Positions 1 through 64,000 of a stretch of 64,000 nt of DNA are shown here, piece by piece. Below the pieces are notes generated by a model, which had not been told where the DNA came from, did no database searches, and saw only the letters and a list, made by a program, of their open reading frames with translations. Numbering within the stretch: position 1 is the stretch's first letter; each line of letters begins with the position of its first letter. The translations under genes were made by a program, and so were the position numbers. This stretch comes from Shigella phage B2, in the sequence record OM858838; one strand, given 5' to 3'.

Positions 1-1017
1 ATGCGTCCTTCAGCTATTAAAAAAGCTATTGAAAGAGCTTTTGCGGCAGGACTAGTTCCTTTTATTAAAGGTAGTCCGGGTATTGGTAAGTCTGCAATCA
101 TTCGCCAGATTGCTAAAGAAGCGAAGTTATGGGTTATTGACCTTCGTTTAGGTCAGTGTGACCCAACTGACTTGCTGGGCTTTCCAAATATTGAGAATGG
201 ACGTTCGGTGTATCATCCTCCGAAAGACATTCCAATTGTCGGGGATGCAGTCCCTGAAGGGTATAACGGCTGGTTACTGTTCCTCGATGAGATGAACACT
301 GCACCCAAAGCCGTACAAGCTGCTGCATACAAACTGTTGGATGGTATGGTTGGTCAAACCAAACTCCATCCTCAAGTGTATATTGCTGCGGCTGGTAACA
401 AAGATACAGATGGTGCAATCACTACCACAATGAGTAGTGCAACCCTGTCTCGTATTGTTTCTATGGAGTTAGAAGTTAACTTCGATGATTGGTCTGTTTG
501 GGCGATAGCCGAAAAAATAGACCATCGTATCTTAAGTTTCTTAAACTTTAAGAAAGAACTCTTTCATAAGTTTGACCCAAAGAACTTAAGAGAAACATTC
601 CCTTGTCCTCGTACATGGGACTTCACTAACCGAGCTATTAATGGTTTGGAAGTGGATATCAAAACTGATTTAGGCTTATTGTCAGGTGTAATCGGTAGAG
701 GTGCTGCTCGTGAATTCATCGAGTACTGCGCTATCTATGGAGACGTTTCTTCTATTGAAGAGATTCTGGCTAATCCAGAAGGTATCGTCATCAAAGACCG
801 TCCTGATATTAAGTTTGCTTACGCTGGTTATGCAGCATCTTCTATCACCGTAGAAAATGCTCCTCAATTGATGAAGTTCATCAATCGTCTGCCAGTAGAA
901 TTCCAAATTGTTGCATTGAGCAATGCGTTTAAAGCCAAACCAATGATTTCAGCAGTTCCTGAAGTTATGGATTGGGTTACTCGCTATGCCAATGATTCCG
1001 GTGAAGGAATGCTCTAA
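1..1017 (+). CDS. MoxR-like AAA+ ATPase (ORF begins at window edge, 5' end may be truncated)
   Basis: Walker A GSPGIGKS and Walker B LLFLDEMN; followed directly by a VWA-domain partner as in MoxR-VWA pairs. Confidence 0.75.
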   Translation: MRPSAIKKAIERAFAAGLVPFIKGSPGIGKSAIIRQIAKEAKLWVIDLRLGQCDPTDLLGFPNIENGRSVYHPPKDIPIVGDAVPEGYNGWLLFLDEMNTAPKAVQAAAYKLLDGMVGQTKLHPQVYIAAAGNKDTDGAITTTMSSATLSRIVSMELEVNFDDWSVWAIAEKIDHRILSFLNFKKELFHKFDPKNLRETFPCPRTWDFTNRAINGLEVDIKTDLGLLSGVIGRGAAREFIEYCAIYGDVSSIEEILANPEGIVIKDRPDIKFAYAGYAASSITVENAPQLMKFINRLPVEFQIVALSNAFKAKPMISAVPEVMDWVTRYANDSGEGML

Positions 1018-1027
1018 GGAGGTTCCT

Positions 1028-2128
1028 TTGGATAAAGACAAGGCATTAGATTTAGCTAAAGTAGATTTGTTTGCTAAGAGTAAGAATGCTTTTATCTGTT
1101 CTATCTTTTGTTCACTTCAACTTAAGTGGGACGATACCATTCCTACAGCTTGTACGGATGGTTTAAACATTCTGATAAATCCAAAGTATTTTATGGATTT
1201 ACCCCGTCCTTGTAGAGTGACACTCCTCGCTCATGAGACGTGGCATGTTGCTTTAAAACATGTCTTAAGACTTGCAGCAAGAAATCCTGAGTTATGGAAT
1301 TGGGCCTGTGATTTCTATATCAATAATATGCTGGATAGCTCTGGCTATGTAATTGGTATTGGTTGGCTCTTAGACCATCAATATGATGATTTAAGTGCTC
1401 CTCAAATCTATGACAAATTACTTCAGCAAGGCAGTAAACAACAACAGAACTCTTTAGGCATGGACATTAAACCATGTTCAATGGCTGATGAGGAAGAAGT
1501 TGAAGTACAGATTGACTCTATGTTGATTCGTGGCTCTATAGCTGCACAACAAAGTGGTCAGGCTGGGTCAATACCAGGGGAAATTCAGGCTTATATAGAT
1601 GAACTTCTTAACCCTAAACTACCGTGGAATGACATTCTCAGAAACTTTGTTAATGAGATGACTCGCAATGATTACACTTGGGCTAAGCCTAATAAGCGAT
1701 ATCTGCCTGATGTATATCTACCTTCACTAAACTCCGAAGGACTGGAACATATCATTTTTTATACTGATATATCCTGTTCTGTAACTGATGCACAGTTTGC
1801 TGTGTATATCAGCGAGATTCATGCAATTAAAACAACTCTGAATCCTAAACGAATTACTGTATGTACATTCGATACAAGGATTCATGATATTCATGAGTTA
1901 GAAGAAGGTGACAACATTGCTGATTGTAACTTCACTGGTAGAGGGGGAACATCTCTCAAGTGTGTTTATGAACATGCTAAGAAAGAGAAGCCTGAATTGA
2001 TTGTTGTATTCTCGGATTTGGAATGTCCTCCAATGAACGAACCACCAGCACCTAATATTATTTGGGTATGTCTGGATAATCCAAGTGCAACAGTTAACTT
2101 CGGGCAACTGATTCACGTAAACAGTTAA
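1028..2128 (+). CDS. VWA-domain protein with N-terminal HExxH metallopeptidase-like region (MoxR partner)
   Basis: HETWH motif near N-terminus; DISCS (DxSxS MIDAS-like) motif; SD AGGAGG 5 nt upstream of in-frame TTG at 1028 (alternative ATG at 986 overlaps upstream gene). Confidence 0.7.
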   Translation: MDKDKALDLAKVDLFAKSKNAFICSIFCSLQLKWDDTIPTACTDGLNILINPKYFMDLPRPCRVTLLAHETWHVALKHVLRLAARNPELWNWACDFYINNMLDSSGYVIGIGWLLDHQYDDLSAPQIYDKLLQQGSKQQQNSLGMDIKPCSMADEEEVEVQIDSMLIRGSIAAQQSGQAGSIPGEIQAYIDELLNPKLPWNDILRNFVNEMTRNDYTWAKPNKRYLPDVYLPSLNSEGLEHIIFYTDISCSVTDAQFAVYISEIHAIKTTLNPKRITVCTFDTRIHDIHELEEGDNIADCNFTGRGGTSLKCVYEHAKKEKPELIVVFSDLECPPMNEPPAPNIIWVCLDNPSATVNFGQLIHVNS

Positions 2129-2178
2129 ATATATCTACGTGGCTAGGTAAACAATTTGCTTACCTTTCAGATGTTTTT

Positions 2179-2205
2179 GCCCTCCTTGTGAGGGCATCTT
2201 TTTTG
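2179..2205 (+). terminator. intrinsic terminator (GC stem gccctc/gagggc plus T-run)
   Basis: inverted repeat followed by TTTTTT immediately after stop of the VWA gene. Confidence 0.6.
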
Positions 2206-2213
2206 GAGCTTAT

Positions 2214-2471
2214 ATGGGTTTATATCTGTATTGCCAAAATACCGAATGTGGTCAGTACGTTGATGGTATGGACTGTCAATGTTGTGGATGGACTCAACCA
2301 TTACCTGAGCCAGAATTCGAATTACCTGAAGACTTAAAACAAGCCTTACAGGATGCGTTAGATTTTGTAGGTCATGATTGTCGTTTTGACCATCATGGTT
2401 ATTGCCAAGAACATGGACTTCAAGAAGAAGACTCCTGCTTCGCAGGTGTATTCCGAAAATATTTGGAGTAA
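2214..2471 (+). CDS. small Cys-rich (zinc-ribbon-like) protein
   Basis: GGAG SD; CxxxxC...CxCC and C..H..H..C patterns in an 85-aa ORF. Confidence 0.5.
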   Translation: MGLYLYCQNTECGQYVDGMDCQCCGWTQPLPEPEFELPEDLKQALQDALDFVGHDCRFDHHGYCQEHGLQEEDSCFAGVFRKYLE

Positions 2472-2474
2472 ATC

Positions 2475-2879
2475 ATGTTCAAGATTCGGAAAGCTATACG
2501 TGATGTAGCGAACGCTAAGTACCCTAGAAAGCTCTCAATGAGTTTGGCTAGTAATATGCCCCTGTCTAATCATCGATGCCATTACAACGCTGTACAGGCT
2601 GTCAAAAATGATATGGCTGTAGGCGTGATAGAAGTAGTCATTATTTATGATGACACTTGTAGTGTTCACTTCGTGAATCTCATGGCTGATGGCTCAGTAG
2701 TTGATTACACATTGGGATTGATGTGCATTGACGATGATTATCGTTTTGTACGTCATGTATCTCCTAATGAGTATGACTCCATTAATCGTGCTCTGATGGA
2801 TGCTAAGCATAAGCTTCATGCTGAAACTCCTTGGCATATCAGAAAGTTAATTAAACTGTCCAAACAGGACTGGTGTTAA
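2475..2879 (+). CDS. hypothetical protein
   Basis: GGAG SD 6 nt upstream; tightly packed in operon. Confidence 0.5.
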   Translation: MFKIRKAIRDVANAKYPRKLSMSLASNMPLSNHRCHYNAVQAVKNDMAVGVIEVVIIYDDTCSVHFVNLMADGSVVDYTLGLMCIDDDYRFVRHVSPNEYDSINRALMDAKHKLHAETPWHIRKLIKLSKQDWC

Positions 2880-3694
2880 CCATGAAAGAGCAAGAACAAC
2901 TCAGGAAAGATATTTCCCGTATCTTTTCTATCTTTAAAGCCAGTGAATGTGAGTTACGTCCTCATTTTATTCTGACTGGCGAAAGTGGTACTGGAAAAAC
3001 CTTTTTAATTAAGTCTCTGGCTGACCAGCATAAGATGGATTACATCGAAATTAATGCTGCTCAGTTAACCAAAGAAGGCTTATCGGGTAATAGCTTAAGT
3101 AAGGCATTAGCTCCTCTTCGCCAAGCCAATGGTAATCCTGTCATCTGCTTTGTAGATGAATTCGATAAGTTATTTATCGCGGGTAACAACAATAGTGAAT
3201 TGGCTCATGAGTCTACTAATGGAGTTCAGAATGAATTCCTTAAGATTCTTGAATCTGATTGTACTTCGGTATTTGGCGACTATGGCAAGTATGTAGACGT
3301 TCCTGTTAGTAACGTTCTATTCGTATTTGCTGGAGCATTTAATGGAGAACCAGATATCACTCTGGATAAACTCCGTACCTTTGGTGTTAAGACTGAATTC
3401 TTAGGTCGTGTTGGTTTGGTATACAACACAGTGAAAGTCAGTCTGGAAACACTAATCAAAATCCTGAAAGACTCCAAAACTCTCGCTATGTATCTGGACT
3501 TGTTTCCAGAGGTTAAGCGCGAGAAAGCTGTTTCAGATATCTCTGCATTTATCAGAGATAACTATGAAATGAACACTCTGGGTATTCGTATGGTTAATAC
3601 GTTAATTACTCAGTACTTCATTCAAGATGGCAAACTTACCCGTGAAGAAGTTAAGTCTAGTACTTTCCAAAATAAACTTAAATTTGGTGAGTAG
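2873..3694 (+). CDS. ClpX/HslU-like AAA+ ATPase lacking the N-terminal zinc domain
   Basis: Walker A GESGTGKT, Walker B ICFVDEFDK; overall resemblance to the ClpX ATPase core (…AAQLTKEGLSGNSL…, …GVQNEFLKILES). Confidence 0.65.
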   Translation: MLTMKEQEQLRKDISRIFSIFKASECELRPHFILTGESGTGKTFLIKSLADQHKMDYIEINAAQLTKEGLSGNSLSKALAPLRQANGNPVICFVDEFDKLFIAGNNNSELAHESTNGVQNEFLKILESDCTSVFGDYGKYVDVPVSNVLFVFAGAFNGEPDITLDKLRTFGVKTEFLGRVGLVYNTVKVSLETLIKILKDSKTLAMYLDLFPEVKREKAVSDISAFIRDNYEMNTLGIRMVNTLITQYFIQDGKLTREEVKSSTFQNKLKFGE

Positions 3695-3695
3695 T

Positions 3696-3830
3696 ATGTC
3701 TAAACATCCTATCGCTTGGGATATCTTTCGTATCCCTGCAAAACTCGTCTGTCGAACCAAGAAGAACCATGTAGCCAATATTGCTCGTAGCAATGGCTTC
3801 AGAGTGATTCCTGTGTTCGGTAGAGGTTAA
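3696..3830 (+). CDS. small hypothetical protein (44 aa)
   Basis: short ORF with ATG 2 nt after upstream stop; weak. Confidence 0.3.
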   Translation: MSKHPIAWDIFRIPAKLVCRTKKNHVANIARSNGFRVIPVFGRG

Positions 3831-3853
3831 AGCCCCTTCGGGGCTTGCTTTGG
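3831..3853 (+). promoter_or_regulatory. TTC-triloop hairpin (agcccc-TTC-ggggct) followed by TGCTTTGG; candidate hairpin promoter or processing site
   Basis: 6-bp perfect stem, 3-nt loop, no T-run; same architecture recurs at 6112 and 52104. Confidence 0.4.
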
Positions 3854-3928
3854 AAAAAAGAAAGAGGAATTCATCCTCTTCAAATCAAACTGTAATTTTT
3901 AATCCCAATCTGAAAAGGTAAAAAAGAA

Positions 3929-5371
3929 ATGGCTAAGACTCTTGAGCAAGATGAAAAGAAAGTACACGTTGCTGAAATCGTTCGTCACGGCGAAAAACTG
4001 ATTGTGCCGGAAGGCATGTCTCTGAGCGATGTTATCGACCTCGCTAAACGTCGCATGAAGTTCGAAGAAGAAGAAGTTCTGGTACGTCGTACCTATAACG
4101 TATTCCCATGGGATGGTGCTCATGCTCTGATGCTGGCACTGACCGAACGTTATGGCTGGGCTGCTGCTGAAGCAACTCCTGGTTTCTTCGGCTCCAATCC
4201 TCCGCAAATGCTGGATGTGCAGGTCGGCTATGGCAAAACCAAAAAAGTTCCATGGGGACGTTTCTCTCTGCCACAGGTAGATGGTTTTGTTCAGTGTTCT
4301 GCACAGAAGAAAGATGGTCGTATCAGCTTCGAACTGGTCGGTAAAGTCCTGCGTAAAGACGAAAAGACTATCGAACTGCTGTTTGATACCGTTGAGCAAA
4401 CTCTGCGTACCAACTCCATTTACATGGGTCAGGCTATCAAAATCCGTTTCCGCGATAACGATGGCGACCTGCTGGAAATGCCGGAACCAGAATTCATGGA
4501 CCTGCGTGGTATCAGCCGTGATTCTCTGGTTTATTCTGACGATGTTCAGAACCTGATTGAAACCAACCTGTTTACGCCGATTGAGCGTGTTGCTGACTGT
4601 ATCGCTAACGATATGCCGGTTAAACGTGGCGTTCTGCTGGGTGGACCATACGGTACTGGTAAAACTATGGCTGCAACTGTTGCTGCTGCTCTGGCTACCA
4701 ACGTGGGTGTTACCTACGTATACGTACCGCGTTCTGATGAACTGTCTGATGCAATTCAGTTTGCTAAGCAGTACAGCGATAAAGCCTGCGTAATCTTCTG
4801 TGAAGATATCGACCGTGCCGTATCCGGTGAACGTAGCGTGAAGATGGACGATATCCTGAACATTCTGGATGGTATCGACACCAAAACTTCTCGCATCATC
4901 ACCGTTCTGACCACCAACCATCTGGAAAACATCAACCCAGCAATGCTGCGTCCGGGCCGTCTGGATGCAATCATCGATGTTACTGCGCCTGATGCGAAAG
5001 CTGTTGAAAAACTGGTTCGCCTGTATGGTCGTGACACCATCGCTGCTGATGCAGACCTGACTCTGGTCGGTGAAGCTCTGGCTGGTACTATTCCTGCGGT
5101 AATCGCGGAAGTTGTTAAGCGTGCGAAACTGCACCAGCTTCAGTATCAAGAAGCAGGTACTCTGATTGAAGAAATCAGCGGTCAAGCTCTGCTGGATTCC
5201 GCTCTGACTATTCAGGCACAGCGTAAGCTGCTGGAAGAACAGTCCAAGCCGAAAGTTAAAGAACCAACCTTCAACGAAACTATCGCTGCTGCTGTTGCTC
5301 CGGCAATTGCTGAAGCTGTAGGTAAAGTTGCTGGTCAGGTTTCTGAACTGCACGAACGTATCGTCGGCTAA
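3929..5371 (+). CDS. classic-clade AAA+ ATPase, codon-optimised (highly expressed)
   Basis: Walker A GGPYGTGKT, Walker B VIFCEDID, second region of homology with RPGRLD; strong host-like optimal codon usage (CTG, CGT, GGT, AAA) distinct from neighbours. Confidence 0.85.
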   Translation: MAKTLEQDEKKVHVAEIVRHGEKLIVPEGMSLSDVIDLAKRRMKFEEEEVLVRRTYNVFPWDGAHALMLALTERYGWAAAEATPGFFGSNPPQMLDVQVGYGKTKKVPWGRFSLPQVDGFVQCSAQKKDGRISFELVGKVLRKDEKTIELLFDTVEQTLRTNSIYMGQAIKIRFRDNDGDLLEMPEPEFMDLRGISRDSLVYSDDVQNLIETNLFTPIERVADCIANDMPVKRGVLLGGPYGTGKTMAATVAAALATNVGVTYVYVPRSDELSDAIQFAKQYSDKACVIFCEDIDRAVSGERSVKMDDILNILDGIDTKTSRIITVLTTNHLENINPAMLRPGRLDAIIDVTAPDAKAVEKLVRLYGRDTIAADADLTLVGEALAGTIPAVIAEVVKRAKLHQLQYQEAGTLIEEISGQALLDSALTIQAQRKLLEEQSKPKVKEPTFNETIAAAVAPAIAEAVGKVAGQVSELHERIVG

Positions 5372-5434
5372 CCGCCAGTAGTACTTGGATAGCCCTTCAA
5401 TGAGGGGCTATTCCAGTTATCACTGGAGGTAATC

Positions 5435-6112
5435 ATGAAGAATCTTTACCAGAAGATTGATGGAAGCCAATACAACCGAATCTTCGTTGTAGGAGATTTA
5501 CATGGTTGCTTTGATGAATTCCAAAAAGAGATGTGGGCTGTTCAGTTTAATGCTGAAACAGACTTAATCATCTCTGTAGGTGATTTAATTGACCGTGGTT
5601 CACAGAATGTGAATTGCTTACGTCTGTTAAATGAACCTTGGTTTAAAGCTGTTCTGGGTAATCATGAAGTAATGGCACTCAATGCCTTATCTTCTGAACC
5701 TTCTTCTGAAGAAGGGGATTTAGCATATTACAATTGGTTCCGTAATGGAGGCATTTGGATTATGGATATTCCTGAAGAACAGAAACCAGAAGTATTAGAA
5801 TTATTTACTCAGGTAGCAGAACTGCCTGGTATCATTGAAGTCTCAGTAGGTGACAAGACTATTGTTATCTGCCATGCAGACTACCCTTCAAATCAGTATC
5901 AATTCGATAAACCAGTTGATGAGGAAACTCTTATCTGGGGTAGAGAGCGTATAGCTCAAAACCAAAATGGAGAAGGTACTGTCATTCAAGGTGCTGACGA
6001 ATTCTACTTCGGTCACACACCTGCCAAAGACCCTATGCAATTTCATAACCAACATTACATTGATACCGGAGCAGTATTCGGTGGTCGATTAACATTGGTT
6101 CAAATCAAATAA
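5435..6112 (+). CDS. PPP-family Ser/Thr protein phosphatase (metallophosphoesterase)
   Basis: GDLHG, GDLIDRG and GNHE signature motifs in canonical order; GGAGG SD. Confidence 0.85.
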   Translation: MKNLYQKIDGSQYNRIFVVGDLHGCFDEFQKEMWAVQFNAETDLIISVGDLIDRGSQNVNCLRLLNEPWFKAVLGNHEVMALNALSSEPSSEEGDLAYYNWFRNGGIWIMDIPEEQKPEVLELFTQVAELPGIIEVSVGDKTIVICHADYPSNQYQFDKPVDEETLIWGRERIAQNQNGEGTVIQGADEFYFGHTPAKDPMQFHNQHYIDTGAVFGGRLTLVQIK

Positions 6113-6134
6113 CTGCCTTCGGCAGTTGCTTTGG
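6112..6134 (+). promoter_or_regulatory. TTC-triloop hairpin (actgcc-TTC-ggcagt) followed by TGCTTTGG
   Basis: 6-bp stem, 3-nt loop, overlaps stop codon of phosphatase gene; identical downstream octamer to hairpin at 3831. Confidence 0.4.
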
Positions 6135-6164
6135 TTACTCTTCACATCTGCATAGGTGCTCAAT

Positions 6165-6470
6165 ATGAAAATCCAAAAATTCGGTACTATCAATTTCACT
6201 GACTCCCTCAACTTGCCAATATTCTCGGGGTTCACTTTTAGTATTGAGAGTGAATCTGAACAGAGTATGACTCAAGATAAAAAGCTTAAAACTTTAATAA
6301 TGGTAACGGCTATCCGTGACCACTTAAGTAAAGTAGTTAAGTTTATTGAGGAAGATATCAGTAAAGCTTCTCTAAGAGATTCTGGGGACTTTTCTACTCC
6401 TGTAGGTAAAAGTACTAAGTCACCTGAAGAAATCGTCTCAGAGAGCCTCTCACGAATCATGGCTAAGTAG
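6165..6470 (+). CDS. hypothetical protein
   Basis: ORF with AGGTG SD; ATG at 6165 preferred over GTG at 6156. Confidence 0.5.
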   Translation: MKIQKFGTINFTDSLNLPIFSGFTFSIESESEQSMTQDKKLKTLIMVTAIRDHLSKVVKFIEEDISKASLRDSGDFSTPVGKSTKSPEEIVSESLSRIMAK

Positions 6471-6498
6471 TATTGAGCCTCTTTGGTTAAGGAGGCGT

Positions 6499-6759
6499 AT
6501 GTCTGAATCCCCAAATGCTACATATCGTGGAAACATGATGTGTATCAACTTTAGTTATGACTTTAAAATAGTCCTCCCTATTGAAGATGGTAAAGCCTTA
6601 CTTGAATTATTGAGTAAGGCTGAAATCTACAGGGAAGAATATAATAAAGACCCTTTCATTGAGCCAATGGATAAATCTTTAGATATCAAATTCATTGCTC
6701 GGAGTAAGTATGAGCTTCTTAAGCTCGCATTTTTAAGGACTGAGAATGAGTCTAACTAG
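6499..6759 (+). CDS. hypothetical protein
   Basis: AAGGAGG SD 4 nt upstream of ATG. Confidence 0.5.
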   Translation: MSESPNATYRGNMMCINFSYDFKIVLPIEDGKALLELLSKAEIYREEYNKDPFIEPMDKSLDIKFIARSKYELLKLAFLRTENESN

Positions 6760-7990
6760 TTGCCAAGAACAAGCAGCTAAGCAGTTCTTATCGTTTCTTT
6801 GTACTCCAATGAAACATATGGTTATTTCTGGTCCACCTGGAGTAGGCAAGACATTCATGCTTAATCACATGATTGATATGTTGCCTAGTACTAGACGTAT
6901 CACAAATATTATGGGTGTTGACCCAATTAATAATATTGCTGTTACTGCTACAACCAATAAGGCTGCTGAAGTATTACAGGAAAGGTTCTCTAATAGAACT
7001 GTATCCACAATCCATTCAACGTTAGGTCTAACAGTAAGGGATGATTACCGAACAGGTAAAACATTCACTGCTAAGGGCAAAAACTTTATACCTCTATCCG
7101 ACACTCTCATCCTTATGGATGAATCCTCAATGGCGGATACTCAACTACTGAAGTTAATCGATGAAGGTACTGCTAAAAACTGTAAGATAGTTTTTATTGG
7201 TGACCATTGTCAGTTGGCTCCAGTCTCAGAAACAATGAGTCCAGTTTTCAACTCGGGCTACATTACTTCATATCTAAATACCCAAATGCGAACTAACAAT
7301 AGTCCAGCATTAACTCTACTTAATGACCAGTTACGTCAGACAGTAGAAACGGGTGTCTTCAGACCAATCATTCCTGTTCCCGGTGTTATCGATTTCGTTA
7401 ATGACGATGAGATGCGCCGACTGATGAATGCAAATTTCATTTTGCAGGAAACTCCCGGTCATAAAATCCTAGCTTATACAAATAATGGGGTTCAAGAGTA
7501 CAACTCGTACATACGAACCAAGAAGCATTTACCTCCAACTTTGATGGTAGGTGATGCTGTCGTATCAAATAACAGCATTGAAACTGCTGGTTCTCGTACC
7601 ATTATCGAAAAGGTATACCGAGTACATTCAATATCTGGTGTACATCATAATGATGGTATTCCTTACTACATGGTAGATATTGGAGTAGGTGGTTTAGTTA
7701 AACAACCTGTTAACTATAGCCAGTTACAACAAGCAATCAGAGAAGCAGCCAATAATAAAGATTGGGTTGAGTACTTTCGTTTAAAGAATGAATTTGCTGA
7801 CTTACGGTTTGCATATGCATCTACTGTACATAAGTCTCAAGGCTCAACATTTGATACTGTCTATATCGATTTAGGTGACTTGTGCATCTGCAAGGATATG
7901 GAACAATTAGCTCGTATGCTTTATGTAGCTGCCAGTCGTGCTACTACTCGTGTTGTGTTCTATGGTAATCCTCCTCACTTCATGAGGTGA
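6746..7990 (+). CDS. Dda/RecD-like superfamily 1 DNA helicase
   Basis: Walker A GPPGVGKT, Walker B LILMDESSM, motif TVHKSQGSTFD and C-terminal AASRATTR typical of RecD/Dda helicases. Confidence 0.8.
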   Translation: MSLTSCQEQAAKQFLSFLCTPMKHMVISGPPGVGKTFMLNHMIDMLPSTRRITNIMGVDPINNIAVTATTNKAAEVLQERFSNRTVSTIHSTLGLTVRDDYRTGKTFTAKGKNFIPLSDTLILMDESSMADTQLLKLIDEGTAKNCKIVFIGDHCQLAPVSETMSPVFNSGYITSYLNTQMRTNNSPALTLLNDQLRQTVETGVFRPIIPVPGVIDFVNDDEMRRLMNANFILQETPGHKILAYTNNGVQEYNSYIRTKKHLPPTLMVGDAVVSNNSIETAGSRTIIEKVYRVHSISGVHHNDGIPYYMVDIGVGGLVKQPVNYSQLQQAIREAANNKDWVEYFRLKNEFADLRFAYASTVHKSQGSTFDTVYIDLGDLCICKDMEQLARMLYVAASRATTRVVFYGNPPHFMR

Positions 7991-7992
7991 TT

Positions 7993-8466
7993 ATGTCCAC
8001 ACTCACTACTCCAACAAGTAGGCATAAAGAAGATATTCTGGATTGGTTACTTAACTTAATTACAGATAACTTCTGTACTTTTGTACATAATAAAGAATTG
8101 CAATTATGCATTGATAACAATGCTCCTGATGGATTCATGTTTAATAATATGACATTCAGAGGAACTGACAGAATGGTTTTCACATGTAAACCAGAACTGG
8201 AAGAAACTGCAAAAGAAGTATGGGAATTGAAGCAAAAAGTTAAGAGAGACTGGATGTATCTCGAAAACTACTTCAAAAGAGTATTGGCTCGTATGACTAA
8301 CTATGGTCAGTTGTACTGCTATGTACCTCCCTTTATGCATAACAAGCTTAATGAAATCTTTGTTCATGCTTTCATAGGCGAGAAAGAACCAATCAGAGGT
8401 ATGCCTCCTGATGAGTCTATTCATAAACTTATCTCGTTCTATGTGATGACTAAATTGGTTATCTAA
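7993..8466 (+). CDS. hypothetical protein
   Basis: ORF; GAGG SD before ATG at 7993. Confidence 0.5.
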   Translation: MSTLTTPTSRHKEDILDWLLNLITDNFCTFVHNKELQLCIDNNAPDGFMFNNMTFRGTDRMVFTCKPELEETAKEVWELKQKVKRDWMYLENYFKRVLARMTNYGQLYCYVPPFMHNKLNEIFVHAFIGEKEPIRGMPPDESIHKLISFYVMTKLVI

Positions 8467-8711
8467 TGGATATCGCATTTGTAGTATCAAAAGTAATTGT
8501 TACAGAGTACACACTGCTTAGGCAGTGGTGGCCTGAACAGTTACGCGAGTCTAGATATGTCGATACAGATATGACTAGAACCTACTTCTTAGATAGACTT
8601 CCCTCTCCTGAATTGTATGAGCTTATGGATAGGCTTAATGCAGAAGGAAGAACCTATCGATTTATGGACTTAAGAGGAGTGGACTCAGAAGATGCGTCAC
8701 ATAATCTTTGA
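8466..8711 (+). CDS. hypothetical protein
   Basis: ORF with ATG overlapping upstream stop. Confidence 0.45.
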   Translation: MDIAFVVSKVIVTEYTLLRQWWPEQLRESRYVDTDMTRTYFLDRLPSPELYELMDRLNAEGRTYRFMDLRGVDSEDASHNL

Positions 8712-10347
8712 ACAGAACCAAAGATATCCAATAGCAATTCTCATCAAACCACAGCAACTAAAGAAGCGTGAGTTACAGGAAGCGTATATCGACCCTACTG
8801 GAATCAAGCCAAAGCAATTCATTGCATTTGACCTTGAGTACAATGGTAAGAAAGCTCCTGTATCTATGCAGAAAGACTATCTTAAAGACCTGTTACCAGA
8901 GCTATGCAACTTAAGAACAGAGTATGTTCTATGTTGCGATAGTGCTTACTTCAAGACTCTAACCAAGCAAACCAAAGCAGAACCTCATTATGGTTATGTA
9001 TTGCCTTGTGCTATTGCTGGTTTCGAGCACTTGAATATTATCTTTTGTCCTAACTATGCTCAGATTTTCTATGACCCATCAGTTCAGGATAAAGTCGATT
9101 TAGCACTTAAAGCATTGGTAGATAAAGTGAATGGGCAATACCAAGAGATTGGTAAGGATATTATTCATTCTGCTTATTACCCTTCAACAGTTGAAGACAT
9201 TGAAGCTTGGCTTGAATCTCTTCATCAATATCCAGTATTGGCGTCAGATATTGAGGCATTTAGCCTCAAATTCTATACAGCAGGTGTAGGTACTATTGGT
9301 TTTGCATGGGACCAACACAATGGAGGAGCATTCGCTGTTGATTACACGAATGAACCAGACAAGGCTAATAGGATAAGGCAGGCTCTTAAGAAGTTCTTTG
9401 AAACTTATAAAGGCAAACTGATTTGGCATAACGCTAGTTATGACTTAACAGTGCTTATCCATCAGCTTTGGATGAAAGGTCTAATAGACCAGAAAGGACT
9501 GCTTAAGGGGTTGCATATTATGTGTCGTGATTTTCACGATACTAAGATTGTAACTTATCTGGCTACAAACTCTTGTGCAGGTAATGAATTGGGACTGAAA
9601 GCTCAGGCTCATGAATTTGCTGGCAACTATGCACAAGAAGATATTAATGACATTACTAAGATTCCTCTTCCAGAGTTACTGGAATACAACTTAGTTGACT
9701 GTTTAAGCACTTGGTATGTTGCAGACAAACATGCAGATACTATGGTGCTGGATGAACAGTGGGAAATCTATAATGACCTAATGTTACCTTCGCTGAAGAA
9801 TATTATTCAGATGCAATTAACTGGTATGCCTATTGATATGGCAGAAGTTAAGAAGGTTAAAATAGAGATGACTAAAGAGCGTGATGGATATCTCAATGCT
9901 ATCCGTTCATTTGCTGTAGTAGATTTACTAGTTCATAACTTGCGTGAACAACATGTAGCTACTCGTAATGCTGCCCTTAAAACCAAGCAAATTACAATGT
10001 CTGATGATGAGACATTAAAAATAGAGTTTAATCCAAACTCTAACCCTCAGATGCAAGAACTCTTGTATGAGATTATGGGATTACCTGTAATCGATTATAC
10101 CGAATCTAAACAACCTGCTACTGGAGCAGATACTTTAGATAAGTTAATTAACCATACAACAGATGACCGTCAGAAAAAGATACTCGAATGCCTTATTAAG
10201 TATTCTAAGGTAGAGAAGATTTTATCTGCATTCATCCCTGCATTTGAAGAAGCACCTTTAGCCGAAGATGGTAACTACTATCTGTTCGGTAGCTATAACT
10301 TAGGTGGTACTGTATCCGGTCGTTTGAGTTCATCAAAGCCTAAATAA
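8692..10347 (+). CDS. DNA polymerase I family, N-terminal part (3'-5' exonuclease and palm start), ends inside the conserved GRLSS..PN.QNIP motif
   Basis: exonuclease-like DIEAFSLKFY region; C-terminus …TVSGRLSSSKPK matches the first half of the Pol I motif …TGRLSS.DPNLQNIP. Confidence 0.85.
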   Translation: MRHIIFEQNQRYPIAILIKPQQLKKRELQEAYIDPTGIKPKQFIAFDLEYNGKKAPVSMQKDYLKDLLPELCNLRTEYVLCCDSAYFKTLTKQTKAEPHYGYVLPCAIAGFEHLNIIFCPNYAQIFYDPSVQDKVDLALKALVDKVNGQYQEIGKDIIHSAYYPSTVEDIEAWLESLHQYPVLASDIEAFSLKFYTAGVGTIGFAWDQHNGGAFAVDYTNEPDKANRIRQALKKFFETYKGKLIWHNASYDLTVLIHQLWMKGLIDQKGLLKGLHIMCRDFHDTKIVTYLATNSCAGNELGLKAQAHEFAGNYAQEDINDITKIPLPELLEYNLVDCLSTWYVADKHADTMVLDEQWEIYNDLMLPSLKNIIQMQLTGMPIDMAEVKKVKIEMTKERDGYLNAIRSFAVVDLLVHNLREQHVATRNAALKTKQITMSDDETLKIEFNPNSNPQMQELLYEIMGLPVIDYTESKQPATGADTLDKLINHTTDDRQKKILECLIKYSKVEKILSAFIPAFEEAPLAEDGNYYLFGSYNLGGTVSGRLSSSKPK

Positions 10348-11053
10348 ATTGGGCTGTTTAAACTTCGTGAATTCGGGGAAAATCCAGAACGGACAATCCC
10401 GAGCCAAGTCAACCAATCATGTCTTAAGAGGCAGAATGGACACTAAAAAATTAGAATATTTATATGAAAACACTTCTTTATCTCAGAAAGAGATTGCTAA
10501 GTGTTTAGGATTAAAATCTGCTAGGGCTGTTCAAAAATATTGTTACAGACACTATACAAGTGCCTATCGTAAAGAAAGGCATTCCAAGCTATTAGCTAAA
10601 GCTAAACTAGGAAGTTTAAACCCTATGTTTGGTAAATCTGGTTTATACCACCCCAGATATCTAGGAGTTGTCTCTGACAACAAAGGGTATTGGATGGTAT
10701 TAAAACCAGAGTGGTATACAGGGCGTAAAAGCAGTAAGCATGTATTTTTACATTCTGTAGTTGTATGTGAACATCTAGGATGGACAGAAATACCGAAAGG
10801 GTATGTAGTTCATCATTGTGATTTTGACCCATCAAATAATGATTTTGATAATTTAGTGGTGCTTACTGTAGCAGAACATATGAGCTTACATGCAGCATTG
10901 AAAGGTGTAACGACTATCTCGAAAGAGAGTACACTCAAGTGGGTGGAAGCGCGAAGGGCTGGTAACAGCCATGATATAGTCTGACCTGTATAGGAATATA
11001 CAGCAGCACTGAATAGTGCGAGTACAGCTTAACGAACTGTACTGAACGTAGTG
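10342..11053 (+). mobile_element. candidate group I intron carrying an HNH homing endonuclease ORF, inserted in the DNA polymerase gene
   Basis: insertion splits a single ultra-conserved motif; proposed 5' exon ends in T (10341), insertion ends in G (11053); joining 10341 to 11054 is in frame and restores SKPNMQQIP. Confidence 0.5.
10436..10984 (+). CDS. HNH homing endonuclease
   Basis: VVHHCDFDPSNNDFDNLVVLTVAEHMSLH HNH motif; GAGG SD before ATG 10436 (track ORF starts further upstream at non-ATG 10349). Confidence 0.8.
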   Translation: MDTKKLEYLYENTSLSQKEIAKCLGLKSARAVQKYCYRHYTSAYRKERHSKLLAKAKLGSLNPMFGKSGLYHPRYLGVVSDNKGYWMVLKPEWYTGRKSSKHVFLHSVVVCEHLGWTEIPKGYVVHHCDFDPSNNDFDNLVVLTVAEHMSLHAALKGVTTISKESTLKWVEARRAGNSHDIV

Positions 11054-11995
11054 AATATGCAACAAATCCCATCCTCTAAGAGTCCTTATGCCAAGCCTAT
11101 TAAGCGATGCTTTAAAGCTGGTAAAGGTTGGCTTCTTATTGGGTTAGACTTTGCATCTCTAGAGGACCGTATTTCAGCTCTGACAACCAAAGACCCCAAT
11201 AAACTTAAAGTTTATACTGATGGGTATGATGGTCATTCTCTCAGAGCATTCGCTTACTTTGGCGACCAAATGCCTGATATTCAGAATACAGTGGATAGTA
11301 TTAATAGTATTCAGGACTTATATAAGGACTTTAGACAAGAATCTAAAGCTCCTACTTTTGCACTTACCTATCAAGGTACTTATCACACATTGATGGCTAA
11401 CTGTGGCTTCCCAGAAGACAAAGCGAAAATGGTTGAAAAGAGGTATCACGAACTCTATTTCGTCTCTGACCAATGGGTAGACGCCAAGTTAGCACAAGCC
11501 AGCAAAGATGGTTATATCACTGCTGCATTCGGATTAAGAATCCGTACTCCATTACTCAAAAATGTTGTCTGGGGAATTAAACAAACACCATATGAAGCCA
11601 AAGCAGAAGGCAGAACTGCTGGTAATGCTTTAGGTCAGTCTTGGTGCTTGTTAAATAACCGAGCAGCAAATGAGTTTATGGAACGTGTATGGAATTCTCC
11701 TTATGCAGATGTAATCAAACCATGCGCTCAAATTCATGATGCTCAGTATTATCTGGTTCCAGATGATATTGATATTGTTCATTGGGTTAATGAGAACTTA
11801 GTTGAGTGTGTTCAATGGCAAGACCATCCCGATATCTATCACGAGGAAGTGAAGTTAGGAGGAGATTTAAGTGTCTTTTACCCATCATGGGCTAATGATA
11901 TCTCCTTAAAGAATGGAGCTTCTAGAGAAGAAATCTTAGATACATGTGAAGTTGGATTGGATAAGTATCTTCACCCGGAGAAATATAAAAAATGA
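11051..11995 (+). CDS. DNA polymerase I family, C-terminal part (fingers/palm with motifs A and C)
   Basis: begins NMQQIP (second half of the split motif), DFASLEDR motif-A-like, QIHDAQYY motif-C-like. Confidence 0.85.
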   Translation: MNMQQIPSSKSPYAKPIKRCFKAGKGWLLIGLDFASLEDRISALTTKDPNKLKVYTDGYDGHSLRAFAYFGDQMPDIQNTVDSINSIQDLYKDFRQESKAPTFALTYQGTYHTLMANCGFPEDKAKMVEKRYHELYFVSDQWVDAKLAQASKDGYITAAFGLRIRTPLLKNVVWGIKQTPYEAKAEGRTAGNALGQSWCLLNNRAANEFMERVWNSPYADVIKPCAQIHDAQYYLVPDDIDIVHWVNENLVECVQWQDHPDIYHEEVKLGGDLSVFYPSWANDISLKNGASREEILDTCEVGLDKYLHPEKYKK

Positions 11996-12369
11996 GTATC
12001 TTACAGTCCCCTATTGATAATGCTCCTGCAATCTTACAGGAAGCACATCGTTGTATTGCTGACAGAGCACATGAACGTGACCAAGAATCTGAACGTTCAA
12101 TGGAACGCACTGTAGCAGCCTTCAATGCAATGTATAAGCTCAACCTGACAGAAGAACAGGGTTGGATGTTTATGGTCTTCCTGAAAGCTGCAAGAGCTTC
12201 AGGAGGCTCATTCAAGCTTGATGACTATGTTGATGGCTCTGCTTACTTTGCGTTAGCTGGTGAAGCTGCTATGCCACATCCTCAATTAGAACTGTCACTT
12301 TCTGAACCAGAAATGACTAGAAAACATGCAGAACATTTCGGAATTCCATTAGGAAAGGAACAAATCTAA
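11992..12369 (+). CDS. hypothetical protein
   Basis: ORF with ATGA overlap to polymerase stop. Confidence 0.5.
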   Translation: MSILQSPIDNAPAILQEAHRCIADRAHERDQESERSMERTVAAFNAMYKLNLTEEQGWMFMVFLKAARASGGSFKLDDYVDGSAYFALAGEAAMPHPQLELSLSEPEMTRKHAEHFGIPLGKEQI

Positions 12370-13133
12370 TGCAAGTTAAGTATGTAGACCATATGGGTAA
12401 TGACCAACGTATTGTTGATGTTGCTCGTCAGTCATTTGCTAAGACAGATGCCACTGTACGTACTGAAGCTCAGAACCAAGGATTGATTCGTTATTTAGCT
12501 GAAGGTATTTCTTCTAAAGAAAGAGATTCAATTATCTTATCTATCCTGAAAGGTGTAAGTAATGAATTCTATTTTGATACTGAAGAAGATGCCGAGAAAG
12601 CTGCTGAAGAATTGTATAGAGATATTCGTCACCAAGCAGTGCATTGGACTCCATTTGCTCATACTGCAATAACCCTTCAGATGCAGGCTCCTATTCCTAT
12701 TCGTACCCAAGCTTTTAAACATAAGCAGGGTTTAGTAGAGAATGAGGAATCTCGTCGATATATCAGTACAACGCCTGAAATATTTGTACCTGAATTTCGT
12801 TTAAGACCTGAAGGTTCAATCAAGCAAGGTAGTGCTGGTATTCATCCTGCTAATGATGATTGGAAACATACATACATTCAGATGACACAGGATGCTGTGT
12901 TTACTTATGAACGTATGATTGCAGAAGGTATTGCTCCTGAACAAGCCAGATTCATCTTACCTCAAGGTGTAGAAGTTAACTGGACTTGGACTGGCAACTT
13001 ATTAGCTTTTGCTAACTTCTATAACAAAAGAAGTGATGCCCATGCTCAACAAGAAATCCAAGATTTAGCTGAGATGGTTCGTGCAATCATTGAACCACTA
13101 TTTCCAATATCTTGGAAAGCTCTTACTCAATAA
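12369..13133 (+). CDS. hypothetical protein
   Basis: ORF, coupled start. Confidence 0.5.
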   Translation: MQVKYVDHMGNDQRIVDVARQSFAKTDATVRTEAQNQGLIRYLAEGISSKERDSIILSILKGVSNEFYFDTEEDAEKAAEELYRDIRHQAVHWTPFAHTAITLQMQAPIPIRTQAFKHKQGLVENEESRRYISTTPEIFVPEFRLRPEGSIKQGSAGIHPANDDWKHTYIQMTQDAVFTYERMIAEGIAPEQARFILPQGVEVNWTWTGNLLAFANFYNKRSDAHAQQEIQDLAEMVRAIIEPLFPISWKALTQ

Positions 13134-13143
13134 GGATTAACTT

Positions 13144-13773
13144 ATGTCTGTACGTTTAACTAATGCTGCTCGTGATGAAATCGTAAAAGCTGCTGTAAAT
13201 AAATCTGGTTTTCCTAAACGTATCGAAGAAGCACGTACTGCTTTAGAAGATATTAAAATGGAATGCTGGATTGCAGCATTTGGTGGATTAAAAGCTTATC
13301 GTCGTTTATGTGACCGCTTTGAAACCATTGAAGAAAAGATTAGTGAACTTCGCAAATCAGGTGTGAATGTACCAAGTCTTGGTTCAGGGCATACTTGGAG
13401 CAATTCCAAACTGAACCTCGCAGGTATGCAAGTTCCATCTCCCGATATGAATTGGGTATCGGATAAGTTTAAAGAGTTACGTGTCATTTATATGTATGAC
13501 AGTAAACCTACTTTAACTGCGGATAACCCATTGGTTCAGAAATTCCTTGATGCTGAAAAAGCATTAGAAGATTTGAAATCATCTCGTCAACAAATCAAAG
13601 ACAACGTTCAAGCAGTAGTTTACTCAGTATCTACTACCAAACGTTTGATTGAAGTATGGCCTGAATCTGCTGAACTGATTCCAAGAGAAGTTGAAGTAGT
13701 TCGTGCAGGTTTACCTGCTATTAACTTTGAAAGTCTGAACGCATCAATTGGTATTCCATCCGAGAAGAAATAA
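13144..13773 (+). CDS. hypothetical protein
   Basis: ORF with AAGGA SD. Confidence 0.5.
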   Translation: MSVRLTNAARDEIVKAAVNKSGFPKRIEEARTALEDIKMECWIAAFGGLKAYRRLCDRFETIEEKISELRKSGVNVPSLGSGHTWSNSKLNLAGMQVPSPDMNWVSDKFKELRVIYMYDSKPTLTADNPLVQKFLDAEKALEDLKSSRQQIKDNVQAVVYSVSTTKRLIEVWPESAELIPREVEVVRAGLPAINFESLNASIGIPSEKK

Positions 13774-13775
13774 TT

Positions 13776-14762
13776 ATGAAGCTAACCAATAATACTAACA
13801 TCGCTTTATCGATGGCTGTCTGGTTAGCGGCTGATGATTATGACTACGTTGAGAAACCAAACTATATCTCTGCCACCAGCTTACTTAAGAGCGTTCGTCA
13901 ATTAGTCTTGATGAAGCGTCTCACAGGCTCTCTGGAGGCTTCTGCTGATGTATCTGGACGAATCTCTAACCGTATGGGTTCAGCCTTCCACGATGCGATT
14001 GAGAGAGCTTGGAAGGAGAAATACAAACAGTCCTTAACTGACCTTGGTTATCCAAAAAGAGTCATTGAAGCTGTGCGTATTAATCCAACAGAGGAAGAAC
14101 TCAATGATGATGTGATTCCTGTCTGGTTAGAACAGAGAGTTGAGAAGGATTTCCGAGGATGGACTATCGGAGGTAAGTTCGACATGGTTATGGAGTACAG
14201 ACTGAGAGATGTTAAATCTACCAGTGTGTTCACATACCAGAACAAATCCAATGATGAAAAGTTTCGTATGCAGGGAAGTATTTACCGTTGGCTTAACCCA
14301 GAGAAAATCAAGCATGACCACATGTACATTGATTATCTCTTCGTAGATTGGTCTGCCAATCAAGCCAAAGGTAATAAAGATTACCCTCAACAGAAGATTT
14401 TAGAATATCCATTGCAGTTGAAATCTGTGCATGAAACGGAGCAGTATGTTGCCTCCAAGCTAACTGCTTTGGAAAGGTACATGGATACCCCTGAACCAGA
14501 ACTTCCTGAGTGTACAGAAGAAGACTTATGGCGCTCTGACCCTGTCTATAAGTATTACAAAAACCCTGCCTCTACAGGCCGTAGTACAAAGAACTTTGAT
14601 AACTTACACGATGCTAATCTGAGGTTTGCTGAAGATGGTGCAGTAGGTATTGTTGTCACTGTTCCGGGTGAAGTTAAAGCGTGTAAATACTGTCCAGTAT
14701 TTGCTATCTGTACTCAGAAAGATAAGTATTTGGCTTCAGGGGAACTTAACGTTTCAGATTGA
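13776..14762 (+). CDS. putative PD-(D/E)xK nuclease with C-terminal Cx(n)CxxCx5C iron-sulfur cluster (Cas4/RecB-nuclease-like)
   Basis: C-terminal Cys cluster PEC…ACKYCPVFAIC; central acidic/lysine motifs; location in replication module. Confidence 0.5.
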   Translation: MKLTNNTNIALSMAVWLAADDYDYVEKPNYISATSLLKSVRQLVLMKRLTGSLEASADVSGRISNRMGSAFHDAIERAWKEKYKQSLTDLGYPKRVIEAVRINPTEEELNDDVIPVWLEQRVEKDFRGWTIGGKFDMVMEYRLRDVKSTSVFTYQNKSNDEKFRMQGSIYRWLNPEKIKHDHMYIDYLFVDWSANQAKGNKDYPQQKILEYPLQLKSVHETEQYVASKLTALERYMDTPEPELPECTEEDLWRSDPVYKYYKNPASTGRSTKNFDNLHDANLRFAEDGAVGIVVTVPGEVKACKYCPVFAICTQKDKYLASGELNVSD

Positions 14763-14770
14763 GGAACCCA

Positions 14771-16933
14771 ATGTTTGACTTATCATCTGCCCAATATCAT
14801 CCAATCTCTGAACAGATTGTAGATGTGTTAACAAAGAAAACTCTAAACAGTAACCGATTGTTCTTCAGAGTTCAGGTTAGTTACTTTTTAGCTAAGATGG
14901 CATCCAGTATGAGATGTACTCTGGATACCTTAGATAGAGGAAAGATTCCTGTTAATGTATATGCCTTGAACTTAGCTCCGTCAGGCTCAGGCAAAGGGCA
15001 TTCCACTAACATCATTGAAGGCCAGTTCTTGAACCAGTTTAAGAACACATTCCTTCAAGATACTTTCCCCTATATAGCTCAACAGAATCTTGTTGATATA
15101 GCTGCTAAAAGAGCCAATAAAAATGGAACAGACCCTGCTGATGAGTTAGTGAAACTGGAGAAGGAATTTGCTTCTACAGGTGCATTAGCATTCTCATTTG
15201 ATAGTGGTACTGTGCCTGCTCTCAAGCAGTTACGTCACAAGCTGTTACTGGCTAATGCAGGTGCTGCATCCTTCGAGTGTGATGAGTTAGGTAAGAACCT
15301 TATCGCTAACATGGACTTGTTAACAGCTTTTTTAGAGTTGTATGACCAAGGACTTATCAAACAGAAGTTAACCAAGAATACAGCAGACTCCCAACGTGCT
15401 GAGGAATTGGAGGGTAAAACTCCAACCAATATGCTCCTGTTTGGTACTCCAAGTAGTTTGCTGAATGGCGGTAAGGAAGAAGACGAATTCTATGCATTAC
15501 TGGAAACAGGATATGCTAGACGTTGTTTGTTTGGTTATTCTCGTAAAGAGGATTTCCAACAAGAAATGTCTCCAGAACAAGTCTTCGATATGCTGACTGA
15601 CTCTACATCCAACTCAACCATTGCTCAGTTATCCCAGCACTTTGGTATGTTGGCTGATGCCATAAAGTACAATCAGCAAATCATGGTTAACAGGGATGTG
15701 AGTATCAAACTCATTGCCTACAAACTCCATTGTGAACAGATAGCTGACAAGCTGCCTGACCATGAGGAGATTCGTAAAGCTGAATTACGTCATAGATATT
15801 TCAAAGCACTGAAGCTTGCAGGTGTGTATGCATTTGTGGATGAAACTCCTGAAGTAACTGAAGCCCAGCTTTTATCTGCAATCAAACTCGTAGAAGAGTC
15901 TGGTGAAGCATTCAATAGAATTCTCAGCCGTGAGAAGAACTATGTGAAGTTAGCCAATTATATTGCAGAAGTAGGTAAGGAAGTTACCCACGTAGATTTG
16001 GTAGAGGATTTACCATTCTATAAAGGTAGCAATGCGCAGAAGCAAGAGCTAATGAACTTAGCTATCGCATATGGCTACAAGCACCACATCATCATCAAGA
16101 AAACATTTGTTGATGGCATTGAGTTCTTTAAGGGTGAGGCTCTTAAGCCAACAGACTTAAGTAAACTCATTGCTTCTTATAGTGGGCATGTAGCTTATAA
16201 CTATCTCTCTGAACCAATCTCCTTTAGTAATCTTCAGGCTTTATGCCAGATGGATGATATGCATTGGATTAATCATGCATTGATTAAAGGTGCTGATGGA
16301 GATGGGCATAGAGATGGTTCAAACATTCTGCCGGGCTTTAACGTTATCGTCATCGATGTAGATGAAGGAACATCATTAGATGAAGTTAGAGTATTGATGA
16401 AAGATTATACATATTTCATTCATACAACTAAACGTCATCAAACAGAAGGATATGGCGATAGATTCAGGCTTATCATGCCTATCAATTATCATCTTAAACT
16501 TGATGAAAATGAATTCAGAGAGTTTATGAATAACGTCTATGAATGGCTTCCATTTAAAGTCGATGAACAAACTAGTCAACGTTGTCGTAAGTGGGCAACA
16601 CATCAAGGAATCACATTCTCCAATGAAGGAGAGATTCTAGATGCTTTAGCTTTCATTCCGAAAACAAGTAAGAATGATGAGTTGAAGAAGACTATGGTTG
16701 ATTTAGGTAATTTAGATAATCTTGAACGTTGGTTTGCTCAGCGAATGGGTAACGGAAATCGCAACAATCAACTGCTGAAATTTGCTATGATGTTGGCAGA
16801 TACTGGATTGGATTATCAAGGAATCTTGGATAAGGTTCTTGGCTTCAATGCCAAACTGGATAGCGGACTTCCAGAGATTGAAATTCACAGTACTATCATG
16901 CGCAGCGTTAGCAAGAAACTTTCCGAGAAGTAA
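14771..16933 (+). CDS. putative primase-like replication protein with N-terminal P-loop domain
   Basis: P-loop APSGSGKGHS; C-terminal IDVDEG and downstream His motifs resembling archaeo-eukaryotic primase motifs; GAGG SD before ATG 14771. Confidence 0.5.
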   Translation: MFDLSSAQYHPISEQIVDVLTKKTLNSNRLFFRVQVSYFLAKMASSMRCTLDTLDRGKIPVNVYALNLAPSGSGKGHSTNIIEGQFLNQFKNTFLQDTFPYIAQQNLVDIAAKRANKNGTDPADELVKLEKEFASTGALAFSFDSGTVPALKQLRHKLLLANAGAASFECDELGKNLIANMDLLTAFLELYDQGLIKQKLTKNTADSQRAEELEGKTPTNMLLFGTPSSLLNGGKEEDEFYALLETGYARRCLFGYSRKEDFQQEMSPEQVFDMLTDSTSNSTIAQLSQHFGMLADAIKYNQQIMVNRDVSIKLIAYKLHCEQIADKLPDHEEIRKAELRHRYFKALKLAGVYAFVDETPEVTEAQLLSAIKLVEESGEAFNRILSREKNYVKLANYIAEVGKEVTHVDLVEDLPFYKGSNAQKQELMNLAIAYGYKHHIIIKKTFVDGIEFFKGEALKPTDLSKLIASYSGHVAYNYLSEPISFSNLQALCQMDDMHWINHALIKGADGDGHRDGSNILPGFNVIVIDVDEGTSLDEVRVLMKDYTYFIHTTKRHQTEGYGDRFRLIMPINYHLKLDENEFREFMNNVYEWLPFKVDEQTSQRCRKWATHQGITFSNEGEILDALAFIPKTSKNDELKKTMVDLGNLDNLERWFAQRMGNGNRNNQLLKFAMMLADTGLDYQGILDKVLGFNAKLDSGLPEIEIHSTIMRSVSKKLSEK

Positions 16934-16952
16934 TCCCCAAGCAGGAGATAAA

Positions 16953-17681
16953 ATGTCAGAACCAATTAAAGACCTAGTCTTAATTGCAGGTGCATCATCA
17001 TCTGGTAAATCAGCTTCATTGATGAATCTGGAAGACCATCCGGGAGTGATGTATCTAAACTGTGAATCTGGTAAACGTCTGCCATTTCCAAACAAGTTTG
17101 ATAAGTATGTAATCACTGACCCACTACAAGTGTATGAAGCATTTGATGCTGCTGAGACTATGCCTCACATTCATACCATTGTAGTTGATTCAATTACATT
17201 CCTGATGGATATGTTTGAATCCCTTTATGTTATTGGTTCAGCCAATACCATGAAAGGTTGGGCTGATTACAATCAGTTCTTTAAGAATCTGATGCAGGTT
17301 AAGGTAGCCAAATCTACCAAACGAGTAATCTTTACTGCTCATACTCTGTCTCAGTTAAATGAGAATGAGATGATTGTAGAAACCAAAGTTCCAGTGAAAG
17401 GTGCACTGAAGAACCAAGGTATTGAAGCTTACTTTACCTGTATTGTTTATGCCAAGAAGATGCAGCTTAAGCATCTGAAGCCTTATGAGAATGACCTATT
17501 GGTTATTACTCCAGAGGAAGAAATCCTTGGCTATAAGCATGTCTTCCAAACTTGTATCACCAAAGATACTGTCCATGAACGTATTCGTTCTCCACGCTTT
17601 ATGTGGAAGATGAATGAAAGTTTCATCGATAACGATGTAACTAAAGTACTTGGTCGTATCAAAGAATTTTACGAAGAATAA
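16953..17681 (+). CDS. P-loop ATPase, possibly RecA/Sak4-like recombination protein
   Basis: Walker A GASSSGKS near N-terminus, VVDSITFL Walker-B-like; AGGAG SD before ATG 16953 (track ORF start 16839 overlaps upstream gene). Confidence 0.5.
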   Translation: MSEPIKDLVLIAGASSSGKSASLMNLEDHPGVMYLNCESGKRLPFPNKFDKYVITDPLQVYEAFDAAETMPHIHTIVVDSITFLMDMFESLYVIGSANTMKGWADYNQFFKNLMQVKVAKSTKRVIFTAHTLSQLNENEMIVETKVPVKGALKNQGIEAYFTCIVYAKKMQLKHLKPYENDLLVITPEEEILGYKHVFQTCITKDTVHERIRSPRFMWKMNESFIDNDVTKVLGRIKEFYEE

Positions 17682-17690
17682 GGAACAAAT

Positions 17691-18434
17691 ATGTCTCTGT
17701 TAAAAAATCTGGAAACTAAAGCTGGCATCGAAGGTGAAAAGGATATTCTGGGCGGTGATGGTGCTCTTGAATCAGGTCTGTATGACCTGACTATCAAAGT
17801 AGCATACGTCACTACCTCTAGTGGTGGTGCATTAGCTTTGAATACCGTATTTGACTATAACGGTAAAGAAGTACGTCAGCAGTTCTGGATGACTTCTGGT
17901 ACTGCCAAAGGTGGCAAGAACACCTATATCGATAAGAGAACTGGTAAAGAACAGTATCTCCCAGGATTCCTGACAGCTAATAGCTTGGCTCTCCTGACTG
18001 TTGGTAAGGAAATTAGCCAACTGGAGTTGGAAGAGAAAACCATCAAACTGTATGACTTTGATGCCAAAGGTGAAGTACCTACTAAAGTACAGGTATTCAC
18101 TGAACTGACTGGTCAAACAATCACTGCTGGTGTACAGAAACAGACTGTTGATAAGAACATTGATTCTGGTCAGGTAGATGGGCAAGGTCAGAAAATCTAT
18201 GTCCCATCTGGGGAGACTCGTGATATTAACGAAGTTGTTAAGTTCTTCCGTGCAGATGATGGTCTGACTGTTCCTGAAATTGAAGCTCAGGTAACTGAAG
18301 CTAAATTTAAAAATGATTGGGATGCCAAGTATACTGGTAAAACCATCAATAAAGCCAAAGGCTCTAAAGATGGTGTAACAGCAGGTGCTCCATCAGCAGG
18401 AGCTAAACCTACTAAATCCCTGTTTGCTAAATAA
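17691..18434 (+). CDS. abundant protein, candidate single-stranded DNA-binding protein
   Basis: strongly optimised codon usage, position at end of replication module as for the SSB of N4-like phages; C-terminal PTKSLFAK tail. Confidence 0.55.
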   Translation: MSLLKNLETKAGIEGEKDILGGDGALESGLYDLTIKVAYVTTSSGGALALNTVFDYNGKEVRQQFWMTSGTAKGGKNTYIDKRTGKEQYLPGFLTANSLALLTVGKEISQLELEEKTIKLYDFDAKGEVPTKVQVFTELTGQTITAGVQKQTVDKNIDSGQVDGQGQKIYVPSGETRDINEVVKFFRADDGLTVPEIEAQVTEAKFKNDWDAKYTGKTINKAKGSKDGVTAGAPSAGAKPTKSLFAK

Positions 18435-18442
18435 GGATTTGT

Positions 18443-18688
18443 ATGGATTCTACAATTAGTTCAAATGACCATTTGCCTGTAATAATCATTAAGATTAAAG
18501 AGATTAAAACTTTCAAAGGTACATTTACAATTATTCCTGAGAATGAAGAACAAACTGAGTTCGAAGTTCGTCCAGAATATATTGCTAAATTTGCACCGAA
18601 GGTTGGAGGCTACTATATAGTCTATGCAGGAGGGTACGAATCTTACTCAGAAGAAGACCCTACTCCACCTAAAGTTGAAATCCAATAA
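18443..18688 (+). CDS. hypothetical protein
   Basis: ORF with AAGGA SD. Confidence 0.5.
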   Translation: MDSTISSNDHLPVIIIKIKEIKTFKGTFTIIPENEEQTEFEVRPEYIAKFAPKVGGYYIVYAGGYESYSEEDPTPPKVEIQ

Positions 18689-18695
18689 AAAATAA

Positions 18696-18717
18696 GCCCT
18701 CATTAGAGGGCTTTTTT
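18696..18717 (+). terminator. intrinsic terminator
   Basis: stem gccctc/gagggc with T6 run directly after stop. Confidence 0.6.
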
Positions 18718-18731
18718 AATAGGTAAATGGT

Positions 18732-18965
18732 ATGACAATCAAAGTAAGGATGTTCCAAAATGTTTCTGGTACAGCTTACCAGAAAGTGTCATATAAAATC
18801 ATCCAAGGGATTGTAGAAAATCCACATGACAAAGAGATTGATGTTCTTTTAACTGGATGGGAACATGCTTGTTCTAAATCATTAATGAGAACACAAATCT
18901 TACAGCAACTAGAATGGTTTAAGTCTCAGGGATACACTGTCATTTTTAATGACAAGAGACTATAA
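18732..18965 (+). CDS. hypothetical protein
   Basis: ORF after terminator, own SD. Confidence 0.5.
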   Translation: MTIKVRMFQNVSGTAYQKVSYKIIQGIVENPHDKEIDVLLTGWEHACSKSLMRTQILQQLEWFKSQGYTVIFNDKRL

Positions 18966-18967
18966 CC

Positions 18968-19351
18968 ATGTACAAACTTATCGCTCCCCTCCGAGTACAT
19001 AAATCCAAAGCCAAACTATTAAGTCTCAATCTTAATGCTTATAGAAATGAGCATCATATGAGTCTTAATAATGCTAAGGCTAACTTTAAAAAGATTATGG
19101 AAGAACAGATTAGAGCACTACCTAAGTTCTCTAAGGTGCATCTTACCTATGTCTTTTATCCCGGAACCAAACATCTAAGTGATGTTGGTAATGCTTGTAC
19201 CATAGTTGATAAGTTTTTTGCTGATGCTTTAGTCGAACTAGGGAAACTCCCAGATGACAATTATCTTTACATTCCTGAGTTGGTTTTTCGGATGGGGTCT
19301 ATAGACCGCGAAAACCCTCGTGTAGAAATCTTTATTAAGGAAATTGATTAG
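18968..19351 (+). CDS. hypothetical protein (weak resemblance to RusA-type resolvase)
   Basis: 127-aa ORF; D…D..K..DAL pattern only. Confidence 0.4.
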   Translation: MYKLIAPLRVHKSKAKLLSLNLNAYRNEHHMSLNNAKANFKKIMEEQIRALPKFSKVHLTYVFYPGTKHLSDVGNACTIVDKFFADALVELGKLPDDNYLYIPELVFRMGSIDRENPRVEIFIKEID

Positions 19352-19352
19352 T

Positions 19353-19799
19353 ATGCAAATCACTCTGAACCAAGACGAAATCATGGAAGCCCTGAAAGAT
19401 TATGCTTTCCGTGTAATCAATGTAGCTCCGGGCAATGATATCACTATCGACCTGAAAGCTGGTCGTGGTGAGAATGGCTATTCAGCCACTCTGGAAATCA
19501 CTCCACAGCGTTTAACGGAATCACATGACCCAAAGGGTCCTAATGTACGTGCAAGCTCCTCAGAAGGCTCTGTAGGCTTACGTACAGAAGTAATTGAACG
19601 TACAGTTGTTGAGCCAAGTAAGGGAATCCTGCGTGAGGTAGCTCCTGAACTTCCAGTTGAAGGTGAAACTGTAGTTGATACTGCTCCTACGGAGCCAGTG
19701 GACCCAGCAGCCCATCTGTCTGAAGAACAGGTTGATGCTGAAGTTGATGAATTCTTAGCTATCCAGAATCCTACCAAATCACTCTTCGCACGTAACTGA
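19353..19799 (+). CDS. hypothetical acidic protein sharing C-terminal PTKSLFA tail with 17691-18434 protein
   Basis: AAGGA SD, ATG at 19353; C-terminus …NPTKSLFARN. Confidence 0.55.
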   Translation: MQITLNQDEIMEALKDYAFRVINVAPGNDITIDLKAGRGENGYSATLEITPQRLTESHDPKGPNVRASSSEGSVGLRTEVIERTVVEPSKGILREVAPELPVEGETVVDTAPTEPVDPAAHLSEEQVDAEVDEFLAIQNPTKSLFARN

Positions 19800-19812
19800 T
19801 TAAGGAGCCAAG

Positions 19813-19959
19813 ATGAAAGCACTTAAAGCTGCTTTCATTACTGCTCTCATAGTAGGGGTCTTCTTTGCATGGCCCCTAGTATTAACAGTAGCTGTGATAG
19901 CAGGTATATTCTGGTTCATCTATATGGCTCTTAACCAAACAGAAGAGGAAGACGAGTAA
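19813..19959 (+). CDS. small membrane protein (48 aa, not in ORF track)
   Basis: AAGGAG SD; single hydrophobic helix; TAATG coupling to next gene. Confidence 0.4.
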   Translation: MKALKAAFITALIVGVFFAWPLVLTVAVIAGIFWFIYMALNQTEEEDE

Positions 19960-20186
19960 TGTATATCTGGCTTTTAATTGGCTTAGCTGTATCCATTTAT
20001 GTAGTACATGGACCTAAGCTAGATAATGAAGAAGCAAAGAGAATCAGAAAGAATGTTAAATTAGCGTTCGAACGTGTGGCTCTATTCAGAGCTATTATGA
20101 TTCCTGCATATATATTTTGGATGTGTGTGTTCTCTTTGATATGGCCTCTGATGATTTACATCAGATTCTTCTATAAAGATAAATAA
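19959..20186 (+). CDS. small membrane protein
   Basis: two hydrophobic segments in 75-aa ORF. Confidence 0.5.
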   Translation: MYIWLLIGLAVSIYVVHGPKLDNEEAKRIRKNVKLAFERVALFRAIMIPAYIFWMCVFSLIWPLMIYIRFFYKDK

Positions 20187-20190
20187 AATT

Positions 20191-20218
20191 AAGCCCCATC
20201 CTTGGGGCTTTTCTTTTA
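20191..20218. terminator. bidirectional intrinsic terminator between convergent + and - strand genes
   Basis: stem aagcccca/tggggctt flanked by A-run upstream and T-run downstream. Confidence 0.55.
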
Positions 20219-23200
20219 GTACAAACTCACCAGAGGGTGTACTGTAAGTCCATTCAATGCTGTACCCATCCCAACGTTATAACTCAGACTACCAGTTACT
20301 AAGTTGGCTTCAGTAATGTTAGGTAATCCAGATTCAACACTGTTACCAAACATCAGGAACAATGCTCTCAATGGATTCTCTCTAATCGTTCTCAGAATGA
20401 TTTTCTGGATACGAATCTTATAGTTCAGGAACCAAGTTAAACCAATAGCATCCAGATAGAATCTGGTACGACTTGGTAACACATCATAGTTCACGAACTC
20501 ATCCATCACTCTGTTAAGCGCACTGTCTTTATCCATTGGATTACTCTTACGAGTAGTCAAATGTTTATACAATGAATACTTAGCAACAAAGTCACCATAC
20601 TGGATTGAACGGTTCAGTAAGAAGTACACGTTACTATCTCTTGAAAGGGTAACTTCCTTAGCAACACGTTTAACACTATCTGGAATACCAGATGTGTATT
20701 CATCCATCTTATTAAGTAATTTATCTTTCAATGAATAGTTATCTTGCTGTCCTAAATCCTCTGCAATGGTAGGCAGTAAACCTGCTTTGATTAAATCAGC
20801 AACAGGGTTACGAGCCTGAGAATCTTTCAGTTCTGAAATCTTTCTCTGATATTCGTCAGCCATTTTAGGATTATGGTTTACAGCCAGATAGTGAGAATAC
20901 TCGTTAATCAGTTTCTCATTCTTTCTGTACTCCTCAGCAGCCAGTACAGCAGTAGACATATCCTTAGCCATAGTCACAGGGCTTACACCAACAGTAGCTA
21001 AGTGAACCATGTTAGAAACAATGTTCGCTGCTGATACAACTATTGAACGAACTACAATCCAATCCTTCATTTCCTTCACGAATTCCATCAGACCACGTTC
21101 ACCAAGTCTCAGATAGCGAGCAGCATTCTTACCTAAGAAGGTTTCAGCAATGCTGGTGAAAGCTTTCTGGAACTCTTTAGAGTAACCAGTCTGACCAGTC
21201 CACATATTCAGTACAGAAGGTTCACGATAACCAAATGCGTTATTCAGTAAATCCTTACGTACTTTAATCTTACCATCAGGCCAAATCTTCTTAGCTTGTT
21301 CCTTCATCTCAATAGGCATCAGTTCATAAATCTCTTTTAACTGATGGTCTGTAGAGTTCTCATCCATAGTAATGTATTGGTATGCCCTGCCTTCTCTGGC
21401 ATCCTTCACATACATTTCATGGAGTCTCTGGAGCAACATTTCATTGTATCTGGCTGCCTGAATCTCCTCAGCAATACGACCTTCCCAAGCACCGATTACC
21501 TTAGTGAAATCATTATCTACATCCAAATGTGCTTCTTTGTTAGCTCTAGGCATCTGATATGAGTAACCCATAATTGAACCAGCACGATTCAATACAGGTT
21601 GCATATATGAGTTATTGCCAGTAGGCATAGGAGCATTTGCATCAAATAAATTATCAATACTGCTTCTCTTACGAGTAGATAAATTATTCTTCTCAGTAGC
21701 TCTCCATATACCCGGAGTCATAGCACCATTCACAGTTCTACCTGTAATTGGGTTTACTCCACCTACGGTGTTTTGCAGGGTACTCATTACACCAGCAATC
21801 CAACGAGGTTCACCACCATTGTTTGAATGGTAGTAATACATTGGTTCCTTGTTGGTATCCTGTGGGTCACGAGCAACCTGAGCACCTCTGGTATACCCTC
21901 TACGAGATAAGCTTGGTTCATCTTTAATAGATGCAATAATCACTTTCTTGTTAGGGTCTGACAGAGTAGGAGTAAATCCTTTAATCCCAGCTAGTGCTTG
22001 GTTTTGACCAGACTTAGCTAACTCTGCACCCTGCAAGCTTGAATAATATTTGAGAGTGAAAGTCATCCCATTATTATTTGGTTCACCTTTAGTCATCTCT
22101 CTATTAATCAAATTACTTACAGTAGCAATATCAGTCTGAGATAACTCTTTCAGTGCTGCCAGAGAAGCCATAGTATCAACCAATTGAGTAACAGTATTAA
22201 CTGTTGCATCATTAGGTCTAACTCTGCCAGTACCAATTAAACGAGCAATAGCTGCTGCGTTAGGTAACTGATAAGCCAGTGGACTAACTCCATGAACCAT
22301 TTGTTTAGCTAATCCATATGCAGACTTAATATAGAAAGGAGCATTCTGTGCACCTGCTGTCTGCAATTGAGATTCAATAGAAGCAATCTCTTTAGCCAGT
22401 TCAGTTGGATTGGTTAAGAGTTCATTCAGTCGTGCCAAGTCATATCCATTGGCAAACAGATAAGCCATATCAGTATTAGCAACTACTCTCTGAATAGCTT
22501 CTTTCTCTGTTTGGTTCAGGGATACAAATGTACTCTCAATCATACCCGGAACCATCTCACGAATAATCTGACGTGCTCTATCAGCAGCCATATTCTTCTG
22601 AGTCAGTAAGGTATGAATGGTGCTATTGGTTTCGTTAGAACCAATGAACTCATTAATCAGTTCAGCAACAGTACCTAACTTGCCATTCTGGTGAATGGTC
22701 ATATAAATGTTAGTGATAGCATCACGTACATCCTGAGCATCTTGGTCATTGAATACTGCTGAACCAGCAGTGATACCAAATGCTACAGACTTAGGTACTT
22801 TCTTCTCTACCTTGAGTAACTGTCTACGGATAGTGTGACCAAAGGATTTGAGTTTATCCTGAGTAGTATCAGTGATTTTCTCTGCACCTCTAACCAATCT
22901 ACCAAACAGATTGTCTCTGGCTTCACTATCAACATGACTAATATTCTTAGCCAGTTTAGTTAAGCGAGAAGCAACGTCAGTATTACCCAAAGACTTAGTA
23001 GCCAAACCCGATAACCAAGTAAGAATGGCATTGGTTAAATCACCAATACGTTCTCTCAGAGTTGTAGCTGGAGTCTGTCTGGTACGCTTAACACTAATCT
23101 GAGAAAGTTTATTTCTCAGTTGTTCATTGGTTTCTGCCAGTGCAATGAAGTTAGCCAGTCTATTAGTACGACCAGTAGCATCAGTAGTCACAGCAGTGTT

Positions 23201-26200
23201 ACCAAATACAGCATCATATCTTTGTTTAGCTAATGCCATTTCACTAGCTGAACGATTATTAGGGTCAGTTAAGAAGTCTTCTACTTTCAAGGTATCTCTG
23301 GCTTGTGCATACAAACTACGTGCAACCAGAACACTTGGAGAAAAGTTCTCTAAACCATACTTCATAGAAACTTGCAGCATCTTGAATACAAATGCTTCTT
23401 TCTCACTCATGTTAAAACCATGAGCAATCAATGCATTTGGAGAGTTATCAATCTCTGGGTCGATACTATCTACCAGAAGTTTTTCCTGATAATGGTCTAA
23501 ACCAGAGATTTGCTGACCAGTATTCTTAATCACTTTAATGATATTTGACTGGAGATAATCCAGTGTATCAGTCAAATGATTCACATGGTCTTGCGTAGCT
23601 TTACCAGCATCCAGTTTATTAAACAGAGTTTCTGCATCTAATCTATTGATGTTATTAGCATTGGTTTGAGCATAGCTAGTTTCATCATTAGATTTAACCG
23701 GATTAGTAGAGTCAGTTAAAGCAACTGTATGCCCTAACAGACGTGACCAGTAAGAGGTAACATCTGGATTAGAGCCAATAGCAAACAGGCGCTTAATAGA
23801 ATCAGCTAACTGTTTGAGTACATTGGTAACAGTCCCAGCAATAGTCTTCTGAGTCATTGCATCAATCATTCTTGGGTTAACTAATCCCCATGCAATAAAC
23901 TCAGCAGTAGCTTGAGACATATTACCAGAAGCGATATGAGTATTAATCAGGTCTACTACAGCATCAGTTTCTGGATTGGTGCTTGAATATTCATTCACAA
24001 ACTTATTCATCAATCCTTCAATTGAAGCTACTTCTACTCTCTGAGCAGGAGTAATTGCTTCTGGATTGCTGTAATAGTTATGAACAGTATCAGCAGTAGC
24101 AGCATGAATTAACTCATGCATTACTGTCTCAATAGACTGAGAACCAATATAGATGTTCTGGCCTTGTGTAAGACCCAAGAACGTGTCATTAAACTCAACC
24201 TTAGTATCAGGTGTCATTTCCTGTTGAACGCCTGAGAGAGCTTCTGGTGAGCCTACATACACATTAATATCATTAGGGATAGAATTGATAATCTTATCCA
24301 GAATGAAACCAGTGATTCTATTCTGGCGAGAAGGCAGAGATTTAGCTGCCTCTCTTACAGCAGCAACCACATCACCTTTAGCCAGAACTTTAACACCTTC
24401 ATGACCTTTTACAGTTCTACCATTTCTATCCAGAGCCTCAGTCATCTGACGAGTAGGAGGAATGGTTACTCTACCTTTAGGTAGAGATACAGAATCCATA
24501 GTAGGTAATTCAGTATTGGCTACTAACTGTTCCAGAGGAGTTCTGGTATCAGTTGCTTCTCCATCAGTCTGTTTACCATTCTTAACATTGAATGGAATAT
24601 TGGCACCAGTCATCTGGTTAATGGAGGTAATAGCCTCACCACCTAACAGACCTTGTTTAATAGCAGTCTGAGTAGCAGCTTCTCTCTTAAGCAGAGTAGT
24701 GAATGCTTCAACCACTTCTGGACTAGTAGGTGCATTAGTTTCATCAGCACCAATCATTTCCATAATTCCACGGAAAGACTGTTCCAGACGAACATCTGCT
24801 TCTGGACCTAATTCCTCTGCCAGATTCACTCCATCCATTGCTTGCTCAAAACGGTTAGTGAAATCTTGCAGTAAATCGAATTCATTCCAGCTTTGCAGAA
24901 CACCTTGGTTAATAGCCTGAGAACCAGTATCCAAATGAGATACAGCATTGATGTAGCCATCGAATACGTTCAGAGCATTGTTAGGATTGATATCACGAGC
25001 AATAGCCTGCATAGCTGCTTCTACAGACTGAACCAGTAAAGGCATTACACGAGTACCCGGTTCAGTATAAGTAGGCATATCTACACCGAAGGTAGAACGA
25101 CGCATCTTACCATCCAGTTCTCTACGTCCTCTGGATTCCATTCTGTGTACGTCAGATGGAACACGCCCTTCCTCACTCAGAAGAATACCTTCATTCAGCT
25201 TTTCAACATCTAAGTTGTTAGCAGTAAACCAAGAATTGAAGATTGGCATTGAACCAATCAAGTAATTCTTAATGTCGTTGTACTGCTGCTGAGATAGAGA
25301 TTCATATTTAGATAACTTACCTTCTTTACGAAGTTCAGTTTCTAATCTCTCTACTTCTTTATTCCAACGAGACATGAATACTTCATGCATTACAGCAGCA
25401 GCATAGACCATCATCTTGCCACGATTAACTACAGTACCAAATTCATTAGCAATGGATTCGTTTACTGCTGCACCAATACCAATCTTGATGTTCTGAGTAA
25501 TAGCTTCGATTTGTTCACCGTCAAATTCAAACATAGTCACATCCTGACCTAAGTTGATAGGTGAACCAATCTGAACCCAAGAACCATTTCTGAATACCCG
25601 AGCAGTAGTCAGTTCATTAGTTGTATTAGTTAAGTCATTGATGTGTTCAATAGCAGCATCACGTTCTTCCTGATTAGTAGCTGCATCAACTGCTCTCAAT
25701 GCTTCTGTGATTGCTTCGTAATATCCATTAGCAATACCCATAGCAATCTTTCTATTGATTGCAGTAGCACCGCCTGAATAAACAGTTACTGTTACTGGAT
25801 TCTTAAGTAAACCTCGACCAATCTGAATTGGATGGTCTACATTTTCACCTTCAACAATATTCACATCACCAATCAGTTTGGATGCAGCAAGAGTAACCCT
25901 CATCTGATTCTTCAGACGTTCAATTTCACGCATTTCTTTTTGCTGGAATTGACGTGGTTTATTCTTCATTGCAGCAATTCGGTTAGGAATATTTCTAACT
26001 GAATCCATCATTCTATTGATGTATTGCTGACTATCAGCAGCAGCAGTCTTATACAGGTCTAAGAATCCCGGTTCTTCAGCAGCATCATTATACAGACGGT
26101 CAGACTGCCCATAGAAGAAACCGCCCTTCTCCAATTTATTCAGTAAGTCCTGGTTCACATCTTTCAAACCAAGCTGAACAATGGAGTTAAATGGTCCATT

Positions 26201-29200
26201 AGTAACACCATCAAGCTCCAGCATTACATGAGTCTGGAATGAGGTCTTACCTTGTTCTACAGCCAGTTCATATTGAGCCTGTGCATACAGAGCATGGAGA
26301 GTCTTAGTCTTCTCCTTACCTGCTTTAACAGCCTGCAACAAAGTCTCAGCATCACTATCACTGATGGCATCCTGATTCTCAGCAGCTTTAAGGATATCGA
26401 TAGCATCTCTGAACAGACCAGTACTGATAGCTTTATTCAGTCTATCTCTGGCTGTTTCAGAAGACAGCTTATCAACAGCAATATCTAAGCCCTGAGCAAT
26501 TGCATAATCAAGGAATGCACCATGCTGAGGGTTATTCAGTTCAATGGTAGATGGTTCAACAGTAACCAGTTCACGATGTAATTTAGCTGACTGAGGATTC
26601 AGGTCACCAGAGTTAAGCATCATACGGAAGTTACTGATTACGTTATAACCAAAGTAAACAGGAGTGGTAGCCAAAGGTAATCCAGCTTCAACCATTCTAG
26701 TTAAACCATTAACCAGAGTATTTATATCTCTTTCAATGGTACGGTTAGAACCCTGAATAGATTTCAGGTGAGCACCGTTAGTATTCTCTTCTGACTGAAT
26801 GCCTAACATTCTACCAATCCACTGAGTACCTAACTTATCAAGCATCAGGTCATGCAGACCCATGTTAATGAAGTGAGGTTGTTTGCTAGCTTTGTTACGA
26901 GCAGCAAGCATCTTCTCAGGGATATCCTGACCACCACCATTCTTAACTTTAGTGCTTTGACCTTTTGGTGGAGTACCAAAGTATGCACCTGCTCTTTCTC
27001 TCTGAGGATTAGTCAGTTGACCTAACAGGTCATTAGAATTCTGCATCAATTCTACTAAACGAGTAGCAGCAGGAGACTCTTCATTCATACGAATGAATAC
27101 ACGAGAGTTCTTCATGTTTGAGTCATTTACTTTAGTAGAACCAACAGCAGCTAATTCAGAGTTTTTAACAACTGATTCCTGAACCAGATTAGCATTAATC
27201 ATTACGTTCAATACTTCAGATGCCATTGCTTTAGACACAGCATCACGTACAGAGATAGGTGCATTAGGGTCTGCATTGATACCTAATACTCCAAAGATTT
27301 CTCTGCTTAAATCATCAATAACATTCTGACGGTCAGTACCAACGTTACGCAGTAAGTCAGTCTGTTCTACAGTTGGCCTAGTCTTGTTATCTAAACCAAG
27401 AATATCCATTACTGTACGGTCATCATTGAATGTAGTTTCAGATGCATTACGTACAAACCACTGCATCATTCCAGCAGTCATTGCTTCAATTACTGGCTGC
27501 GGTAAGAAGTAAACATTCTCACCATTGATGTTTCTAACTTCATCAAAGTACTCAACAGGATAAGTTTCCCAGAAGATACGCTGACCTTCAGGAGTTAATT
27601 TACCCCAAGACTGAATCAGAGATTGTTCAATAGCAGGGACTAAACCAGCAAACTGACGAAGTACATTTACTTCTTTCTCAGTTACTTGTTCTGGTTTGAT
27701 ATAACCTTTAAACAGATTCTGAATCTGAGTAATAGGATTAGAACCATTAGTAAAGATGCTATTAAGTCTCCCAGAGAAATTAGAAGTTCTCAGGAAAGCT
27801 GAACGTTTACCGGTAGGTTTAAACCATTTCTTAACTTGGTTTGTAGCTTGATATTCTTTATCTACATCAGAAGTAGACTTAGCATCAGAGCGTATTGTCT
27901 CTGCTTGCAGTCCATTCAGAATGTCATAGTTAACACCTTTCTCTGAACCAAGGTCTAATTGAGACTCATCCATCAGGTCAGTTTCTACATCAGTAGGTTT
28001 TTCCTGTAACTGGATATCAGATTCTACAGTATCTGGTTTCTCAAACAGTTCACCCTGTACAGGTTCAGTACGTACAGCTTCCTCAGACGCTACTGGCTGA
28101 GTTATTTCAGGCTGTACTGGTGTTTGTACCTCTTCCTGAGAAGTCTGCTCAGAAGTCTCTACAGGAGCTTCTACAGTAGTCTGCTGAGATACAGGTTGAG
28201 GGAAAGTATTCCTGACGTGGTTCAGGAAATCAGTACGTGCCTGAGAAGGTGTAGCCCATACTTCACGAGTACTACGTAAACTGAAGATATGCCCATCTGG
28301 TGTCATAACGTAAGGTACATTAGTGTCACCATAATTAAAGGAAGACAGAACATCCTGTTTACCAGTAACTGTGTCCTCTCCAGGAATAATAGTAGTTTTA
28401 CCACCATTAACCGGAACGGCACGAATACCCCCCATGTCTTTACCAATAGCAATATAGTCTTTGCCATTATAGGTAAAGTACTGACCTAACTGCATATACA
28501 GTGCCTGCTGCTGTCCAGTAAATTCAGCAGATTTCATCTCAGGACCGGCAGGGATACCACTAGAAGTAGTCTGCTGAGGAGCTGGTTTAGTTTCTTTTTT
28601 AACAGGTGCAGATTCCTGAGTCTGGTTGTTCACTTCTTCAGAAGCAACAGGAGCAGACTGTGCAGGGATATCTACAGGTTTACCATCTACCAGTTGACTG
28701 GTAAGGGTATGAGCCAGTCTTACTGCATCAGCATCATTACGAATCTCTTGGATTAATCCTTTAGAACGTACCGGATGGTACGTCATTGGATTTCCATCGA
28801 GAGACAGGTATGGCTGACCAGTAGTAGGATTAATTACTTCTACAGGTTGATTTCCAGTAAAGTTCTGAGCAGCTTGGTCAAAGGCAGCAGCCTTAGTTTC
28901 CATATGTTCAGCAAAGCGATTCAGGTGGTCTAACAGACCCTGAGCACGAGCAGTATCACCTAATGATAATGCACGGAAGATACCTTGCTGATATTGCTGG
29001 ATACCAATAAAGCCATCCGAACCTTCACGTACATCTTTACCTACTTGGCTCATAGCCTTACCAGTAGCAGAGATGACCTTAAGTTTATCCACATCCTGCT
29101 GACTTAAACCAAGAGTATCAGCAGAGTTAACTAAACGGTCAGCTACATCTGGAGTAATAGAAGATGCATCTAAGTTCATCTGAGCCAGAACAGATTTAAC

Positions 29201-31441
29201 ATTCTTCTGAACTTCAGGAGATTTGTAAGTCTCTGGAGTAATCTCAGAAGGTAATGATTCCATGACTTTAGTCATTTCATCAGGAGTCAGTTTAAATCCT
29301 TCAGCAGTAGTCTTAACTGCCTGTACATCAGGATGATTCAGTACAGCATTAATATTATCAATAGCAGTCTGATACTGAGCTTTCTGGTCTTCTGGAGCAG
29401 CATCCATCTGTGCCTGAATCTGAGGTAATGCTTCTTCATATGCAGAGATAACACTGTTACCAACAGTAGCTAAATCTCTACGAGAAGCTTCATCTAGATT
29501 ACGTTCTTTAATGGCACGAGAGATTCTCAGAATAGAATCAGGAGAACTGATTTCTTCTTCTGGAATAGCTTTGAATACTTCTTTGGCAGCAGGTTCAGTA
29601 ACAGCATCTACAGCTTTAGTAGTTACAGTTGGTTCTACTGGCGCTTCAGTATTAGTTTGTGGGGCAGCTTGTTTAACTGATTCATTGGCAGCAGATACAG
29701 TATTTCTAAAGTCTTGTGCTCTGCTTTCAGTTCTACGAGTCTGTCTTGCATCAAATGCTGTACGACCTTGTTGAACTCCTTCTTGGATTGCTCTAGGTGT
29801 CTCACTGATAGCTGAACCAACAGCACCCATACCCGCACCAGCAATAGCAGATTCAGCAACGTTTGAACCAATACCCTCAATGAGGGATTGAGATTCGTCA
29901 GCAGAGCTACGTACCCCGAGATTAGAAGCGAACTGACCAGAAGCGCCCTGTAATGCTTCCTCAACAGTCTCTTTAGCAGCATTCTGTGAAACCCTTGAAG
30001 ATGCAGCCAGTAATCCTTTACCTTCCAGTAAAGATGGAGTTAACAGACGTGATTCAAAGGGAGCAGCAACCTTACCAGTTAATGCACCTAAAGTACCTGC
30101 CACAGCAGAAGTAACATTACCTGCTTGAGTACGTACCTGACTTCTAGCCTGAGATGGTGTAGCACCTTCAGCAATAAGGTCACGATACATTGGTGATTTT
30201 TCAGCTAACTGAGCATCAGTTAATTTATCAATCTCATCCAGTGACTGTTGAGCATTTGAACCAGCTTCTTGGAAACCAACGTAACCAATAAATGCTCTTT
30301 CAGCAGCATCCTGTAGACGCTTTCTACCAAACTCAGTAGCAGCTAATTTAGTAGCAAAGTCCTCACCATACTCTTGAGCCAATTGCTTCAAAGCACCACG
30401 AGTAGCTAACTTACCTACGATACCACCAGTCAGTAAGTCTGGAGCAGATTCAGCAATCAGAGTAGTTAATGCACCTGGTGAAGTACCATACTGTTCAGCA
30501 GTATTAACGAACTGACGTAACTGTTCCTTAGCACCAGCTACTAATGGATTATCACCTTTAGCAATATCAGCAGCTTCTCTTGCTGCACCGCCTTGTTCAA
30601 AGCGTTGCTTATTGGCTTCGATAACAGATTGTTCATATTGAACAGCAGGAGAATACTGAGAACGCTGTTCATCAACGAATTCTTTTAATGGCTTATCAAT
30701 ACCTGCTTGGTCTAACAGAGTAGGTTGCCCTACTTGGTCTTCTTGACCAGTAACATTAGCAATTAAATCCTGAGCATTCTGTAATGCTAAGTTACCTAAA
30801 CTAGTAGCAAATCTTGCAGTATTACCTGCCCATACTTGGGCAGCATTACCAATGTCTGAAAGTTCCATAGGAGCATTTTCAAACTGGTCTGTATTAGCTT
30901 GAGCAATATTTAATGCAAGTTTGTCTCTAGCCGCTTGAGGACCATACTTCTGCTGTAAAGCAGAGATAGGCATATCTTTTAAATCAGCAAGATATTGGTC
31001 ATTTGGATTAGTCTGTGCAGCTTGATTAGGAGCTACATAGTTAGGATGACTTGGGTCAAAAGGACCAGTACCACCAAATTCAGGAGATACTTGAGGATTA
31101 ATCATCCTACGATAGAAAGGCTTAGTTGCTGCAATAGCATCATAGTTAGCCTGCATATCAGGAGTGGTTGGTTGAGTCTCAGGAATATTAAAATTATTAA
31201 TATTCTGACCAGTCAACATTGCCTGCATCTGTTCACGAGTATATTTAGGACCAGATTCAGCCAGACGAATAGCTTCCTGTCCTCTCTGATATTCAGGAGA
31301 ACCTACAGGGAAATCTGTTTCTACTCCGGGTACTGGAGCACCCATCTCTACTTGTTTCTGCTGAGTGGCTTGATTTAGTTGTTGTGTTTTTTGTAAATCA
31401 ACTCCAGCTAATTGTTGTTCTTTTTCAAATCCGGTAGCCAT
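20216..31441 (-). CDS. giant virion RNA polymerase (N4 vRNAP-like), 3741 aa
   Basis: T7-like RNAP motifs: A (MLELDG, D1744), B (R1876-x3-K1880-x7-Y1888-SG), C (VFDG, D2161); Y-to-D spacing of 273 residues equals that I recall for N4 mini-vRNAP; position downstream of structural genes. Confidence 0.85.
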   Translation of the reverse strand: MATGFEKEQQLAGVDLQKTQQLNQATQQKQVEMGAPVPGVETDFPVGSPEYQRGQEAIRLAESGPKYTREQMQAMLTGQNINNFNIPETQPTTPDMQANYDAIAATKPFYRRMINPQVSPEFGGTGPFDPSHPNYVAPNQAAQTNPNDQYLADLKDMPISALQQKYGPQAARDKLALNIAQANTDQFENAPMELSDIGNAAQVWAGNTARFATSLGNLALQNAQDLIANVTGQEDQVGQPTLLDQAGIDKPLKEFVDEQRSQYSPAVQYEQSVIEANKQRFEQGGAAREAADIAKGDNPLVAGAKEQLRQFVNTAEQYGTSPGALTTLIAESAPDLLTGGIVGKLATRGALKQLAQEYGEDFATKLAATEFGRKRLQDAAERAFIGYVGFQEAGSNAQQSLDEIDKLTDAQLAEKSPMYRDLIAEGATPSQARSQVRTQAGNVTSAVAGTLGALTGKVAAPFESRLLTPSLLEGKGLLAASSRVSQNAAKETVEEALQGASGQFASNLGVRSSADESQSLIEGIGSNVAESAIAGAGMGAVGSAISETPRAIQEGVQQGRTAFDARQTRRTESRAQDFRNTVSAANESVKQAAPQTNTEAPVEPTVTTKAVDAVTEPAAKEVFKAIPEEEISSPDSILRISRAIKERNLDEASRRDLATVGNSVISAYEEALPQIQAQMDAAPEDQKAQYQTAIDNINAVLNHPDVQAVKTTAEGFKLTPDEMTKVMESLPSEITPETYKSPEVQKNVKSVLAQMNLDASSITPDVADRLVNSADTLGLSQQDVDKLKVISATGKAMSQVGKDVREGSDGFIGIQQYQQGIFRALSLGDTARAQGLLDHLNRFAEHMETKAAAFDQAAQNFTGNQPVEVINPTTGQPYLSLDGNPMTYHPVRSKGLIQEIRNDADAVRLAHTLTSQLVDGKPVDIPAQSAPVASEEVNNQTQESAPVKKETKPAPQQTTSSGIPAGPEMKSAEFTGQQQALYMQLGQYFTYNGKDYIAIGKDMGGIRAVPVNGGKTTIIPGEDTVTGKQDVLSSFNYGDTNVPYVMTPDGHIFSLRSTREVWATPSQARTDFLNHVRNTFPQPVSQQTTVEAPVETSEQTSQEEVQTPVQPEITQPVASEEAVRTEPVQGELFEKPDTVESDIQLQEKPTDVETDLMDESQLDLGSEKGVNYDILNGLQAETIRSDAKSTSDVDKEYQATNQVKKWFKPTGKRSAFLRTSNFSGRLNSIFTNGSNPITQIQNLFKGYIKPEQVTEKEVNVLRQFAGLVPAIEQSLIQSWGKLTPEGQRIFWETYPVEYFDEVRNINGENVYFLPQPVIEAMTAGMMQWFVRNASETTFNDDRTVMDILGLDNKTRPTVEQTDLLRNVGTDRQNVIDDLSREIFGVLGINADPNAPISVRDAVSKAMASEVLNVMINANLVQESVVKNSELAAVGSTKVNDSNMKNSRVFIRMNEESPAATRLVELMQNSNDLLGQLTNPQRERAGAYFGTPPKGQSTKVKNGGGQDIPEKMLAARNKASKQPHFINMGLHDLMLDKLGTQWIGRMLGIQSEENTNGAHLKSIQGSNRTIERDINTLVNGLTRMVEAGLPLATTPVYFGYNVISNFRMMLNSGDLNPQSAKLHRELVTVEPSTIELNNPQHGAFLDYAIAQGLDIAVDKLSSETARDRLNKAISTGLFRDAIDILKAAENQDAISDSDAETLLQAVKAGKEKTKTLHALYAQAQYELAVEQGKTSFQTHVMLELDGVTNGPFNSIVQLGLKDVNQDLLNKLEKGGFFYGQSDRLYNDAAEEPGFLDLYKTAAADSQQYINRMMDSVRNIPNRIAAMKNKPRQFQQKEMREIERLKNQMRVTLAASKLIGDVNIVEGENVDHPIQIGRGLLKNPVTVTVYSGGATAINRKIAMGIANGYYEAITEALRAVDAATNQEERDAAIEHINDLTNTTNELTTARVFRNGSWVQIGSPINLGQDVTMFEFDGEQIEAITQNIKIGIGAAVNESIANEFGTVVNRGKMMVYAAAVMHEVFMSRWNKEVERLETELRKEGKLSKYESLSQQQYNDIKNYLIGSMPIFNSWFTANNLDVEKLNEGILLSEEGRVPSDVHRMESRGRRELDGKMRRSTFGVDMPTYTEPGTRVMPLLVQSVEAAMQAIARDINPNNALNVFDGYINAVSHLDTGSQAINQGVLQSWNEFDLLQDFTNRFEQAMDGVNLAEELGPEADVRLEQSFRGIMEMIGADETNAPTSPEVVEAFTTLLKREAATQTAIKQGLLGGEAITSINQMTGANIPFNVKNGKQTDGEATDTRTPLEQLVANTELPTMDSVSLPKGRVTIPPTRQMTEALDRNGRTVKGHEGVKVLAKGDVVAAVREAAKSLPSRQNRITGFILDKIINSIPNDINVYVGSPEALSGVQQEMTPDTKVEFNDTFLGLTQGQNIYIGSQSIETVMHELIHAATADTVHNYYSNPEAITPAQRVEVASIEGLMNKFVNEYSSTNPETDAVVDLINTHIASGNMSQATAEFIAWGLVNPRMIDAMTQKTIAGTVTNVLKQLADSIKRLFAIGSNPDVTSYWSRLLGHTVALTDSTNPVKSNDETSYAQTNANNINRLDAETLFNKLDAGKATQDHVNHLTDTLDYLQSNIIKVIKNTGQQISGLDHYQEKLLVDSIDPEIDNSPNALIAHGFNMSEKEAFVFKMLQVSMKYGLENFSPSVLVARSLYAQARDTLKVEDFLTDPNNRSASEMALAKQRYDAVFGNTAVTTDATGRTNRLANFIALAETNEQLRNKLSQISVKRTRQTPATTLRERIGDLTNAILTWLSGLATKSLGNTDVASRLTKLAKNISHVDSEARDNLFGRLVRGAEKITDTTQDKLKSFGHTIRRQLLKVEKKVPKSVAFGITAGSAVFNDQDAQDVRDAITNIYMTIHQNGKLGTVAELINEFIGSNETNSTIHTLLTQKNMAADRARQIIREMVPGMIESTFVSLNQTEKEAIQRVVANTDMAYLFANGYDLARLNELLTNPTELAKEIASIESQLQTAGAQNAPFYIKSAYGLAKQMVHGVSPLAYQLPNAAAIARLIGTGRVRPNDATVNTVTQLVDTMASLAALKELSQTDIATVSNLINREMTKGEPNNNGMTFTLKYYSSLQGAELAKSGQNQALAGIKGFTPTLSDPNKKVIIASIKDEPSLSRRGYTRGAQVARDPQDTNKEPMYYYHSNNGGEPRWIAGVMSTLQNTVGGVNPITGRTVNGAMTPGIWRATEKNNLSTRKRSSIDNLFDANAPMPTGNNSYMQPVLNRAGSIMGYSYQMPRANKEAHLDVDNDFTKVIGAWEGRIAEEIQAARYNEMLLQRLHEMYVKDAREGRAYQYITMDENSTDHQLKEIYELMPIEMKEQAKKIWPDGKIKVRKDLLNNAFGYREPSVLNMWTGQTGYSKEFQKAFTSIAETFLGKNAARYLRLGERGLMEFVKEMKDWIVVRSIVVSAANIVSNMVHLATVGVSPVTMAKDMSTAVLAAEEYRKNEKLINEYSHYLAVNHNPKMADEYQRKISELKDSQARNPVADLIKAGLLPTIAEDLGQQDNYSLKDKLLNKMDEYTSGIPDSVKRVAKEVTLSRDSNVYFLLNRSIQYGDFVAKYSLYKHLTTRKSNPMDKDSALNRVMDEFVNYDVLPSRTRFYLDAIGLTWFLNYKIRIQKIILRTIRENPLRALFLMFGNSVESGLPNITEANLVTGSLSYNVGMGTALNGLTVHPLVSLY

Positions 31442-31516
31442 TAGGAATCCTCAGAAGGGAAATAACTGATATGAAGTGTACTAAAAGAAATCCCTCACTA
31501 GGAGGGATTTTGTCAT

Positions 31517-32941
31517 TTATCTGGTAGAAGTATTCACTTTTGGATTACCTAACGTATCCTCAAGGAACTTTCTAAGCTCTTGCCGTTGTCCTGTGTAATC
31601 AGGAACAACTGGCTGGAATGCAGGTACATCAGTACCAGTGATATTAGCTTTAGGAATATTCCTTTGAAACTGAACCAATGGAGCACTGGCTTGTTTCATT
31701 AAAGTATCACCTGACTTATCTACCAATCTTAATGCATCTGTTAATGCTTGCTTGGCAGCAGCATTGTTAGCAGTCTTCATAATGTCTTTAGCATTGGATT
31801 CAACATCCCCAAAAGAGATTGTTACACCATCTGCTAAACCACCCCATCTAGATGGGCTAAGAGACTTCTCAACAATGTATCCAATGGTTGCTGGAGTAGC
31901 ATTAGGATACGCTTTCTTAGCTCTAGTATAGGCTTCTGTGGCTTCATTAGGGTCTGCTAATCTACCTTGCAAACTCTTAATTACATCATCAGCAGAAGTC
32001 TTTTTATCGTCCTGTAAATTAAATACAGTTGGGTCAATACCAGAACTTAAGAATGCAGCATTAACTTCCTGTGTAGCATCAGCTTTATACTGGTCAGCAG
32101 CTTCTTTAATCAATGCACTCTGGTTCTGAATAACTGCTGTTTGAGAAGGAGTAGGAGCACCAAGAGTAGCAATGTTTTGAGCTACAGCACCAGCAACCTG
32201 ATTACCTGTAACAGGGTTAATATCATATTTCTTCTGCAACTCAGCAGCTTTAGCAGCAGGAGATTTATCTGGATTATCCAGAACCCATTGGTTTAATTCC
32301 TGACCATAAGAACGTAAATTACTACGCTCTTTATTAGCAGCATTCCTTTCAGCATTAGCAGAAGCTCTAGCAGCACGAGATTCAGCAAGCTGTGCTCTCT
32401 GTAATCCCATCTGTTCAATCTGCTGTCTACGGTTAGTCAAATCACCATACAATTGACGAGAGTCAGCAAAATTAGCTTCATTGGCTCTCAAGAACTGTTC
32501 AGCCTGATTAGGATTAGAAGCCAATAAAGAATAGAACTGATTCTCAAATGGTTGAGAAGCCTGTTCCTTCTGTGCTTGTTCTAATTGAATCTGACCTTGT
32601 AAGTCCTGTCTCAATTGTCCGGGACGAGTAGCCAATGTCTGGTTAATAGCAGACTGGTCTACAGCAGCACCAAACCTTTCTCTTAAAGCATCTGGATTAA
32701 AGTCTGCTCTTGCAGCATCTAATTGAGATGGGTCAGTAAAACCAAGTAATTGATTCTGAATATCAGCAGTATTTTGAGTACGTGCCGTATTAAAATTGAT
32801 ATTACTTAGCTGTTGATTCTGCTGAATAGGGGCTAATAAACCAGAGATTGCATCTCTGATACTTTGATTGCCAGCAAGTTGAAGTCTGGCTACTCCACCT
32901 AAGTCTGGAGCATCAATATTTCTCCAAGTAATCTGAGCCAT
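31517..32941 (-). CDS. virion structural protein (Q/N/A-rich)
   Basis: large ORF in late operon upstream of vRNAP. Confidence 0.55.
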   Translation of the reverse strand: MAQITWRNIDAPDLGGVARLQLAGNQSIRDAISGLLAPIQQNQQLSNINFNTARTQNTADIQNQLLGFTDPSQLDAARADFNPDALRERFGAAVDQSAINQTLATRPGQLRQDLQGQIQLEQAQKEQASQPFENQFYSLLASNPNQAEQFLRANEANFADSRQLYGDLTNRRQQIEQMGLQRAQLAESRAARASANAERNAANKERSNLRSYGQELNQWVLDNPDKSPAAKAAELQKKYDINPVTGNQVAGAVAQNIATLGAPTPSQTAVIQNQSALIKEAADQYKADATQEVNAAFLSSGIDPTVFNLQDDKKTSADDVIKSLQGRLADPNEATEAYTRAKKAYPNATPATIGYIVEKSLSPSRWGGLADGVTISFGDVESNAKDIMKTANNAAAKQALTDALRLVDKSGDTLMKQASAPLVQFQRNIPKANITGTDVPAFQPVVPDYTGQRQELRKFLEDTLGNPKVNTSTR

Positions 32942-32950
32942 GATTTCCCC

Positions 32951-33415
32951 TTACAGACGGTTCTTATCTAAATAGCTTTGAACGTCCTGTTCTTTACCAG
33001 CATAGTCAGAAGTACGACCTCTAATACGGTCTTCTAAAGCAGTATTATAAGTCTGTCTCTGGTTAGCCAAGTTTGTATTAAAAGCATTCTTCTGGAAGTT
33101 CAATTGGTCTTTAGCTAAGCCAAGAGTCTGCATACCATTCCATGCTTGGAACAATGAACCAAGACCTTGTAAGGTAGGAGATACTATACCCATAGATTGA
33201 AAGCCTGTAGATGGGTCAGTACCACCAAACAAAGAACGACTAGTATCGCCATTTAACCAATTAGAGAATGCTGAAAACATTCCATTATCTGCAACTGGAG
33301 CATTACCTGTACTCAAAGGAGCATTTAATACAGAACTTTGAGTAGGATTATATCCACCCGTTAATAGTTGAGCTTGGTCTGGGGCTTGATACCCAAAATT
33401 TAAATCAAATGCCAT
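32951..33415 (-). CDS. virion structural protein
   Basis: ORF in late operon. Confidence 0.5.
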   Translation of the reverse strand: MAFDLNFGYQAPDQAQLLTGGYNPTQSSVLNAPLSTGNAPVADNGMFSAFSNWLNGDTSRSLFGGTDPSTGFQSMGIVSPTLQGLGSLFQAWNGMQTLGLAKDQLNFQKNAFNTNLANQRQTYNTALEDRIRGRTSDYAGKEQDVQSYLDKNRL

Positions 33416-33417
33416 CG

Positions 33418-35745
33418 TTAACTCCTTAATGAATTTAAGTCAGTAGGTAATGTTAAAGCATAATCCACATAACTACCGATACTATCTAGTGTAACAGTAC
33501 CTGGATTCATATTTAATGTTCTGGCGAAAAATTCATCTGGTTGTTCAAACAGATTAAAGAATGCAGCATTCATTAAACCATCAATATCAATATTGGGATT
33601 TGGATTACCAAGAGCATCCATAGCATCTTCGATATCTTGCATCTGCTTCTGGTAGTTTTCTTGGTTCTTCTGCATGTCTTTAATTACATCTTGTAATTCT
33701 CTCTGTAGCTCTCCCTGAGCACCTTTTGATACAGCAGGTACTAATCCCATTACCTCATTAGCATAAGGCAACCCAGCATTGCCTGTAGAGCCATATGATT
33801 GGTATGCAGATACTGCCCCATATGCCAGCATAGCTACAGCAGCAATAAACATGATATTTGGTCCAAGGTATCTAGCCAACAAAGACATACCTACACCAAT
33901 AGCAATACCAATTGCTACTTGAGTAGCTAAGTAAATTGCTACAGCTAATGCCACTGATGTACCAGCAGCAGTTGCACCTGCGGCAGCAGCAGCTACCCCA
34001 GCAGATAATGTACCAGCAGAGTACACAGCAATTACAACAGCAATGATAATGGTTACTACTTTGAATATACCTGTCTGATACCACTTAGCTTTAGTAACTT
34101 CATATGAGTTAACCACTATATGTAAGCAGTCAAACGTCATCTGAGTACGTTGAACAATCTGCTGTGCTTCTACTACGTTTACACATAAAGGAATTAAGAA
34201 GCCTTCATTGTCTGGGTCATTCAAACTAGCTTCACCAGTGATATTTACTGAGTGTCCTTTATATACATAATTAACATGTTCTAAACCACATACCTCTACT
34301 TCTTCATATTGAGTAGCTGAAATCTGTTTACGGAAAGTAATGACAGTTACATCAGCAGTCATCTCTGTTGATTGGTTAAATTGATTAATTATCTGGATAG
34401 CAGCAGCAGGTCCAGATGTTCTAGTCACAGTTCCTTTAGGACCAATAGAACCAGTCTTCACAATCAATGATGAGTATTGGTAAGCAATAGAAATATTGTA
34501 TGGGTCTTCCTTAAGACTCAATCTGTTTACAGGAGGCTTAGGGGATATGTTTGATATGCTACCTGTATCTGGGTCAACATTCTCATTATACCAAGTTACG
34601 TACTTGGTTTTATCTGAGGGGGATACCTGAGCCAAGTACTTAAAAAACTCATGTAAGTAATCCATAGAGGATTCATATTGTGAGTTCAGTGAGATGCCTA
34701 ATACAAAAAATGCATGGTCAATATCATCAACATCAGGGTTCTCATTAATCTTATCTCCAAGCATAGTGTACTTGAGATTAAGTTTATTCATGAGAGTCTT
34801 AGATGTTTTAAACATCTCAGGGCTTACATTAGCAGGGTCAGTGTAATCAGTGTTATTTACTCGTAATGGAACTACAGGATAGTAAGCAGAATCCTTAATG
34901 AAACTATCTTGAATAACATCAAGAGTAGGATACGTACCTAAGCCAGCCTGATAAATGAAGTACTGCTTACGAGACAAATCATCAACAATGACAGTTGTTG
35001 TAATCTTGGTTTCAGTCTCAGCATCATTTACTTCAGTCACTACTGTAGTTGTAGTGATAGTGAAATGACCAAAGTTATTATCTGTAGTCTCACTAGTAGT
35101 AGTGCCATCTACATCGCCCGGTTCAAATGGTCTGGTTTCAGTAGTGACAGTAGGAGTACCGGGAGTACGTACACGGTAAATAACTTGGTAGTATTCTTTG
35201 GTGTAATCGATATCAGGGAATGATTTATTCTCTGTAAAATCTATATCAGGTGGAGTATTACTCATCTGAATAGTAGCTACACCGTTGTTATCAATTGTCC
35301 AATCAATAACAGCATTAGCATTTACACCGGATGGTGGATTACCCATGCCTCCATAGTCTGCATCCCATTGGTATTGGTCAGTAAGATACTGCTCAATCCA
35401 ATAAGATAAATCAGCTACGTTATAATCAGACATGACTATAGATACTTGTTTGCCTGCATTCAGAGATGATAATACAGCCAGCAAATCATCATTATTAGGT
35501 GTTCCATAGAAGATGGAACCATCAGGTAAACCAAGTTCATAGTAATCTCTACCGTATCTATAGACCTGTCTAATCTTGGTTCCCATTCCTTTGAGATATG
35601 CTTGTGGGATAGCTGTACCAAAGTCACTACCCTGCATTACAGAAGACGTGATTAGTTTCTGTAAAAAGTTAGTAGGGTTATCCCCTGCTAAGTTAACAGT
35701 GACTGAAGATACAGAGATGATTTTCTTTCTACTGAATAATCCCAT
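33418..35745 (-). CDS. virion protein with ~80-residue hydrophobic membrane-spanning segment (candidate ejection/channel protein)
   Basis: long Ala/Ile/Val/Gly-rich hydrophobic tract; T-rich N-terminal half. Confidence 0.55.
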   Translation of the reverse strand: MGLFSRKKIISVSSVTVNLAGDNPTNFLQKLITSSVMQGSDFGTAIPQAYLKGMGTKIRQVYRYGRDYYELGLPDGSIFYGTPNNDDLLAVLSSLNAGKQVSIVMSDYNVADLSYWIEQYLTDQYQWDADYGGMGNPPSGVNANAVIDWTIDNNGVATIQMSNTPPDIDFTENKSFPDIDYTKEYYQVIYRVRTPGTPTVTTETRPFEPGDVDGTTTSETTDNNFGHFTITTTTVVTEVNDAETETKITTTVIVDDLSRKQYFIYQAGLGTYPTLDVIQDSFIKDSAYYPVVPLRVNNTDYTDPANVSPEMFKTSKTLMNKLNLKYTMLGDKINENPDVDDIDHAFFVLGISLNSQYESSMDYLHEFFKYLAQVSPSDKTKYVTWYNENVDPDTGSISNISPKPPVNRLSLKEDPYNISIAYQYSSLIVKTGSIGPKGTVTRTSGPAAAIQIINQFNQSTEMTADVTVITFRKQISATQYEEVEVCGLEHVNYVYKGHSVNITGEASLNDPDNEGFLIPLCVNVVEAQQIVQRTQMTFDCLHIVVNSYEVTKAKWYQTGIFKVVTIIIAVVIAVYSAGTLSAGVAAAAAGATAAGTSVALAVAIYLATQVAIGIAIGVGMSLLARYLGPNIMFIAAVAMLAYGAVSAYQSYGSTGNAGLPYANEVMGLVPAVSKGAQGELQRELQDVIKDMQKNQENYQKQMQDIEDAMDALGNPNPNIDIDGLMNAAFFNLFEQPDEFFARTLNMNPGTVTLDSIGSYVDYALTLPTDLNSLRS

Positions 35746-35776
35746 AAGTATTAAAGGAGGCTTTCGCCTCCTCTCC

Positions 35777-36397
35777 TTAGTAGTTTACGCTAACCCCATC
35801 TGCTACTTTCCTCGTAAACGCATCCACCGCAGCAGTGTCGAATCCTGTTGGTAATGGCGTACCATCATCAACTGTCTTACGAGTAATCCAAGTATCAGAA
35901 ATAATCTTCAATGCCTTCTGTTCAGCATCTCTGATGAAGCCATCTTTCTGTTGTTTATACAGTGCAATCTGAGCACCAATAATACCGGTTACAGGTACAC
36001 TATCAACAGTATCTGAAATCTGTGCTTTCTCAGTCTTAACCTTCTGAGCAATAAGTTCCTTGTTAAGCTCTAACAGTTCAATCTCTTTATCAGCTTTCTC
36101 AAGTTCCTTATCAGCCAGTTCAATTTGCTTATTGGCTAATTCAATCTGAGCATTAATCAGAAGGTTATTGAGATAGGTTTTATCCTTTTCAATAAGGAAA
36201 GTAACAGCTTGTTGTAGAACTGCTGTTAACTGGCCTAAGTATACCTCTGCATACTGAGTACCAGTGATTCTTTCCATATCCCACTGAGCACTAAGATGAG
36301 CATTGGCTGCTGTCATCAACTCATCAAAGATACCAGTACCATCAACTACTTTAGTAGTCAGGTCTTCATTTGTAATTGGTTCGATAACAACAGCCAT
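35777..36397 (-). CDS. structural protein with coiled-coil segment
   Basis: ELANKQIELADKELEKADKEIELLELNKEL heptad-like repeats. Confidence 0.5.
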   Translation of the reverse strand: MAVVIEPITNEDLTTKVVDGTGIFDELMTAANAHLSAQWDMERITGTQYAEVYLGQLTAVLQQAVTFLIEKDKTYLNNLLINAQIELANKQIELADKELEKADKEIELLELNKELIAQKVKTEKAQISDTVDSVPVTGIIGAQIALYKQQKDGFIRDAEQKALKIISDTWITRKTVDDGTPLPTGFDTAAVDAFTRKVADGVSVNY

Positions 36398-36407
36398 TAT
36401 CTACTCC

Positions 36408-36956
36408 TTAATCGATAGATTTAGCAGCAGCCTGTTGGTTCTTCAGGTCTTCTAACTCAGCAGGAGTCAGATTAGGAAGAACTTCAATTGCATAAGCATT
36501 GGCTTGAACAGACTGTTGTGTATCACCCTTAGGACCTTTGATGGTCTTAATGGATGCATACTTACGGTCACGTAAGAACTTATAAATGATGTTAGGTACG
36601 TGGTAACCATTCTCGTAGAACTCTTCACGATAAGGTACGAACACTTTAATGTTACCTACCACGTCATTGGAGACAGTAATAATCTCACCTTGATAATCTG
36701 CTTTGTTTGGGTCCATACAAGTCAGACGAATACGTACAAGCTTCATAGCTTCATCTGCTGCTTCAGCACGTAACTGTGCAGGGGATTTGGTTTTAGTTTC
36801 AGTCACAGTTTCTACCTCAGCAGTTGTATTGGATTCACCATTTAATTTAGCTTGGACTTTCTCACGTAACTTTTCCAAACCAATGTTTGGATGATAAGCA
36901 ATACCTAGCTGGTCAGCTTGTGTTTTTAGTAAATCAAGTTCGTTTAAATCAGACAT
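36408..36956 (-). CDS. structural protein
   Basis: ORF directly downstream of capsid-gene terminator. Confidence 0.5.
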   Translation of the reverse strand: MSDLNELDLLKTQADQLGIAYHPNIGLEKLREKVQAKLNGESNTTAEVETVTETKTKSPAQLRAEAADEAMKLVRIRLTCMDPNKADYQGEIITVSNDVVGNIKVFVPYREEFYENGYHVPNIIYKFLRDRKYASIKTIKGPKGDTQQSVQANAYAIEVLPNLTPAELEDLKNQQAAAKSID

Positions 36957-37028
36957 ACAGTTTCCTTTTAAATTTCTGGGTGGAACCAGTTTTAACTAGT
37001 CTCGGTAAGTTTACCGTATTTTATAGAT

Positions 37029-37057
37029 AAAAAAAGAGTGGGTTTCCCCACTCTTAG
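37029..37057 (-). terminator. intrinsic terminator after putative major capsid gene
   Basis: stem agagtggg/cccactct with A7 run on + strand (U-run on - strand transcript). Confidence 0.6.
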
Positions 37058-37071
37058 TTAGTTTTAGCTCA

Positions 37072-38241
37072 TTACATAGCAGCTACAGTTTTGAACAGAG
37101 CAATCCATTCAGGACGCAGAATCAGTGAACCGTAGTACCACTTGATTGAGGTCAGGCCCATTTCACCATACGGGTCAGCATAAGACACAGTCTCAATGCC
37201 TGGTTTCTTAGTATAAGTGGTGAACTTAACAGTCTTACCATCAGTCTGGAAACCGATAGTGGTGAAGGAACCAGAACCAACACACAGCATTGGGAATACA
37301 TCATACTTACCAGAGGTAGCATAGTAACCCGGATTGGTAGTAACGGTAGCACCAGCACCTGCCCATTTCAGCATCTTAGGAACGACGATGACACGGAAAG
37401 AAGCGATGGAACCAATCTCACCTTTTAACAGGTTACCAGCATCAGCATACTGCTGTACTGGAATGAATGCTGCATTATCAAACGGGTCTTTCATCTTACG
37501 AAGCTGAAGTTCCAATTCAGAACCAATGTACAGAGCACGAGCACCTTGAATGGTACGAGTGTCAGTCATCAGAGAACCAGCAATCAGCTTAGTCTGCATA
37601 GGACACAGGTTATCGTTCAGGGTAATACCCATCTTAACCAGACCTTCGTAGGTAACTACAGTAGCAGTACCTTCACCAGTCATATCAGCATTAGATGTAG
37701 CAGCACCTGGATAACGAACAACACCTGCACCATTCAGCAAATCAATTTGCAATTGGTCTTCAGTGATTTCGTTAGCACCTTTAACTGCTTCCTGAATCAG
37801 ATGGCTATCCAGTTCTTCATCAGTATCGAAATCCATTGCTTCCTGAGTCCACTCATAGAAGAAACCGAATTTCTTGATTGAACCAATCAGTTGGATACGG
37901 GTGAAACCAACACGGTTAACTCGACCACCATTCTCAGTCAGAGCAGGCAGTTTAGATGGGATAGTACCAATGTCTTTGCTAGAACCATACAGGTTACCGT
38001 TAGCAATGGTAGCACCAGCAGCATCAATACCTTGGTCGTTAACGTTACGGTCATCTAACAGCGGTACATAGTGATACAGCTTAATTTGTTTACCCATGTT
38101 CTTAGGCATGTTGGTAACTTCAGCCAACTGACCAAAGTACATTTCTTTAGCTGCATCAACCAGTGCTTTCTTGTAGTAGTAGTCCAGACGAATCTGAGGA
38201 CCAATACTAGAAGGGGTTGTATTCGGAGCATTATACTTCAT
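37072..38241 (-). CDS. putative major capsid protein
   Basis: 389 aa, between portal/scaffold-like genes and strong terminator; position matches N4-like gene order; no motif-level proof. Confidence 0.55.
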
Positions 38242-38257
38242 AAGTTATCATCCTCGT

Positions 38258-39349
38258 TTAACGGAATTTTGATTTAAACGCTTTCTCAAACTCTTCATCA
38301 GACATAGCCAGAGGATTTAACTCTGGTTCTTTTGCCTGACCTGAAGGCTTGCTTGGACTTGCAGCTTTACGCTTTGCAGCCCTATCAGAATCTTCTTGCG
38401 TAGGAACACGAGGCTTAACTTCTACCGGCTGTTGTGGAGGTGCTTTACCAAAGGCTCCTTTAGCCGCTAACTGTTTACCTACTGCTTCATACGCCTGTAA
38501 ATCTGAAAGACCACTCAAATTCCCCAATGCTCTTTGCTTCATCATCTCAGATGCGATTGTGTCAAAGATTCCATTTGCCACATGCTCATTGATGAGTGGA
38601 ATAAGATTTGGTTCATTCGCAAGTGCACGTTTACTGTTATCATCCCATTCATCGAGAATGACGGTCATTGTCCGACCATATGTTGGAGTATGCTCAATGC
38701 TATCCAACACTGTATCTAGATTAACCTGTGCATCCGGGACAGAATAATTACCAGGTGTGTACTTAGGTTCTTCCTGTGTATTTACATCAAGTGGGTCAAT
38801 CCCACTGTCTTTAATAAGTTTGCTGATTGCTTCAGGGTTCTTCTTATCTAAGTCGATTAGATAAGTAAGTTTCTGTTCATCAAGCAATCCATTATTTTCT
38901 AACATCTTAAGAACTTTTAAAGATGGTTTCAAGGCTGCCATCTTTTTATTATAGTTCGCTCCTTGTTGCATAAGCTTAATAGCATCATCAACATTATCAA
39001 TTTGAATGTCTCTACCATTAGCTTTGAACGGACTAAATAATTTCTTAAGTTGTTCTTCAGCAGAACCAGTCTCTACTTCCTGAGTAGTTTCAGTTTCCTG
39101 ATTCTCAGTATTAGTTTCTTGGTTCTTATCTGTATTTTCTTCTGTAGTAGTTTCTTGTTCAGTAGTAGTGGTTTGTTCAACCTCTTCATTCTGCTGAGTA
39201 GTTTCTACTTCAGTTTCTTCTGTAGTCTGTTCCTGAGTAGTTTCCTGTTGCTCTTGTGAAGATGCCGACTCAAAGGTCGGCATCGGAGCTTTCAGGAAAT
39301 CAGCATCAGACATTGCAAGAATTGATTGTTCAACGCTGTTTCCAGACAT
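38258..39349 (-). CDS. scaffolding-like protein with acidic T/E/Q-rich low-complexity region
   Basis: N-terminal QEQTTEETEVETTQQNEEVEQTTTTEQETTTEE tract; located between portal and capsid genes. Confidence 0.5.
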   Translation of the reverse strand: MSGNSVEQSILAMSDADFLKAPMPTFESASSQEQQETTQEQTTEETEVETTQQNEEVEQTTTTEQETTTEENTDKNQETNTENQETETTQEVETGSAEEQLKKLFSPFKANGRDIQIDNVDDAIKLMQQGANYNKKMAALKPSLKVLKMLENNGLLDEQKLTYLIDLDKKNPEAISKLIKDSGIDPLDVNTQEEPKYTPGNYSVPDAQVNLDTVLDSIEHTPTYGRTMTVILDEWDDNSKRALANEPNLIPLINEHVANGIFDTIASEMMKQRALGNLSGLSDLQAYEAVGKQLAAKGAFGKAPPQQPVEVKPRVPTQEDSDRAAKRKAASPSKPSGQAKEPELNPLAMSDEEFEKAFKSKFR

Positions 39350-39355
39350 AAGCTA

Positions 39356-39694
39356 TTACTCCTGTGCTTCTTCTTGTAACAGTTCTACCTGAGTTTCTTC
39401 ATCCTCTGGCAGAGCCTTACGAGCCAATTCAGCCATATACTGAGTACGACCTAAGAAGCTACGGAAATAGGCAATAGCCAACATCTGATTACGAATCTCT
39501 TTCTGGGAAGCCTCATCTTGCATATCAGGATGAGCCATAAGATGAACCAATCGAGCAGGTTCTTTATCAAAGAATTCACTATCGATAATACGTTTCCAGT
39601 CACGAGACTTAGAAATACGAGTGATAGCATCACCTAACGCAATTGTTTCTTTCTTCTGTTCAATGCTGATACGAATTTGTTCTGACTGACTCAT
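39356..39694 (-). CDS. hypothetical protein
   Basis: ORF in late operon. Confidence 0.5.
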   Translation of the reverse strand: MSQSEQIRISIEQKKETIALGDAITRISKSRDWKRIIDSEFFDKEPARLVHLMAHPDMQDEASQKEIRNQMLAIAYFRSFLGRTQYMAELARKALPEDEETQVELLQEEAQE

Positions 39695-39715
39695 ACGTGT
39701 GTCCTCATAATGAGA

Positions 39716-41836
39716 TTATATTTCACTTAGTGGCTTACCAGATTTAAGGATGTAATCCACAATCTTGGTTTGAGTTTGGCTTTCAGCTTGTGCAGAAATC
39801 TTCTGAACATCTCTAGCCTGTTTAACACCGGACTCTTGTTCAACGTAATCCAAGTTTTTAAGGTCTGTATCACTTTGAACATTCTGAGCTTGTGTAGCTT
39901 TATACCCTGCTGAAGCTCTATTTTCAATTGCTTTAGATTGGGTTTCAGCAATTTGAGCCTCTAAAAGTGCAATTTCAAGCTCTGCTTTACGTTGTGCCAA
40001 TGGGTCAGGTTGTGGCTGATAGGATTCAATTCTCTTAGCTAAGTCAGGCATATTTCTAAGACGAGCAATATCACTTAATACCATCTGAGACATTTCAAAT
40101 GGTAAGCTATTACCCATAGTCTGAAGCATGAAAGCTAATTCCTGTGCTTTCTGGTTATCTGCCTCAGCAGTAGAAATACTTAACTTAAGGTCAAATTCCC
40201 CAGCTAATTCATCTCTTCTAACAGTAACGAATTGTTCATTGGTTACTCGTACCACTTCCTCTTCTGATAAGAACTCTGAGTTCATAGAAATAATCTTACG
40301 ACCAATCTCTACAACACCTTGAGCCAATCTACGAAGAATACCTAACTCACGTTTAGAAGCTGCATCCAATGCTCCTCTAATACCAGCAGCAACATCACCT
40401 AATGCTTGTGATGCAATACCTTGTGAGAAGGATTTAACACCTGTAAGAGACTCTGCTTCATTATTCTGATATTGAATCATCATAGGAGCAGATTGAGGAA
40501 TCTCAGGGGATACATGCATGTAGATACCTTGTCTTGGGTCTACGTTAGCATTGAACTCATAATCCTCACCTTTATCAAATTTACGTCTATTGGTTACATC
40601 CAACATATCCTTACGAATACCTGTCTGACCATTAGCACTACGAGCCAAGATATCAATCATTGCTCTAGTAGTAGCACCAATAATCTTTTGGTTATCCTCA
40701 AGTAATGCACCATCAGGTTCACCATAAATAGAACGTGGTACAGGTAAATATGGAACCACAACAAATGGAATCTTTTTATCTGGGAATGGATTCTCTTCAA
40801 GACGAATCATAGTATTACCAACAAAGGTAGCTACGATTGGTACAGTCTTACCATTACCATTAATATCCCACCAACCCCAATACTCATAAGCTACAAACTT
40901 CTTACGAGGTTCATCTTTAAAGTTGAAACCAGATTGGTCTTCTACTTGATGGTCAGGGGTATTCAGGGGATTAGACATACTGGCAGAAATCTTATCCAGA
41001 TTCTTATATCTACCATCTTTCTCTAAGTCAGATTTAGAGGTTTCAAAACTATAAATAACAAACTGAGCTTGAGAAATATCACCATTACATGTTGGGTCAA
41101 TAACTACGTTCTGTGAGTTAACTACTTCAACAGTAGGTTGATTCTTAATTACCTTCTCATACTCAACTTCTTCCGTACCAGTTTGTACAGCAACAAAAGC
41201 ACCACGATTCTCAAATGAGTAATCAACTGATGCGATGATATCATCTGGCAAACTATTGTAGGCATTAGGATTCTCTAACTTAAGTTGTAGAGCTTCTTGT
41301 AATGCAGCTACTTGGTCTTCATTAGCAGCAGGGTAATAAGCATATACAGGAACGGTTTCTTTAACCATTTGAGTATAGTTACACCAACCAACACGAACAA
41401 TTACAGTACCCTCATTTACAGCATTACGAACATAATCATCAATGAAACGTACCTTATCAATCTTAATATTGAATTGATAATTAAGTACTAACTGGTTCTG
41501 TATAGCTGCTTCACGGTCTTCCCATGTAACAGGGGATACAGCAAATAATTCATCTGTACTTAGAAATGGTTCAGTAAGAGCAGAGTATCTCCATTCAGCT
41601 TGCTTACGAATAAGCATAGGCTGTACAGAAGACCTCCCCGGAACTTTCTTAGGTTTAGCTGAACCTTCAACATTCAGGTTATTGAGCCAAGTAGTAATCT
41701 GACTCATCTGTGCAGAATGAGAACTATAGGCAGAATCATAGTCTGACTTCAAATCAGATACTGTTGGTTCATTATCCCAATCTGTCAGGTTTCCAGTCTC
41801 TTCTGGATTAACAATTGGTAACTCGTCTTTAGCCAT
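39716..41836 (-). CDS. putative portal protein
   Basis: 706 aa, first gene of capsid block; size and position as in N4-like phages. Confidence 0.55.
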   Translation of the reverse strand: MAKDELPIVNPEETGNLTDWDNEPTVSDLKSDYDSAYSSHSAQMSQITTWLNNLNVEGSAKPKKVPGRSSVQPMLIRKQAEWRYSALTEPFLSTDELFAVSPVTWEDREAAIQNQLVLNYQFNIKIDKVRFIDDYVRNAVNEGTVIVRVGWCNYTQMVKETVPVYAYYPAANEDQVAALQEALQLKLENPNAYNSLPDDIIASVDYSFENRGAFVAVQTGTEEVEYEKVIKNQPTVEVVNSQNVVIDPTCNGDISQAQFVIYSFETSKSDLEKDGRYKNLDKISASMSNPLNTPDHQVEDQSGFNFKDEPRKKFVAYEYWGWWDINGNGKTVPIVATFVGNTMIRLEENPFPDKKIPFVVVPYLPVPRSIYGEPDGALLEDNQKIIGATTRAMIDILARSANGQTGIRKDMLDVTNRRKFDKGEDYEFNANVDPRQGIYMHVSPEIPQSAPMMIQYQNNEAESLTGVKSFSQGIASQALGDVAAGIRGALDAASKRELGILRRLAQGVVEIGRKIISMNSEFLSEEEVVRVTNEQFVTVRRDELAGEFDLKLSISTAEADNQKAQELAFMLQTMGNSLPFEMSQMVLSDIARLRNMPDLAKRIESYQPQPDPLAQRKAELEIALLEAQIAETQSKAIENRASAGYKATQAQNVQSDTDLKNLDYVEQESGVKQARDVQKISAQAESQTQTKIVDYILKSGKPLSEI

Positions 41837-41996
41837 TGCGGTTATCCCTCATTTACTTTGCAAGCAGTATATATGTTTTGGTCTAATTCTGTACTTAGTT
41901 TGCTTCCTCCCTTAAGAATTATCTAATCTTTTTAGATGTATCAGGGTATTCTGAGCACACTTCTTAGGAAGTAATTCTAATATTGGAGGCTTTCAA

Positions 41997-42371
41997 ATGC
42001 ATGAACCAGTTTCTGGAACTGCTATTACGTCAGGATTGGGTGCAACTACCTTACTATCTTATTGGGCTGGGATTCCATCAGGAGTCATTATTGGTTCCTT
42101 TGCTGGTGCAGTTGTCTATGTTCTGACTAATTCAGATGTTCCCTTATTCAAAAGATTATCTTTTTTCTTTATATCTTTTGTAGTGGGAATCATTGGGGCT
42201 GGGTATACAGCTAAAGTTATAGAAGGATTCACTCGTCTATGGACCCAATCTGAAATCAACGTGGACCATTCTGTAGGAGCTTTGATAGCAGCAGCACTAG
42301 CTATTAAAGTTTTAATCAGTTTGATTGCTAAGGCTAAAGTTCCCGACTTACCAACGGGAGGAAAATCATAA
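41997..42371 (+). CDS. holin-like membrane protein
   Basis: three hydrophobic helices, charged C-terminus, directly upstream of endolysin. Confidence 0.5.
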   Translation: MHEPVSGTAITSGLGATTLLSYWAGIPSGVIIGSFAGAVVYVLTNSDVPLFKRLSFFFISFVVGIIGAGYTAKVIEGFTRLWTQSEINVDHSVGALIAAALAIKVLISLIAKAKVPDLPTGGKS

Positions 42372-42661
42372 TGACTATCGTTGAGTATCTGAAATCATTC
42401 TCTCCAATGGAGCTAGGTAATGCATTCATTTGCATGGGTATAGCCCTACGTTTGATGATATTTAGACAAGGTACTGCAAGACATAAGTTTTGGTATTCAG
42501 TCTTTGCCTATGTACTCATCGTATCTTCAGCAGCAATAGCAATACGTATCCTAATGAAGCACTATATCCAAGTAGACTTATGGGAACTTGTTCTCAATAG
42601 TTCAGTACTCTTGGGTGTAGTATTAGCTAAAGGTAACGTAGGAAGACTATTGAGGAACTAA
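42371..42661 (+). CDS. membrane protein (second holin/antiholin candidate)
   Basis: 96 aa with hydrophobic helices; ATGA coupling. Confidence 0.45.
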   Translation: MTIVEYLKSFSPMELGNAFICMGIALRLMIFRQGTARHKFWYSVFAYVLIVSSAAIAIRILMKHYIQVDLWELVLNSSVLLGVVLAKGNVGRLLRN

Positions 42662-42665
42662 CTTC

Positions 42666-43166
42666 ATGAAACGTACTATCTCTAATAATGGTTTAAAATT
42701 TACTGCTGCTTGGGAACAACTGAAAACCAAAGCATATAGAGCTACTAGTCAGGAAGAGTATCTCACTATTGGATATGGGCATTATGGTCCTGATGTAAAA
42801 CCAGGAGATACAATTACTCCAGATGGTGCTTTAAATCTTTTAAACAGTGATATGGCTAAAGCTACACGTAAAGCTAATGAACTGGTCCATCCTAACTTTA
42901 ACCAAGCTCAATTCGATGCAATCGTTGACCTATGTTTTAACGTGGGTACAGGTGTTATTGAAAAAGATAATGTCTTAGGTGACTTTGATGATGCTGTCAG
43001 ATTAGGTAACGTCAAAGAAGCTAGACGTATTATGTCTCAATTTATCTATCAGAATAAGAAACCATTACTTGGATTAAAAAGACGTACTGAAGGACGTCTT
43101 GCACTCTTTGATGGTAAGACTTGGTCTGAAGCAGAAAGAATTGGGAGAGAGGTGAAGTCGTTATGA
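42666..43166 (+). CDS. endolysin, GH24 lysozyme-like muramidase
   Basis: AWEQLKTKAYRATSQEEYLTIGYGHYG matches the E…D…T catalytic region of phage lysozymes. Confidence 0.85.
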   Translation: MKRTISNNGLKFTAAWEQLKTKAYRATSQEEYLTIGYGHYGPDVKPGDTITPDGALNLLNSDMAKATRKANELVHPNFNQAQFDAIVDLCFNVGTGVIEKDNVLGDFDDAVRLGNVKEARRIMSQFIYQNKKPLLGLKRRTEGRLALFDGKTWSEAERIGREVKSL

Positions 43167-43708
43167 CAGATAGAACCAAGTTAATATTACTTGGTTTAGT
43201 TGCTGTAGCTCTCATTTCGGTGGGAGCTTTTTTTGCTTGGTACATTACCAGCAATAAATATGAAAAGGACTTAGCAACTTTAACCAGTGAATATAATACT
43301 CAACTCAAAAAGATATCTGACAAAGCTTCAGCAGATATGGCTGATGAAATCAAAAGACATAATGCTACTCAAGCTCAGTTAGATGCTCTTGATGCTAAAC
43401 ATACTAAAGAGAATCTTGAACATGAAAAAGCTAATGCTCAGCTTAAACTTGATATTGCTACTGGCAATCGTAAGCTGCAATTCGCCAACGCAGGTCTTGC
43501 AACCTGTAAGCTCTCCAAAGATACAGGAGACAAAGCCAGCAGCTTGGGCAATGGAACCGAAGTCGAACTCTCTCCAACTGTTCAACAAGACCTTCTCGAT
43601 ATCAGAAATGGAATCCAATCAGACCAAGATAAATTAGACTATCTTCAGAATTACATAAGAGTAAGAGGATGGGATGATGGCAGTACTATCCAGCAAACAG
43701 AGAAATAA
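43163..43708 (+). CDS. Rz-like i-spanin
   Basis: N-terminal TM helix LILLGLVAVALISVGAFFAWYI then coiled-coil periplasmic domain; follows endolysin. Confidence 0.7.
   Translation: MTDRTKLILLGLVAVALISVGAFFAWYITSNKYEKDLATLTSEYNTQLKKISDKASADMADEIKRHNATQAQLDALDAKHTKENLEHEKANAQLKLDIATGNRKLQFANAGLATCKLSKDTGDKASSLGNGTEVELSPTVQQDLLDIRNGIQSDQDKLDYLQNYIRVRGWDDGSTIQQTEK
43422..43637 (+). CDS. Rz1-like o-spanin embedded in Rz in the +1 frame
   Basis: signal peptide with lipobox IVSC, Pro-rich mature part; entirely nested in Rz. Confidence 0.6.
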   Translation: MKKLMLSLNLILLLAIVSCNSPTQVLQPVSSPKIQETKPAAWAMEPKSNSLQLFNKTFSISEMESNQTKIN

Positions 43709-43877
43709 ACTTCCTGATTCTGCATTTGCAGGACCAGATAGAAGTTATCCAGTACATGATAAAGCTCATGCTGCTAACGCTAAAGCCAGAGCAACTCAAC
43801 AATATGAAGCAGGTAATCTAAGTAAATCAGCCAGAGATAAGATTCGTGCCAAAGCCAATAAAGTGTTGTATGGCTAA
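43674..43877 (+). CDS. small basic hypothetical protein
   Basis: GAGG SD, ORF overlapping Rz 3' end. Confidence 0.4.
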   Translation: MMAVLSSKQRNKLPDSAFAGPDRSYPVHDKAHAANAKARATQQYEAGNLSKSARDKIRAKANKVLYG

Positions 43878-43918
43878 TTAGTTATGTATACTCATACTGC
43901 CAACTTATAGGAGGTCTT

Positions 43919-44218
43919 ATGGCATACTCAGATGTTGATGCAATTCTTGCTGATGGTAAACAAGCTGTAGCTGTTAAACATGGTGGTGGTTTAGTTGTTG
44001 TAGGTGAACTTGGTGCTCAAGTACTTGCAGCTAAAGACGTAAGTGAATTACCAGATGGTGTAGGTGGTACTGCTCCAGGTGCTGCTACTACTACTACTGC
44101 TGGTGTAGTTAAACAATCAACTACTCAAGCAGCTTCAGTAGCTACTGATGTAGCAGGTGTAGTTACTGATTTGAATGCTTTAATTACTAAGCTAAAAGCT
44201 GCTGGTATTATGGCTTAA
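43919..44218 (+). CDS. small Gly/Ala/Thr/Val-rich protein sharing N-terminal module with next gene
   Basis: GGAGG SD; N-terminus MAYSDVDAILADGK…GGG…LAAKDVSELP; biased codon usage. Confidence 0.55.
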   Translation: MAYSDVDAILADGKQAVAVKHGGGLVVVGELGAQVLAAKDVSELPDGVGGTAPGAATTTTAGVVKQSTTQAASVATDVAGVVTDLNALITKLKAAGIMA

Positions 44219-44238
44219 TTCTTACGAAAGAATATACA

Positions 44239-44262
44239 AAGCTCCTTCGGGAGCTTTTTTTG
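44239..44262 (+). terminator. intrinsic terminator with cTTCGg tetraloop
   Basis: 8-bp stem aaagctcc/ggagcttt, TTCG loop, T-run. Confidence 0.6.
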
Positions 44263-44295
44263 TATACTGTCATTGCCTACTTATAAGGAGGGCAT

Positions 44296-44931
44296 ATGGC
44301 TTATTCAGATTTGGATGATGTATTTGAAGATGGTAAAGATATCATTCCAAAACAAGGTGGAGGAATTGCTGTAATTAGTCCTTTTGGAGAAGAAATACTT
44401 TCTGCTAAAGATGCTACAGAACTTCCATTTGTTGTTACTCCTCCAGAGACACCTGAAGATATCTTCTTATTAGATATCTTTAACTGGACTGGTAATTTAT
44501 CTATTCCTACAAGTGCTACTACATTCACTAACTTCTTTGCATTATCAGGTATAACCAAGAATCCTATTGGTACTGCTGGGTTGACTATTACTTCTGGTAA
44601 TCTCCTATTCCCATTGAGAACCAAACATAGTCAAGTAATCTTCTCCATTCGTGTTTCTGGAAGTGTTGCTGGTGCAGCAGGTACTGATAGAGAATGGAAG
44701 ATTCAAACCAGAAGACCTAATGGAGATATTGTTGGTTCTGATTTTGCTGTTAAAACTGTAGCTGATACAGATATCAGTAACCGTGATACTACTTTATCAA
44801 GTTATGCACTAGCCAATACTGACCCATTCTTTACTCAGGGTATTCAGTTAGGTCTATTTAATAACTCGGGTCAAACTATCACTCTTACTTCAGTATCTGT
44901 TCGAATACTACAAACAATTAATCCAAGCTAA
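44296..44931 (+). CDS. protein with same N-terminal module (MAYSDLDDVFEDGK…) and divergent C-terminal domain
   Basis: GGAGG SD; paralogous first ~45 residues to 43919-44218 product. Confidence 0.55.
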   Translation: MAYSDLDDVFEDGKDIIPKQGGGIAVISPFGEEILSAKDATELPFVVTPPETPEDIFLLDIFNWTGNLSIPTSATTFTNFFALSGITKNPIGTAGLTITSGNLLFPLRTKHSQVIFSIRVSGSVAGAAGTDREWKIQTRRPNGDIVGSDFAVKTVADTDISNRDTTLSSYALANTDPFFTQGIQLGLFNNSGQTITLTSVSVRILQTINPS

Positions 44932-44971
44932 ATATAAGGCCCTACGGGGCCTTTTCTTATTGAGGTAATAC

Positions 44972-45292
44972 ATGAGAGTCAAAACATATCTAAGACGCCA
45001 GAGAGAAGGCTCTATACCTGTTAAATCAAGTAATGATGATATAGGTATACAAGAGTATCCTGACGTACTCTTAACCATGTACATCAACACACTTGAAAAT
45101 GGAGATTCTCCGAGAGCCTTACGTGAAGGTATTAAGGAAATTATGAAACGAGTTCAATCTCCTAGAGTTAAGTCCATCCTCCAAGATATCAAACGAGCTA
45201 CATCACCAGTAGGCAGATTACATTTTTACTATGGTGCTTTGGAACGTGACTTAGAAGAGATTAGAGACATATCAAAAGAAAGCCCCCAATAA
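44972..45292 (+). CDS. hypothetical protein
   Basis: ORF ending in bidirectional terminator. Confidence 0.5.
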   Translation: MRVKTYLRRQREGSIPVKSSNDDIGIQEYPDVLLTMYINTLENGDSPRALREGIKEIMKRVQSPRVKSILQDIKRATSPVGRLHFYYGALERDLEEIRDISKESPQ

Positions 45293-45299
45293 GGGGGCT
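45281..45299. terminator. bidirectional hairpin between convergent genes
   Basis: stem agccccc/gggggct with AATAA loop. Confidence 0.5.
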
Positions 45300-45305
45300 A
45301 TTTAC

Positions 45306-47639
45306 TTAGATGGATGCTTCAGAGTTACCAAACATATCCCAAGCTTCTAACTCAATATTCCAGTATGAAGTTGGAGGAGTAGAAGGCCACGTTATATTAA
45401 TATCTAAAACAAGTCCGCCATTCCCTGCACCTACACCAATAGTGACATAAGAAGCCATATCAATATCTCGTATGGTTTCTAATGGCATATTAGGGCCATT
45501 AGCTCCAGCAACTTTAAGGTCTTTCATACTATAGTGGGCCGCAGTTGCTGTAATAGCTGTTGGTTGGTTACCTGTTGCATATGTAGTCTTAAGGATTTTA
45601 CCAGTGAATACATACCCACCACCAGTAGTCTTGATTAATAAGACCTCTAAATAATCCCCACTACTGTTACTAATTTTAAGTACGGAATGCCCACAGTTAT
45701 AGAAATTAGTACCTAAATCTCCAGAAATAGATGGAGTAGTAGGAAGCATACTTTGTGGCATTGGTACTTGAAAATTAACTAATGCAGTAGCCGTAGGCAA
45801 AGTTGCTTGGTTATATGCCTGCGGAATTTTTTTAGAATAAACAGCACGATGACCTTTATCAAATCTAGCCCAATTACGTGCTTGAACAGACATACCTACA
45901 GGCACAGGTTGTACAGTCAAAGAGTTAAGATAAAAATCTCCTCCAGTACCCTGTAAATTGGTAAAAAATGTAAGAGTTTTCCAACCACGACCCAGAATTC
46001 TACCAACAAATTTCCTATCTGCTGAGTATGTAGTACTCAGGTCAACAATGGCATTATTCGCTGCTTGAGGTGAGTTAGAAAAATTAATGGACTGGTTATT
46101 AGCGAAATCATAATAATCTTGTGCGCCATTATTCCACCAACTAGGAGCATCAACAAGAACGTTTATTGGACCAGCACCACTACCATGTACAAAAATATGT
46201 GCTGCTTCTGCATCTAAATAAAAACTGAATGTTGCAATAGATGCTACATTAGCAAGCATACCCCCCACAACTTTAGTACGGGTATACGCACCATCAGAAC
46301 GACCTAAGTTAATATTACCCGTAGCATCGCAATAGCCAATGCTATCATCTAAACGACCACACCAAGTATTAATCTCATTAGTGAGTGGACGGTAGGTTGG
46401 TAACAAACCACCAGCCATAAACATAGATGCTAGCATCTGACCATGAATCGCATAACCCATGGAGTTAAAGTGACCACCATCAGATTGCACTGCACCATTA
46501 TGACGATAGTACTGAACTTCATCAGCATTGAAATGAGCACAACCATATGTGTCAGCCATCATACGCATACGTTTTGCCCACAGGTTAGCAACAACACCGC
46601 CAGAACCCTGACCACCAGTAGAGCAAGTCTGGACAACTACACCCATACCCCAATCAATGAAGCGACGGATGAGTTTTTCCATATACTCCATGTAAATATC
46701 TTCAGTAGTTCCAGCAACACCACCAGCATCGTTCAAACCTAACATTAAAATAACAACATCACAGTTAGGATTGGATTGCCATGATGGTTCATTGTATGAC
46801 TGAATTGCTGTATGTCCTGAAATAGCACGATATACACCAGTAACACTACAACCTGACTGTTCTGGTAAGTAAGCCATAAAACGTTGAGGATAAGTCATAC
46901 TAGCATGAGTAGCCCAATCCCCGTTGTTAGCAGGAACACGGTCAGTAGAAGTAGTATCGTAACCAGCAGTCATTGAGTCACCCTGGAACAATACTTTGAT
47001 TGAACCACGACTATGAACTTGCTTATCTACCCAAGCTAATTTCTGGATATTACGTGCACGGTAATTTGCTGAATCATTAGCAATAATCCACTGTTGTACA
47101 GTTTTACCATCAGACGTACCAATCTGGGATGCACCACCAGTAGTAGCTAATTCATCTCGTAACTCTTCACCAGTAACTTCAATCCATGCTGATGCACTAA
47201 TACCTCCACTTGAAGCAGGAGTTGAACCAGCAGGAACTACTTTAGGTACTGCCCCCGCCCAACGATATTGAGCGCCATTAGAATGGGTAAGAATTTCATT
47301 CTTAACCTGAATGGTTGCACCAGAAGTAAAGTCACCAGGAATAGTCACATACTCTTTACGCAAAACAGCTACTGCTCCAAGGTCTACAGAACCTTGTGAA
47401 TGTACAAGTACAGCAGCAGTACTAAGACTGATGGCAGTAGTACCAGCAGGAATACCAATAGGTAAGGAGTAAGCTCTTTGCGTGGTCTTGTCATAAATTA
47501 CTTTATATCCAGAGATATCAACACCAACAGAGAAATAAACAACCTCAGACTGTTTAACTCCGAAGTGTCTAGCTACTGCTTGTTTATTGGTTAGGATTCC
47601 AGCAGAACCTTTACCACCTTGACTAAATAACTGATTCAT
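45306..47639 (-). CDS. tail fibre/spike-like protein with SGNH (GDSL) hydrolase domain
   Basis: SGNH block ILMLGLNDAGG and upstream GDSMTAGY; 777 aa late gene. Confidence 0.6.
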   Translation of the reverse strand: MNQLFSQGGKGSAGILTNKQAVARHFGVKQSEVVYFSVGVDISGYKVIYDKTTQRAYSLPIGIPAGTTAISLSTAAVLVHSQGSVDLGAVAVLRKEYVTIPGDFTSGATIQVKNEILTHSNGAQYRWAGAVPKVVPAGSTPASSGGISASAWIEVTGEELRDELATTGGASQIGTSDGKTVQQWIIANDSANYRARNIQKLAWVDKQVHSRGSIKVLFQGDSMTAGYDTTSTDRVPANNGDWATHASMTYPQRFMAYLPEQSGCSVTGVYRAISGHTAIQSYNEPSWQSNPNCDVVILMLGLNDAGGVAGTTEDIYMEYMEKLIRRFIDWGMGVVVQTCSTGGQGSGGVVANLWAKRMRMMADTYGCAHFNADEVQYYRHNGAVQSDGGHFNSMGYAIHGQMLASMFMAGGLLPTYRPLTNEINTWCGRLDDSIGYCDATGNINLGRSDGAYTRTKVVGGMLANVASIATFSFYLDAEAAHIFVHGSGAGPINVLVDAPSWWNNGAQDYYDFANNQSINFSNSPQAANNAIVDLSTTYSADRKFVGRILGRGWKTLTFFTNLQGTGGDFYLNSLTVQPVPVGMSVQARNWARFDKGHRAVYSKKIPQAYNQATLPTATALVNFQVPMPQSMLPTTPSISGDLGTNFYNCGHSVLKISNSSGDYLEVLLIKTTGGGYVFTGKILKTTYATGNQPTAITATAAHYSMKDLKVAGANGPNMPLETIRDIDMASYVTIGVGAGNGGLVLDINITWPSTPPTSYWNIELEAWDMFGNSEASI

Positions 47640-47657
47640 AAATACCTCTATTTTTTC

Positions 47658-48890
47658 TTATACAACAGCACCAGTTGAGTCTACCCATGCAGTTCCATTA
47701 AACCAAATAGGTTTACCTAACGTAGTATCAAAATGTTGTGTACCAGTTAATACTCCAATAGGTCTTTGTGCAGTAGTACCACTCAGTCCTAACGTAACAA
47801 TAGGAGTCAAGGTTACTACAATATTACCCGGCAGATAAGTTAACTGACCATTCACTACACTTTGAATATATACGTTGTTAGGTACACTAGAAGGAATCCA
47901 ATAGTAAACCTGAGACACAATATCATACAGGATACGCTTACCATTTAGAGTCTCTACAGTGTTATCACTTTTGATAACCTCTGAGTCCTTCATGTTAGTT
48001 GCTCTAGCAATCTCATACAGGCTTCTATCTGGAGATTCTAATGTAACTAACTCACCTCCAAGCTGAACTACTAATCTATCATTAGTAGATAATGGTTCAG
48101 TCAGTAAGATACGTTTGTTATCTTGGTCTACAGTATAAGATTGAGTTGATAATCCACCTTGATATCTCAATCCATTCTTAAAGATTGCTGGTACAGTTTG
48201 GAAGGTATATGGAATAACAATTACCTGTTCTCCGCCAACTGCTGCACCATTGTTATAAATCCAGTTAATAACAGTCCAACTATCAATGTTTGGATTATCA
48301 GGTACAGCAGGATTACCTGAAAGCATCAGAACAACTTCATCACCTTGCTCTAATGGCTGAGCTAAAGTAACAGTCAGATTAACAGAGTTAAAAGTAAATC
48401 CTCTGCCTACCTGTTGACGGAAACCTTCCACATAAATTTCTGGAACACCAATAGTGTAATCAGGAACTACAATAGTAGTTTCTCCACCAGCAGCAGAACC
48501 ATTATTAAATACAAATGGGATATATGCACCAGTGCCTGTAGCAGCACCGCTATTAGATGAGCCAACAACTACCCAGCTACCAGTAGCAGTAGGGTCACTT
48601 GGTAATACTCCAGTACGGTCACCTTCTACATAGAGGTAATCAGTATAGATTCTGACACCTGTAGGGGTAGAAGAATACACACGAGTATACTTAGCAGTTG
48701 TAGGTAATTCCTGTAACTCTGTAACTGAGTCAACTGTAATCAATACACCATAATCATTTAAAAAATTATAGATGAACTGAATCTCACCCAGATTATCATA
48801 TACAGTTTTAACTACATCGTAAGCAGTACCAATGAATTTCTCCACCATACCTGCTTGATTACCACAGCACGTATTTGTAGTTCGAATCAT
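47658..48890 (-). CDS. tail-associated structural protein
   Basis: Gly/Thr/Val-rich beta-type composition, late operon. Confidence 0.5.
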   Translation of the reverse strand: MIRTTNTCCGNQAGMVEKFIGTAYDVVKTVYDNLGEIQFIYNFLNDYGVLITVDSVTELQELPTTAKYTRVYSSTPTGVRIYTDYLYVEGDRTGVLPSDPTATGSWVVVGSSNSGAATGTGAYIPFVFNNGSAAGGETTIVVPDYTIGVPEIYVEGFRQQVGRGFTFNSVNLTVTLAQPLEQGDEVVLMLSGNPAVPDNPNIDSWTVINWIYNNGAAVGGEQVIVIPYTFQTVPAIFKNGLRYQGGLSTQSYTVDQDNKRILLTEPLSTNDRLVVQLGGELVTLESPDRSLYEIARATNMKDSEVIKSDNTVETLNGKRILYDIVSQVYYWIPSSVPNNVYIQSVVNGQLTYLPGNIVVTLTPIVTLGLSGTTAQRPIGVLTGTQHFDTTLGKPIWFNGTAWVDSTGAVV

Positions 48891-48891
48891 C

Positions 48892-49596
48892 TTATACCCA
48901 TCCTCTCATTTCTGGTTTAACGTTAGTTTGTGCAATGTGAGCATTGTCCAAATCTAGATTCTCAATCTTCGTACACTCTGCTTCAAATCTCTGACTCCAT
49001 TCAACCCCTTTAGCTGCTGTCTCTGGATTAGGTGAATTGGAATAAAGCTGTGAAGCAATGTAATACGTCAGAGCCTTTTCATGACTAGCTGGGATACGTA
49101 CTTCTGTATTCAAGTCTGTAGTCGTCAGAGCAATCTTAGGATGATTTGCCCTATAAGTCACAAACAATGCATTAGTTTCAATTGGATAAACAATCTGAAT
49201 GCAGTCAAATGAAGGGGTCACAATAGAACCACAGCAAGGTTCATTGTTTAAATACAACGGACAACCACATTCATCAAAGACTCTCTCTACTCTAATAACA
49301 TCATCTAAGAATCTTTCAGTTGGTGAATCCATTAAGTACTTATACTTTTCTGTAGAAGTAGTATTCATCTGAGCAAACTCACTGCGCAGATAATACTTAG
49401 AAATTTGCTCATATTGCTGAATGATTACTTCTTTTTCTAACAGAGGAAATCTGGCATGAAGGTTAGTTAAGCCAGCATTCAATTGAGCAATAACTTTAGG
49501 ATAATCTTGAGTACGAATACCCTGTCCATCATTACCAGTTCGAATGAGGCTTAACTCACCTACAGATAACATCTGAAATAATTCTGACAATTTCAT
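48892..49596 (-). CDS. structural/assembly protein
   Basis: ORF coupled to neighbours. Confidence 0.5.
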   Translation of the reverse strand: MKLSELFQMLSVGELSLIRTGNDGQGIRTQDYPKVIAQLNAGLTNLHARFPLLEKEVIIQQYEQISKYYLRSEFAQMNTTSTEKYKYLMDSPTERFLDDVIRVERVFDECGCPLYLNNEPCCGSIVTPSFDCIQIVYPIETNALFVTYRANHPKIALTTTDLNTEVRIPASHEKALTYYIASQLYSNSPNPETAAKGVEWSQRFEAECTKIENLDLDNAHIAQTNVKPEMRGWV

Positions 49597-49639
49597 AATG
49601 TAGCTCCGAGAGTTAACGTCACCACATTATAAGCCAGAG

Positions 49640-51265
49640 TTAAACCAGATAACTATCTATTCCATTGGATTGGGTTGGTTCAGGCATGTCCCATATACCA
49701 TCATCCTGTACACCTCCTGTAGAGCCTTGTGAGGGCTTCCATACTTTAAGACACCCTAACATACTGATGGTATCAATAAAGTCGTCATGCTTGCTCTTAA
49801 AGCCCTCTACAGTAGCTAACTGAAGCTCATCCATAGCTTCTAACATAATCTTCTCTTCTTTGAGTTCTTCAGGGAAATACATCTTACCTGCTTTGAACCA
49901 AGGAAGAACTGAGTTGAATCTCACCATCTTATTACTATTAGGTCGAATACCCGGTCTACTGTTATTGCCATCAGAGGCAAAATTGAACCAAATATTACGA
50001 GTCATCATCTCATTCTGAAGTAGCGGGATGAATCCACCTTGCTGACCTGTAACTTCAATGCCTACAGATTGAGGTTGGTACTCTACAACTAGTCTAAATA
50101 GGTCATCAAAGTTCTTATCCATAAGCTGGCGTCTACAAATACCATCAACCCAGAACCAATCACCATTAGAGTTGATGGCCCATACAGAAATAACTGAATA
50201 GTCAGCAGACTGTTTCTCAGAAGTAGCAAAGTCAGTAGTGATATAGAAATTAAAATGACCTCTATTCAGCAGAAGAGACTTACGCTTATACCATTGGATA
50301 TCAGAATCCATGACAAGCCTCTCTTCATCAGAGGTAATTCGTAGCATCAATTCCTGATTGAATGCAGCAACCTGTCCAGTTGATACAGCAAGGTCGTATT
50401 GCCCTTTAACGAAGTCATATGAGAAGCGGTCTTCCCAAGCTCCTACAAATTCTTCACGAGAACATGGGAATTTCTCACAAATAGGGAATACGTTTACATA
50501 CCAACCACCTGATTCTACTGCTTCATAAAGAATATCGTTCTTATTAAAGGGTGTTCCACTGAAAACAATCTTTCTACGTACAGGGTCGAGAGCATAATCG
50601 ACACCTTTGTACACAGTATCCTTGATTGCCTGCATAGTTGACTTAGATTTAGCATCATCATCACTAACTAAGTCATCCAATACAGCTAAAACAGGACGTT
50701 TACCAAAGATTTTAGTACCACGAAGACCTGTCTTAGCACCAAACATACGAACACCTAGCTTATGCCCATCAGCATTAGTGAATTCTAGGTATGCATCAGT
50801 GAATTTGGCTTCAGGAATGTACTTCTGAAGGAATTCAGAGTTGTTATAACGGTATTCGATATTCTTTCTAAGTGATTTTACCCCGTTCTCCATTGAGTCA
50901 GAGACATAAATCATACCTTCGATTTCACCAAATCCATCAATCTCCCCATATAAGGCAATATACAGAACCAGATACTCACCAAATAAGGTAGTTTTAGCCA
51001 TACCACGAGAACAAAGATTGGCTAATCGAGTACGTTTACCTGCTAACTCATCAAGCATTTTAAGATGAACAACAGGAGTAAGGTTAGATTCACCTGCTTC
51101 ACCATTAACCATCTTGATAAAGTTCACATAGTTAATTGCGAATACAGAAGGAACATAGTTACCGTCATTGAGAGTGCTGTAATCAACAGTATTCAGCCAC
51201 TCTACAACTGACTTTTTAACCATTGGGTCTTCTTTAATCATCGACACGTTCAGATTCTCCATCAA
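49640..51265 (-). CDS. terminase large subunit
   Basis: Walker-A-like SRGMAKTT, Walker-B-like PVLAVLDDLVSDDD, C-terminal acidic nuclease-like region; 541 aa. Confidence 0.7.
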   Translation of the reverse strand: MMENLNVSMIKEDPMVKKSVVEWLNTVDYSTLNDGNYVPSVFAINYVNFIKMVNGEAGESNLTPVVHLKMLDELAGKRTRLANLCSRGMAKTTLFGEYLVLYIALYGEIDGFGEIEGMIYVSDSMENGVKSLRKNIEYRYNNSEFLQKYIPEAKFTDAYLEFTNADGHKLGVRMFGAKTGLRGTKIFGKRPVLAVLDDLVSDDDAKSKSTMQAIKDTVYKGVDYALDPVRRKIVFSGTPFNKNDILYEAVESGGWYVNVFPICEKFPCSREEFVGAWEDRFSYDFVKGQYDLAVSTGQVAAFNQELMLRITSDEERLVMDSDIQWYKRKSLLLNRGHFNFYITTDFATSEKQSADYSVISVWAINSNGDWFWVDGICRRQLMDKNFDDLFRLVVEYQPQSVGIEVTGQQGGFIPLLQNEMMTRNIWFNFASDGNNSRPGIRPNSNKMVRFNSVLPWFKAGKMYFPEELKEEKIMLEAMDELQLATVEGFKSKHDDFIDTISMLGCLKVWKPSQGSTGGVQDDGIWDMPEPTQSNGIDSYLV

Positions 51266-51929
51266 TTACTAACTTGGTATGAGCTACTTCTTTAGCTGAA
51301 TAGACTCCGCCTTCAATCAGTTGTCGCTGCTTCGCAGCTAGCTGTGAGGTTAATTCCCTCAGTTCACTAATTACACCACCTTCCTGCAATCCAACATTAA
51401 GTTCAATCTTATTGGCTTCAGGACGTTTGAGATGATTAAGTAATGAGTTAGCTGCTTCACACTTAACCTTCTCACTTTTAGCATTAAGCATTAAATCTGC
51501 TTGAACGTTAATAGCTTTCTGAAAGATATCAGCATTAAGAACATGAGTTGGAACCAAAGTCTGTTCATAGATAAGGTTAACTAACTTACCTTTGTTGTAT
51601 GCAGATACATAACAATGAATATCTTTAGTGGAAGTACCGGAGTTCAAGAAGTTTTGATATCGGTCTGGGAAAGTTTTTATATAAGCTTCAAAGTTGGTAT
51701 GTCCCATTAGTTTAAAACTGACATACTTAACTGCGGATAAGTAGTCTTCAATCTTAAACTTACCATCCTTCATTACATGGGTATAAGACATTAAGTTATC
51801 TCTCAATACTTCACCCATAATGGGGTCAGAGAGAATCTTATTAATCTTATCCATTAAATCCTGATTAACACTGCCTTTATGATTTTGAGGCATTACAGCT
51901 TTAAACTGTTCTACTGATAACTGAGTCAT
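51234..51929 (-). CDS. possible terminase small subunit
   Basis: immediately upstream of and overlapping large terminase gene; no motif proof. Confidence 0.4.
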   Translation of the reverse strand: MTQLSVEQFKAVMPQNHKGSVNQDLMDKINKILSDPIMGEVLRDNLMSYTHVMKDGKFKIEDYLSAVKYVSFKLMGHTNFEAYIKTFPDRYQNFLNSGTSTKDIHCYVSAYNKGKLVNLIYEQTLVPTHVLNADIFQKAINVQADLMLNAKSEKVKCEAANSLLNHLKRPEANKIELNVGLQEGGVISELRELTSQLAAKQRQLIEGGVYSAKEVAHTKLVIDGESERVDD

Positions 51930-52103
51930 AGTTACTCCGAAGGGGTTTACAAATAGATTATCAGTACTATATAGTACTTTTCACAGAAAGTAGAAGATTC
52001 TTAAGTGAGAGGTGTATTAGAACGTAACGGACTCATTATCCAATCTACGTTCAGTTGTTAAGATTGCAGTCTTAATAACATTTGATGATACATCTCTCTC
52101 TTA

Positions 52104-52126
52104 AGCACCTTCGGTGCTCTCTTTGG
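52104..52126 (+). promoter_or_regulatory. TTC-triloop hairpin (agcacc-TTC-ggtgct) followed by CTCTTTGG, upstream of tRNA cluster
   Basis: 6-bp stem, 3-nt loop; third copy of hairpin plus TTTGG architecture. Confidence 0.4.
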
Positions 52127-52134
52127 AAAGTTTT

Positions 52135-52209
52135 GGTTCTATGGTCCAGTGGAAAGGATATTCCCCTGTCACGGGAAAGGCCCGAGTTCAATTCTCGGTA
52201 GAACCGCCA
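52135..52209 (+). tRNA. tRNA-Asp (anticodon GTC), CCA encoded
   Basis: hand-folded cloverleaf: acceptor ggttcta/tagaacc, anticodon loop CTGTCAC, T-arm ccgag-TTCAATT-ctcgg. Confidence 0.8.
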
Positions 52210-52213
52210 ATTA

Positions 52214-52288
52214 CAGGATATAGCTCAAGTTGGTTAGAGCACTCGGCTCATAACCGAGAGTGTCCAGGTTCGAAACCGGGTGGAACCA
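52214..52288 (+). tRNA. tRNA-like, anticodon CAT (Met or Ile2); acceptor stem does not pair by hand-folding, possible pseudo-tRNA
   Basis: canonical D-arm tagctcaagttggttagagca and anticodon arm ctcgg-CTCATAA-ccgag, T-loop TTCGAAA. Confidence 0.4.
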
Positions 52289-52298
52289 CCAAATAATG

Positions 52299-52383
52299 AA
52301 GAGAGTCGTATAGCGGCCCAATACGCCACCCGAACGTTACGACTAGTACGGAGAACACGCAGGTTCGAATCCTGCCTCTCTTC
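52299..52383 (+). tRNA. type II tRNA-like element, anticodon unresolved
   Basis: acceptor aagagag/ctctctt, perfect T-arm gcagg-TTCGAAT-cctgc, 85 nt; anticodon arm not foldable by eye. Confidence 0.35.
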
Positions 52384-52389
52384 ACAAAT

Positions 52390-52463
52390 TGTCTCATAGC
52401 TCAGTAGGTCAGAGCGTTCCCCTGATAAGGGAAAGGTCACTAGTTCGATTCCAATTGAGACAA
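52390..52463 (+). tRNA. tRNA-Ile (anticodon GAT)
   Basis: acceptor tgtctca/tgagaca, D-arm, anticodon loop CTGATAA; T-stem has two mismatches. Confidence 0.55.
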
Positions 52464-52605
52464 CCATCCAATAGATTACAGTTCGTATCTCTTAGGGGAA
52501 TACACTTGTAATTGCGGCCCGATAGGAAAGGGTAATTTCTCGACGATGGGAGTAGACCATTGACTGTTTGGAATAGACAACTGACGCTGTGAACGAGAAC
52601 AGGAA

Positions 52606-52692
52606 CAAGATGAGTCGTATAATAGGCAAATACAATATTCATGTTTCGCTATAGGCATGGAGAAGGAACGTGAGTTCGAGTCTCACCTCATC
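52606..52692 (+). tRNA. type II tRNA-like element, anticodon unresolved (paralogue of 52299 element)
   Basis: acceptor agatgag/ctcatca, T-arm gtgag-TTCGAGT-ctcac; shares 5' tcgtat…atac D-arm with 52299 element. Confidence 0.35.
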
Positions 52693-52794
52693 AATAGTTC
52701 TTATCAGGGATTACTTACTACTATATATCATACATTACCTCGCCTGGTGTGTTGGTGTTACCTCGGTAGATAAGTAATCCACTAATAAGAATTT

Positions 52795-52880
52795 GGAAGA
52801 TTCCGCTCAGTGGTGGGCAATCCGGTTTGAACCCGGAGGTGCTGGTAACGGTAGGGGTTCGACTCCTCAATCTTCCGCCA
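52795..52880 (+). tRNA. tRNA-Ser (anticodon TGA), type II, CCA encoded
   Basis: acceptor ggaagat/atcttcc, anticodon arm tccgg-TTTGAAC-ccgga, long variable arm, T-loop TTCGACT. Confidence 0.75.
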
Positions 52881-52886
52881 ATATTT

Positions 52887-52962
52887 GATAGGATAGCTAA
52901 CTCGGTAAAGCGGCAGACTGTTAATCTGCGACATTAGGGTTCAAATCCCTATCCCATCGCCA
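52887..52962 (+). tRNA. tRNA-Asn (anticodon GTT), CCA encoded
   Basis: anticodon arm gcaga-CTGTTAA-tctgc, T-arm taggg-TTCAAAT-cccta. Confidence 0.8.
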
Positions 52963-53127
52963 AACTTGCAGGTAACTCTGCAATCCGTGACCAGTCGGTA
53001 TGTTTATTAGTATGTAAAAGGCTGGGCTTCCTGCCTCTCATAGCCATACTCTTAAATGAATAACTGGTAGTCCAGCCAAGCGCACGAAGATGGGGACCCT
53101 CACCATCGGACAAAACGAGGGTACTAA

Positions 53128-53204
53128 GCATCCTTAGCTCAGTTGGATAGAGCAGTAGCCTTCTAAGCTATTGGTCACTGGTTCGAATCCAGTAGGGTGT
53201 ACCA
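53128..53204 (+). tRNA. tRNA-Arg (anticodon TCT), CCA encoded
   Basis: D-arm gctcagttggatagagc, anticodon loop CTTCTAA, T-arm actgg-TTCGAAT-ccagt. Confidence 0.8.
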
Positions 53205-53205
53205 A

Positions 53206-53281
53206 GCTCACTAAGTTCATATGGGTGAACGCCTGCCTTGTAAGCAGGATGAACGCGGTTCGATTCCGTGGGTGAGCACCA
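53206..53281 (+). tRNA. tRNA-Thr (anticodon TGT), CCA encoded
   Basis: acceptor gctcact/ggtgagc, anticodon arm cctgc-CTTGTAA-gcagg, T-loop TTCGATT. Confidence 0.8.
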
Positions 53282-53283
53282 AT

Positions 53284-53369
53284 GGGAGTATGGTGAAATC
53301 GGTAGACACAAGGGATTTAAAATCCCTCGGCTTATAGCTGTACGAGTTCGAGTCTCGTTACTCCCACCA
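53284..53369 (+). tRNA. tRNA-Leu (anticodon TAA), type II, CCA encoded
   Basis: acceptor gggagta/tactccc, anticodon arm aggga-TTTAAAA-tccct, long variable arm, T-arm acgag-TTCGAGT-ctcgt. Confidence 0.75.
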
Positions 53370-53392
53370 AATTAATACAAGGAAAATCCCAA

Positions 53393-53568
53393 TGCGTTTT
53401 ATCCAAATGAATTCTGGACCTAATCGTGCAGAACGCCGTAAAGCGTCTCATAATATTCGCAGAACAGAAGTAAAATCTCGTGTAGCCAAACGTATGGACC
53501 GTCCTCACAAGATGGATATCATCGATGCTGGCTATAACAAAACGATGAATTTCTTCTTCCCAGCGTAA
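53393..53568 (+). CDS. small basic protein (58 aa, below ORF-track cutoff)
   Basis: AAGGA SD 6 nt upstream of ATG; Arg/Lys-rich. Confidence 0.35.
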
Positions 53569-53688
53569 AGAACTCGCTGCCAGCGGGTGCCTGAGTACAA
53601 CTGAGTGTGGGAGCTATCAACTCCACGGTATACTTTCCTTAAAGTCGGCTCACGAGTACAAGCCTCTCAGCTATGAGTAAATAGCACT

Positions 53689-53720
53689 AAGCCTCCTTGG
53701 TCACGCAGGGAGGCTTTTTT
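53689..53720 (+). terminator. intrinsic terminator
   Basis: stem aagcctcc/ggaggctt with T-run. Confidence 0.5.
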
Positions 53721-53755
53721 ATTTCTCTTTTTCATAACATCTGAAGGATTACAAA

Positions 53756-54364
53756 ATGTCTGAAGTTAAAAAAGTTATTACCGTTTCTGACCGTTCTACC
53801 AAAGCTCTGGTAGTTGCTATTGCTGGCTTAGGCAAGATTGCCACTGACCTTCAAGGTCTAGGTGATATTACCGTTAAGTTGGCTGATGATATTGAATTCA
53901 AACAGTCCCAATTGGACAATCTGGATTCTGAATTCGAAAACAAATTCCGTGAATCTGCCGCACAACTGCGTCTGCGCGTACTGGAAGATGAAGAAGGTGT
54001 ACTTCTGAACATGCTCCAGCAGCGTGGTCTGGCACATGTCACAACCTTAGCACTGAACGAACTGCAAGATAAGCTGGTTGAAGCCACCTCTGATAACTCA
54101 GAAGCTCTGGCTCAAGCTGAATCCGCTGGCTTCCGTAAAGGTGCTGCACAGTTCGAACAGAAACTGAAAGATGCCGATGCAAACCATCGTATTGCAATGG
54201 CTGAACTTACCGCTAAATCCAACGCGAAAGACGATAAAATCGCTCTGCTGGAAAGCCAACTGGAAGATGCACGTAAGCAGATTACTGCTGAACGTGAAAC
54301 CCGTCTGGCAGTAGCACAGGCTGAATCTGCTCGTCAGGGTGTTGTAGTAAACACCGGTAAGTAA
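53756..54364 (+). CDS. coiled-coil protein, codon-optimised (highly expressed)
   Basis: GAAGGA SD; Ala/Glu/Leu-rich heptad-like sequence; host-optimal codons. Confidence 0.7.
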   Translation: MSEVKKVITVSDRSTKALVVAIAGLGKIATDLQGLGDITVKLADDIEFKQSQLDNLDSEFENKFRESAAQLRLRVLEDEEGVLLNMLQQRGLAHVTTLALNELQDKLVEATSDNSEALAQAESAGFRKGAAQFEQKLKDADANHRIAMAELTAKSNAKDDKIALLESQLEDARKQITAERETRLAVAQAESARQGVVVNTGK

Positions 54365-54992
54365 TAAACTCAGATTGTCGTTTTACTACGACGATTGGGA
54401 TAGCAAGCTGGCTCTGCTTAAACCAGCGCATAGTAATGAGAGCATTTGCAGGGGCGATGGATTGATGTTATTTAACCATGCGTGTAAGTGTTCTCTTTAC
54501 TATGCTGCCATAGTAACCCGAAGATTGCTTTCCTTAGAGGAAGCAGAGTTTAAACAGGTATATCCTGTCCTGTATTGAAGGTGTAACAACTGAATATACC
54601 AGAGTACTAGAACTCTGTTACCGAACTCAGGGAGTTGCTGGCCTAACCAGCTTAACATCCTATCAATGAGTACACTTGATTGAGGTCAGAAGATGAAATG
54701 AAGCTTCTGTAAAATGAATCCACAGAGTGTACTCTTTGATAGTTTTCGTATGCGATTATGCGGTTTTTTAAAAACGAACCATAAAACATAAATGCAAACG
54801 ATGATGTTGTTCTGATGGCGGCTTAACAGCCTATAAATCAGTGAGGTATTCCAGTTCCTCATAACAGAATCTGGCGCACTGGCCCGGTGTGATTAATAAT
54901 GGGCAACCAATATCTCTTTAAGTGTATTGAATCAGTATATTTACAGAGATACGCGCCAAGTATATCTCACTTCCGAATACGTTGATTATTTT

Positions 54993-55019
54993 GCCCATCT
55001 CCCTTGATGGGCTTTTTTT
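54993..55019 (+). terminator. intrinsic terminator at start of early region
   Basis: stem gcccatc/gatgggc with T7 run. Confidence 0.55.
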
Positions 55020-55113
55020 ATCCCAATCCCCGCCTTACGCTTATGCGCTTCCATCGCTCACTACGTTCGCTCGGAGCGCTTCGCTTCAGGCTAGTCGTAG
55101 GAGACTCTTAAGA

Positions 55114-56376
55114 ATGTCTACCCCTTGTGAAAGATTAGGTTATAAAGAAGGAATGCAGTTCACTCTCGTCAACGATGATGTTGATGGATTGAGTGCTGGT
55201 GATACCCTCTGGCTTCATAGTGATGATGGTTCACATAATCCTGAATTCCGTGATACTGAAAAAGTAAACGATGATACTGAAACCTACTACATCGATTTAA
55301 ACTGTGTAGCTCGTTGTACCGAAGATGAAACACTCGCCTATAACCGTGGCTTAAGAGAAGGAGATATCCTTCAGATGGTTATGGATGATGATGGTGAGGA
55401 AGCCTATGAAGGCGATATCATCACATTCATCAAAGATGATGGAGATACCTGTCCTCAATTTGAAGTACAGAAGGATGGTAATAAGGCTTACCTGTACCTC
55501 TCTCATGTAGGTGGATTAGAACCTAAAGTAGGTCGTAAGGTTCGTGTAATCCATAACTGTACTGGTGGGTTCTCTTCAGGTACTGAAGGAACTATTGTTG
55601 ATATCTGTTCTGATGGGGACTATTTGATTGCAGCACGTGGAGATACCATGTATCACCATGCTGACTCCTGTATTGTCTTCGGCTATGCAGATGACGAATC
55701 CTCTGACAGTAAAGACCCTGAACCAGTAAAAGAAGATTACCCAACTAAACCTGCTTCTGAATGGAAACAAGGTGATAGAGGTATTGTTCGTGGTCAGCAA
55801 GATAATGACCCACATAACTTCCAGATTGGTGAAGAGATTACCTTTGAACGGGGAAGAGACTCAGAAAGAGGTATCTTCCGAGGTACTAAGTACACTTCTA
55901 CTCAAAACATTCAATATGATTTGATTGAAGTAGTCTCTATTGAACCGTACCCAATCACTGTTACTAAAGTATCCAAAGAGAATCCTGTAGCCTGTATCAA
56001 AGCTATACGTGCTGCTACTGGGTTAGGTTTGTATGAAGCTAAACAAGCTTATGACTTTGTTAGAGATAACGAAGAACCATACAGCTTACAGATAATCATC
56101 TCTAAAGGTGAGTTAACTCATCTCTTTACTGAAGCAGGTATCGAATACTTCTTTGATAGACAAACTGAAGTATCTGGAACCAAACCAACAGTAATCATCT
56201 GTGATGAGTTAGCTGATACTTCTAAGAAGTATAAATACTTCATTGATGGTGATTCCATTGAAGTAACATTAGTTGGATACTTCGAAGGTGAACCCATCTG
56301 TGCTTACAAAGACAGATGGGGTGATATTCAAACCTTCGTAGCTAAACAATCACTTCTGGTATCTGATGATGACTAA
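55114..56376 (+). CDS. early protein with acidic DDG-repeat N-terminal region and ribosomal protein L7/L12 C-terminal-domain-like segment
   Basis: VACIKAIRAATGLGLYEAKQAYDFV closely parallels the L7/L12 CTD core [29 protein letters not shown] SD before ATG 55114 (track ORF start 54982 rejected). Confidence 0.6.
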   Translation: MSTPCERLGYKEGMQFTLVNDDVDGLSAGDTLWLHSDDGSHNPEFRDTEKVNDDTETYYIDLNCVARCTEDETLAYNRGLREGDILQMVMDDDGEEAYEGDIITFIKDDGDTCPQFEVQKDGNKAYLYLSHVGGLEPKVGRKVRVIHNCTGGFSSGTEGTIVDICSDGDYLIAARGDTMYHHADSCIVFGYADDESSDSKDPEPVKEDYPTKPASEWKQGDRGIVRGQQDNDPHNFQIGEEITFERGRDSERGIFRGTKYTSTQNIQYDLIEVVSIEPYPITVTKVSKENPVACIKAIRAATGLGLYEAKQAYDFVRDNEEPYSLQIIISKGELTHLFTEAGIEYFFDRQTEVSGTKPTVIICDELADTSKKYKYFIDGDSIEVTLVGYFEGEPICAYKDRWGDIQTFVAKQSLLVSDDD

Positions 56377-56547
56377 ACTACCTGGCATTGGTACTAAACC
56401 TTTGTTTGTAATTGATGGCCTCAATCCTGTTGAGGTCTCTATTGTCGCCCACTACAAAGACAAAGCTGTATTCATCTACTTAACCAAAGATAAGTTTGAA
56501 CGAGTAGATATGGCTACAGCTCCCTGCTTCAGGAACCAAAAGTAATC

Positions 56548-56790
56548 ATGGTAAAAGACCCACTTGCTCTCTCATTAGAAAAACGTAAGCTATGGAGAAG
56601 GGCTGCTACTCGATGGTTAGAACTATTAACATCCAGAGACTTAACAGCTACTGAGATGGATTGGGTCTTAGCCAGAAGAGACTATTGCACTAGAAAGACT
56701 AAGAGAGCAGAACCTCTTATAGATTCTGGAGTAATACACGGAGCACCTAACTCATTTATCTATGATTACTTTGGCTTTCTCCGTAAATGA
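56548..56790 (+). CDS. hypothetical early protein
   Basis: 80-aa ORF. Confidence 0.45.
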   Translation: MVKDPLALSLEKRKLWRRAATRWLELLTSRDLTATEMDWVLARRDYCTRKTKRAEPLIDSGVIHGAPNSFIYDYFGFLRK

Positions 56791-56906
56791 ATAATGGGGT
56801 ACAGATAGTACCCCATTTCATAAACCAGTATCAAACCAATAGTAACTAACTCTATCACTAACCATTTCATCTCCCTACCCTCATAACATTCATAGGAACC
56901 AATCCA

Positions 56907-57149
56907 ATGAACGAAATCATTATACTCTCTTCTCTTGGTTTTATCTTTGGTTGGATTACATCAAGAGTTAACTACAAACGTAAGATTATTAGATGCATTA
57001 GTAACATTACCTTTGAATCTAACTCTTCTAACAAGGATTTCAAGAATGGTATAGACAGGGGAATAGAATCTACTAAAGACTACATAATCAGAGTACTTAT
57101 CAACAACAAGTTAGATAAGGATTATAGTAAAAGATATAATAAAGACTAA
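56907..57149 (+). CDS. small membrane-anchored early protein
   Basis: N-terminal hydrophobic helix. Confidence 0.45.
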   Translation: MNEIIILSSLGFIFGWITSRVNYKRKIIRCISNITFESNSSNKDFKNGIDRGIESTKDYIIRVLINNKLDKDYSKRYNKD

Positions 57150-57360
57150 CTAACTACTGTCAATATGTAATTTAATACAGTACTAACTAAGGAATACCAA
57201 TGAAGTTACATGATATCTTATTCATAGTACTAGCTATTGTACTGTTTGGATTAGCAGTATATCTAAGTAAATAATTATTATTTTTTAAAGGGTTAGAGAA
57301 TTTTTAATAATTACTTACCAATGTAGTATTACTGCACACAATCTTTTATTAATCCGAATA

Positions 57361-57371
57361 CCCCCCCCCCC
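57361..57371 (+). repeat. poly-C homopolymer tract (11 C)
   Basis: uninterrupted C11 run in an otherwise AT-rich intergenic region, 18 nt upstream of a triloop hairpin. Confidence 0.9.
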
Positions 57372-57388
57372 ATACTTCACACATCCAT

Positions 57389-57401
57389 GAGTCTTCGACT
57401 C
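57389..57401 (+). promoter_or_regulatory. TTC-triloop hairpin (gagtc-TTC-gactc), candidate vRNAP-type hairpin promoter
   Basis: 5-bp stem, 3-nt loop, followed by TAGTGGAG; upstream of gene at 57447. Confidence 0.4.
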
Positions 57402-57446
57402 TAGTGGAGCAATGGTGCTCTACTTAATCATGATTAGGAGTATGTT

Positions 57447-57788
57447 ATGAAACCTGTTAACTCTATCGGTATCTTCGGTGCTGTATCTTCCTCAACTGTA
57501 TCTGCATTGAATGCAATTGAACGTGGTGCAGTAGCTGTAGCCAATACTGCCAACATGGCTGTAGCTGTTACTGAATGGGGCAATGATGAAATCGAGAACC
57601 TTCGTCATCACCGTGCTATCAAACGTGAGGTAGAGGGTGAAATCTTCCGTACTAAATATGTTATGGAAGCTGCTAAAGAAGTAGCAGAAGTACATGCAGA
57701 AGCAGAGAAATCCATGAAGGATGCATCACCAGAGGTTAAAGCAGTGTTCGATGCACTGGTAGCCAAACATTTGGGTAACAAGAAATAA
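57447..57788 (+). CDS. hypothetical early protein
   Basis: AGGAG SD; 113 aa. Confidence 0.55.
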   Translation: MKPVNSIGIFGAVSSSTVSALNAIERGAVAVANTANMAVAVTEWGNDEIENLRHHRAIKREVEGEIFRTKYVMEAAKEVAEVHAEAEKSMKDASPEVKAVFDALVAKHLGNKK

Positions 57789-57804
57789 TCACTAAGGCTC
57801 AAGG

Positions 57805-57990
57805 ATGAGCCAAGGAACAATTATGTTAATCAACATTGAAATTATTATCCGTAAACTAAAGTGCAAAGCAATCTATCATCTGAATGTTATTGCTCTACAT
57901 GCATACGCTAAAGGTCTACGTACCTCCGGTAATATTACATCAGTAGCTGTACGGTATGTACGTATCAAAACCATATCTTCATCACTGTAA
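57805..57990 (+). CDS. small hypothetical protein
   Basis: 61-aa ORF only. Confidence 0.3.
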   Translation: MSQGTIMLINIEIIIRKLKCKAIYHLNVIALHAYAKGLRTSGNITSVAVRYVRIKTISSSL

Positions 57991-58201
57991 TCAATCTCTT
58001 ACCTCTGGCTAATGCTGGAGGTCAAGAGCAAATCACACATTACACATATGATAGATAGTATGTATATATTACCAGTGTATAAACATACACCATGCTGTAA
58101 CGCTCTAGGAAGCTCTACAAGAGGTTTTGAGAAGAGGTAATAGGGTAGGAGAGTTGATACTATTCTATCTCAATCTAGGTAGCATTGAGGACTTATATTG
58201 C

Positions 58202-58231
58202 ACTTACTTCGTAAGTATCTCACTTCGTGAG
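58202..58231 (+). promoter_or_regulatory. tandem pair of TTC-triloop hairpins (acttac-TTC-gtaagt and ctcac-TTC-gtgag)
   Basis: two perfect hairpins 2 nt apart immediately upstream of ORF at 58234. Confidence 0.4.
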
Positions 58232-58233
58232 TA

Positions 58234-58572
58234 ATGGGTAGAGCAAAAGAGAGAATTCACATGGCTATCATCCATTCAATCATTGGTTCTAATTCAGAAC
58301 CATCAACAGTAGTAGTCAACAAGTATAAGGAACCATACGATGTATATATCGGTAGAGGTAGTCTATGGGGAAATCCTTATACAGTTCAAGAACATGGCAG
58401 AGAACTATGCATTGCAATGTATGAGCAATACATACGTGCAAGACTACATCAAGAACCTGATTTATATCTTCAATTACTTGAGCTTAAAGGTAAGAAGCTA
58501 GGCTGCTTCTGTAAACCTAAACCATGTCATGGTGATGTATTAGTTAGACTCATCCAAGAGTACTCAAACTAA
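58234..58572 (+). CDS. hypothetical early protein (start may be ATG 58261)
   Basis: 112-aa ORF; Cys/His-containing C-terminal half. Confidence 0.5.
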   Translation: MGRAKERIHMAIIHSIIGSNSEPSTVVVNKYKEPYDVYIGRGSLWGNPYTVQEHGRELCIAMYEQYIRARLHQEPDLYLQLLELKGKKLGCFCKPKPCHGDVLVRLIQEYSN

Positions 58573-58648
58573 TAATCTAATACCCTTCAATTCCAATAAA
58601 CATACTATAGAGCACTTAGTTACTATCTAGGTGTTCAGGAGTGTATTT

Positions 58649-58855
58649 ATGTCTATTAAATTAACTGTTGTTGCTAAACGTTATAACTCAGAGAAACTCA
58701 TCAGAATACTTATGCCATGGGGTTCTAACATCTCATATGGTAGACGTTGGCAAGTGTCATTTAGGGATGGTAGAGGTAGACACTATGACCATTCATTCGT
58801 AGCTAAACCAACTCGTAAACAGATTCGTAAACTCATCAAGGATATCAACAAATGA
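58649..58855 (+). CDS. small basic early protein
   Basis: AGGAG SD before ATG 58649. Confidence 0.45.
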   Translation: MSIKLTVVAKRYNSEKLIRILMPWGSNISYGRRWQVSFRDGRGRHYDHSFVAKPTRKQIRKLIKDINK

Positions 58856-59142
58856 AACAGTACAAATTACTTGAAGGCTTTCACTCTATGCTTCCTCAAG
58901 AAGCTATCGTTCCATCTCAACCATCAGACGTTCAGGAAGGTGATTACGTCAAGATTGGTGTAGAAACCAATGATGGTAAAGCAACAGAGAAGTTCTGGGC
59001 TGTTGTGTACTGCATTGACAGAGATAACTGGAAGTATGGAGTACGTATCAATCAAGACCTCTGTCAAACTCAATTACATGGTCTTAGTGATGGTGATGAA
59101 CTCATTGTTGAATTCAAACATATCGTAGCTGTTATTAAATAG
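58852..59142 (+). CDS. hypothetical early protein
   Basis: ATGA-coupled ORF. Confidence 0.5.
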   Translation: MKQYKLLEGFHSMLPQEAIVPSQPSDVQEGDYVKIGVETNDGKATEKFWAVVYCIDRDNWKYGVRINQDLCQTQLHGLSDGDELIVEFKHIVAVIK

Positions 59143-59228
59143 GAGCTATCAAATGGAATGGTGGTTAGCAGAGATTGTACCTAGCTTATTCGGAGCTATC
59201 GTAGGTGGTCTGGTTGTATATCTAGCTG

Positions 59229-59474
59229 TTGCTAAAGGAGAGGATGATGATGATGCGTAAGTCATTACATGTAGGTACTAAAACTGATGTTATTAAACGT
59301 CGCTCTAAACCAGTATTAGATGTGGAATTTTTACATGTACGTATTAGTGAAACTTATAATGAATGTGGTCAGATGATTGCTGCTGGTGTTAATCCTTATG
59401 CTGCTGTTGTAGCTATGGATACCAAGCTCAGTCGTATTGTTACATTCAATCATCCTAATCTTCTGAACATGTAA
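59229..59474 (+). CDS. hypothetical early protein (start within ATGATGATGATG run)
   Basis: AAGGAG SD followed by four tandem ATG codons. Confidence 0.45.
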   Translation: MLKERMMMMRKSLHVGTKTDVIKRRSKPVLDVEFLHVRISETYNECGQMIAAGVNPYAAVVAMDTKLSRIVTFNHPNLLNM

Positions 59475-59483
59475 TATCTTCAT

Positions 59484-59551
59484 CACCGTCTTCGACGGTG
59501 GTGGAGTTCTCCCTTAAGTTCTCCTTCTCCTGTAAGAGCGACTTCGTCGCT
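59484..59551 (+). promoter_or_regulatory. tandem pair of TTC-triloop hairpins (caccgtc-TTC-gacggtg at 59484-59500; agcgac-TTC-gtcgct at 59537-59551), each followed by GTGGA
   Basis: 7-bp and 6-bp perfect stems with 3-nt loops, 36 nt apart, upstream of codon-optimised gene at 59593. Confidence 0.45.
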
Positions 59552-59592
59552 GGTGGAATAATCCAATTCAATTAACTATCGAGGTAATTATC

Positions 59593-60009
59593 ATGGCAGT
59601 ATTAAACGGTTCTAACAACGCTTCTTCTATCATCGGTGCTGCTCTGGGTGGTAAACCTGCTGCTGGTGCACAGCGTCCACAAGCTGAAGTATTTATCAAC
59701 GTTGGTATCAACGTACAGATGCCTAACGAAGAAGGTGAGATGGTTGATACCTTCCTGTCTCTGCCTTTCGGCCTGCCGTTGGATACCATGAATGAACTGG
59801 TGATTCGTGGTAATAACCAGCAGTGGAATGAGCAGGCTGCTGCTCGTAATGAGCTTCTGAAAGCTCTGGTCAAAATGGGTGAAGCTCTGGATGCTGGTAC
59901 TGGTACAGAGATGCCTAAGCTCAGTGTTCAACTGTATCGCCGTAAGGCTCAGGAAGAACATCAGGCCAGCAACAACGCAATGGCTCAGATTCTGGCTGCA
60001 TTGAGCTAA
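59593..60009 (+). CDS. abundant early protein (codon-optimised), function unknown
   Basis: host-optimal codons; flanked by tandem hairpins upstream and tetraloop terminator downstream. Confidence 0.75.
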   Translation: MAVLNGSNNASSIIGAALGGKPAAGAQRPQAEVFINVGINVQMPNEEGEMVDTFLSLPFGLPLDTMNELVIRGNNQQWNEQAAARNELLKALVKMGEALDAGTGTEMPKLSVQLYRRKAQEEHQASNNAMAQILAALS

Positions 60010-60018
60010 TCGAATAAT

Positions 60019-60047
60019 GGGATACCTTCGGGTATCCCTTATTTTTT
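60019..60047 (+). terminator. intrinsic terminator with cTTCGg tetraloop
   Basis: 8-bp stem gggatacc/ggtatccc, TTCG loop, T-run. Confidence 0.55.
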
Positions 60048-60056
60048 GGAGGGGAC

Positions 60057-60239
60057 ATGCGTGTATTAGCAGTGTTAATTCTGTTTCTAGTTATCTTCGG
60101 GAAACTAGTACTCAATGTTATCGAAGAAGATACAGTGCAATACCAGCATCAAATGAAATGCGTCAAAGAGAAGATTGCCAACGGGATTCCTCGTAGTGCA
60201 ATCAAGTTAACTACTGATTCATGTGAGGTTATCAAATGA
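60057..60239 (+). CDS. small membrane protein
   Basis: 60-aa ORF with N-terminal hydrophobic helix. Confidence 0.4.
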   Translation: MRVLAVLILFLVIFGKLVLNVIEEDTVQYQHQMKCVKEKIANGIPRSAIKLTTDSCEVIK

Positions 60240-60403
60240 ATTTATTCTTGTTGTTAGTGTTCATCGTGCTGCGCACGCTCATTGGGTTGTTCTGGTTTGT
60301 AGTGGAAATGGTATGGTTCCTGTTCTGCGTAATGATTGGAATCCTATCTTTACCCTATTACTTAGGTGTCATCATCAGAGCAGTAGCTAAGCCCTCGAAA
60401 TGA
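60236..60403 (+). CDS. small membrane protein (55 aa, not in ORF track)
   Basis: ATGA coupling; two hydrophobic helices; followed by hairpin agccctc/gagggct. Confidence 0.4.
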   Translation: MNLFLLLVFIVLRTLIGLFWFVVEMVWFLFCVMIGILSLPYYLGVIIRAVAKPSK

Positions 60404-60433
60404 GGGCTATATTACGCTTAAGGTAGATAGTCA

Positions 60434-60637
60434 ATGAATGGAGATTTGATAGATATATTAGAACTAATAGTTGTTCTCAAATTAGGTAATAGAAATAAAG
60501 TATGTAACCACATAATGATACATAGAATGTGTAATGATATTCCATGTAGTGAATGCCTACTTAATACAAGTAAAGTATATATTTCTGACTATCCAATTCA
60601 AATCATTGAAATGAAAGGTAAGCTAAATGAACAATGA
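60434..60637 (+). CDS. Cys-motif mini-protein family member 1
   Basis: N-terminal MNGDLIDILELI, C-terminal C…C…C..C cluster. Confidence 0.5.
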   Translation: MNGDLIDILELIVVLKLGNRNKVCNHIMIHRMCNDIPCSECLLNTSKVYISDYPIQIIEMKGKLNEQ

Positions 60638-60839
60638 TTTATTCTTAATTCTTAGTTCTATTAAAGCTGCATTAGGTGAAGGTAGAGGTAAAAATACTTC
60701 TGCTGATTTTCTATGTAATGGTATTCATGATACTGACCCTGAACAATGTCATTATGTTAATTGTATTGATTGTATAGTTGGATATAAAGATTCAACTAAA
60801 TATGCACATCAGATAATCCAGACATGGAAAATATTATGA
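60627..60839 (+). CDS. Cys-motif mini-protein family member 2
   Basis: MNNDLFLILSSIK…C…C..C.DC; overlaps neighbours. Confidence 0.5.
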   Translation: MNNDLFLILSSIKAALGEGRGKNTSADFLCNGIHDTDPEQCHYVNCIDCIVGYKDSTKYAHQIIQTWKIL

Positions 60840-61045
60840 ATAAAGAACTTAAGTTAATTTTATTTACTTTAAAAATGAAAATTAAATTTGGTAATGGAAC
60901 TGCCGAAAACTTATGTAGAAGTATGGTAATAGATATTGATGGAGAATTAATTCCTCAATGTACTCAAATTTCTTGTTTTAATTGTCTATTTTATCAAGAT
61001 TCTACTTATGCAGAAAAGGTAATACATGTCTGGCATCAACTCTGA
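60836..61045 (+). CDS. Cys-motif mini-protein family member 3
   Basis: MNKELKLILFTLK…C…C..C.NC; ATGA coupling at 60836. Confidence 0.5.
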   Translation: MNKELKLILFTLKMKIKFGNGTAENLCRSMVIDIDGELIPQCTQISCFNCLFYQDSTYAEKVIHVWHQL

Positions 61046-61271
61046 ATTATTATTCATACTTCAAAGTATTAAAAACTCTATGGCAAAAGAAGAAGTACAA
61101 AATAAGAGAGGTATTCAATGGGGAGAATCAGATAAATTGTGTACAGAACATTTATATAATGTATGTGGGGATAAAACATCTAAAAATATATGTGATGATT
61201 GCTTAATTGGATACAAAGATAATGTTGGATATGCATCCAATATGATTATTGTAATTCAAAAGTTAATCTAA
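61026..61271 (+). CDS. Cys-motif mini-protein family member 4
   Basis: …SELLFILQSIK…C…C.DC. Confidence 0.5.
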   Translation: MSGINSELLFILQSIKNSMAKEEVQNKRGIQWGESDKLCTEHLYNVCGDKTSKNICDDCLIGYKDNVGYASNMIIVIQKLI

Positions 61272-61344
61272 GGGCTATCAATATTGGTAGTCCAATATTA
61301 ATGTCTCGTTAGATAGTTGTACTTCAATCCAAGAGGATATCAAT

Positions 61345-61584
61345 ATGTCAAAGAAAACTAAGTCAGCTAAACCAGTAGAAGTTAAGTTAGGTAATGTTCC
61401 TGATTATACAGTGACTTATAGTCGTCAAGAACAGTTATGGGGAGTCCATATTAATGGTATCTCTGCATACATTCTCAAACGACCTATTGGTAAAAAGAAT
61501 ATGTATTACGTAGGTACTCGTTATTTCAAAACACTACGTGATGCAATCTTCAGTGTTGTATTGGGGAATTCACTTCCCTTCTAG
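61345..61584 (+). CDS. small basic hypothetical protein (not of the Cys family)
   Basis: 79-aa ORF with own SD. Confidence 0.45.
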   Translation: MSKKTKSAKPVEVKLGNVPDYTVTYSRQEQLWGVHINGISAYILKRPIGKKNMYYVGTRYFKTLRDAIFSVVLGNSLPF

Positions 61585-61592
61585 GAGAAGTA

Positions 61593-61766
61593 ATGAACCA
61601 AGAGTTAATACTTATTCTCTCAGCCATTAGAGAAAATAAAGGAATATGTACTAAATATTCTGTTAAATGTCATGGAATAGATTGTGGAAACTGTATTCTA
61701 GCAGAAGTATATATACAAAACTTCTACAAAGATTATATAGTTAAAATGGGTGAGAGAATATTATGA
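61593..61766 (+). CDS. Cys-motif mini-protein family member 5 (57 aa, not in ORF track)
   Basis: AGGAG SD; MNQELILILSAIR…C…C..C.NC. Confidence 0.45.
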   Translation: MNQELILILSAIRENKGICTKYSVKCHGIDCGNCILAEVYIQNFYKDYIVKMGERIL

Positions 61767-61993
61767 ATAGAGAATTACTAACAATAATAGAATCTCTATG
61801 TAAAAAGGTAGTATTTAAAAGCCATTCAGGGCTAGAGTTCATAGAAACTAAGCCTGAAATGTGTCGTATTATTTCATTAAGAGTTCCTCGTAGATGCGAA
61901 GGAACTAGTTGCTGTAATTGTTATTTCTCAAGGAGTAAACAATTACATGAAGTTTATACTTTATATTTAAAAAGACTTATTCAACGTATTTAG
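61763..61993 (+). CDS. Cys-motif mini-protein family member 6
   Basis: MNRELLTIIESLC…C..CCNC. Confidence 0.5.
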   Translation: MNRELLTIIESLCKKVVFKSHSGLEFIETKPEMCRIISLRVPRRCEGTSCCNCYFSRSKQLHEVYTLYLKRLIQRI

Positions 61994-62015
61994 TTTTCCT
62001 TGTCGCTTCGCTCCT

Positions 62016-62028
62016 CAGCCTTCGGCTG
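62016..62028 (+). promoter_or_regulatory. TTC-triloop hairpin (cagcc-TTC-ggctg), candidate hairpin promoter
   Basis: 5-bp stem, 3-nt loop, followed by TTCTGGTGAA; upstream of macro-like gene. Confidence 0.4.
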
Positions 62029-62058
62029 TTCTGGTGAATTATAAACTTAGAGGTAAAT

Positions 62059-62562
62059 ATGTTAGAAGCTCGCGGTAATATGCTTGAAATGGAATGTGAT
62101 GCGTTGTGCATTACTACCAATGGATTTGTTAAAAGCAATGGTGCATCAGTTATGGGTGCTGGTATTGCAAAGCAGATGCGAGTAACTATTCCTGGACTGG
62201 ATAAAATTCTAGGTCAGAAGATTGCTCGTGAAGGTAACAATGTTCATTTCTTATTAAATTATAACAATATTGGAATTGTATCCTTCCCTGTTAAACCAAT
62301 AACAGAAATTAGTAATGGTGAGAACTTTGTTAAACATAAGTTCTTCCCTGTAGGTACAACAGTTCCGGGATGGGCATGTAAAGCAAACATCGATTTGATT
62401 GTACGTTCATGCCAGCAACTGGTAGCACTGGCTGACCAATATGGTTGGCAGAAAGTCTTATTACCAAGACCGGGATGTGGTGCTGGTGAGCTTAACTGGA
62501 GCCATGTGAAGAAGGTTATTGAACCTTTGTTAGATGACAGGTTTATCGTCTGCACCTATTGA
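62059..62562 (+). CDS. macro-domain-like protein (possible ADP-ribose binding/hydrolase)
   Basis: N-terminal …DALCITTNGFVKSNGASVMGAGIA… resembles macro-domain Gly-rich ADP-ribose pocket; GAGG SD. Confidence 0.5.
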   Translation: MLEARGNMLEMECDALCITTNGFVKSNGASVMGAGIAKQMRVTIPGLDKILGQKIAREGNNVHFLLNYNNIGIVSFPVKPITEISNGENFVKHKFFPVGTTVPGWACKANIDLIVRSCQQLVALADQYGWQKVLLPRPGCGAGELNWSHVKKVIEPLLDDRFIVCTY

Positions 62563-62569
62563 GGTGAGT

Positions 62570-62773
62570 ATGGGTAACCAATTAATAGTAATATTTAAAG
62601 AATTACTTCACTCAGGAGTGAATCCTACTTTATGTCATAACTATATTGGCACTGAATGTGTAGACATACCATCATGCGCAAATTGCCCTTTATCTAGTAC
62701 TTCATTCGCAAAACATCCTGAAAGAAATTTCCCTAATCAGTTATTTACTGTATTGGAGAAGTTGAATGGATAA
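62570..62773 (+). CDS. Cys-motif mini-protein family member 7
   Basis: GAGGTGAG SD; MGNQLIVIFKELL…C…C…C.NC. Confidence 0.5.
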   Translation: MGNQLIVIFKELLHSGVNPTLCHNYIGTECVDIPSCANCPLSSTSFAKHPERNFPNQLFTVLEKLNG

Positions 62774-62996
62774 ATTAATTACCATTTTAAATGGAATATA
62801 TAATTTACCTGAACGCAAAGACTACGCTCCAAAAGAGTACATATGTGATTTAATCATATGTCCTGATGTACTTTGCAGTAATTGTCCAATGGGCAACCCA
62901 CATTATTTAAATCCTGACAAAGAATTATTTGTCACTCAAATCCATAAAACATTGGAAGTCATGAACCATGAAACAAGAAACTCAACTCCTGATTGA
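62766..62996 (+). CDS. Cys-motif mini-protein family member 8
   Basis: MDKLITILNGIY…C…C.NC. Confidence 0.5.
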   Translation: MDKLITILNGIYNLPERKDYAPKEYICDLIICPDVLCSNCPMGNPHYLNPDKELFVTQIHKTLEVMNHETRNSTPD

Positions 62997-63891
62997 ATCT
63001 ATGTTCAACCGTCACCAATCTCGTGACCTAATTAGAAATGAAATTAGAACTTCACCTGAAGTTATGGAGTTAGTTAGTGCTGCTGTAGATAAAGCACTGG
63101 AATGGGTAGAAGGTGATTACTTTGAAAGTAAGAACAAACGTCTGGCATTATTGGATACCAATATCCTAGAAGACTTCTACATTGATGTTGCTGGTTCATT
63201 GGCTCAATTTGGTAAGGCTAAGTATACCCAGATAGTAGGTATGGTATCTGGAATGATTTCTACTATGCCTCAGAAAGAGGCTATAAGGACTGCTGGAGAG
63301 CTTATCTCATTAGCAGCTATGGTAGACCTCATTGACCTGATTCCAGCCTCTATGAGCGTTACAGGCTCTATGGAACTGGTATCCCGTATACAGCTTGAAC
63401 CAAAGACATTGGAACTGATTAACCAGTATCAATATCTGCCTCCTATGCTTGTTCCCCCTGAACCAGTTAAATCAAATACTGGTAGTGGGTATCTGTCCAT
63501 CAAATGGGATTCCCTGATTCTGAAGAAGAATCATCATGAGTTTGATATCTGTTTGGATAATATCAACAGATTTAACTCAGTAGCTTTCTCTCTGGATGAC
63601 CGTGTAATCCGTAATATTAGGGATAACCGTAAACATCTGGATAGTGCTAAAGCTGATGAATCTGCTGATGAGTACAAAGCACGAGTTGATTCATTTCTGA
63701 AAATGGAAAAGGAATCTATGCGTGTATTTGCAATGCTCATCAATGAAGGGAACAGATTCTATCTGACTCACAAGTATGACAAACGAGGTCGTACTTACTG
63801 TCAGGGCTATCATGTCTCCTACCAAGGGAATACCTATCGTAAAGCTATTCTTGAATTAGCTGATAAAGAAATCGTACCCATTGAGGAATAA
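62968..63891 (+). CDS. T7-like RNA polymerase, N-terminal subunit of a split (two-gene) phage RNAP (N4 RNAP II-like)
   Basis: C-terminal YDKRGRTYCQGYHVSYQGN matches the T7 RNAP D.RGR.Y…QGND region; gene continues as a separate ORF. Confidence 0.65.
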   Translation: MKQETQLLIESMFNRHQSRDLIRNEIRTSPEVMELVSAAVDKALEWVEGDYFESKNKRLALLDTNILEDFYIDVAGSLAQFGKAKYTQIVGMVSGMISTMPQKEAIRTAGELISLAAMVDLIDLIPASMSVTGSMELVSRIQLEPKTLELINQYQYLPPMLVPPEPVKSNTGSGYLSIKWDSLILKKNHHEFDICLDNINRFNSVAFSLDDRVIRNIRDNRKHLDSAKADESADEYKARVDSFLKMEKESMRVFAMLINEGNRFYLTHKYDKRGRTYCQGYHVSYQGNTYRKAILELADKEIVPIEE

Positions 63892-63893
63892 TC

Positions 63894-64000
63894 ATGTTTT
63901 GCATTATTACAGCAGCATATCTACGTCTTAAGAATAAGGTAGATGAAGATATAGTAATTGGTTCATGGCTTGCTGGTTTATTAGAGCTATGTCTTGAAGT
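63894..64000 (+). CDS. start of the next gene, presumably the catalytic subunit of the split RNAP (truncated by window end)
   Basis: GAGGA SD then ATG at 63894; open to end of window. Confidence 0.4.
   Translation, partial: MFCIITAAYLRLKNKVDEDIVIGSWLAGLLELCLE

Follow-up and report, generated by a model that had tools for sequence, protein, structure and literature searches.

Two adjacent genes of Shigella phage B2 (record OM858838) encode proteins that begin with one homologous module of about 45 residues and continue into unrelated distal domains. The first gene, ORF A, encodes the decoration protein gp45 of the B2 capsid, while the second, ORF B, is gp46 by gene order. The reading that we favour, with moderate confidence, is that the two products are old paralogues that form two capsid-surface fibres on one type of anchor, such that ORF B would be a second head fibre, probably of low copy number, in which a gp45-type anchor carries a TNF-like knob. 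The features on which this reading is built are listed below, with positions given for the window, that is, the whole 64-kb stretch of DNA that was analysed.

43919..44218, + strand: ORF A, B2 gp45, 99 aa; capsid decoration or head-fibre protein, 100% identical to chain J of PDB 9D82
43919..44059, + strand: N-module of ORF A (aa 1-47), putative capsid anchor, common to ORF B
44057..44215, + strand: Gly/Ala/Thr-rich linker and phi29 gp8.5-type distal tip cassette of ORF A (aa 47-99), PF11133 positions 233-277
44296..44931, + strand: ORF B, B2 gp46 by gene order, 211 aa; uncharacterised, with full-length homologues in Ithacavirus, Triduovirus and Gamaleyavirus
44296..44436, + strand: N-module of ORF B (aa 1-47), a paralogue of that in gp45
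44458..44928, + strand: predicted TNF/C1q-like jelly-roll knob domain of ORF B (aa 55-211)

Two neighbouring genes share an N-terminal module

The earlier note, made from the letters of this DNA, had proposed that the two products share an N-terminus and then carry unrelated C-termini, and the comparison of the two proteins bears this out. When both products were aligned by BLASTP, residues 1-45 of ORF A and 1-44 of ORF B were identical at 22/45 positions (49%; 69% positives, one gap, E=1e-14), and no significant alignment was obtained beyond the N-module. The pair has a Smith-Waterman score of 118; comparisons after shuffling (5000 in all) averaged 22 (sd 4.3) and never exceeded 53, giving z=22.6. 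Columns G24, G32, A38, E43 and P45 are invariant in the N-module alignment across both paralogue types, and the module is kept at the protein level in Ithacavirus, Triduovirus and Gamaleyavirus. No third copy emerged when all six frames of the window were searched with phmmer, each module retrieving just its partner (E about 1e-10).

An N-terminal resemblance of this length (45 aa) that runs on into the 5' untranslated region could be fortuitous, or could merely reflect a shared translation-initiation region ahead of an ORF B that is no real gene. We consider this explanation highly improbable given the strength of the alignment between the two N-termini, the invariant Gly, Ala, Glu and Pro columns maintained in the protein across three phage genera, and the recovery of ORF B at full length in more than 20 phages at 55-97% identity, together with its confident predicted fold. 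On these sequence comparisons, a chance origin of the N-module resemblance is excluded.

The nearest records to this region by megablast are the Salmonella phages UTK0001 and FSL SP-058 (Ithacavirus, Schitoviridae, Humphriesvirinae). Upstream of ORF A on the same strand lie, in order, two holin genes, the endolysin gene, the spanin gene and a 67-aa ORF, confirming the proposed position of both genes beside the lysis cassette, while ORF B is followed by a 106-aa ORF and then by convergent tail-fibre genes. Elsewhere in the window, full-length matches to B2 chains were obtained for the major capsid protein (9D82_A, 879 bits) and for the 410-aa tailspike partner ("Gp49" of 9D83/9D84, 907 bits), and the portal, at 706 aa, and the tail proteins of 83 and 44 kDa agree with what has been published for B2 (PMC11654681).

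The two small flanking ORFs were also inspected. The 67-aa ORF (43674-43877, + strand; B2 gp44 by order) belongs to PHROG 16160, shows a weak, below-cut-off match to DUF6582, and is kept in SP-058 and SP-076. Its first 35 nt are also the last 35 nt of the spanin gene (43163-43708), read in a different frame. The 106-aa ORF (44972-45292, + strand) matches Pfam DUF7740 (33.1 bits, cut-off 28), and its last codons are overlapped by a GC-rich hairpin (45281-45299) that receives a terminator score on both strands and precedes the convergent 777-aa tail-fibre gene.

ORF A is the decoration protein gp45 and carries a phi29-type tip

The ORF A product and chain J of PDB 9D82 ("B2 Dec Gp45") have the same sequence at all 99 residues (100% identity), and the identity of this product as a capsid decoration protein is experimentally established. 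gp45 has been described as a 99-aa, 9-kDa homotrimeric decoration protein of the T=9 B2 capsid, modelled in a 3.4-Å icosahedral map and detected in B2 virions by mass spectrometry, no homologous structure having been found by its authors (Subramanian et al., Sci Adv 2024, PMC11654681). In 9D82 the gp45 and MCP chains number nine each, which makes three gp45 trimers per asymmetric unit; in the gp45 chains 44-47 of the 99 residues are modelled. The decoration site in B2 is placed at 'quasi-sixfold' axes (PMC11654681), as against quasi-3-fold for N4 gp17 at the homologous site (PMC11768535), and the former term may be imprecise.

The C-terminus of ORF A had been taken earlier for a short tail rich in Gly, Ala and Thr, a description that proved incomplete. 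The Pfam model of the phi29 head fibre, PF11133, is matched at its C-terminal end (positions 233-277 of 277) by residues 55-99, with 40.4 bits where the cut-off is 24.6, and the same stretch matches PDB 6QVK and 3QC7 (E about 1e-7) as well as crAss001 gp21 in 7QOF (E=0.0028). Nothing in ORF A aligns with PF11133 model positions 1-232; by these profile matches, ORF A shares the phi29 tip domain without being a full member of the family. No PF11133 match was found for ORF B in Pfam. The tip cassette is itself widely dispersed: phages and prophages of enterobacteria and of Bacillus carry it, at 60-85% identity, after a large variety of unrelated N-termini.

A second type of ORF A allele is present among the relatives. 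In UTK0001 the gene (L002 4311-4697) encodes 128 aa comprising the same N-module followed by a different, longer helical C-terminus (…TKAEFDALVAEFNKLLTDVTALRTTVATLLTNVKSAGQVS), the gene at the ORF A position in SP-076 (L005 1501-1887) has the same length, and the metagenomic protein P0049 (122 aa) is also of this long-C-terminus type.

ORF B joins the module to a predicted TNF-like knob

Homology of ORF B to gp45 is restricted to residues 1-47, which match 9D82_J with E=1.3e-7 in a search of the PDB. A short Pro-rich linker of about 8 residues leads from this module to the distal domain, which is predicted to form a ten-strand jelly roll like those of TNF, C1q and BclA. The best structural match is the tail-needle knob of Sf6 and HS1, with 13-15% identity to the Sf6 knob. 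Searches of Pfam and NCBIfam returned no match for ORF B (no Pfam hit at E<=1, PF16532 included), and the protein falls in PHROG 17779, of unknown function. Several ORF B homologues are labelled as proteases, a label that we rejected, as no peptidase family was matched in Pfam, NCBIfam or PHROGs and the predicted fold is TNF-like; it appears to be a propagated annotation.

The distribution of this domain is informative as to its likely architecture. At 45-60% identity, domains of the ORF B type are found after collagen triple-helix repeats (PF01391), which implies by analogy that the ORF B knob would likewise be a trimeric fibre tip. The domain also occurs in a small protein of the epsilon15-like phage PAT1, encoded between the portal gene and an annotated endoprotease that is followed by unnamed ORFs, and as gene 18.8 of the T7-like phage CLB_P1. 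In G7C-like Gamaleyaviruses, the N-module and the ORF B domain together form a lone gene beside the tailspikes, and a metagenomic N4-like contig has, in the same slot, the N-module fused to an Sf6-type knob (P0094; PF16532, 112.8 bits; 43% identical to the Sf6 gp9 knob). Judged from sequence, the N-module occurs with at least four distal domains, namely the phi29-type tip, the longer coiled-coil tip, the TNF-like knob and the Sf6-type knob.

Unannotated stretches corresponding to the last ~80 knob residues, at about 60% identity, were found in rV5-like and T4-like genomes of about 150 kb (records H51-H56, H60 and H62). These look like gene remnants or unrecognised small ORFs.

The structural match to the Sf6 and HS1 needle knob raises the question of whether ORF B is instead a tail-associated knob, located at the tail tip or in the adaptor or tailspike complex, with its N-module binding a tail protein rather than the capsid. 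The gene does adjoin tailspike and adaptor genes in Gamaleyavirus and in locus L012, and some homologue records are annotated as 'tail needle knob'. We nevertheless regard a tail location as quite unlikely: the sole experimental location of the module is the capsid surface (gp45 in 9D82), and ORF B has no counterpart to the coiled-coil needle of Sf6 gp9, with only the ~8 residues noted above between module and knob. Moreover, the B2 tail reconstruction models the portal, adaptor, tube and tailspike N-termini without gp46 (PMC11654681), and in PAT1 the gene for the domain is flanked by the portal gene and the head-module genes that come after it.

The N-module as the probable capsid-binding part of gp45

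Several lines of evidence point to the N-module, rather than the C-terminal cassette, as the part of gp45 that binds the capsid. The number of gp45 residues ordered in the icosahedral map, 44-47 of 99, argues for this assignment, as does the failure of the B2 authors to find a structural homologue even though the C-terminal cassette has one in 3QC7. The assignment is further consistent with the behaviour of phi29 gp8.5 and crAss001 gp21, which bind the capsid by their N-termini and have a flexible phi29-like part. In phi29 gp8.5 the capsid is bound by an N-terminal base and the C-terminal fibrous part is weakly ordered (PMC6542822), while in crAss001, whose capsid is also T=9, the 97-aa gp21 is ordered at residues 1-38, which sit in the hexon pocket, and its phi29-like residues 42-97 are too flexible to be modelled (PMC10172136).

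Taxonomic range points the same way, since the cassette is promiscuous over different capsids whereas the N-module is confined to N4-like enterobacterial phages. An N-module profile searched against 1.84 billion representatives gave 15 matches, of which about 8 were real clusters, and an N-module profile recovered short fragments only from an index of 5.8 billion proteins. Finally, the 128-aa allele of UTK0001 retains the module and exchanges the C-terminus, an instance of the C-terminal swapping between related phages for which the earlier note had suggested looking. The wider proposal in that note, that decoration or receptor-binding proteins combine a common anchor with exchanged distal domains, is upheld for ORF A by cryo-EM and virion mass spectrometry, while for ORF B we still infer it. 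Neither the absence of both proteins from virions nor a lack of conservation of the module is observed, gp45 being present in virions and the module in three genera.

Structure prediction for the module itself was of moderate confidence (AlphaFold pLDDT 58-76). In a Foldseek search of the PDB with the ORF B model, the best 50 matches listed were all of knob type and 9D82 was not among them; the ORF A model itself reached only E=2e-5.

Each gene has its own expression signals

Four signals on the + strand surround the two genes.

43885..43915, + strand: putative promoter-like element before ORF A, conserved; comprises TATACT, which resembles a -10 box, a leader and a strong Shine-Dalgarno sequence
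44238..44257, + strand: intrinsic terminator between the genes; 8-bp stem, UUCG loop, T-run, -14.0 kcal/mol; kept in relatives
44261..44291, + strand: conserved motif before ORF B, repeating the promoter-like and ribosome-binding element found before ORF A
44936..44953, + strand: intrinsic terminator 3' of ORF B; 7-bp stem, UACG loop, -13.5 kcal/mol

The similarity between the two genes extends upstream of their coding sequences, as the region about 31-40 nt 5' of both start codons is 73% identical between ORF A and ORF B. The motif TGTATACT-N5-TGCC-N-ACTTATA(A)GGAGG has two sites in the window, those before ORF A and ORF B, against a chance expectation of 0, and it is kept before the orthologues of both genes in SP-058, UTK0001, SP-076 and the more distant TR2. 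A strict consensus scan found no sigma-70 promoter 5' of either gene, and the promoter assignment is therefore made from the conserved TATACT-containing motif by itself. The tetraloop terminator described earlier between the two genes is present as a stem-loop (44238-44257) with a TTCG loop and a T-run. Within the spanin gene, not far from the 5' end of the coding sequence, is another terminator-like hairpin (43207-43228, + strand; 9-bp stem, TTCG loop, T-run), which may be a chance occurrence or an internal attenuator of the lysis and late transcript.

Both genes are lost in relatives

Both ORF A and ORF B are accessory, because each is lost in viable or assembled relatives. In UTK0002 (L014 4311-4637, corresponding to window positions 43919-45292), the first 16 codons of ORF A are fused in frame to about residue 15 of the 106-aa DUF7740 gene, such that the deletion takes the rest of ORF A together with the whole of ORF B; this phage is cultured and plaque-forming. 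Two independent lesions are found in the single genome L013 (Logan ERR10225282 contig, 69.5 kb, 4001-4370; protein P0087), in which both terminators are still present. The first yields a 57-aa ORF composed of the N-terminus of the upstream 67-aa gene and the last 27 codons of ORF A, and the second is an internal deletion of ORF B that leaves the start codon region and the last ~35 codons. In EC1-UPM and ECBP1, the ORF B type is reduced to C-terminal remnants. Dispensability of this kind is as expected, being usual for decoration proteins and head fibres, and the head fibres of phi29 are likewise non-essential.

A second head fibre or a non-virion protein

If ORF B is a head fibre, residues 1-47 of both proteins would be a small unit for attachment to the T=9 capsid of the N4 type. 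In gp45, the abundant protein, a flexible linker rich in Gly, Ala and Thr would join this anchor to a trimeric tip of the phi29 gp8.5 type, while in gp46 a short Pro-rich linker would join the same anchor to a trimeric TNF/C1q-like knob that is probably a glycan- or surface-binding head. With a promoter-like element, a strong ribosome-binding site and a terminator for each gene, different expression levels would be possible, and ORF B may take a minority of the gp45 sites and give the head a second binding specificity. We infer both the presence of ORF B on the virion and the ligand of its knob.

We favour this reading because the N-module is homologous to the solved capsid protein gp45 (E=1e-14, z=22.6), and we also count in its favour the third variant, in which the N-module and a true Sf6-type knob occupy the same genomic position in another N4-like phage. 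Two observations on B2 itself count against it: gp46 is absent from the eight proteins listed by virion mass spectrometry, which did pick up 12-copy proteins, the adaptor among them, and no density was assigned to gp46 in the B2 maps (PMC11654681).

The missing gp46 in the mass-spectrometry list is in keeping with an ORF B product that is expressed late and is not a stable virion component, acting instead as a soluble trimeric TNF-like lectin or as an assembly or competition factor. Such a protein might, for example, bind procapsids transiently, control the loading of gp45, or attach to debris or receptors once set free by lysis, and the module would then serve as a transient capsid-binding or oligomerisation unit. 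The position of the gene at the end of the lysis cassette with its own expression signals would suit this role, as would the frequent loss or decay of ORF B. A further consideration comes from Gamaleyaviruses such as Bp4, which encode both an ORF B-type protein and the Ig-like decoration protein gp17. N4 gp17 fills every quasi-3-fold site (PMC11768535) and Moo19 gp17 binds the same sites as B2 gp45 (PMC11654681), so that there is no obvious free capsid site for the module in Gamaleyaviruses, where the decoration sites are already filled by gp17. We nonetheless judge a non-virion role to be somewhat unlikely, as the module is homologous to a proven capsid-bound protein, the homologous knobs found elsewhere on collagen-like stalks or tail needles are structural fibre tips, and no enzymatic or regulatory family was matched by ORF B. 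No virion proteomics on ORF B homologues was found in the literature on SP-058, SP-076, TR2, the G7C-like phages or Ithacavirus.

The second-head-fibre reading can be extended, tentatively and with some doubt as to the whole, to a scheme in which the 45-residue module is a portable capsid-display tag for T=9 N4-type heads that has been reused for interchangeable distal domains. Virions of the B2 type would then be mosaic, with a minority of sites bearing a lectin-like knob, an adhesin on the head through which the phage would first, and reversibly, touch host or mucosal glycans; the ratio of the fibres would be set by the two independent promoter-terminator units.

Comparison with known systems

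ORF A was already known, and the system is a further example of the modular head fibres and decoration proteins recognised in phi29 and crAss001. The B2 paper (PMC11654681) does not mention the paralogy of gp46 and gp45, the gp46 fold or an anchor family with exchangeable tips, the 'gp46' named there being that of Moo19 only, and we found no other literature describing the paralogy, the fold or the anchor family. Relative to B2 gp45 (PDB 9D82, PMC11654681), with which ORF A is the same protein, ORF B has the first ~45 residues and replaces the helical tip with a 157-residue TNF-like knob.

The closest parallel to ORF A in organisation is PhiCrAss001 gp21, a 97-aa protein with a short ordered anchor (1-38) and a flexible C-terminal domain homologous to the phi29 gp8.5 tip (PMC10172136). 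PhiCrAss001 also resembles the proposed arrangement in that its T=9 capsid bears a gp21 trimer and a gp29 dimer, two fibres unlike in their distal domains; its fibres depart from that arrangement in that their anchors are unrelated, their oligomeric states are not the same and two kinds of hexon pocket are used, whereas a single homologous anchor is found here (PMC10172136). No sequence similarity was found between the PhiCrAss001 anchors and the B2 N-module. With phi29 gp8.5 (PF11133; PDB 3QC7, 6QVK), the correspondence is between ORF A residues 47-99 and gp8.5 residues 229-279 at the distal end of the trimeric fibre, but ORF A has neither the double beta-barrel base (1-110) nor the helix-turn-helix supercoil stem, and comprises 99 as against 280 aa.

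ORF B shares the predicted jelly-roll fold of the Sf6-type tail needle knob (gp9 C-terminal domain, PF16532, PDB 3RWN), from which it is set apart by the lack of a PF16532 match, by the 13-15% identity, and by its attachment to a capsid-decoration anchor instead of a coiled-coil needle. Its fold is similarly like that of TNF/C1q-like fibre heads (PRD1 P5, BclA, C1q), yet it matches no Pfam or NCBIfam model. In having a constant particle-binding N-terminus and swapped distal modules, the pair also recalls the modular tailspikes and tail fibres of FSL SP-058 and SP-076 (PMC3728262), with the difference that the anchor here is that of a head decoration protein and two paralogues coexist in one genome.

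Implications

Should ORF B be located on the head, two kinds of fibre would compete for one anchor site on Ithacavirus capsids, providing a natural, tunable display of binding domains on a T=9 capsid. A head-mounted knob would also be a candidate host-range or adsorption factor outside the tail in phages now used against Salmonella and Shigella, and the 45-residue anchor, being so short, could be of use as a tag in phage display or engineering.

Database labels are affected as well, namely "protease" and "tail needle knob" on ORF B homologues and "head fiber" where the name comes from the 45-residue tip cassette only. A Vequintavirus "head fiber protein" of phage 4MG was considered, with its neighbour, as an analogous gene pair and was rejected, since the two have no shared N-terminus and only the C-terminal cassette is common with ORF A. 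The 4MG protein (L011 3309-3608) and many Vequintavirinae 'head fiber protein' records have just a 35-45-residue C-terminal cassette in common with phi29 gp8.5. Their genes lie among tail-fibre genes and the products carry a tail-fibre-like W-x-DITGKP-x-TF-x-P motif; the 'head' label on these Vequintavirinae proteins may be wrong.

Follow-up and report, generated by a model that had tools for sequence, protein, structure and literature searches.

The window analysed here, a stretch of 64,000 nucleotides from Shigella phage B2, contains a single open reading frame on the minus strand at 45306..47639, which starts with ATG and encodes 777 amino acids followed by a stop codon. A first-pass annotation, made from the sequence letters, had described the product as a tail fibre- or spike-like protein carrying an esterase domain and had proposed that it modifies the receptor enzymatically. 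The question raised by this locus is therefore what the protein is, whether the esterase domain is real, and which bond on the host surface it would hydrolyse.

Identity and genomic setting

The product of this open reading frame is gp48 of Shigella flexneri phage B2, and its sequence is identical to that of the published protein. It matches PDB 9D84 chain A (Gp48) with an identity of 100% over 777/777 residues, and the first-ranked Foldseek match of its model is the entry "Shigella flexneri bacteriophage B2 Gp48 and Gp49". The published cloning primers for gp48 have exact matches at 47614-47636(-) and 45306-45329(+), and those for gp49 have exact matches at 48853-48887(-) and 47658-47686(+). 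In addition, the lengths of the open reading frames in the window equal the values in the B2 paper for the portal (706 aa), the adaptor (234 aa), the tail tube (206 aa) and the virion RNA polymerase (3741 aa). The cryo-EM structure of the gp48/gp49 complex was determined at 2.3 A (Subramanian et al., Sci Adv 2024, PMC11654681), and PDB 9D84 appears in the supplement of that paper. Phage B2, whose deposited genome is GCA_024606155.1, is an Ithacavirus-like member of the Humphriesvirinae (Schitoviridae), and the nearest genome in the searched phage collection, in which B2 itself is not included, is that of UTK0001 (95.5% nucleotide identity).

The structure, virion location, esterase activity and O-antigen dependence of gp48 were published in 2024. 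Because these main facts are already in print, our reading of the locus should be considered a correct annotation and not a discovery. The additions of the present analysis are the assignment of catalytic residues, the domain map, the recognition of gp49 as a truncated gp66, the link to the c341 family and the orthologue in a Salmonella Anatum phage. The terms "SGNH" and "catalytic triad" are absent from the main text of the B2 paper (PMC11654681).

The operon runs in the order 231-aa ORF (51234..51929), terminase, gp50, gp49 and gp48 (Table 1). The hairpin at its end consists of 7 pairs, 6 of them G-C, was detected on both strands and lies where genes converge in the ORF listing; it is likely to be a bidirectional terminator that closes the operon. 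Sigma-70-like promoters were not enriched around gp48 (8 found vs 22.6 expected). The late genes of N4-like phages are served by promoters of other kinds, so this low count carries no weight.

The neighbouring gene gp49 matches the PDB entry "Gp49" (9d83_D/9d84) across 410/410 residues (E = 1.5e-273) and is 56% identical to residues 14-374 of the 1063-residue G7C gp66. On the strength of this alignment, gp49 corresponds to a truncated G7C gp66 that retains only the anchor/docking part. The product of gp50 matches phrog_2125, a family of virion structural proteins (E = 2.4e-83), has a weak match to Pfam SU10_adaptor, and has the 234 aa of the B2 adaptor. In the B2 paper, tailspike residues 10-74 were modelled on the tail (PMC11654681).

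Table 1. Features of the gp48 locus in the window, with their coordinates, strand and the basis of each assignment.
Feature	Coordinates	Strand	Basis
gp48 coding sequence, esterase tailspike / "tail fiber" of Shigella phage B2	45306..47639	-	ORF listing, PDB match, primers
Putative N-terminal docking module to gp49, residues 1-93	47361..47639	-	N-terminal similarity, published gp48/gp49 complex
Tail_spike_N domain (PF18668, TSP1/Gp66 receptor-binding N-terminal domain), residues 94-156	47172..47360	-	Pfam
Helical neck leading to esterase domain, residues 157-212	47004..47171	-	DSSP on AlphaFold model
SGNH (GDSL-type) esterase domain, residues 213-410	46410..47003	-	Pfam, AlphaFold model, Foldseek
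Ser222 codon, block I (G220-D221-S222), predicted nucleophile	46974..46976	-	Motif position, conservation
Gly275 codon, block II, predicted oxyanion-hole glycine	46815..46817	-	Conserved 143/143
Asn303 codon, block III (G301-L-N303-D304), predicted oxyanion-hole asparagine	46731..46733	-	Conserved 142/143
D387-G-G-H390 codons, block V (DxxH), predicted catalytic acid and base	46470..46481	-	Homologue alignment
First part of post-esterase beta-sandwich region, residues 421-635	45735..46379	-	Low-confidence loop ~498-541
C-terminal beta-sandwich domain, distal trimer tip, residues 636-777	45309..45734	-	AlphaFold model
G+C-rich hairpin 7 nt past the gp48 stop, T-runs on both strands	45281..45299		Terminator scan
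gp49, 410 aa, virion-proximal partner carrying gp48	47658..48890	-	PDB match, primers, G7C gp66 similarity
gp50, 234 aa, tail adaptor, attachment point of tailspikes	48892..49596	-	PHROG, Pfam, length

The esterase domain and its predicted catalytic residues

Residues 213-410 of gp48 form a domain of the SGNH/GDSL hydrolase superfamily, and the esterase domain proposed by the first-pass annotation is thus borne out by profile HMMs, by the predicted fold and by the conservation of the catalytic residues. Both SGNH hydrolase profiles exceed their curated Pfam cut-offs: Lipase_GDSL_2 (PF13472) matches residues 220-398 (E = 1.2e-10, 42.6 bits vs 32.9) and Lipase_GDSL (PF00657) matches residues 218-397 (E = 2.8e-5, 24.8 bits vs 23.6). 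The two motifs from which the domain had been proposed, GDSMTAGY (residues 220-227, nt 46959-46982) and ILMLGLNDAGG (residues 297-307, nt 46719-46751), correspond to SGNH blocks I and III, and given the Pfam matches they are not chance occurrences. The remaining blocks, II (S274-G275) and V (D387-G-G-H390), were also found, and the canonical order is kept.

The AlphaFold model of the domain (pLDDT ~90+) consists of five parallel beta-strands (213-220, 265-272, 295-299, 333-338 and 368-371) alternating with helices, and the GDS of block I directly follows the first strand. According to Foldseek, the domain resembles solved SGNH esterases, among them the acetyl-xylan esterase Axe2, TesA and EstL5, with target-normalised TM scores of 0.62-0.81 and E values of 1e-7 to 1e-5.

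Searched through a word index, the esterase domain gave 6 homologous proteins only, mostly prophage or bacterial fragments, and an exhaustive HMMER search gave 250 matches. Conservation was read from an alignment of 143 sequences taken from clusters at <=50% identity. In this alignment the Ser/Asp/His triad is present: position 222 is Ser in 142/143 homologues, the other row being a gap (the residue is invariant in alignment A1), D387 is kept in 139/143 and H390 in 143/143. D304 is kept in 141/143, and D387 and H390 also occur in Moo19 gp82, in PDB 9lna and in the tailspike of phage c341. We therefore infer from motif position and conservation that S222 is the nucleophile, that G275 and N303 form the oxyanion hole and that D387/H390 are the acid and base; positions adjacent to this set are variable. 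H276 of the "SGH" sequence was considered as the catalytic histidine and rejected because it is not conserved (D in 107/143 and H in 6/143 homologues, and Tyr in Moo19). A second D..H match, DKGH at residues 594-597, was set aside because it lies outside the SGNH domain.

Domain organization outside the esterase

The description of the 777-aa product as a tail fibre- or spike-like protein agrees with a Tail_spike_N domain (E = 1.9e-19, 70 bits vs a cut-off of 25; model pLDDT ~82-89), with ~35 matching PHROG families of tail fibres or spikes, the best at E = 3.6e-147, and with the identification of gp48 by mass spectrometry as a virion tailspike component of phage B2 (PMC11654681). Over residues 1-164, gp48 shares 73% identity with the G7C gp63.1 N-terminus, and this part of the protein also matches the N-termini of CBA120 TSP1/3/4 (PDB 4oj5, 5w6f, 5w6h). 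In addition, residues 22-64 show a weak similarity to residues 294-337 of gp49 (E = 4e-4). The N-terminal module would dock onto gp49, a role suggested by the published complex in which gp48 and gp49 were co-purified. In the model, DSSP assigns the neck two short helices (157-164 and 169-172) and a long one (181-209).

At least part of the region that follows the esterase domain matches carbohydrate-binding-module (CBM) folds. Because this beta-sandwich region is partly CBM-like, it probably holds the O-antigen chain, and residues 421-635 are probably the part that binds the O-antigen backbone. The strands of the C-terminal domain lie at 652-768 in the model (pLDDT ~82-94), and within the HMMER homologue set this domain is common only to the ~24 closest representative clusters. 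A Pfam search at E <= 0.1 found none of Gp63_3rd_G7C, G7C_GBD and G7C_C in gp48, whereas in the control, G7C gp63.1, all three were found at E = 1e-41 to 1e-126.

Host receptor and proposed mechanism

The published work on B2 provides the biological frame for this domain. Purified as a complex, gp48 and gp49 hydrolyse p-nitrophenyl acetate rapidly and in a dose-dependent manner, and infection requires a modified O-antigen: knock-outs of waaC, waaL and waaG abolish infection, serotype Y is refractory, an oacB mutant is partially resistant, and a gtr-/oacD double mutant is fully resistant (PMC11654681). No single oacD knock-out could be obtained, and the requirement for 6-O-acetyl-GlcNAc is therefore confounded with the loss of glucosylation (PMC11654681). 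Knock-outs of the common-antigen genes wecC and wecD have little effect on B2; binding to LPS is reversible, and LPS alone does not inactivate virions (PMC11654681). The proposal that the protein is a receptor-modifying enzyme is thus supported by its place in a virion spike and by the hydrolysis of p-nitrophenyl acetate, with deacetylation of the native O-antigen as the predicted reaction.

We consider it highly probable that gp48 is the distal enzymatic subunit of the B2 lateral tailspike, an SGNH esterase that deacetylates the host O-antigen without cleaving its backbone. A gp48 trimer would dock via its N-terminal module (residues 1 to ~160) onto gp49, and gp49 would act as a gp66-like anchor on the gp50 tail adaptor. 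Each chain would present an esterase domain (213-410), and the beta-sandwich region (421-777) would then hold the O-antigen chain. When the virion meets its host, the spike would bind the O-acetylated serotype 2a O-antigen and remove acetyl groups by ester hydrolysis, most probably the one at O-6 of GlcNAc, and the backbone would stay uncut. Repeated binding, deacetylation and release could carry the virion across the O-antigen layer to a secondary receptor. We infer the native substrate, which is most likely the acetylated O-antigen of the host, the catalytic residues and this walk-down role; for the last of these, G7C gp63.1 and phage c341 serve as analogues.

Other readings of the same observations have to be weighed. 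The SGNH domain might be mainly an O-acetyl-specific binding module with a residual, dispensable esterase activity, so that recognition without hydrolysis suffices for infection. Such a module would fit an esterase assay performed on an artificial substrate only, host genetics that demand the O-antigen modifications and not their removal, and an interaction with LPS that is reversible and triggers no ejection. However, the catalytic set is conserved at 97-100% in 143 diverged homologues, which argues for selection on catalysis. Moreover, the purified complex turns over its substrate rapidly, the enzymatic activity itself is essential in G7C, and c341 virions deacetylate O-antigen, as reported in a 2017 review (PMC5380687). 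We regard this reading as unlikely. It is still less likely that the esterase acts on a target other than O-antigen, be it the acyl chains of lipid A or phospholipids, the enterobacterial common antigen or another O-acetylated glycan. The lipase and acylhydrolase names of the Pfam families, and the TesA-like thioesterases and lysophospholipases among the fold matches, would suit a target of this kind, but loss of wecC or wecD matters little whereas loss of the O-antigen or its modifications blocks infection, CBM folds follow the esterase domain, and both the homologous c341 spike, on the account of that review, and the analogous G7C spike act on O-antigen acetyl groups.

SGNH-type acetyltransferases also hydrolyse p-nitrophenyl acetate, which is a generic substrate, and the domain could in principle be an acyl-transferase or acetyl-migrating enzyme like OafA or PatB that relocates the acetyl groups of the O-antigen. 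Transfer of acetyl groups to glycans is indeed described for SGNH domains that are joined to AT3 or MBOAT proteins (PMC9558356, PMC12148441). However, there is no extracellular acetyl donor, the virion is without a partner AT3 or MBOAT protein, the nearest structural neighbours Axe2, TesA and EstL5 are hydrolases, and the review credits the family member c341 with net deacetylation; a transferase is accordingly the most improbable of these alternatives. Hydrolytic deacetylation of the O-antigen by gp48 is the reading that we retain.

A near-identical spike in a Salmonella Anatum phage

The spike of phage UTK0001 (WDR22488.1) differs from gp48 at 19/777 residues, 16 of them after the esterase domain, and its gp49 counterpart differs at 1/410. 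B2 plaques on S. flexneri 2a only (PMC11654681), and UTK0001 plaques on one S. Anatum strain only. The backbones of the two O-antigens are unlike, and both carry a C6-O-acetylated hexose, GlcNAc via OacD in one case and Gal via WbaK in the other (AT3 acyltransferase review). It is possible, though we hold it as a tentative and rather doubtful suggestion, that the gp48-type esterase recognises the 6-O-acetylated hexose and not the whole O-unit, and that a few substitutions in the beta-sandwich shift the spike between genera. If true, this pair would offer a tractable case of a receptor-destroying enzyme that changed hosts across genera in nature, with the specificity residues narrowed to ~16 positions.

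Esterase tailspikes are a rarer alternative to glycan-cutting depolymerases for the passage of podoviruses through the O-antigen layer, and they explain phage susceptibility that tracks serotype-converting O-acetylation in Shigella and Salmonella. Beyond what has been published, the value of this locus lies in its catalytic residues, its native O-acetyl substrate, the link to the deacetylase described for c341 in 1976 and the occurrence of a near-identical spike across host genera.

Comparison with known systems

The stand-alone SGNH esterases, such as the Geobacillus acetyl-xylan esterase Axe2 and E. coli TesA, share with gp48 the fold and the architecture of blocks I, II, III and V at a mere 13-22% sequence identity. 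These enzymes are soluble, single-domain and non-trimeric, are not virion proteins, and have neither the docking domains of gp48 nor its beta-sandwich region.

A closer relationship connects gp48 with Moo19 gp82 (PDB 9D80/9D81) and with fibres of the T7-like phages SFP21A (PDB 9LNA), SFPH2, Citrobacter SH3-5 and Cronobacter Dev2/GW1, which have the esterase and beta-sandwich module in common with it. Over residues 190-777 of gp48 the identity is ~51-52%, the target-normalised TM score is 0.90 and the catalytic motifs are kept; Moo19 gp82 also has p-nitrophenyl acetate esterase activity (PMC11654681). The Moo19 protein combines the module with a gp66-like anchor in one chain of 1086 aa, gp49 aligning with residues 25-378 and gp48 with residues 294-1082, whereas B2 encodes anchor and enzyme in two genes. 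In the T7-like phages, unlike B2, the module stands behind a T7 gp17-type N-terminus.

The gp63.1 protein of E. coli phage G7C (PDB 4QNL) is, like gp48, a trimeric spike with a central SGNH esterase; it deacetylates O-antigen, an activity without which G7C does not infect (PMC10743462), and a "highly similar topology" of the two proteins has been stated (PMC11654681). The two-protein layout is also parallel, gp48 and gp49 in B2 corresponding to gp63.1 and gp66 in G7C, but G7C gp66 has its own receptor-binding C-terminus and gp49 lacks one. In Foldseek the two spikes match at E = 4.6e-27 with a global TM of only 0.40, and the similarity of their esterase domains is marginal (23% over 134 aa, E = 5e-4). 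Because of this poor alignment, the description of gp48 as an orthologue of gp63.1 was abandoned. The docking module is the same, the esterase is distantly related, and the C-terminal domains are different, in keeping with the three G7C families absent from gp48. In addition, LPS inactivates G7C and triggers the release of its genome but does not do so in B2, and the steps that follow binding therefore differ.

The tailspike of the P22-like S. Anatum phage c341/g341c (YP_003090231.1) is 31% identical to gp48 over 518 aa (E = 6e-59). The similarity spans the esterase domain and the beta domain behind it, and GDS, SG, ND and DxxH are all kept. The two spikes differ in that the c341 protein has a P22-type head-binding N-terminus, belongs to a temperate phage and has an unrelated distal C-terminus. 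In line with the tentative suggestion made above for B2 and UTK0001, the homologous c341 spike also acts on S. Anatum. According to Iwashita & Kanegasaki (1976), as cited in PMC5380687, tail parts of c341 deacetylate the O-antigen and do not cut it, and the same 2017 review enters the protein of this enzyme as "ND". The homology with gp48 suggests that the activity described in 1976 would belong to the c341 tailspike gene. By its sequence relationship, gp48 is a member of the family of the classical c341 deacetylase tailspike.

Results

Identity of gp48

The 777-aa ORF in which the first-pass annotation had proposed an SGNH/GDSL esterase domain carries both motifs named there, GDSMTAGY at residues 220-227 and ILMLGLNDAGG at residues 297-307 (coordinates are collected in the table). 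This protein has been characterised previously. The PDB chain 9d84_A 'Gp48' is identical to the ORF at 777 of 777 residues, and a Foldseek search with the AlphaFold model recovered the same entry, titled 'Shigella flexneri bacteriophage B2 Gp48 and Gp49'. The supplement of the source paper (Subramanian et al., Sci Adv 2024; PMC11654681) assigns 9D84 to the B2 tailspike. Four cloning primers from its Methods are placed with zero mismatches exactly at the ends of the gp48 ORF and of the upstream 410-aa ORF; the portal (706 aa), adaptor (234 aa) and tail tube (206 aa) have the published lengths, and the 3741-aa virion RNA polymerase ORF agrees with the published 411 kDa. The window is accordingly phage B2, an Ithacavirus-like member of the Schitoviridae. 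In the phage collection searched, the closest record for the gp48 gene is that of Salmonella phage vB_SenP_UTK0001 (95.5% nucleotide identity), whose authors describe B2 as its closest relative. The initial observation is confirmed and its interpretation supported, although the finding itself was already known.

Evidence for the esterase domain

The tail fibre/spike context proposed for the ORF is borne out by Pfam Tail_spike_N at residues 94-156 (E = 1.9e-19) and by approximately 35 PHROG tail fibre/spike families that match gp48 (best E = 3.6e-147). The Pfam profiles Lipase_GDSL_2 (residues 220-398, E = 1.2e-10, 42.6 bits against a curated cut-off of 32.9) and Lipase_GDSL (residues 218-397, E = 2.8e-5, 24.8 bits against 23.6) both score above their cut-offs. 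The two motifs are not a chance occurrence, and the tail context is equally solid. The four SGNH blocks occur in canonical order: G220-D-S222, S274-G275, G301-x-N303-D304 and D387-x-x-H390.

An exhaustive HMMER search with gp48 residues 190-777 against 1.84 billion cluster representatives returned 250 relatives at E <= 1e-3. Conservation was counted on gp48 and the esterase regions of 142 among the best 150 of these 250, giving 143 sequences. The catalytic triad that we looked for on this alignment, S222/D387/H390, was found, and because it is present the esterase interpretation survives its own test. The neighbours of the catalytic positions vary freely, and H276 is replaced by Asp in 107 sequences. 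The AlphaFold model, built from an input alignment of 37 sequences and with pLDDT of approximately 90 or more across residues 190-420, predicts helices alternating with five parallel strands; outside its own family, it resembles the acetyl-xylan esterase Axe2, EstL5 and TesA (target-normalised TM 0.62-0.81). Profiles, ordered blocks, conserved residues and predicted fold all agree on an SGNH/GDSL esterase domain. The main text of PMC11654681 makes no mention of 'SGNH' or of a catalytic triad, so the residue assignment is a small addition.

Features of the gp48 region and of the c341 spike locus
Feature	Location	Strand	Basis or remark
gp48 ORF, 777 aa, ATG start	45306..47639	minus	Single ORF with exactly these ends (ORF listing)
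Docking module	gp48 residues 1-164		73% identical to G7C gp63.1 N-terminus
Helical neck	gp48 residues 157-212		AlphaFold model; leads to esterase domain
Esterase domain	gp48 residues 213-410		AlphaFold model
Conserved Ser	S222		142/143, alignment of gp48 and 142 relatives
Conserved Gly	G275		143/143, same alignment
Conserved Asn	N303		142/143, same alignment
Conserved Asp	D387		139/143, same alignment
Conserved His	H390		143/143, same alignment
gp49, 410 aa	47658..48890	minus	PDB chain 'Gp49', match across all 410 residues, E = 1.5e-273
gp50, tail adaptor	48892..49596	minus	PHROG search and PMC11654681
G+C-rich hairpin closing the minus-strand run	45281-45299	both	Reads as terminator either way
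c341/g341c tailspike	L004:1033-3411
Neighbouring O-antigen acetylase locus	L004:3497-4476

Other features of the window

The minus-strand run proceeds from a 231-aa ORF (51234..51929) through the terminase, gp50 and gp49 to gp48. On the plus strand, a 99-aa ORF (43919-44218) is of the same size as gp45, the 9-kDa decoration protein of B2, and is head-fibre-like at its C-terminus. The next ORF (44296-44931, plus strand), of 211 aa, resembles it over a 45-residue N-terminus (49% identity, E = 1e-14) and differs from there on. It may encode another protein with the same capsid-binding module, and it is absent from the virion proteins of Table 1 in PMC11654681. ARAGORN places seven tRNA genes at 52135-53369 (Asp, Ile, Ser, Asn, Arg, Thr, Leu). 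The equivalent stretch of UTK0001 has 10 annotated; the two sets coincide only in part, that of UTK0001 containing Pro, Tyr, Gln and Met. Two opposite-strand ORFs of approximately 480 aa each, 3899-5353 (minus) and 3929-5371 (plus), overlap almost totally where the G+C content of the window is highest (0.466 vs approximately 0.39), and it is likely that at most one is a real gene. The segment 60001-62000 is markedly A+T-rich (G+C 0.315), with a strongly positive GC skew (0.175).

Discussion

Receptor and mechanism

According to PMC11654681, gp48 is found in the B2 virion, forms a trimeric complex with gp49, and this complex hydrolyses p-nitrophenyl acetate. The same study reports that infection requires full LPS including the O-antigen, that unmodified serotype Y is not infected, that a gtr-/oacD double mutant is completely and an oacB mutant partially resistant, and that LPS is bound reversibly and without triggering ejection. 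We infer that the beta-sandwich region binds the acetylated serotype 2a O-antigen. Since the deacetylase activity of G7C is essential and apparently processive (PMC10743462), and since the homologous tailspike of c341 belongs to a phage that deacetylates O-antigen, gp48 would by analogy strip O-acetyl groups and leave the chain uncut. The 6-O-acetyl group on GlcNAc is the most likely target, and its removal would carry the virion downward to a secondary receptor.

The P22-like S. Anatum phage c341 (g341c) deserves attention. In a 2017 review (PMC5380687), the classical O-antigen deacetylase is attributed to c341 tail parts (Iwashita & Kanegasaki, 1976) and the responsible protein is given as 'ND'. 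The alignment of the c341 tailspike with gp48 spans 518 aa at 31% identity (E = 6e-59) and preserves all the catalytic motifs, which makes this spike a member of the gp48 esterase family and a closer relative than G7C. An annotated O-antigen acetylase gene lies immediately downstream of the spike gene in convergent orientation; this temperate phage thus appears to carry side by side a spike that removes acetyl groups and a conversion gene that adds them.

Host range and distribution of the module

UTK0001 forms plaques on one S. Anatum strain only, according to its authors, and B2 on S. flexneri 2a strain CFS100 only (PMC11654681). A comparison of their spikes (UTK0001, L001:8001-10334) shows only 19 differences over 777 residues. 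The N-terminal module has one and the esterase two (conservative V/I); the other 16 fall after the esterase, in residues 443-690, and include N561R, Q563D, A608P and G690E. For gp49, one residue of 410 differs. The O-antigen backbones of the two hosts differ, and a C6-O-acetylated hexose is common to both, namely GlcNAc acetylated via OacD in S. flexneri 2a and Gal via WbaK in S. Anatum. These observations suggest that the gp48-type enzyme may read a 6-O-acetyl-hexose and that beta-sandwich substitutions may retune backbone binding.

The combined esterase and beta-sandwich module (residues 190-777) is transferred horizontally among phage types. Its identity to gp48 is 51-97% in the N4-like phages B2, UTK0001 and Moo19, approximately 51-52% in T7-like phages (Shigella SFPH2, SFP20, SFP21A/B and ESh23; Citrobacter SH3-5; Cronobacter Dev2/GW1; Morganella MopsHU1), 31% in P22-like c341, and 23-27% in the actinophage and Vibrio group (Gordonia phage minor tail proteins and Vibrio phage proteins). 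The minor tail proteins of many Gordonia phages (H123-H145), as well as proteins annotated as hypothetical in some Vibrio phages (H127-H129), have the SGNH domain and part of the next beta domain in common with gp48 (23-28% identity, E = 1e-10 to 1e-20). Related esterase spikes may target actinobacterial and Vibrio envelopes.

Comparison with known tailspikes

The gp48 N-terminus, besides its likeness to that of G7C gp63.1, resembles the N-termini of CBA120 tailspikes in the PDB sequence search. Judged from where homologue matches end, there may be domain boundaries close to residues 415 and 635. Sequence similarity between the esterase domains of gp48 and gp63.1 is only marginal (23% over 134 aa, E = 5e-4), and Gp63_3rd_G7C, G7C_GBD and G7C_C, strong in gp63.1, were undetected in gp48 by the Pfam search. 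For these reasons, gp48 appears to work like gp63.1 and has the same docking module, but its catalytic and distal parts are of another sequence family. The partner gp49 corresponds to residues 14-374 of G7C gp66 (1063 aa) at 56% identity and lacks the entire receptor-binding C-terminal two-thirds; it is a gp66 cut down to the virion-anchor and spike-docking part. In Moo19, by contrast, anchor and esterase are fused in one 1086-aa chain (gp82), whose residues 25-378 align with gp49 and residues 294-1082 with gp48. One adsorption device thus has three architectures: branched in G7C, split in B2 and fused in Moo19.

What the first reader, a model, noticed from the sequence alone, without database searches (positions are those of the whole stretch)
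52135..53369. tRNA cluster with irregular members and unexplained spacers
Six tRNAs fold cleanly (Asp-GTC, Ser-TGA, Asn-GTT, Arg-TCT, Thr-TGT, Leu-TAA) and a seventh (Ile-GAT) is probable. A CAT-anticodon tRNA-like element (52214-52288) has good D and anticodon arms but no pairing acceptor stem, and two 85-87-nt elements (52299-52383, 52606-52692) have perfect acceptor and T-arms but no anticodon arm I can fold. Two spacers of about 140 and 160 nt (52466-52605, 52963-53127) are unassigned. The irregular elements could be degenerate tRNAs, unusual tRNAs or other small RNAs.
Basis: seen in the sequence. Interest (0 to 1): 0.45.

Follow-up and report, generated by a model that had tools for sequence, protein, structure and literature searches.

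The report
Phage tRNA cluster with tRNA-shaped RNAs
This tRNA gene cluster of an N4-like Salmonella phage holds seven real tRNAs, one tRNA wrecked by a deletion, two conserved tRNA-shaped RNAs that have a variable hairpin where the anticodon arm should be, and "spacers" that are really conserved folded RNAs of unknown function.

Summary
The window is an N4-like Salmonella phage (genus Ithacavirus). ARAGORN and Rfam confirm seven tRNAs. Ile-GAT has two T-stem mismatches because it is a Salmonella-type/Klebsiella-type mosaic. The CAT element is a deletion chimera: the 5' acceptor strand of tRNA-Pro is joined at the shared TAGCTCA box to the body of tRNA-Met. About 526 bp still present in phage UTK0001 are missing, so it is a pseudo-tRNA. 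The two 85-87-nt elements belong to one conserved family of tRNA-like RNAs (TL). They have acceptor, class II-type D-arm and T-arm with strong covariation (12 of 20 pairs compensatory), no encoded CCA, and a variable hairpin in place of the anticodon arm. The hairpin apex evolves faster than everything around it. The spacers are not filler. The 165-nt one (sp3) is a structured RNA (45 pairs, 14 compensatory) that always abuts tRNA-Arg. The 140-nt one (sp1) is a row of five hairpins that always precedes a TL. None has an Rfam family. Function is inferred only; the closest known analogues are the T4 stable RNAs rnaC and rnaD. Moderately interesting: a new variant of a known kind.

The parts
51946..51975 (+). 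Sigma-70-like promoter candidate (TTTACA, 18 nt, TATAGT) upstream of the cluster
   Evidence: Consensus scan gives 10 of 12 matches. Both hexamers are conserved in Ithacavirus, Pylasvirus and TR2-type phages. Promoter use is inferred, not shown.
52104..52129 (+). Small hairpin (AGCACC-TTC-GGTGCT) followed by the invariant TCTTTGGAAA, just before tRNA-Asp; role unknown
   Evidence: The stem covaries with the TR2 type (GCCCC-TGC-GGGGC) and the downstream block is invariant. [quoted passage not shown]
52135..52209 (+). tRNA-Asp (GTC), CCA encoded
   Evidence: ARAGORN; Rfam 64.8 bits.
52214..52291 (+). Pseudo-tRNA, a deletion chimera. 52214-52220 is the 5' acceptor strand of tRNA-Pro(TGG), 52221-52227 is the shared TAGCTCA crossover box, and 52228-52291 is the body of tRNA-Met(CAT) with ACCA
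   Evidence: Direct comparison with UTK0001 (L004), which reads Asp-ATTA-Pro(CAGGATATAGCTCAGC...), and with intact Met (GGTTCCATAGCTCAAG...) in four relatives. Rfam 37.7 bits with acceptor mismatches.
   Evidence: Model R1 84.7 bits against 40 or less for real tRNAs. Rfam tRNA 34.5 bits with the anticodon arm skipped. Present in S5, SP154 and UTK0001, and precisely absent from UTK0002 and As2 between CAAAT repeats.
52390..52466 (+). tRNA-Ile (GAT) with two T-stem mismatches (C-A and A-C), caused by a Klebsiella-phage-type T-loop and 3' strand patch
   Evidence: ARAGORN; Rfam 62.4 bits with two flagged pairs; comparison with the Salmonella-type and Klebsiella-type Ile genes.
   Evidence: 96-100% identical in Ithacavirus and recognisable in Pylasvirus and TR2. 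Same hairpin layout in five lineages. Compensatory changes in H5 and H2, and full sequence turnover with the hairpin retained in H1.
   Evidence: Model R1 86.2 bits. Rfam tRNA 31.8 bits with the anticodon arm skipped. Orthologues occur in all Ithacavirus relatives, KpCHEMY26, MY01, TR2 and four metagenomic contigs.
52693..52794 (+). sp2: a long imperfect hairpin that exactly fills the gap between TL-2 and tRNA-Ser; a candidate double-strand-specific RNase (RNase III) site
   Evidence: MFE -36.1 kcal/mol, z = -6.6. Equivalent hairpins in S5 (z -9.4), KpCHEMY26 (-5.5) and TR2 (-3.2) despite different sequences. Matches its own reverse complement in nhmmer. The window version is 81% identical to the Klebsiella-phage version, not the Salmonella one.
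52795..52880 (+). tRNA-Ser (TGA), class II, CCA encoded
   Evidence: ARAGORN. Identical in S5 and UTK0002. Rfam's tRNA model does not reach threshold.
52887..52962 (+). tRNA-Asn (GTT)
   Evidence: ARAGORN; Rfam 58.8 bits.
   Evidence: RNAalifold gives 45 pairs, 14 with compensatory changes. 98.7% of cells are paired against 38-43% when partners are slid, and 0 of 500 shuffles reach the covariation score. Model R2 finds exactly one copy per phage at 154-186 bits, always next to Arg-TCT. The minus-strand ORF is not conserved.
53128..53204 (+). tRNA-Arg (TCT)
   Evidence: ARAGORN; Rfam 68.7 bits.
53206..53281 (+). tRNA-Thr (TGT)
   Evidence: ARAGORN; Rfam 49.7 bits.
53284..53369 (+). tRNA-Leu (TAA), class II
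   Evidence: ARAGORN; Rfam 59.3 bits.

Best explanation
The region is a mosaic, recombination-prone tRNA operon of an N4-like Salmonella phage. It is probably transcribed rightwards from a conserved sigma-70-like promoter as one precursor, which host tRNA-processing enzymes then cut up. It contains four kinds of thing. (1) Seven decoding tRNAs, one of them (Ile) weakened by a foreign sequence patch. (2) One dead tRNA, made when recombination between the TAGCTCA boxes of tRNA-Pro and tRNA-Met deleted about 526 bp. This fused Pro's 5' acceptor strand to Met's body, so no acceptor stem can form. (3) Two copies of a conserved tRNA-like RNA (TL). It keeps the acceptor/T-arm helix, the D-arm and the elbow contacts, but carries a variable hairpin where the anticodon arm should be and has no encoded CCA. 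It works like a natural 'tRNA scaffold': the tRNA-shaped part should make it a substrate for RNase P and the 3' processing enzymes and make it stable, while the fast-changing hairpin is the displayed, functional or targeted part. It cannot decode. (4) Structured non-coding RNAs between the tRNAs (sp1, sp2, sp3), whose ends would be defined by processing of the neighbouring tRNA or TL, as for the T4 stable RNAs. Shown: sequence, conservation, covariation, the chimera junction and absence from Rfam. Inferred: transcription, processing, stability and any cellular role. The confidence given applies to this structural and evolutionary account (what each element is). The scaffold-and-processing mechanism on its own I would put near 0.5.
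For: Identity of the phage and synteny. Seven tRNAs. Chimera: the window reads Asp-ATTA-CAGGATA-TAGCTCA-AGTTGG..., while UTK0001 reads Asp-ATTA-CAGGATA-TAGCTCA-GCTTGG (Pro) and has intact Met 526 bp further on; the 185 nt upstream are 100% identical between the two phages. Ile mosaic. Other recombination scars in relatives (Arg 3' fragment, split Pro). TL family: 96.9% of cells paired against 33-49% when slid, 12 of 20 pairs with compensatory change, and 0 of 500 shuffles reaching the score. TLs score 80-97 bits with model R1 while every genuine tRNA scores 40 or less. Rfam's tRNA model aligns everything except the anticodon arm. The D-arm is most like the phages' own Tyr and Ser class II tRNAs. 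None of the TLs is followed by CCA, while all seven tRNAs and the chimera are. In the three Klebsiella-phage TLs all 3-4 differences per pair lie in positions 40-47 of 90, with 97-100% identity in the 95 nt downstream. sp3. sp2. sp1; it occurs in every locus that has the TL-2 orthologue and in none that lacks it. Promoter. Analogy: T4 rnaC has a canonical T-arm beside a terminal helix and lies in the T4 tRNA cluster.
Against: There is no expression, processing or stability data for any of these RNAs. The alignments hold only 8-10 distinct sequences from about three lineages, so many compensatory 'cells' are inherited from few events. The shuffle control can be exceeded by related sequences alone, although the slide control is also clean. 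The fast-changing hairpin apex could simply be unconstrained rather than functional. sp1's helices H3 and H4 never vary, so for them sequence recognition at the DNA level, for example an internal promoter, is not excluded. TL-2 in the window has an A-A first acceptor pair, which could reduce processing. The scaffold idea does not say what the hairpin does.
Confidence: 0.65

Rival explanations
1. The TLs are decoys or sponges against host tRNA-targeting immunity. A tRNA-shaped body with a class II-like D-arm attracts a nuclease or sensor that recognises tRNA shape, such as Septu or retron PtuAB, which cut the variable arm of tRNA-Tyr. The hairpin is the bait and changes in an arms race.
For: The TL D-arm is closest to the phages' Tyr and Ser class II tRNAs, and the length is class II-like. 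Differences between near-identical TLs are confined to the hairpin apex. The window and S5 versions of TL-2 differ almost only in the hairpin, with pairing kept or improved. Published work shows Septu and retron-Eco7 cut the tRNA-Tyr variable arm, and that phage tRNAs act as a 'decoy or supplement' (PMC13096335; PMC10264068, listed).
Against: There is no direct evidence. The hairpin sits nearer the anticodon-arm position than the variable-arm position. The loops share no motif with the known cleavage site. The window phage has lost its own tRNA-Tyr without obvious compensation. This reading is a special case of the scaffold explanation rather than a true alternative.
Confidence: 0.12
2. The TLs are only processing punctuation. 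They are former class II tRNAs that lost decoding and are kept solely so that RNase P and 3' processing enzymes cut the precursor there, which releases the functional sp1 and sp2 RNAs. The hairpin is neutral filler.
For: sp1 and the TL-2 orthologue always occur together, and sp2 exactly fills the gap to the next tRNA. sp3 likewise always abuts tRNA-Arg. The hairpin sequence is free to vary.
Against: TL-1 stands alone between Met and Ile with no sp1 or sp2 and is still conserved in four phages. The central hairpin is kept as a hairpin by compensatory changes, for example CC/GG to TT/GA between S5 and the window, which neutral filler would not require. The D-arm and elbow contacts are conserved although RNase P needs only the acceptor/T minihelix.
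Confidence: 0.2
3. The TLs are unusual decoding or suppressor tRNAs, as existing annotations imply: 'tRNA-Leu-CTA' in KpCHEMY26, and ARAGORN's 'Tyr-ATA' in TR2 and L063.
For: The annotation and ARAGORN calls in relatives. The Rfam tRNA score is just above the gathering threshold.
Against: No member has a 5-bp stem with a 7-nt loop at the anticodon position. Loop sizes range from 4 to 12 nt. The supposed anticodon differs with every program and phage (ga, ca, gtac, ata, CTA). Position '33' is T, A or G when the sequences are aligned on CTA. None has CCA, unlike every real tRNA here.
Confidence: 0.03
4. The conserved spacers act at the DNA level (internal promoters, replication or packaging signals, or recombination hotspots) rather than as RNAs.
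For: The 40-nt block in sp1 (CATTGAC...AGACAACTGACGCTG) is invariant even in predicted loops and contains a TTGAC -35-like hexamer. The cluster is very recombinogenic.
Against: sp3 and the TLs show many compensatory changes that preserve pairing, including G-U pairs that are strand-specific. No good -10 element follows the TTGAC at 16-18 nt. The invariant block occurs once in the 64-kb window.
Confidence: 0.1

Closest known systems
Phage T4 stable RNAs rnaC (species 1) and rnaD (species 2) in the T4 tRNA cluster
   Same: They are small non-coding RNAs encoded among phage tRNA genes and next to tRNA-Arg. rnaC has a canonical T-arm (CCGGGUUCGAAUCCCGG) beside a terminal helix and no anticodon arm. 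The record gives them no function, describing them only as small, stable RNAs; that their function is still unknown is my recollection.
   Different: There is no detectable sequence homology: model R1 scores rnaC at only 18.8 bits and R2 finds nothing. rnaC is 139 nt and lacks a clean 7-bp acceptor stem and a D-arm, whereas the TLs are complete tRNA shapes apart from the anticodon arm. sp3 and sp1 have different folds from rnaD.
Engineered 'tRNA scaffold' for recombinant RNA expression (Ponchon and Dardel 2007; from my own knowledge, not checked here)
   Same: A tRNA whose anticodon arm is replaced by a cargo hairpin. It keeps the acceptor, D and T arms, so the cell processes it and leaves it stable.
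   Different: That is an artificial construct with CCA. The TLs are natural, lack encoded CCA, and have 4-5-nt and 8-10-nt linkers on either side of the hairpin.
Rfam RF00005 tRNA
   Same: Acceptor, D-arm, T-arm, U8, A14, the GG of the D-loop and the GTTCGAATC T-loop all align, with scores of 31.8 and 34.5 bits against a gathering score of 29.
   Different: The anticodon stem-loop is absent and is replaced by 18-25 unaligned bases. There is no CCA. The elements are missed with default filters and by ARAGORN at its default threshold.
Bacterial Y RNA-like YrlA (RF02553), which has a tRNA-like domain and occurs in Salmonella
   Same: A non-decoding RNA with tRNA-like T and D arms.
   Different: In YrlA the ends lie in the Ro-binding stem and the acceptor-like stem is closed, the reverse of the TL topology (my knowledge). 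Rfam scores only 17.3 bits, E = 2.1, across a T-arm. Not a member.
tmRNA tRNA-like domain, and the mascRNA/MALAT1-type tRNA-like 3' processing signals
   Same: tRNA mimicry without an anticodon; in mascRNA, RNase P cleavage at a tRNA-like element defines the end of the upstream RNA.
   Different: ARAGORN finds no tmRNA. The Rfam tmRNA hit is 18 nt of T-loop at 11.6 bits, and mascRNA scores 22.7 bits on the real tRNA-Asp. There is no tag reading frame or pseudoknot array.

Membership tests
Canonical decoding tRNA (for TL-1 and TL-2) | 7-bp acceptor stem, D-arm and T-arm with a GTTCRANYC loop | tested here: met
   Rfam alignment; covariation count. TL-2 in the window has an A-A first pair.
Canonical decoding tRNA (for TL-1 and TL-2) | 5-bp anticodon stem with a 7-nt loop, U33 and a purine at 37 | tested here: not met
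   The model's 13 anticodon positions are skipped. Loops are 4-12 nt, and programs disagree on every 'anticodon'.
Canonical decoding tRNA (for TL-1 and TL-2) | 3' CCA, which is encoded in every genuine tRNA of this cluster | tested here: not met
   After the acceptor the TLs read CACA, AATA, AAAA, TTAA, TAGG and TAAT. All seven tRNAs and the chimera end in CCA. Post-transcriptional addition is not testable here.
Canonical decoding tRNA (for the CAT element 52214-52291) | A pairing acceptor stem | tested here: not met
   CAGGATA against TGGAACC gives one Watson-Crick pair and one wobble out of seven. Relatives have GGTTCCA/TGGAACC.
Canonical decoding tRNA (for Ile-GAT 52390-52466) | All four arms, a 7-nt anticodon loop and CCA | tested here: met
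   ARAGORN, and Rfam at 62.4 bits. Two T-stem mismatches remain, so activity may be reduced; that is not testable here.
TL family defined here (model R1) | R1 score far above genuine tRNAs; class II-type D-arm; central hairpin flanked by an N-Y-A-Y linker and a purine-rich linker; no CCA | tested here: met
   Both window elements score 84.7 and 86.2 bits against 40 or less for tRNAs. Both were in the seed alignment, so their scores are partly by construction. Independent members L186 and L182 score 96.8 and 91.2 bits.
Structured non-coding RNA (for sp3) | Base pairs maintained by compensatory substitutions beyond controls, and not explained by coding | tested here: met
   14 of 45 pairs are compensatory, 98.7% of cells are paired, and slid controls give 1-3 pairs. 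The ORF on the opposite strand is broken in relatives.
Structured non-coding RNA (for sp1) | Base pairs maintained by compensatory substitutions | tested here: inconclusive
   H5 has two compensatory changes and H2 has one. H1 is retained as a hairpin despite sequence turnover. H3 and H4 are invariant. The RNAalifold covariation term on the raw alignment was +0.7.
T4 rnaC/rnaD-type stable RNAs | Accumulate as discrete stable RNAs processed from the tRNA precursor | not testable with these tools
   This needs RNA from infected cells. Only the genomic analogy was examined.
N4 virion RNA polymerase promoter (for the hairpin 52104-52118) | 5-7-bp stem and 3-nt loop with -11G and -10G on the template strand, located at the left genome end | tested here: not met
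   The stem and 3-nt loop are present, but the template-strand loop is GAA (GCA in the TR2 type), and the element lies at the right-end tRNA region (PMC4496689).

The most novel reading that the evidence does not exclude
The TLs are a natural tRNA-scaffold system. The phage uses a tRNA-shaped chassis, without anticodon or CCA, to display a rapidly diversifying hairpin that acts as bait or inhibitor for host tRNA-directed immunity nucleases or sensors. The co-inherited sp1 and sp3 RNAs would be further anti-host small RNAs matured by the tRNA-processing machinery. This would be an RNA-based anti-defence module hidden in what annotators call tRNA clusters.
Probability: 0.12. Interest if true: 0.8.

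Novelty: new variant of a known kind. Interest (0 to 1): 0.5.

Why it matters
Phage tRNA clusters are usually read as lists of anticodons. Here about 45% of the cluster (roughly 570 of 1,235 nt) is conserved, structured, non-decoding RNA that no database names. Existing genome records either ignore these RNAs or mislabel them as suppressor-like tRNAs ('tRNA-Leu-CTA', 'Tyr-ATA'; a related case is 'tRNA-Pyl'). If the tRNA-shaped RNAs are stable in infected cells, they are a natural counterpart of the engineered tRNA scaffold. They would also be candidates for the RNA side of the conflict over tRNA-targeting defences, which is now an active topic. The work also gives a clean example of how recombination between conserved tRNA boxes creates and destroys phage tRNA genes, and two covariance models that can be used to annotate these families.

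Tried and rejected
1. tmRNA, intron-containing tRNA, selenocysteine or pyrrolysine tRNA for the irregular elements. ARAGORN's tmRNA and intron modes gave nothing credible. tRNA-Sec scored 30 bits, and only on the real Ser-TGA.

2. A known Rfam family for sp1, sp2 or sp3, including ribozymes and riboswitches. Nothing was found even at E = 10 on the isolated segments.

3. Small proteins in the spacers. Only short overlapping ORFs exist. The 60-aa minus-strand ORF across sp3 is frameshifted in relatives. The apparent mini-ORF MFISM in sp3 lies inside a conserved helix, so I did not pursue it.

4. Host-derived sequence or a host target. Neither sp1 nor sp3 matches 5,426 E. coli genomes.

5. An antisense target in the phage. 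The longest complementarity of the TL apexes, the sp3 apex and the sp1 block to the rest of the window is 10-11 nt, no better than shuffled queries. The invariant 15-mer occurs only once.

6. An N4 virion-polymerase promoter for the upstream hairpin. The loop determinants are absent.

7. A pseudoknot between the sp3 loop CCCUC and the downstream GAGGG. Four of the pairs never vary, and the fifth changes on both sides to A-A in the TR2 type, so there is no support for it.

8. Paralogy between sp1 and sp3. R2 finds no second copy.

9. Wider distribution. blastn finds sp3 in 16 phage records and the Ile-to-Ser interval (sp1, TL-2, sp2) in 14. Pattern scans of IMG/VR and the metagenomes added six contigs of the same phage group. 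One scan of IMG/VR and the only genome-contig scan were wasted on a pattern with one N too many, so absence from bacterial genomes was not properly tested.

10. Literature searches found no description of these elements.
Full report
**What the window is.** The region matches the tRNA cluster of N4-like Salmonella podophages of the genus Ithacavirus (S5, SP154, UTK0001, UTK0002, As2, FSL SP-058, FSL SP-076) at 90-94% identity. It matches Klebsiella Pylasvirus phages and Salmonella phage TR2 more distantly. The cluster lies between the divergently transcribed N4 gp68/gp69-like genes (terminase) and a run of small rightward ORFs. An N4-type RNA polymerase subunit is encoded at 62968-63891. No tRNA-processing or RNA-repair enzyme is encoded nearby.

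**Checking the observation.**
- Rfam's tRNA model confirms six of them and adds the CAT element at 37.7 bits with a non-pairing acceptor stem. It misses Ser-TGA.
- Relaxed ARAGORN reports the two 85-87-nt elements only as 'tRNA-???' with two-base 'anticodons'.
- On the isolated segments, Rfam's tRNA model reaches 34.5 and 31.8 bits (gathering score 29). It aligns the acceptor, D-arm and T-arm but skips the anticodon stem-loop, leaving 25 and 18 unaligned bases in place of 13 model positions.

The description is therefore accurate. The only corrections are that element 2 starts at 52608, and that a third unassigned stretch (52693-52794) was not listed.

**The CAT element is a deletion chimera.** In four relatives the Met(CAT) tRNA has a perfect acceptor stem, GGTTCCA/TGGAACC. 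In the window the 5' strand reads CAGGATA. Phage UTK0001 reads Asp-ATTA-CAGGATA-TAGCTCA-GCTTGG..., which is tRNA-Pro(TGG). It is followed by Tyr, Ser-GCT and Gln, and by an intact Met 526 bp further on. The window reads Asp-ATTA-CAGGATA-TAGCTCA-AGTTGG..., and continues as Met from there.

So recombination within the shared U8-A14 box TAGCTCA (52221-52227) deleted the rest of Pro, plus Tyr, Ser-GCT, Gln and the first seven bases of Met. The 185 nt upstream are 100% identical to UTK0001, which fits that ancestry. The product cannot form an acceptor stem and should be inactive.

Similar scars occur in relatives: a 32-nt duplicate of the Arg 3' end in UTK0001, and a tRNA-Pro split by an HNH-endonuclease ORF in KpCHEMY26.

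**Ile-GAT.** Its T-stem has C-A and A-C mismatches. The 5' strand (ACTAG) is the Salmonella-phage version, while the T-loop and 3' strand (TTCGATT-CCAAT) are the Klebsiella-phage version. Each parental type pairs perfectly. It is still a tRNA by both programs (62.4 bits) but may be weakened.

**The two 85-87-nt elements are a conserved tRNA-like (TL) family.** Orthologues of element 2 occur in all Ithacavirus relatives, KpCHEMY26, MY01, TR2 and four metagenomic contigs. Element 1 occurs in S5, SP154 and UTK0001, and is precisely absent from UTK0002 and As2 between CAAAT direct repeats.

On an alignment of eight distinct sequences:
- The acceptor, D-stem, T-stem and the core of a central hairpin are paired in 96.9% of cells, against 33-49% when partners are slid.
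- 12 of 20 pairs show compensatory change.
- No shuffle out of 500 reaches the covariation score.

A covariance model built from this alignment scores TLs at 80-97 bits and every genuine tRNA at 40 or less. That includes two members that were not in the seed alignment.

The TLs keep U8, A14, the GG of the D-loop, C48 and the GTTCGAATC T-loop, which are the contacts that build the tRNA elbow. The D-arm is of the class II type, closest to the phages' own Tyr and Ser tRNAs.

What is missing is the anticodon arm. After a four- to five-base linker comes a hairpin whose length (16-24 nt), loop (4-12 nt) and sequence differ from phage to phage, followed by a purine-rich 8-10-nt linker. No TL is followed by CCA, although all seven tRNAs and the chimera are.

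The 'anticodons' proposed by programs and annotators (ga, ca, gtac, ata, CTA) reflect this absence rather than any real anticodon.

**The hairpin apex evolves fastest.** In the three Klebsiella-phage TLs all differences (3-4 per pair) fall in positions 40-47 of 90. The remaining positions are identical, and the 95 nt downstream are 97-100% identical. Between S5 and the window, TL-2 differs almost only in the hairpin, and the changes keep or improve pairing: CC/GG becomes TT/GA, and two A-A mismatches become C-G and A-T. So the scaffold is held constant while the displayed hairpin varies but stays a hairpin.

**The spacers.**

*sp3 (52963-53127).* It is about 99% identical among most Ithacavirus relatives (88% in UTK0002), higher than the 90-94% identity across the cluster as a whole. 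It is 81-83% identical in Pylasvirus and 75% in TR2. RNAalifold predicts 45 pairs in nine helices, 14 with compensatory changes and almost none broken. In the controls, 98.7% of cells are paired against 38-43% when slid, and 14 compensatory pairs compare with 1-3. A model of it finds exactly one copy per phage, always ending where tRNA-Arg(TCT) begins, and none in Pollock or T4. A 60-aa ORF on the other strand is not conserved.

*sp1 (52467-52607).* It folds in every lineage into five successive hairpins.
- H1 keeps its shape despite complete sequence turnover.
- H5 shows two compensatory changes (CUGU/ACAG, CUGG/CCAG, CCGG/CCGG).
- H2 shows one compensatory change.
- H3 and H4, with the block AGACAACTGACGCTG, are invariant.

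sp1 and the TL-2 orthologue are present together or absent together.

*sp2 (52693-52794).* This is a long hairpin with z-scores of -6.6 in the window, -9.4 in S5, -5.5 in KpCHEMY26 and -3.2 in TR2. It is retained although the Salmonella relatives have a different sequence, and the window's version is the Klebsiella type. It exactly fills the gap between the TL and tRNA-Ser.

None of the three has an Rfam family, a match in E. coli genomes or a complementary target in the window.

**How it most likely works.** A sigma-70-like promoter (TTTACA, 18 nt, TATAGT; 51946-51975) is conserved in all three genera. In N4 the host polymerase is used for late transcription (PMC4496689). I infer one rightward precursor that RNase P and the 3' processing enzymes cut at each tRNA and at each TL. 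The long sp2 duplex would be a likely RNase III site.

On this view the TLs are natural tRNA scaffolds: the tRNA-shaped part gives processing and stability, and the hairpin is the working or targeted part. sp1, sp2 and sp3 are released as by-products with defined ends, as with the T4 stable RNAs. T4 rnaC does have a canonical T-arm beside a terminal helix and sits in the T4 tRNA cluster, but it shows no homology to the TLs.

All of this paragraph is inference. Nothing here shows that the RNAs accumulate.

**What the TLs might be for.** The two serious options are processing punctuation for sp1 and sp2, and a decoy for tRNA-directed host defences.
- Punctuation fits the strict sp1-TL linkage. 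It does not explain the solitary TL-1, nor the selection that keeps the hairpin paired.
- The decoy idea fits the class II-like body, the fast-changing apex and recent work. That work shows Septu and a retron system cutting the variable arm of tRNA-Tyr, with phage tRNAs acting as decoy or supplement (PMC13096335). It has no direct support here.

**Limits.** The families are known from about three lineages of one phage group, so the compensatory changes represent few independent events. One collection scan was lost to a mistyped pattern, so presence in bacterial genomes was not properly examined. The hairpin upstream of tRNA-Asp covaries, but it does not fit the published determinants of N4 virion-polymerase promoters and remains unexplained.

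**Verdict.** The cluster is more than a list of tRNAs. It holds one recombination-killed tRNA, one recombination-damaged tRNA, a new family of anticodon-less tRNA-shaped RNAs, and three conserved structured RNA modules that are in no database. This is a new variant of a known kind (phage tRNA-cluster stable RNAs), of moderate interest, with a small chance of being an RNA-based anti-defence device.

Noticed in passing
L006 2165-2240 (Klebsiella phage Pylas): The annotated 'tRNA-Pyl' (CTA), which may have given the phage its name, is the orthologue of Arg-TCT with a remodelled anticodon stem (GAGGA/CCCTC instead of GTAGC/GCTAT). The loop TTCTAA is kept, and the CTA reading is a one-base register choice by ARAGORN.
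   Followed up: partly
L005 2246-2682 (Klebsiella phage KpCHEMY26): A tRNA-Pro(TGG) gene is split after its anticodon arm by an insert of about 360 nt encoding an HNH-endonuclease-like ORF. MY01 has the intact tRNA-Pro at the same place. It could be a homing element or an intron; I did not test this.
   Followed up: no
L002 2837-2954 (Salmonella phage UTK0002): A 111-nt element with a 7-bp acceptor stem (GCCGAGT/ACTCGGC), a T-arm and a TCCA end but a non-tRNA body. It is a second, unrelated kind of tRNA-scaffolded RNA in the same cluster. Model R1 does not detect it.
   Followed up: no
L004 3264-3566 (Salmonella phage UTK0001): Between Arg and Leu lies a 303-nt insert that ends with a 32-nt exact duplicate of the Arg tRNA 3' end. 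It contains a small ORF with two similar repeats.
   Followed up: no
L063 9558-9644 and the equivalent in L077: A 28-codon Cys-rich ORF (MKVFTVRCPLTQCPYCGYWGKPCNCPNE) with a strong ribosome-binding site sits inside the tRNA cluster of TR2-like metagenomic phages.
   Followed up: no
window 52104-52129: Hairpin AGCACC-TTC-GGTGCT followed by the invariant TCTTTGGAAA, directly upstream of tRNA-Asp. The stem covaries with TR2-type phages, and the element does not fit N4 virion-polymerase promoter rules. Role unknown; a 5' stabiliser, attenuator or another polymerase's signal are possibilities.
   Followed up: partly
window 52693-52794 and 52441-52459: The window carries Klebsiella-phage-type sequence patches (sp2, and the Ile T-loop with its 3' T-stem strand) inside an otherwise Salmonella-phage-type cluster. 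This indicates recombination between phages of different host genera.
   Followed up: partly
window 53117-53135: The sp3 3' tail (AGGGU, or AGGAU in the TR2 type) could pair with the 5' acceptor strand of the adjacent tRNA-Arg (AUCCU). The G-to-A change in TR2-type phages would improve this pairing. It might couple sp3 folding to Arg processing, but it competes with the helix that RNAalifold predicts.
   Followed up: no
window 54982-56376, 58234-58572, 62059-62562: Downstream proteins of unknown role: a 464-aa protein with a short ribosomal L7/L12 C-terminal-like stretch, a DUF4326 protein, and a 167-aa protein with a weak Macro-domain hit that matches a PHROG family annotated 'phosphatase'.
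   Followed up: no
L008 (FSL SP-058, KC139517): The tRNA features in this GenBank record are displaced by about 1.1 kb from where ARAGORN finds the genes, so one is drawn inside a CDS.
   Followed up: no
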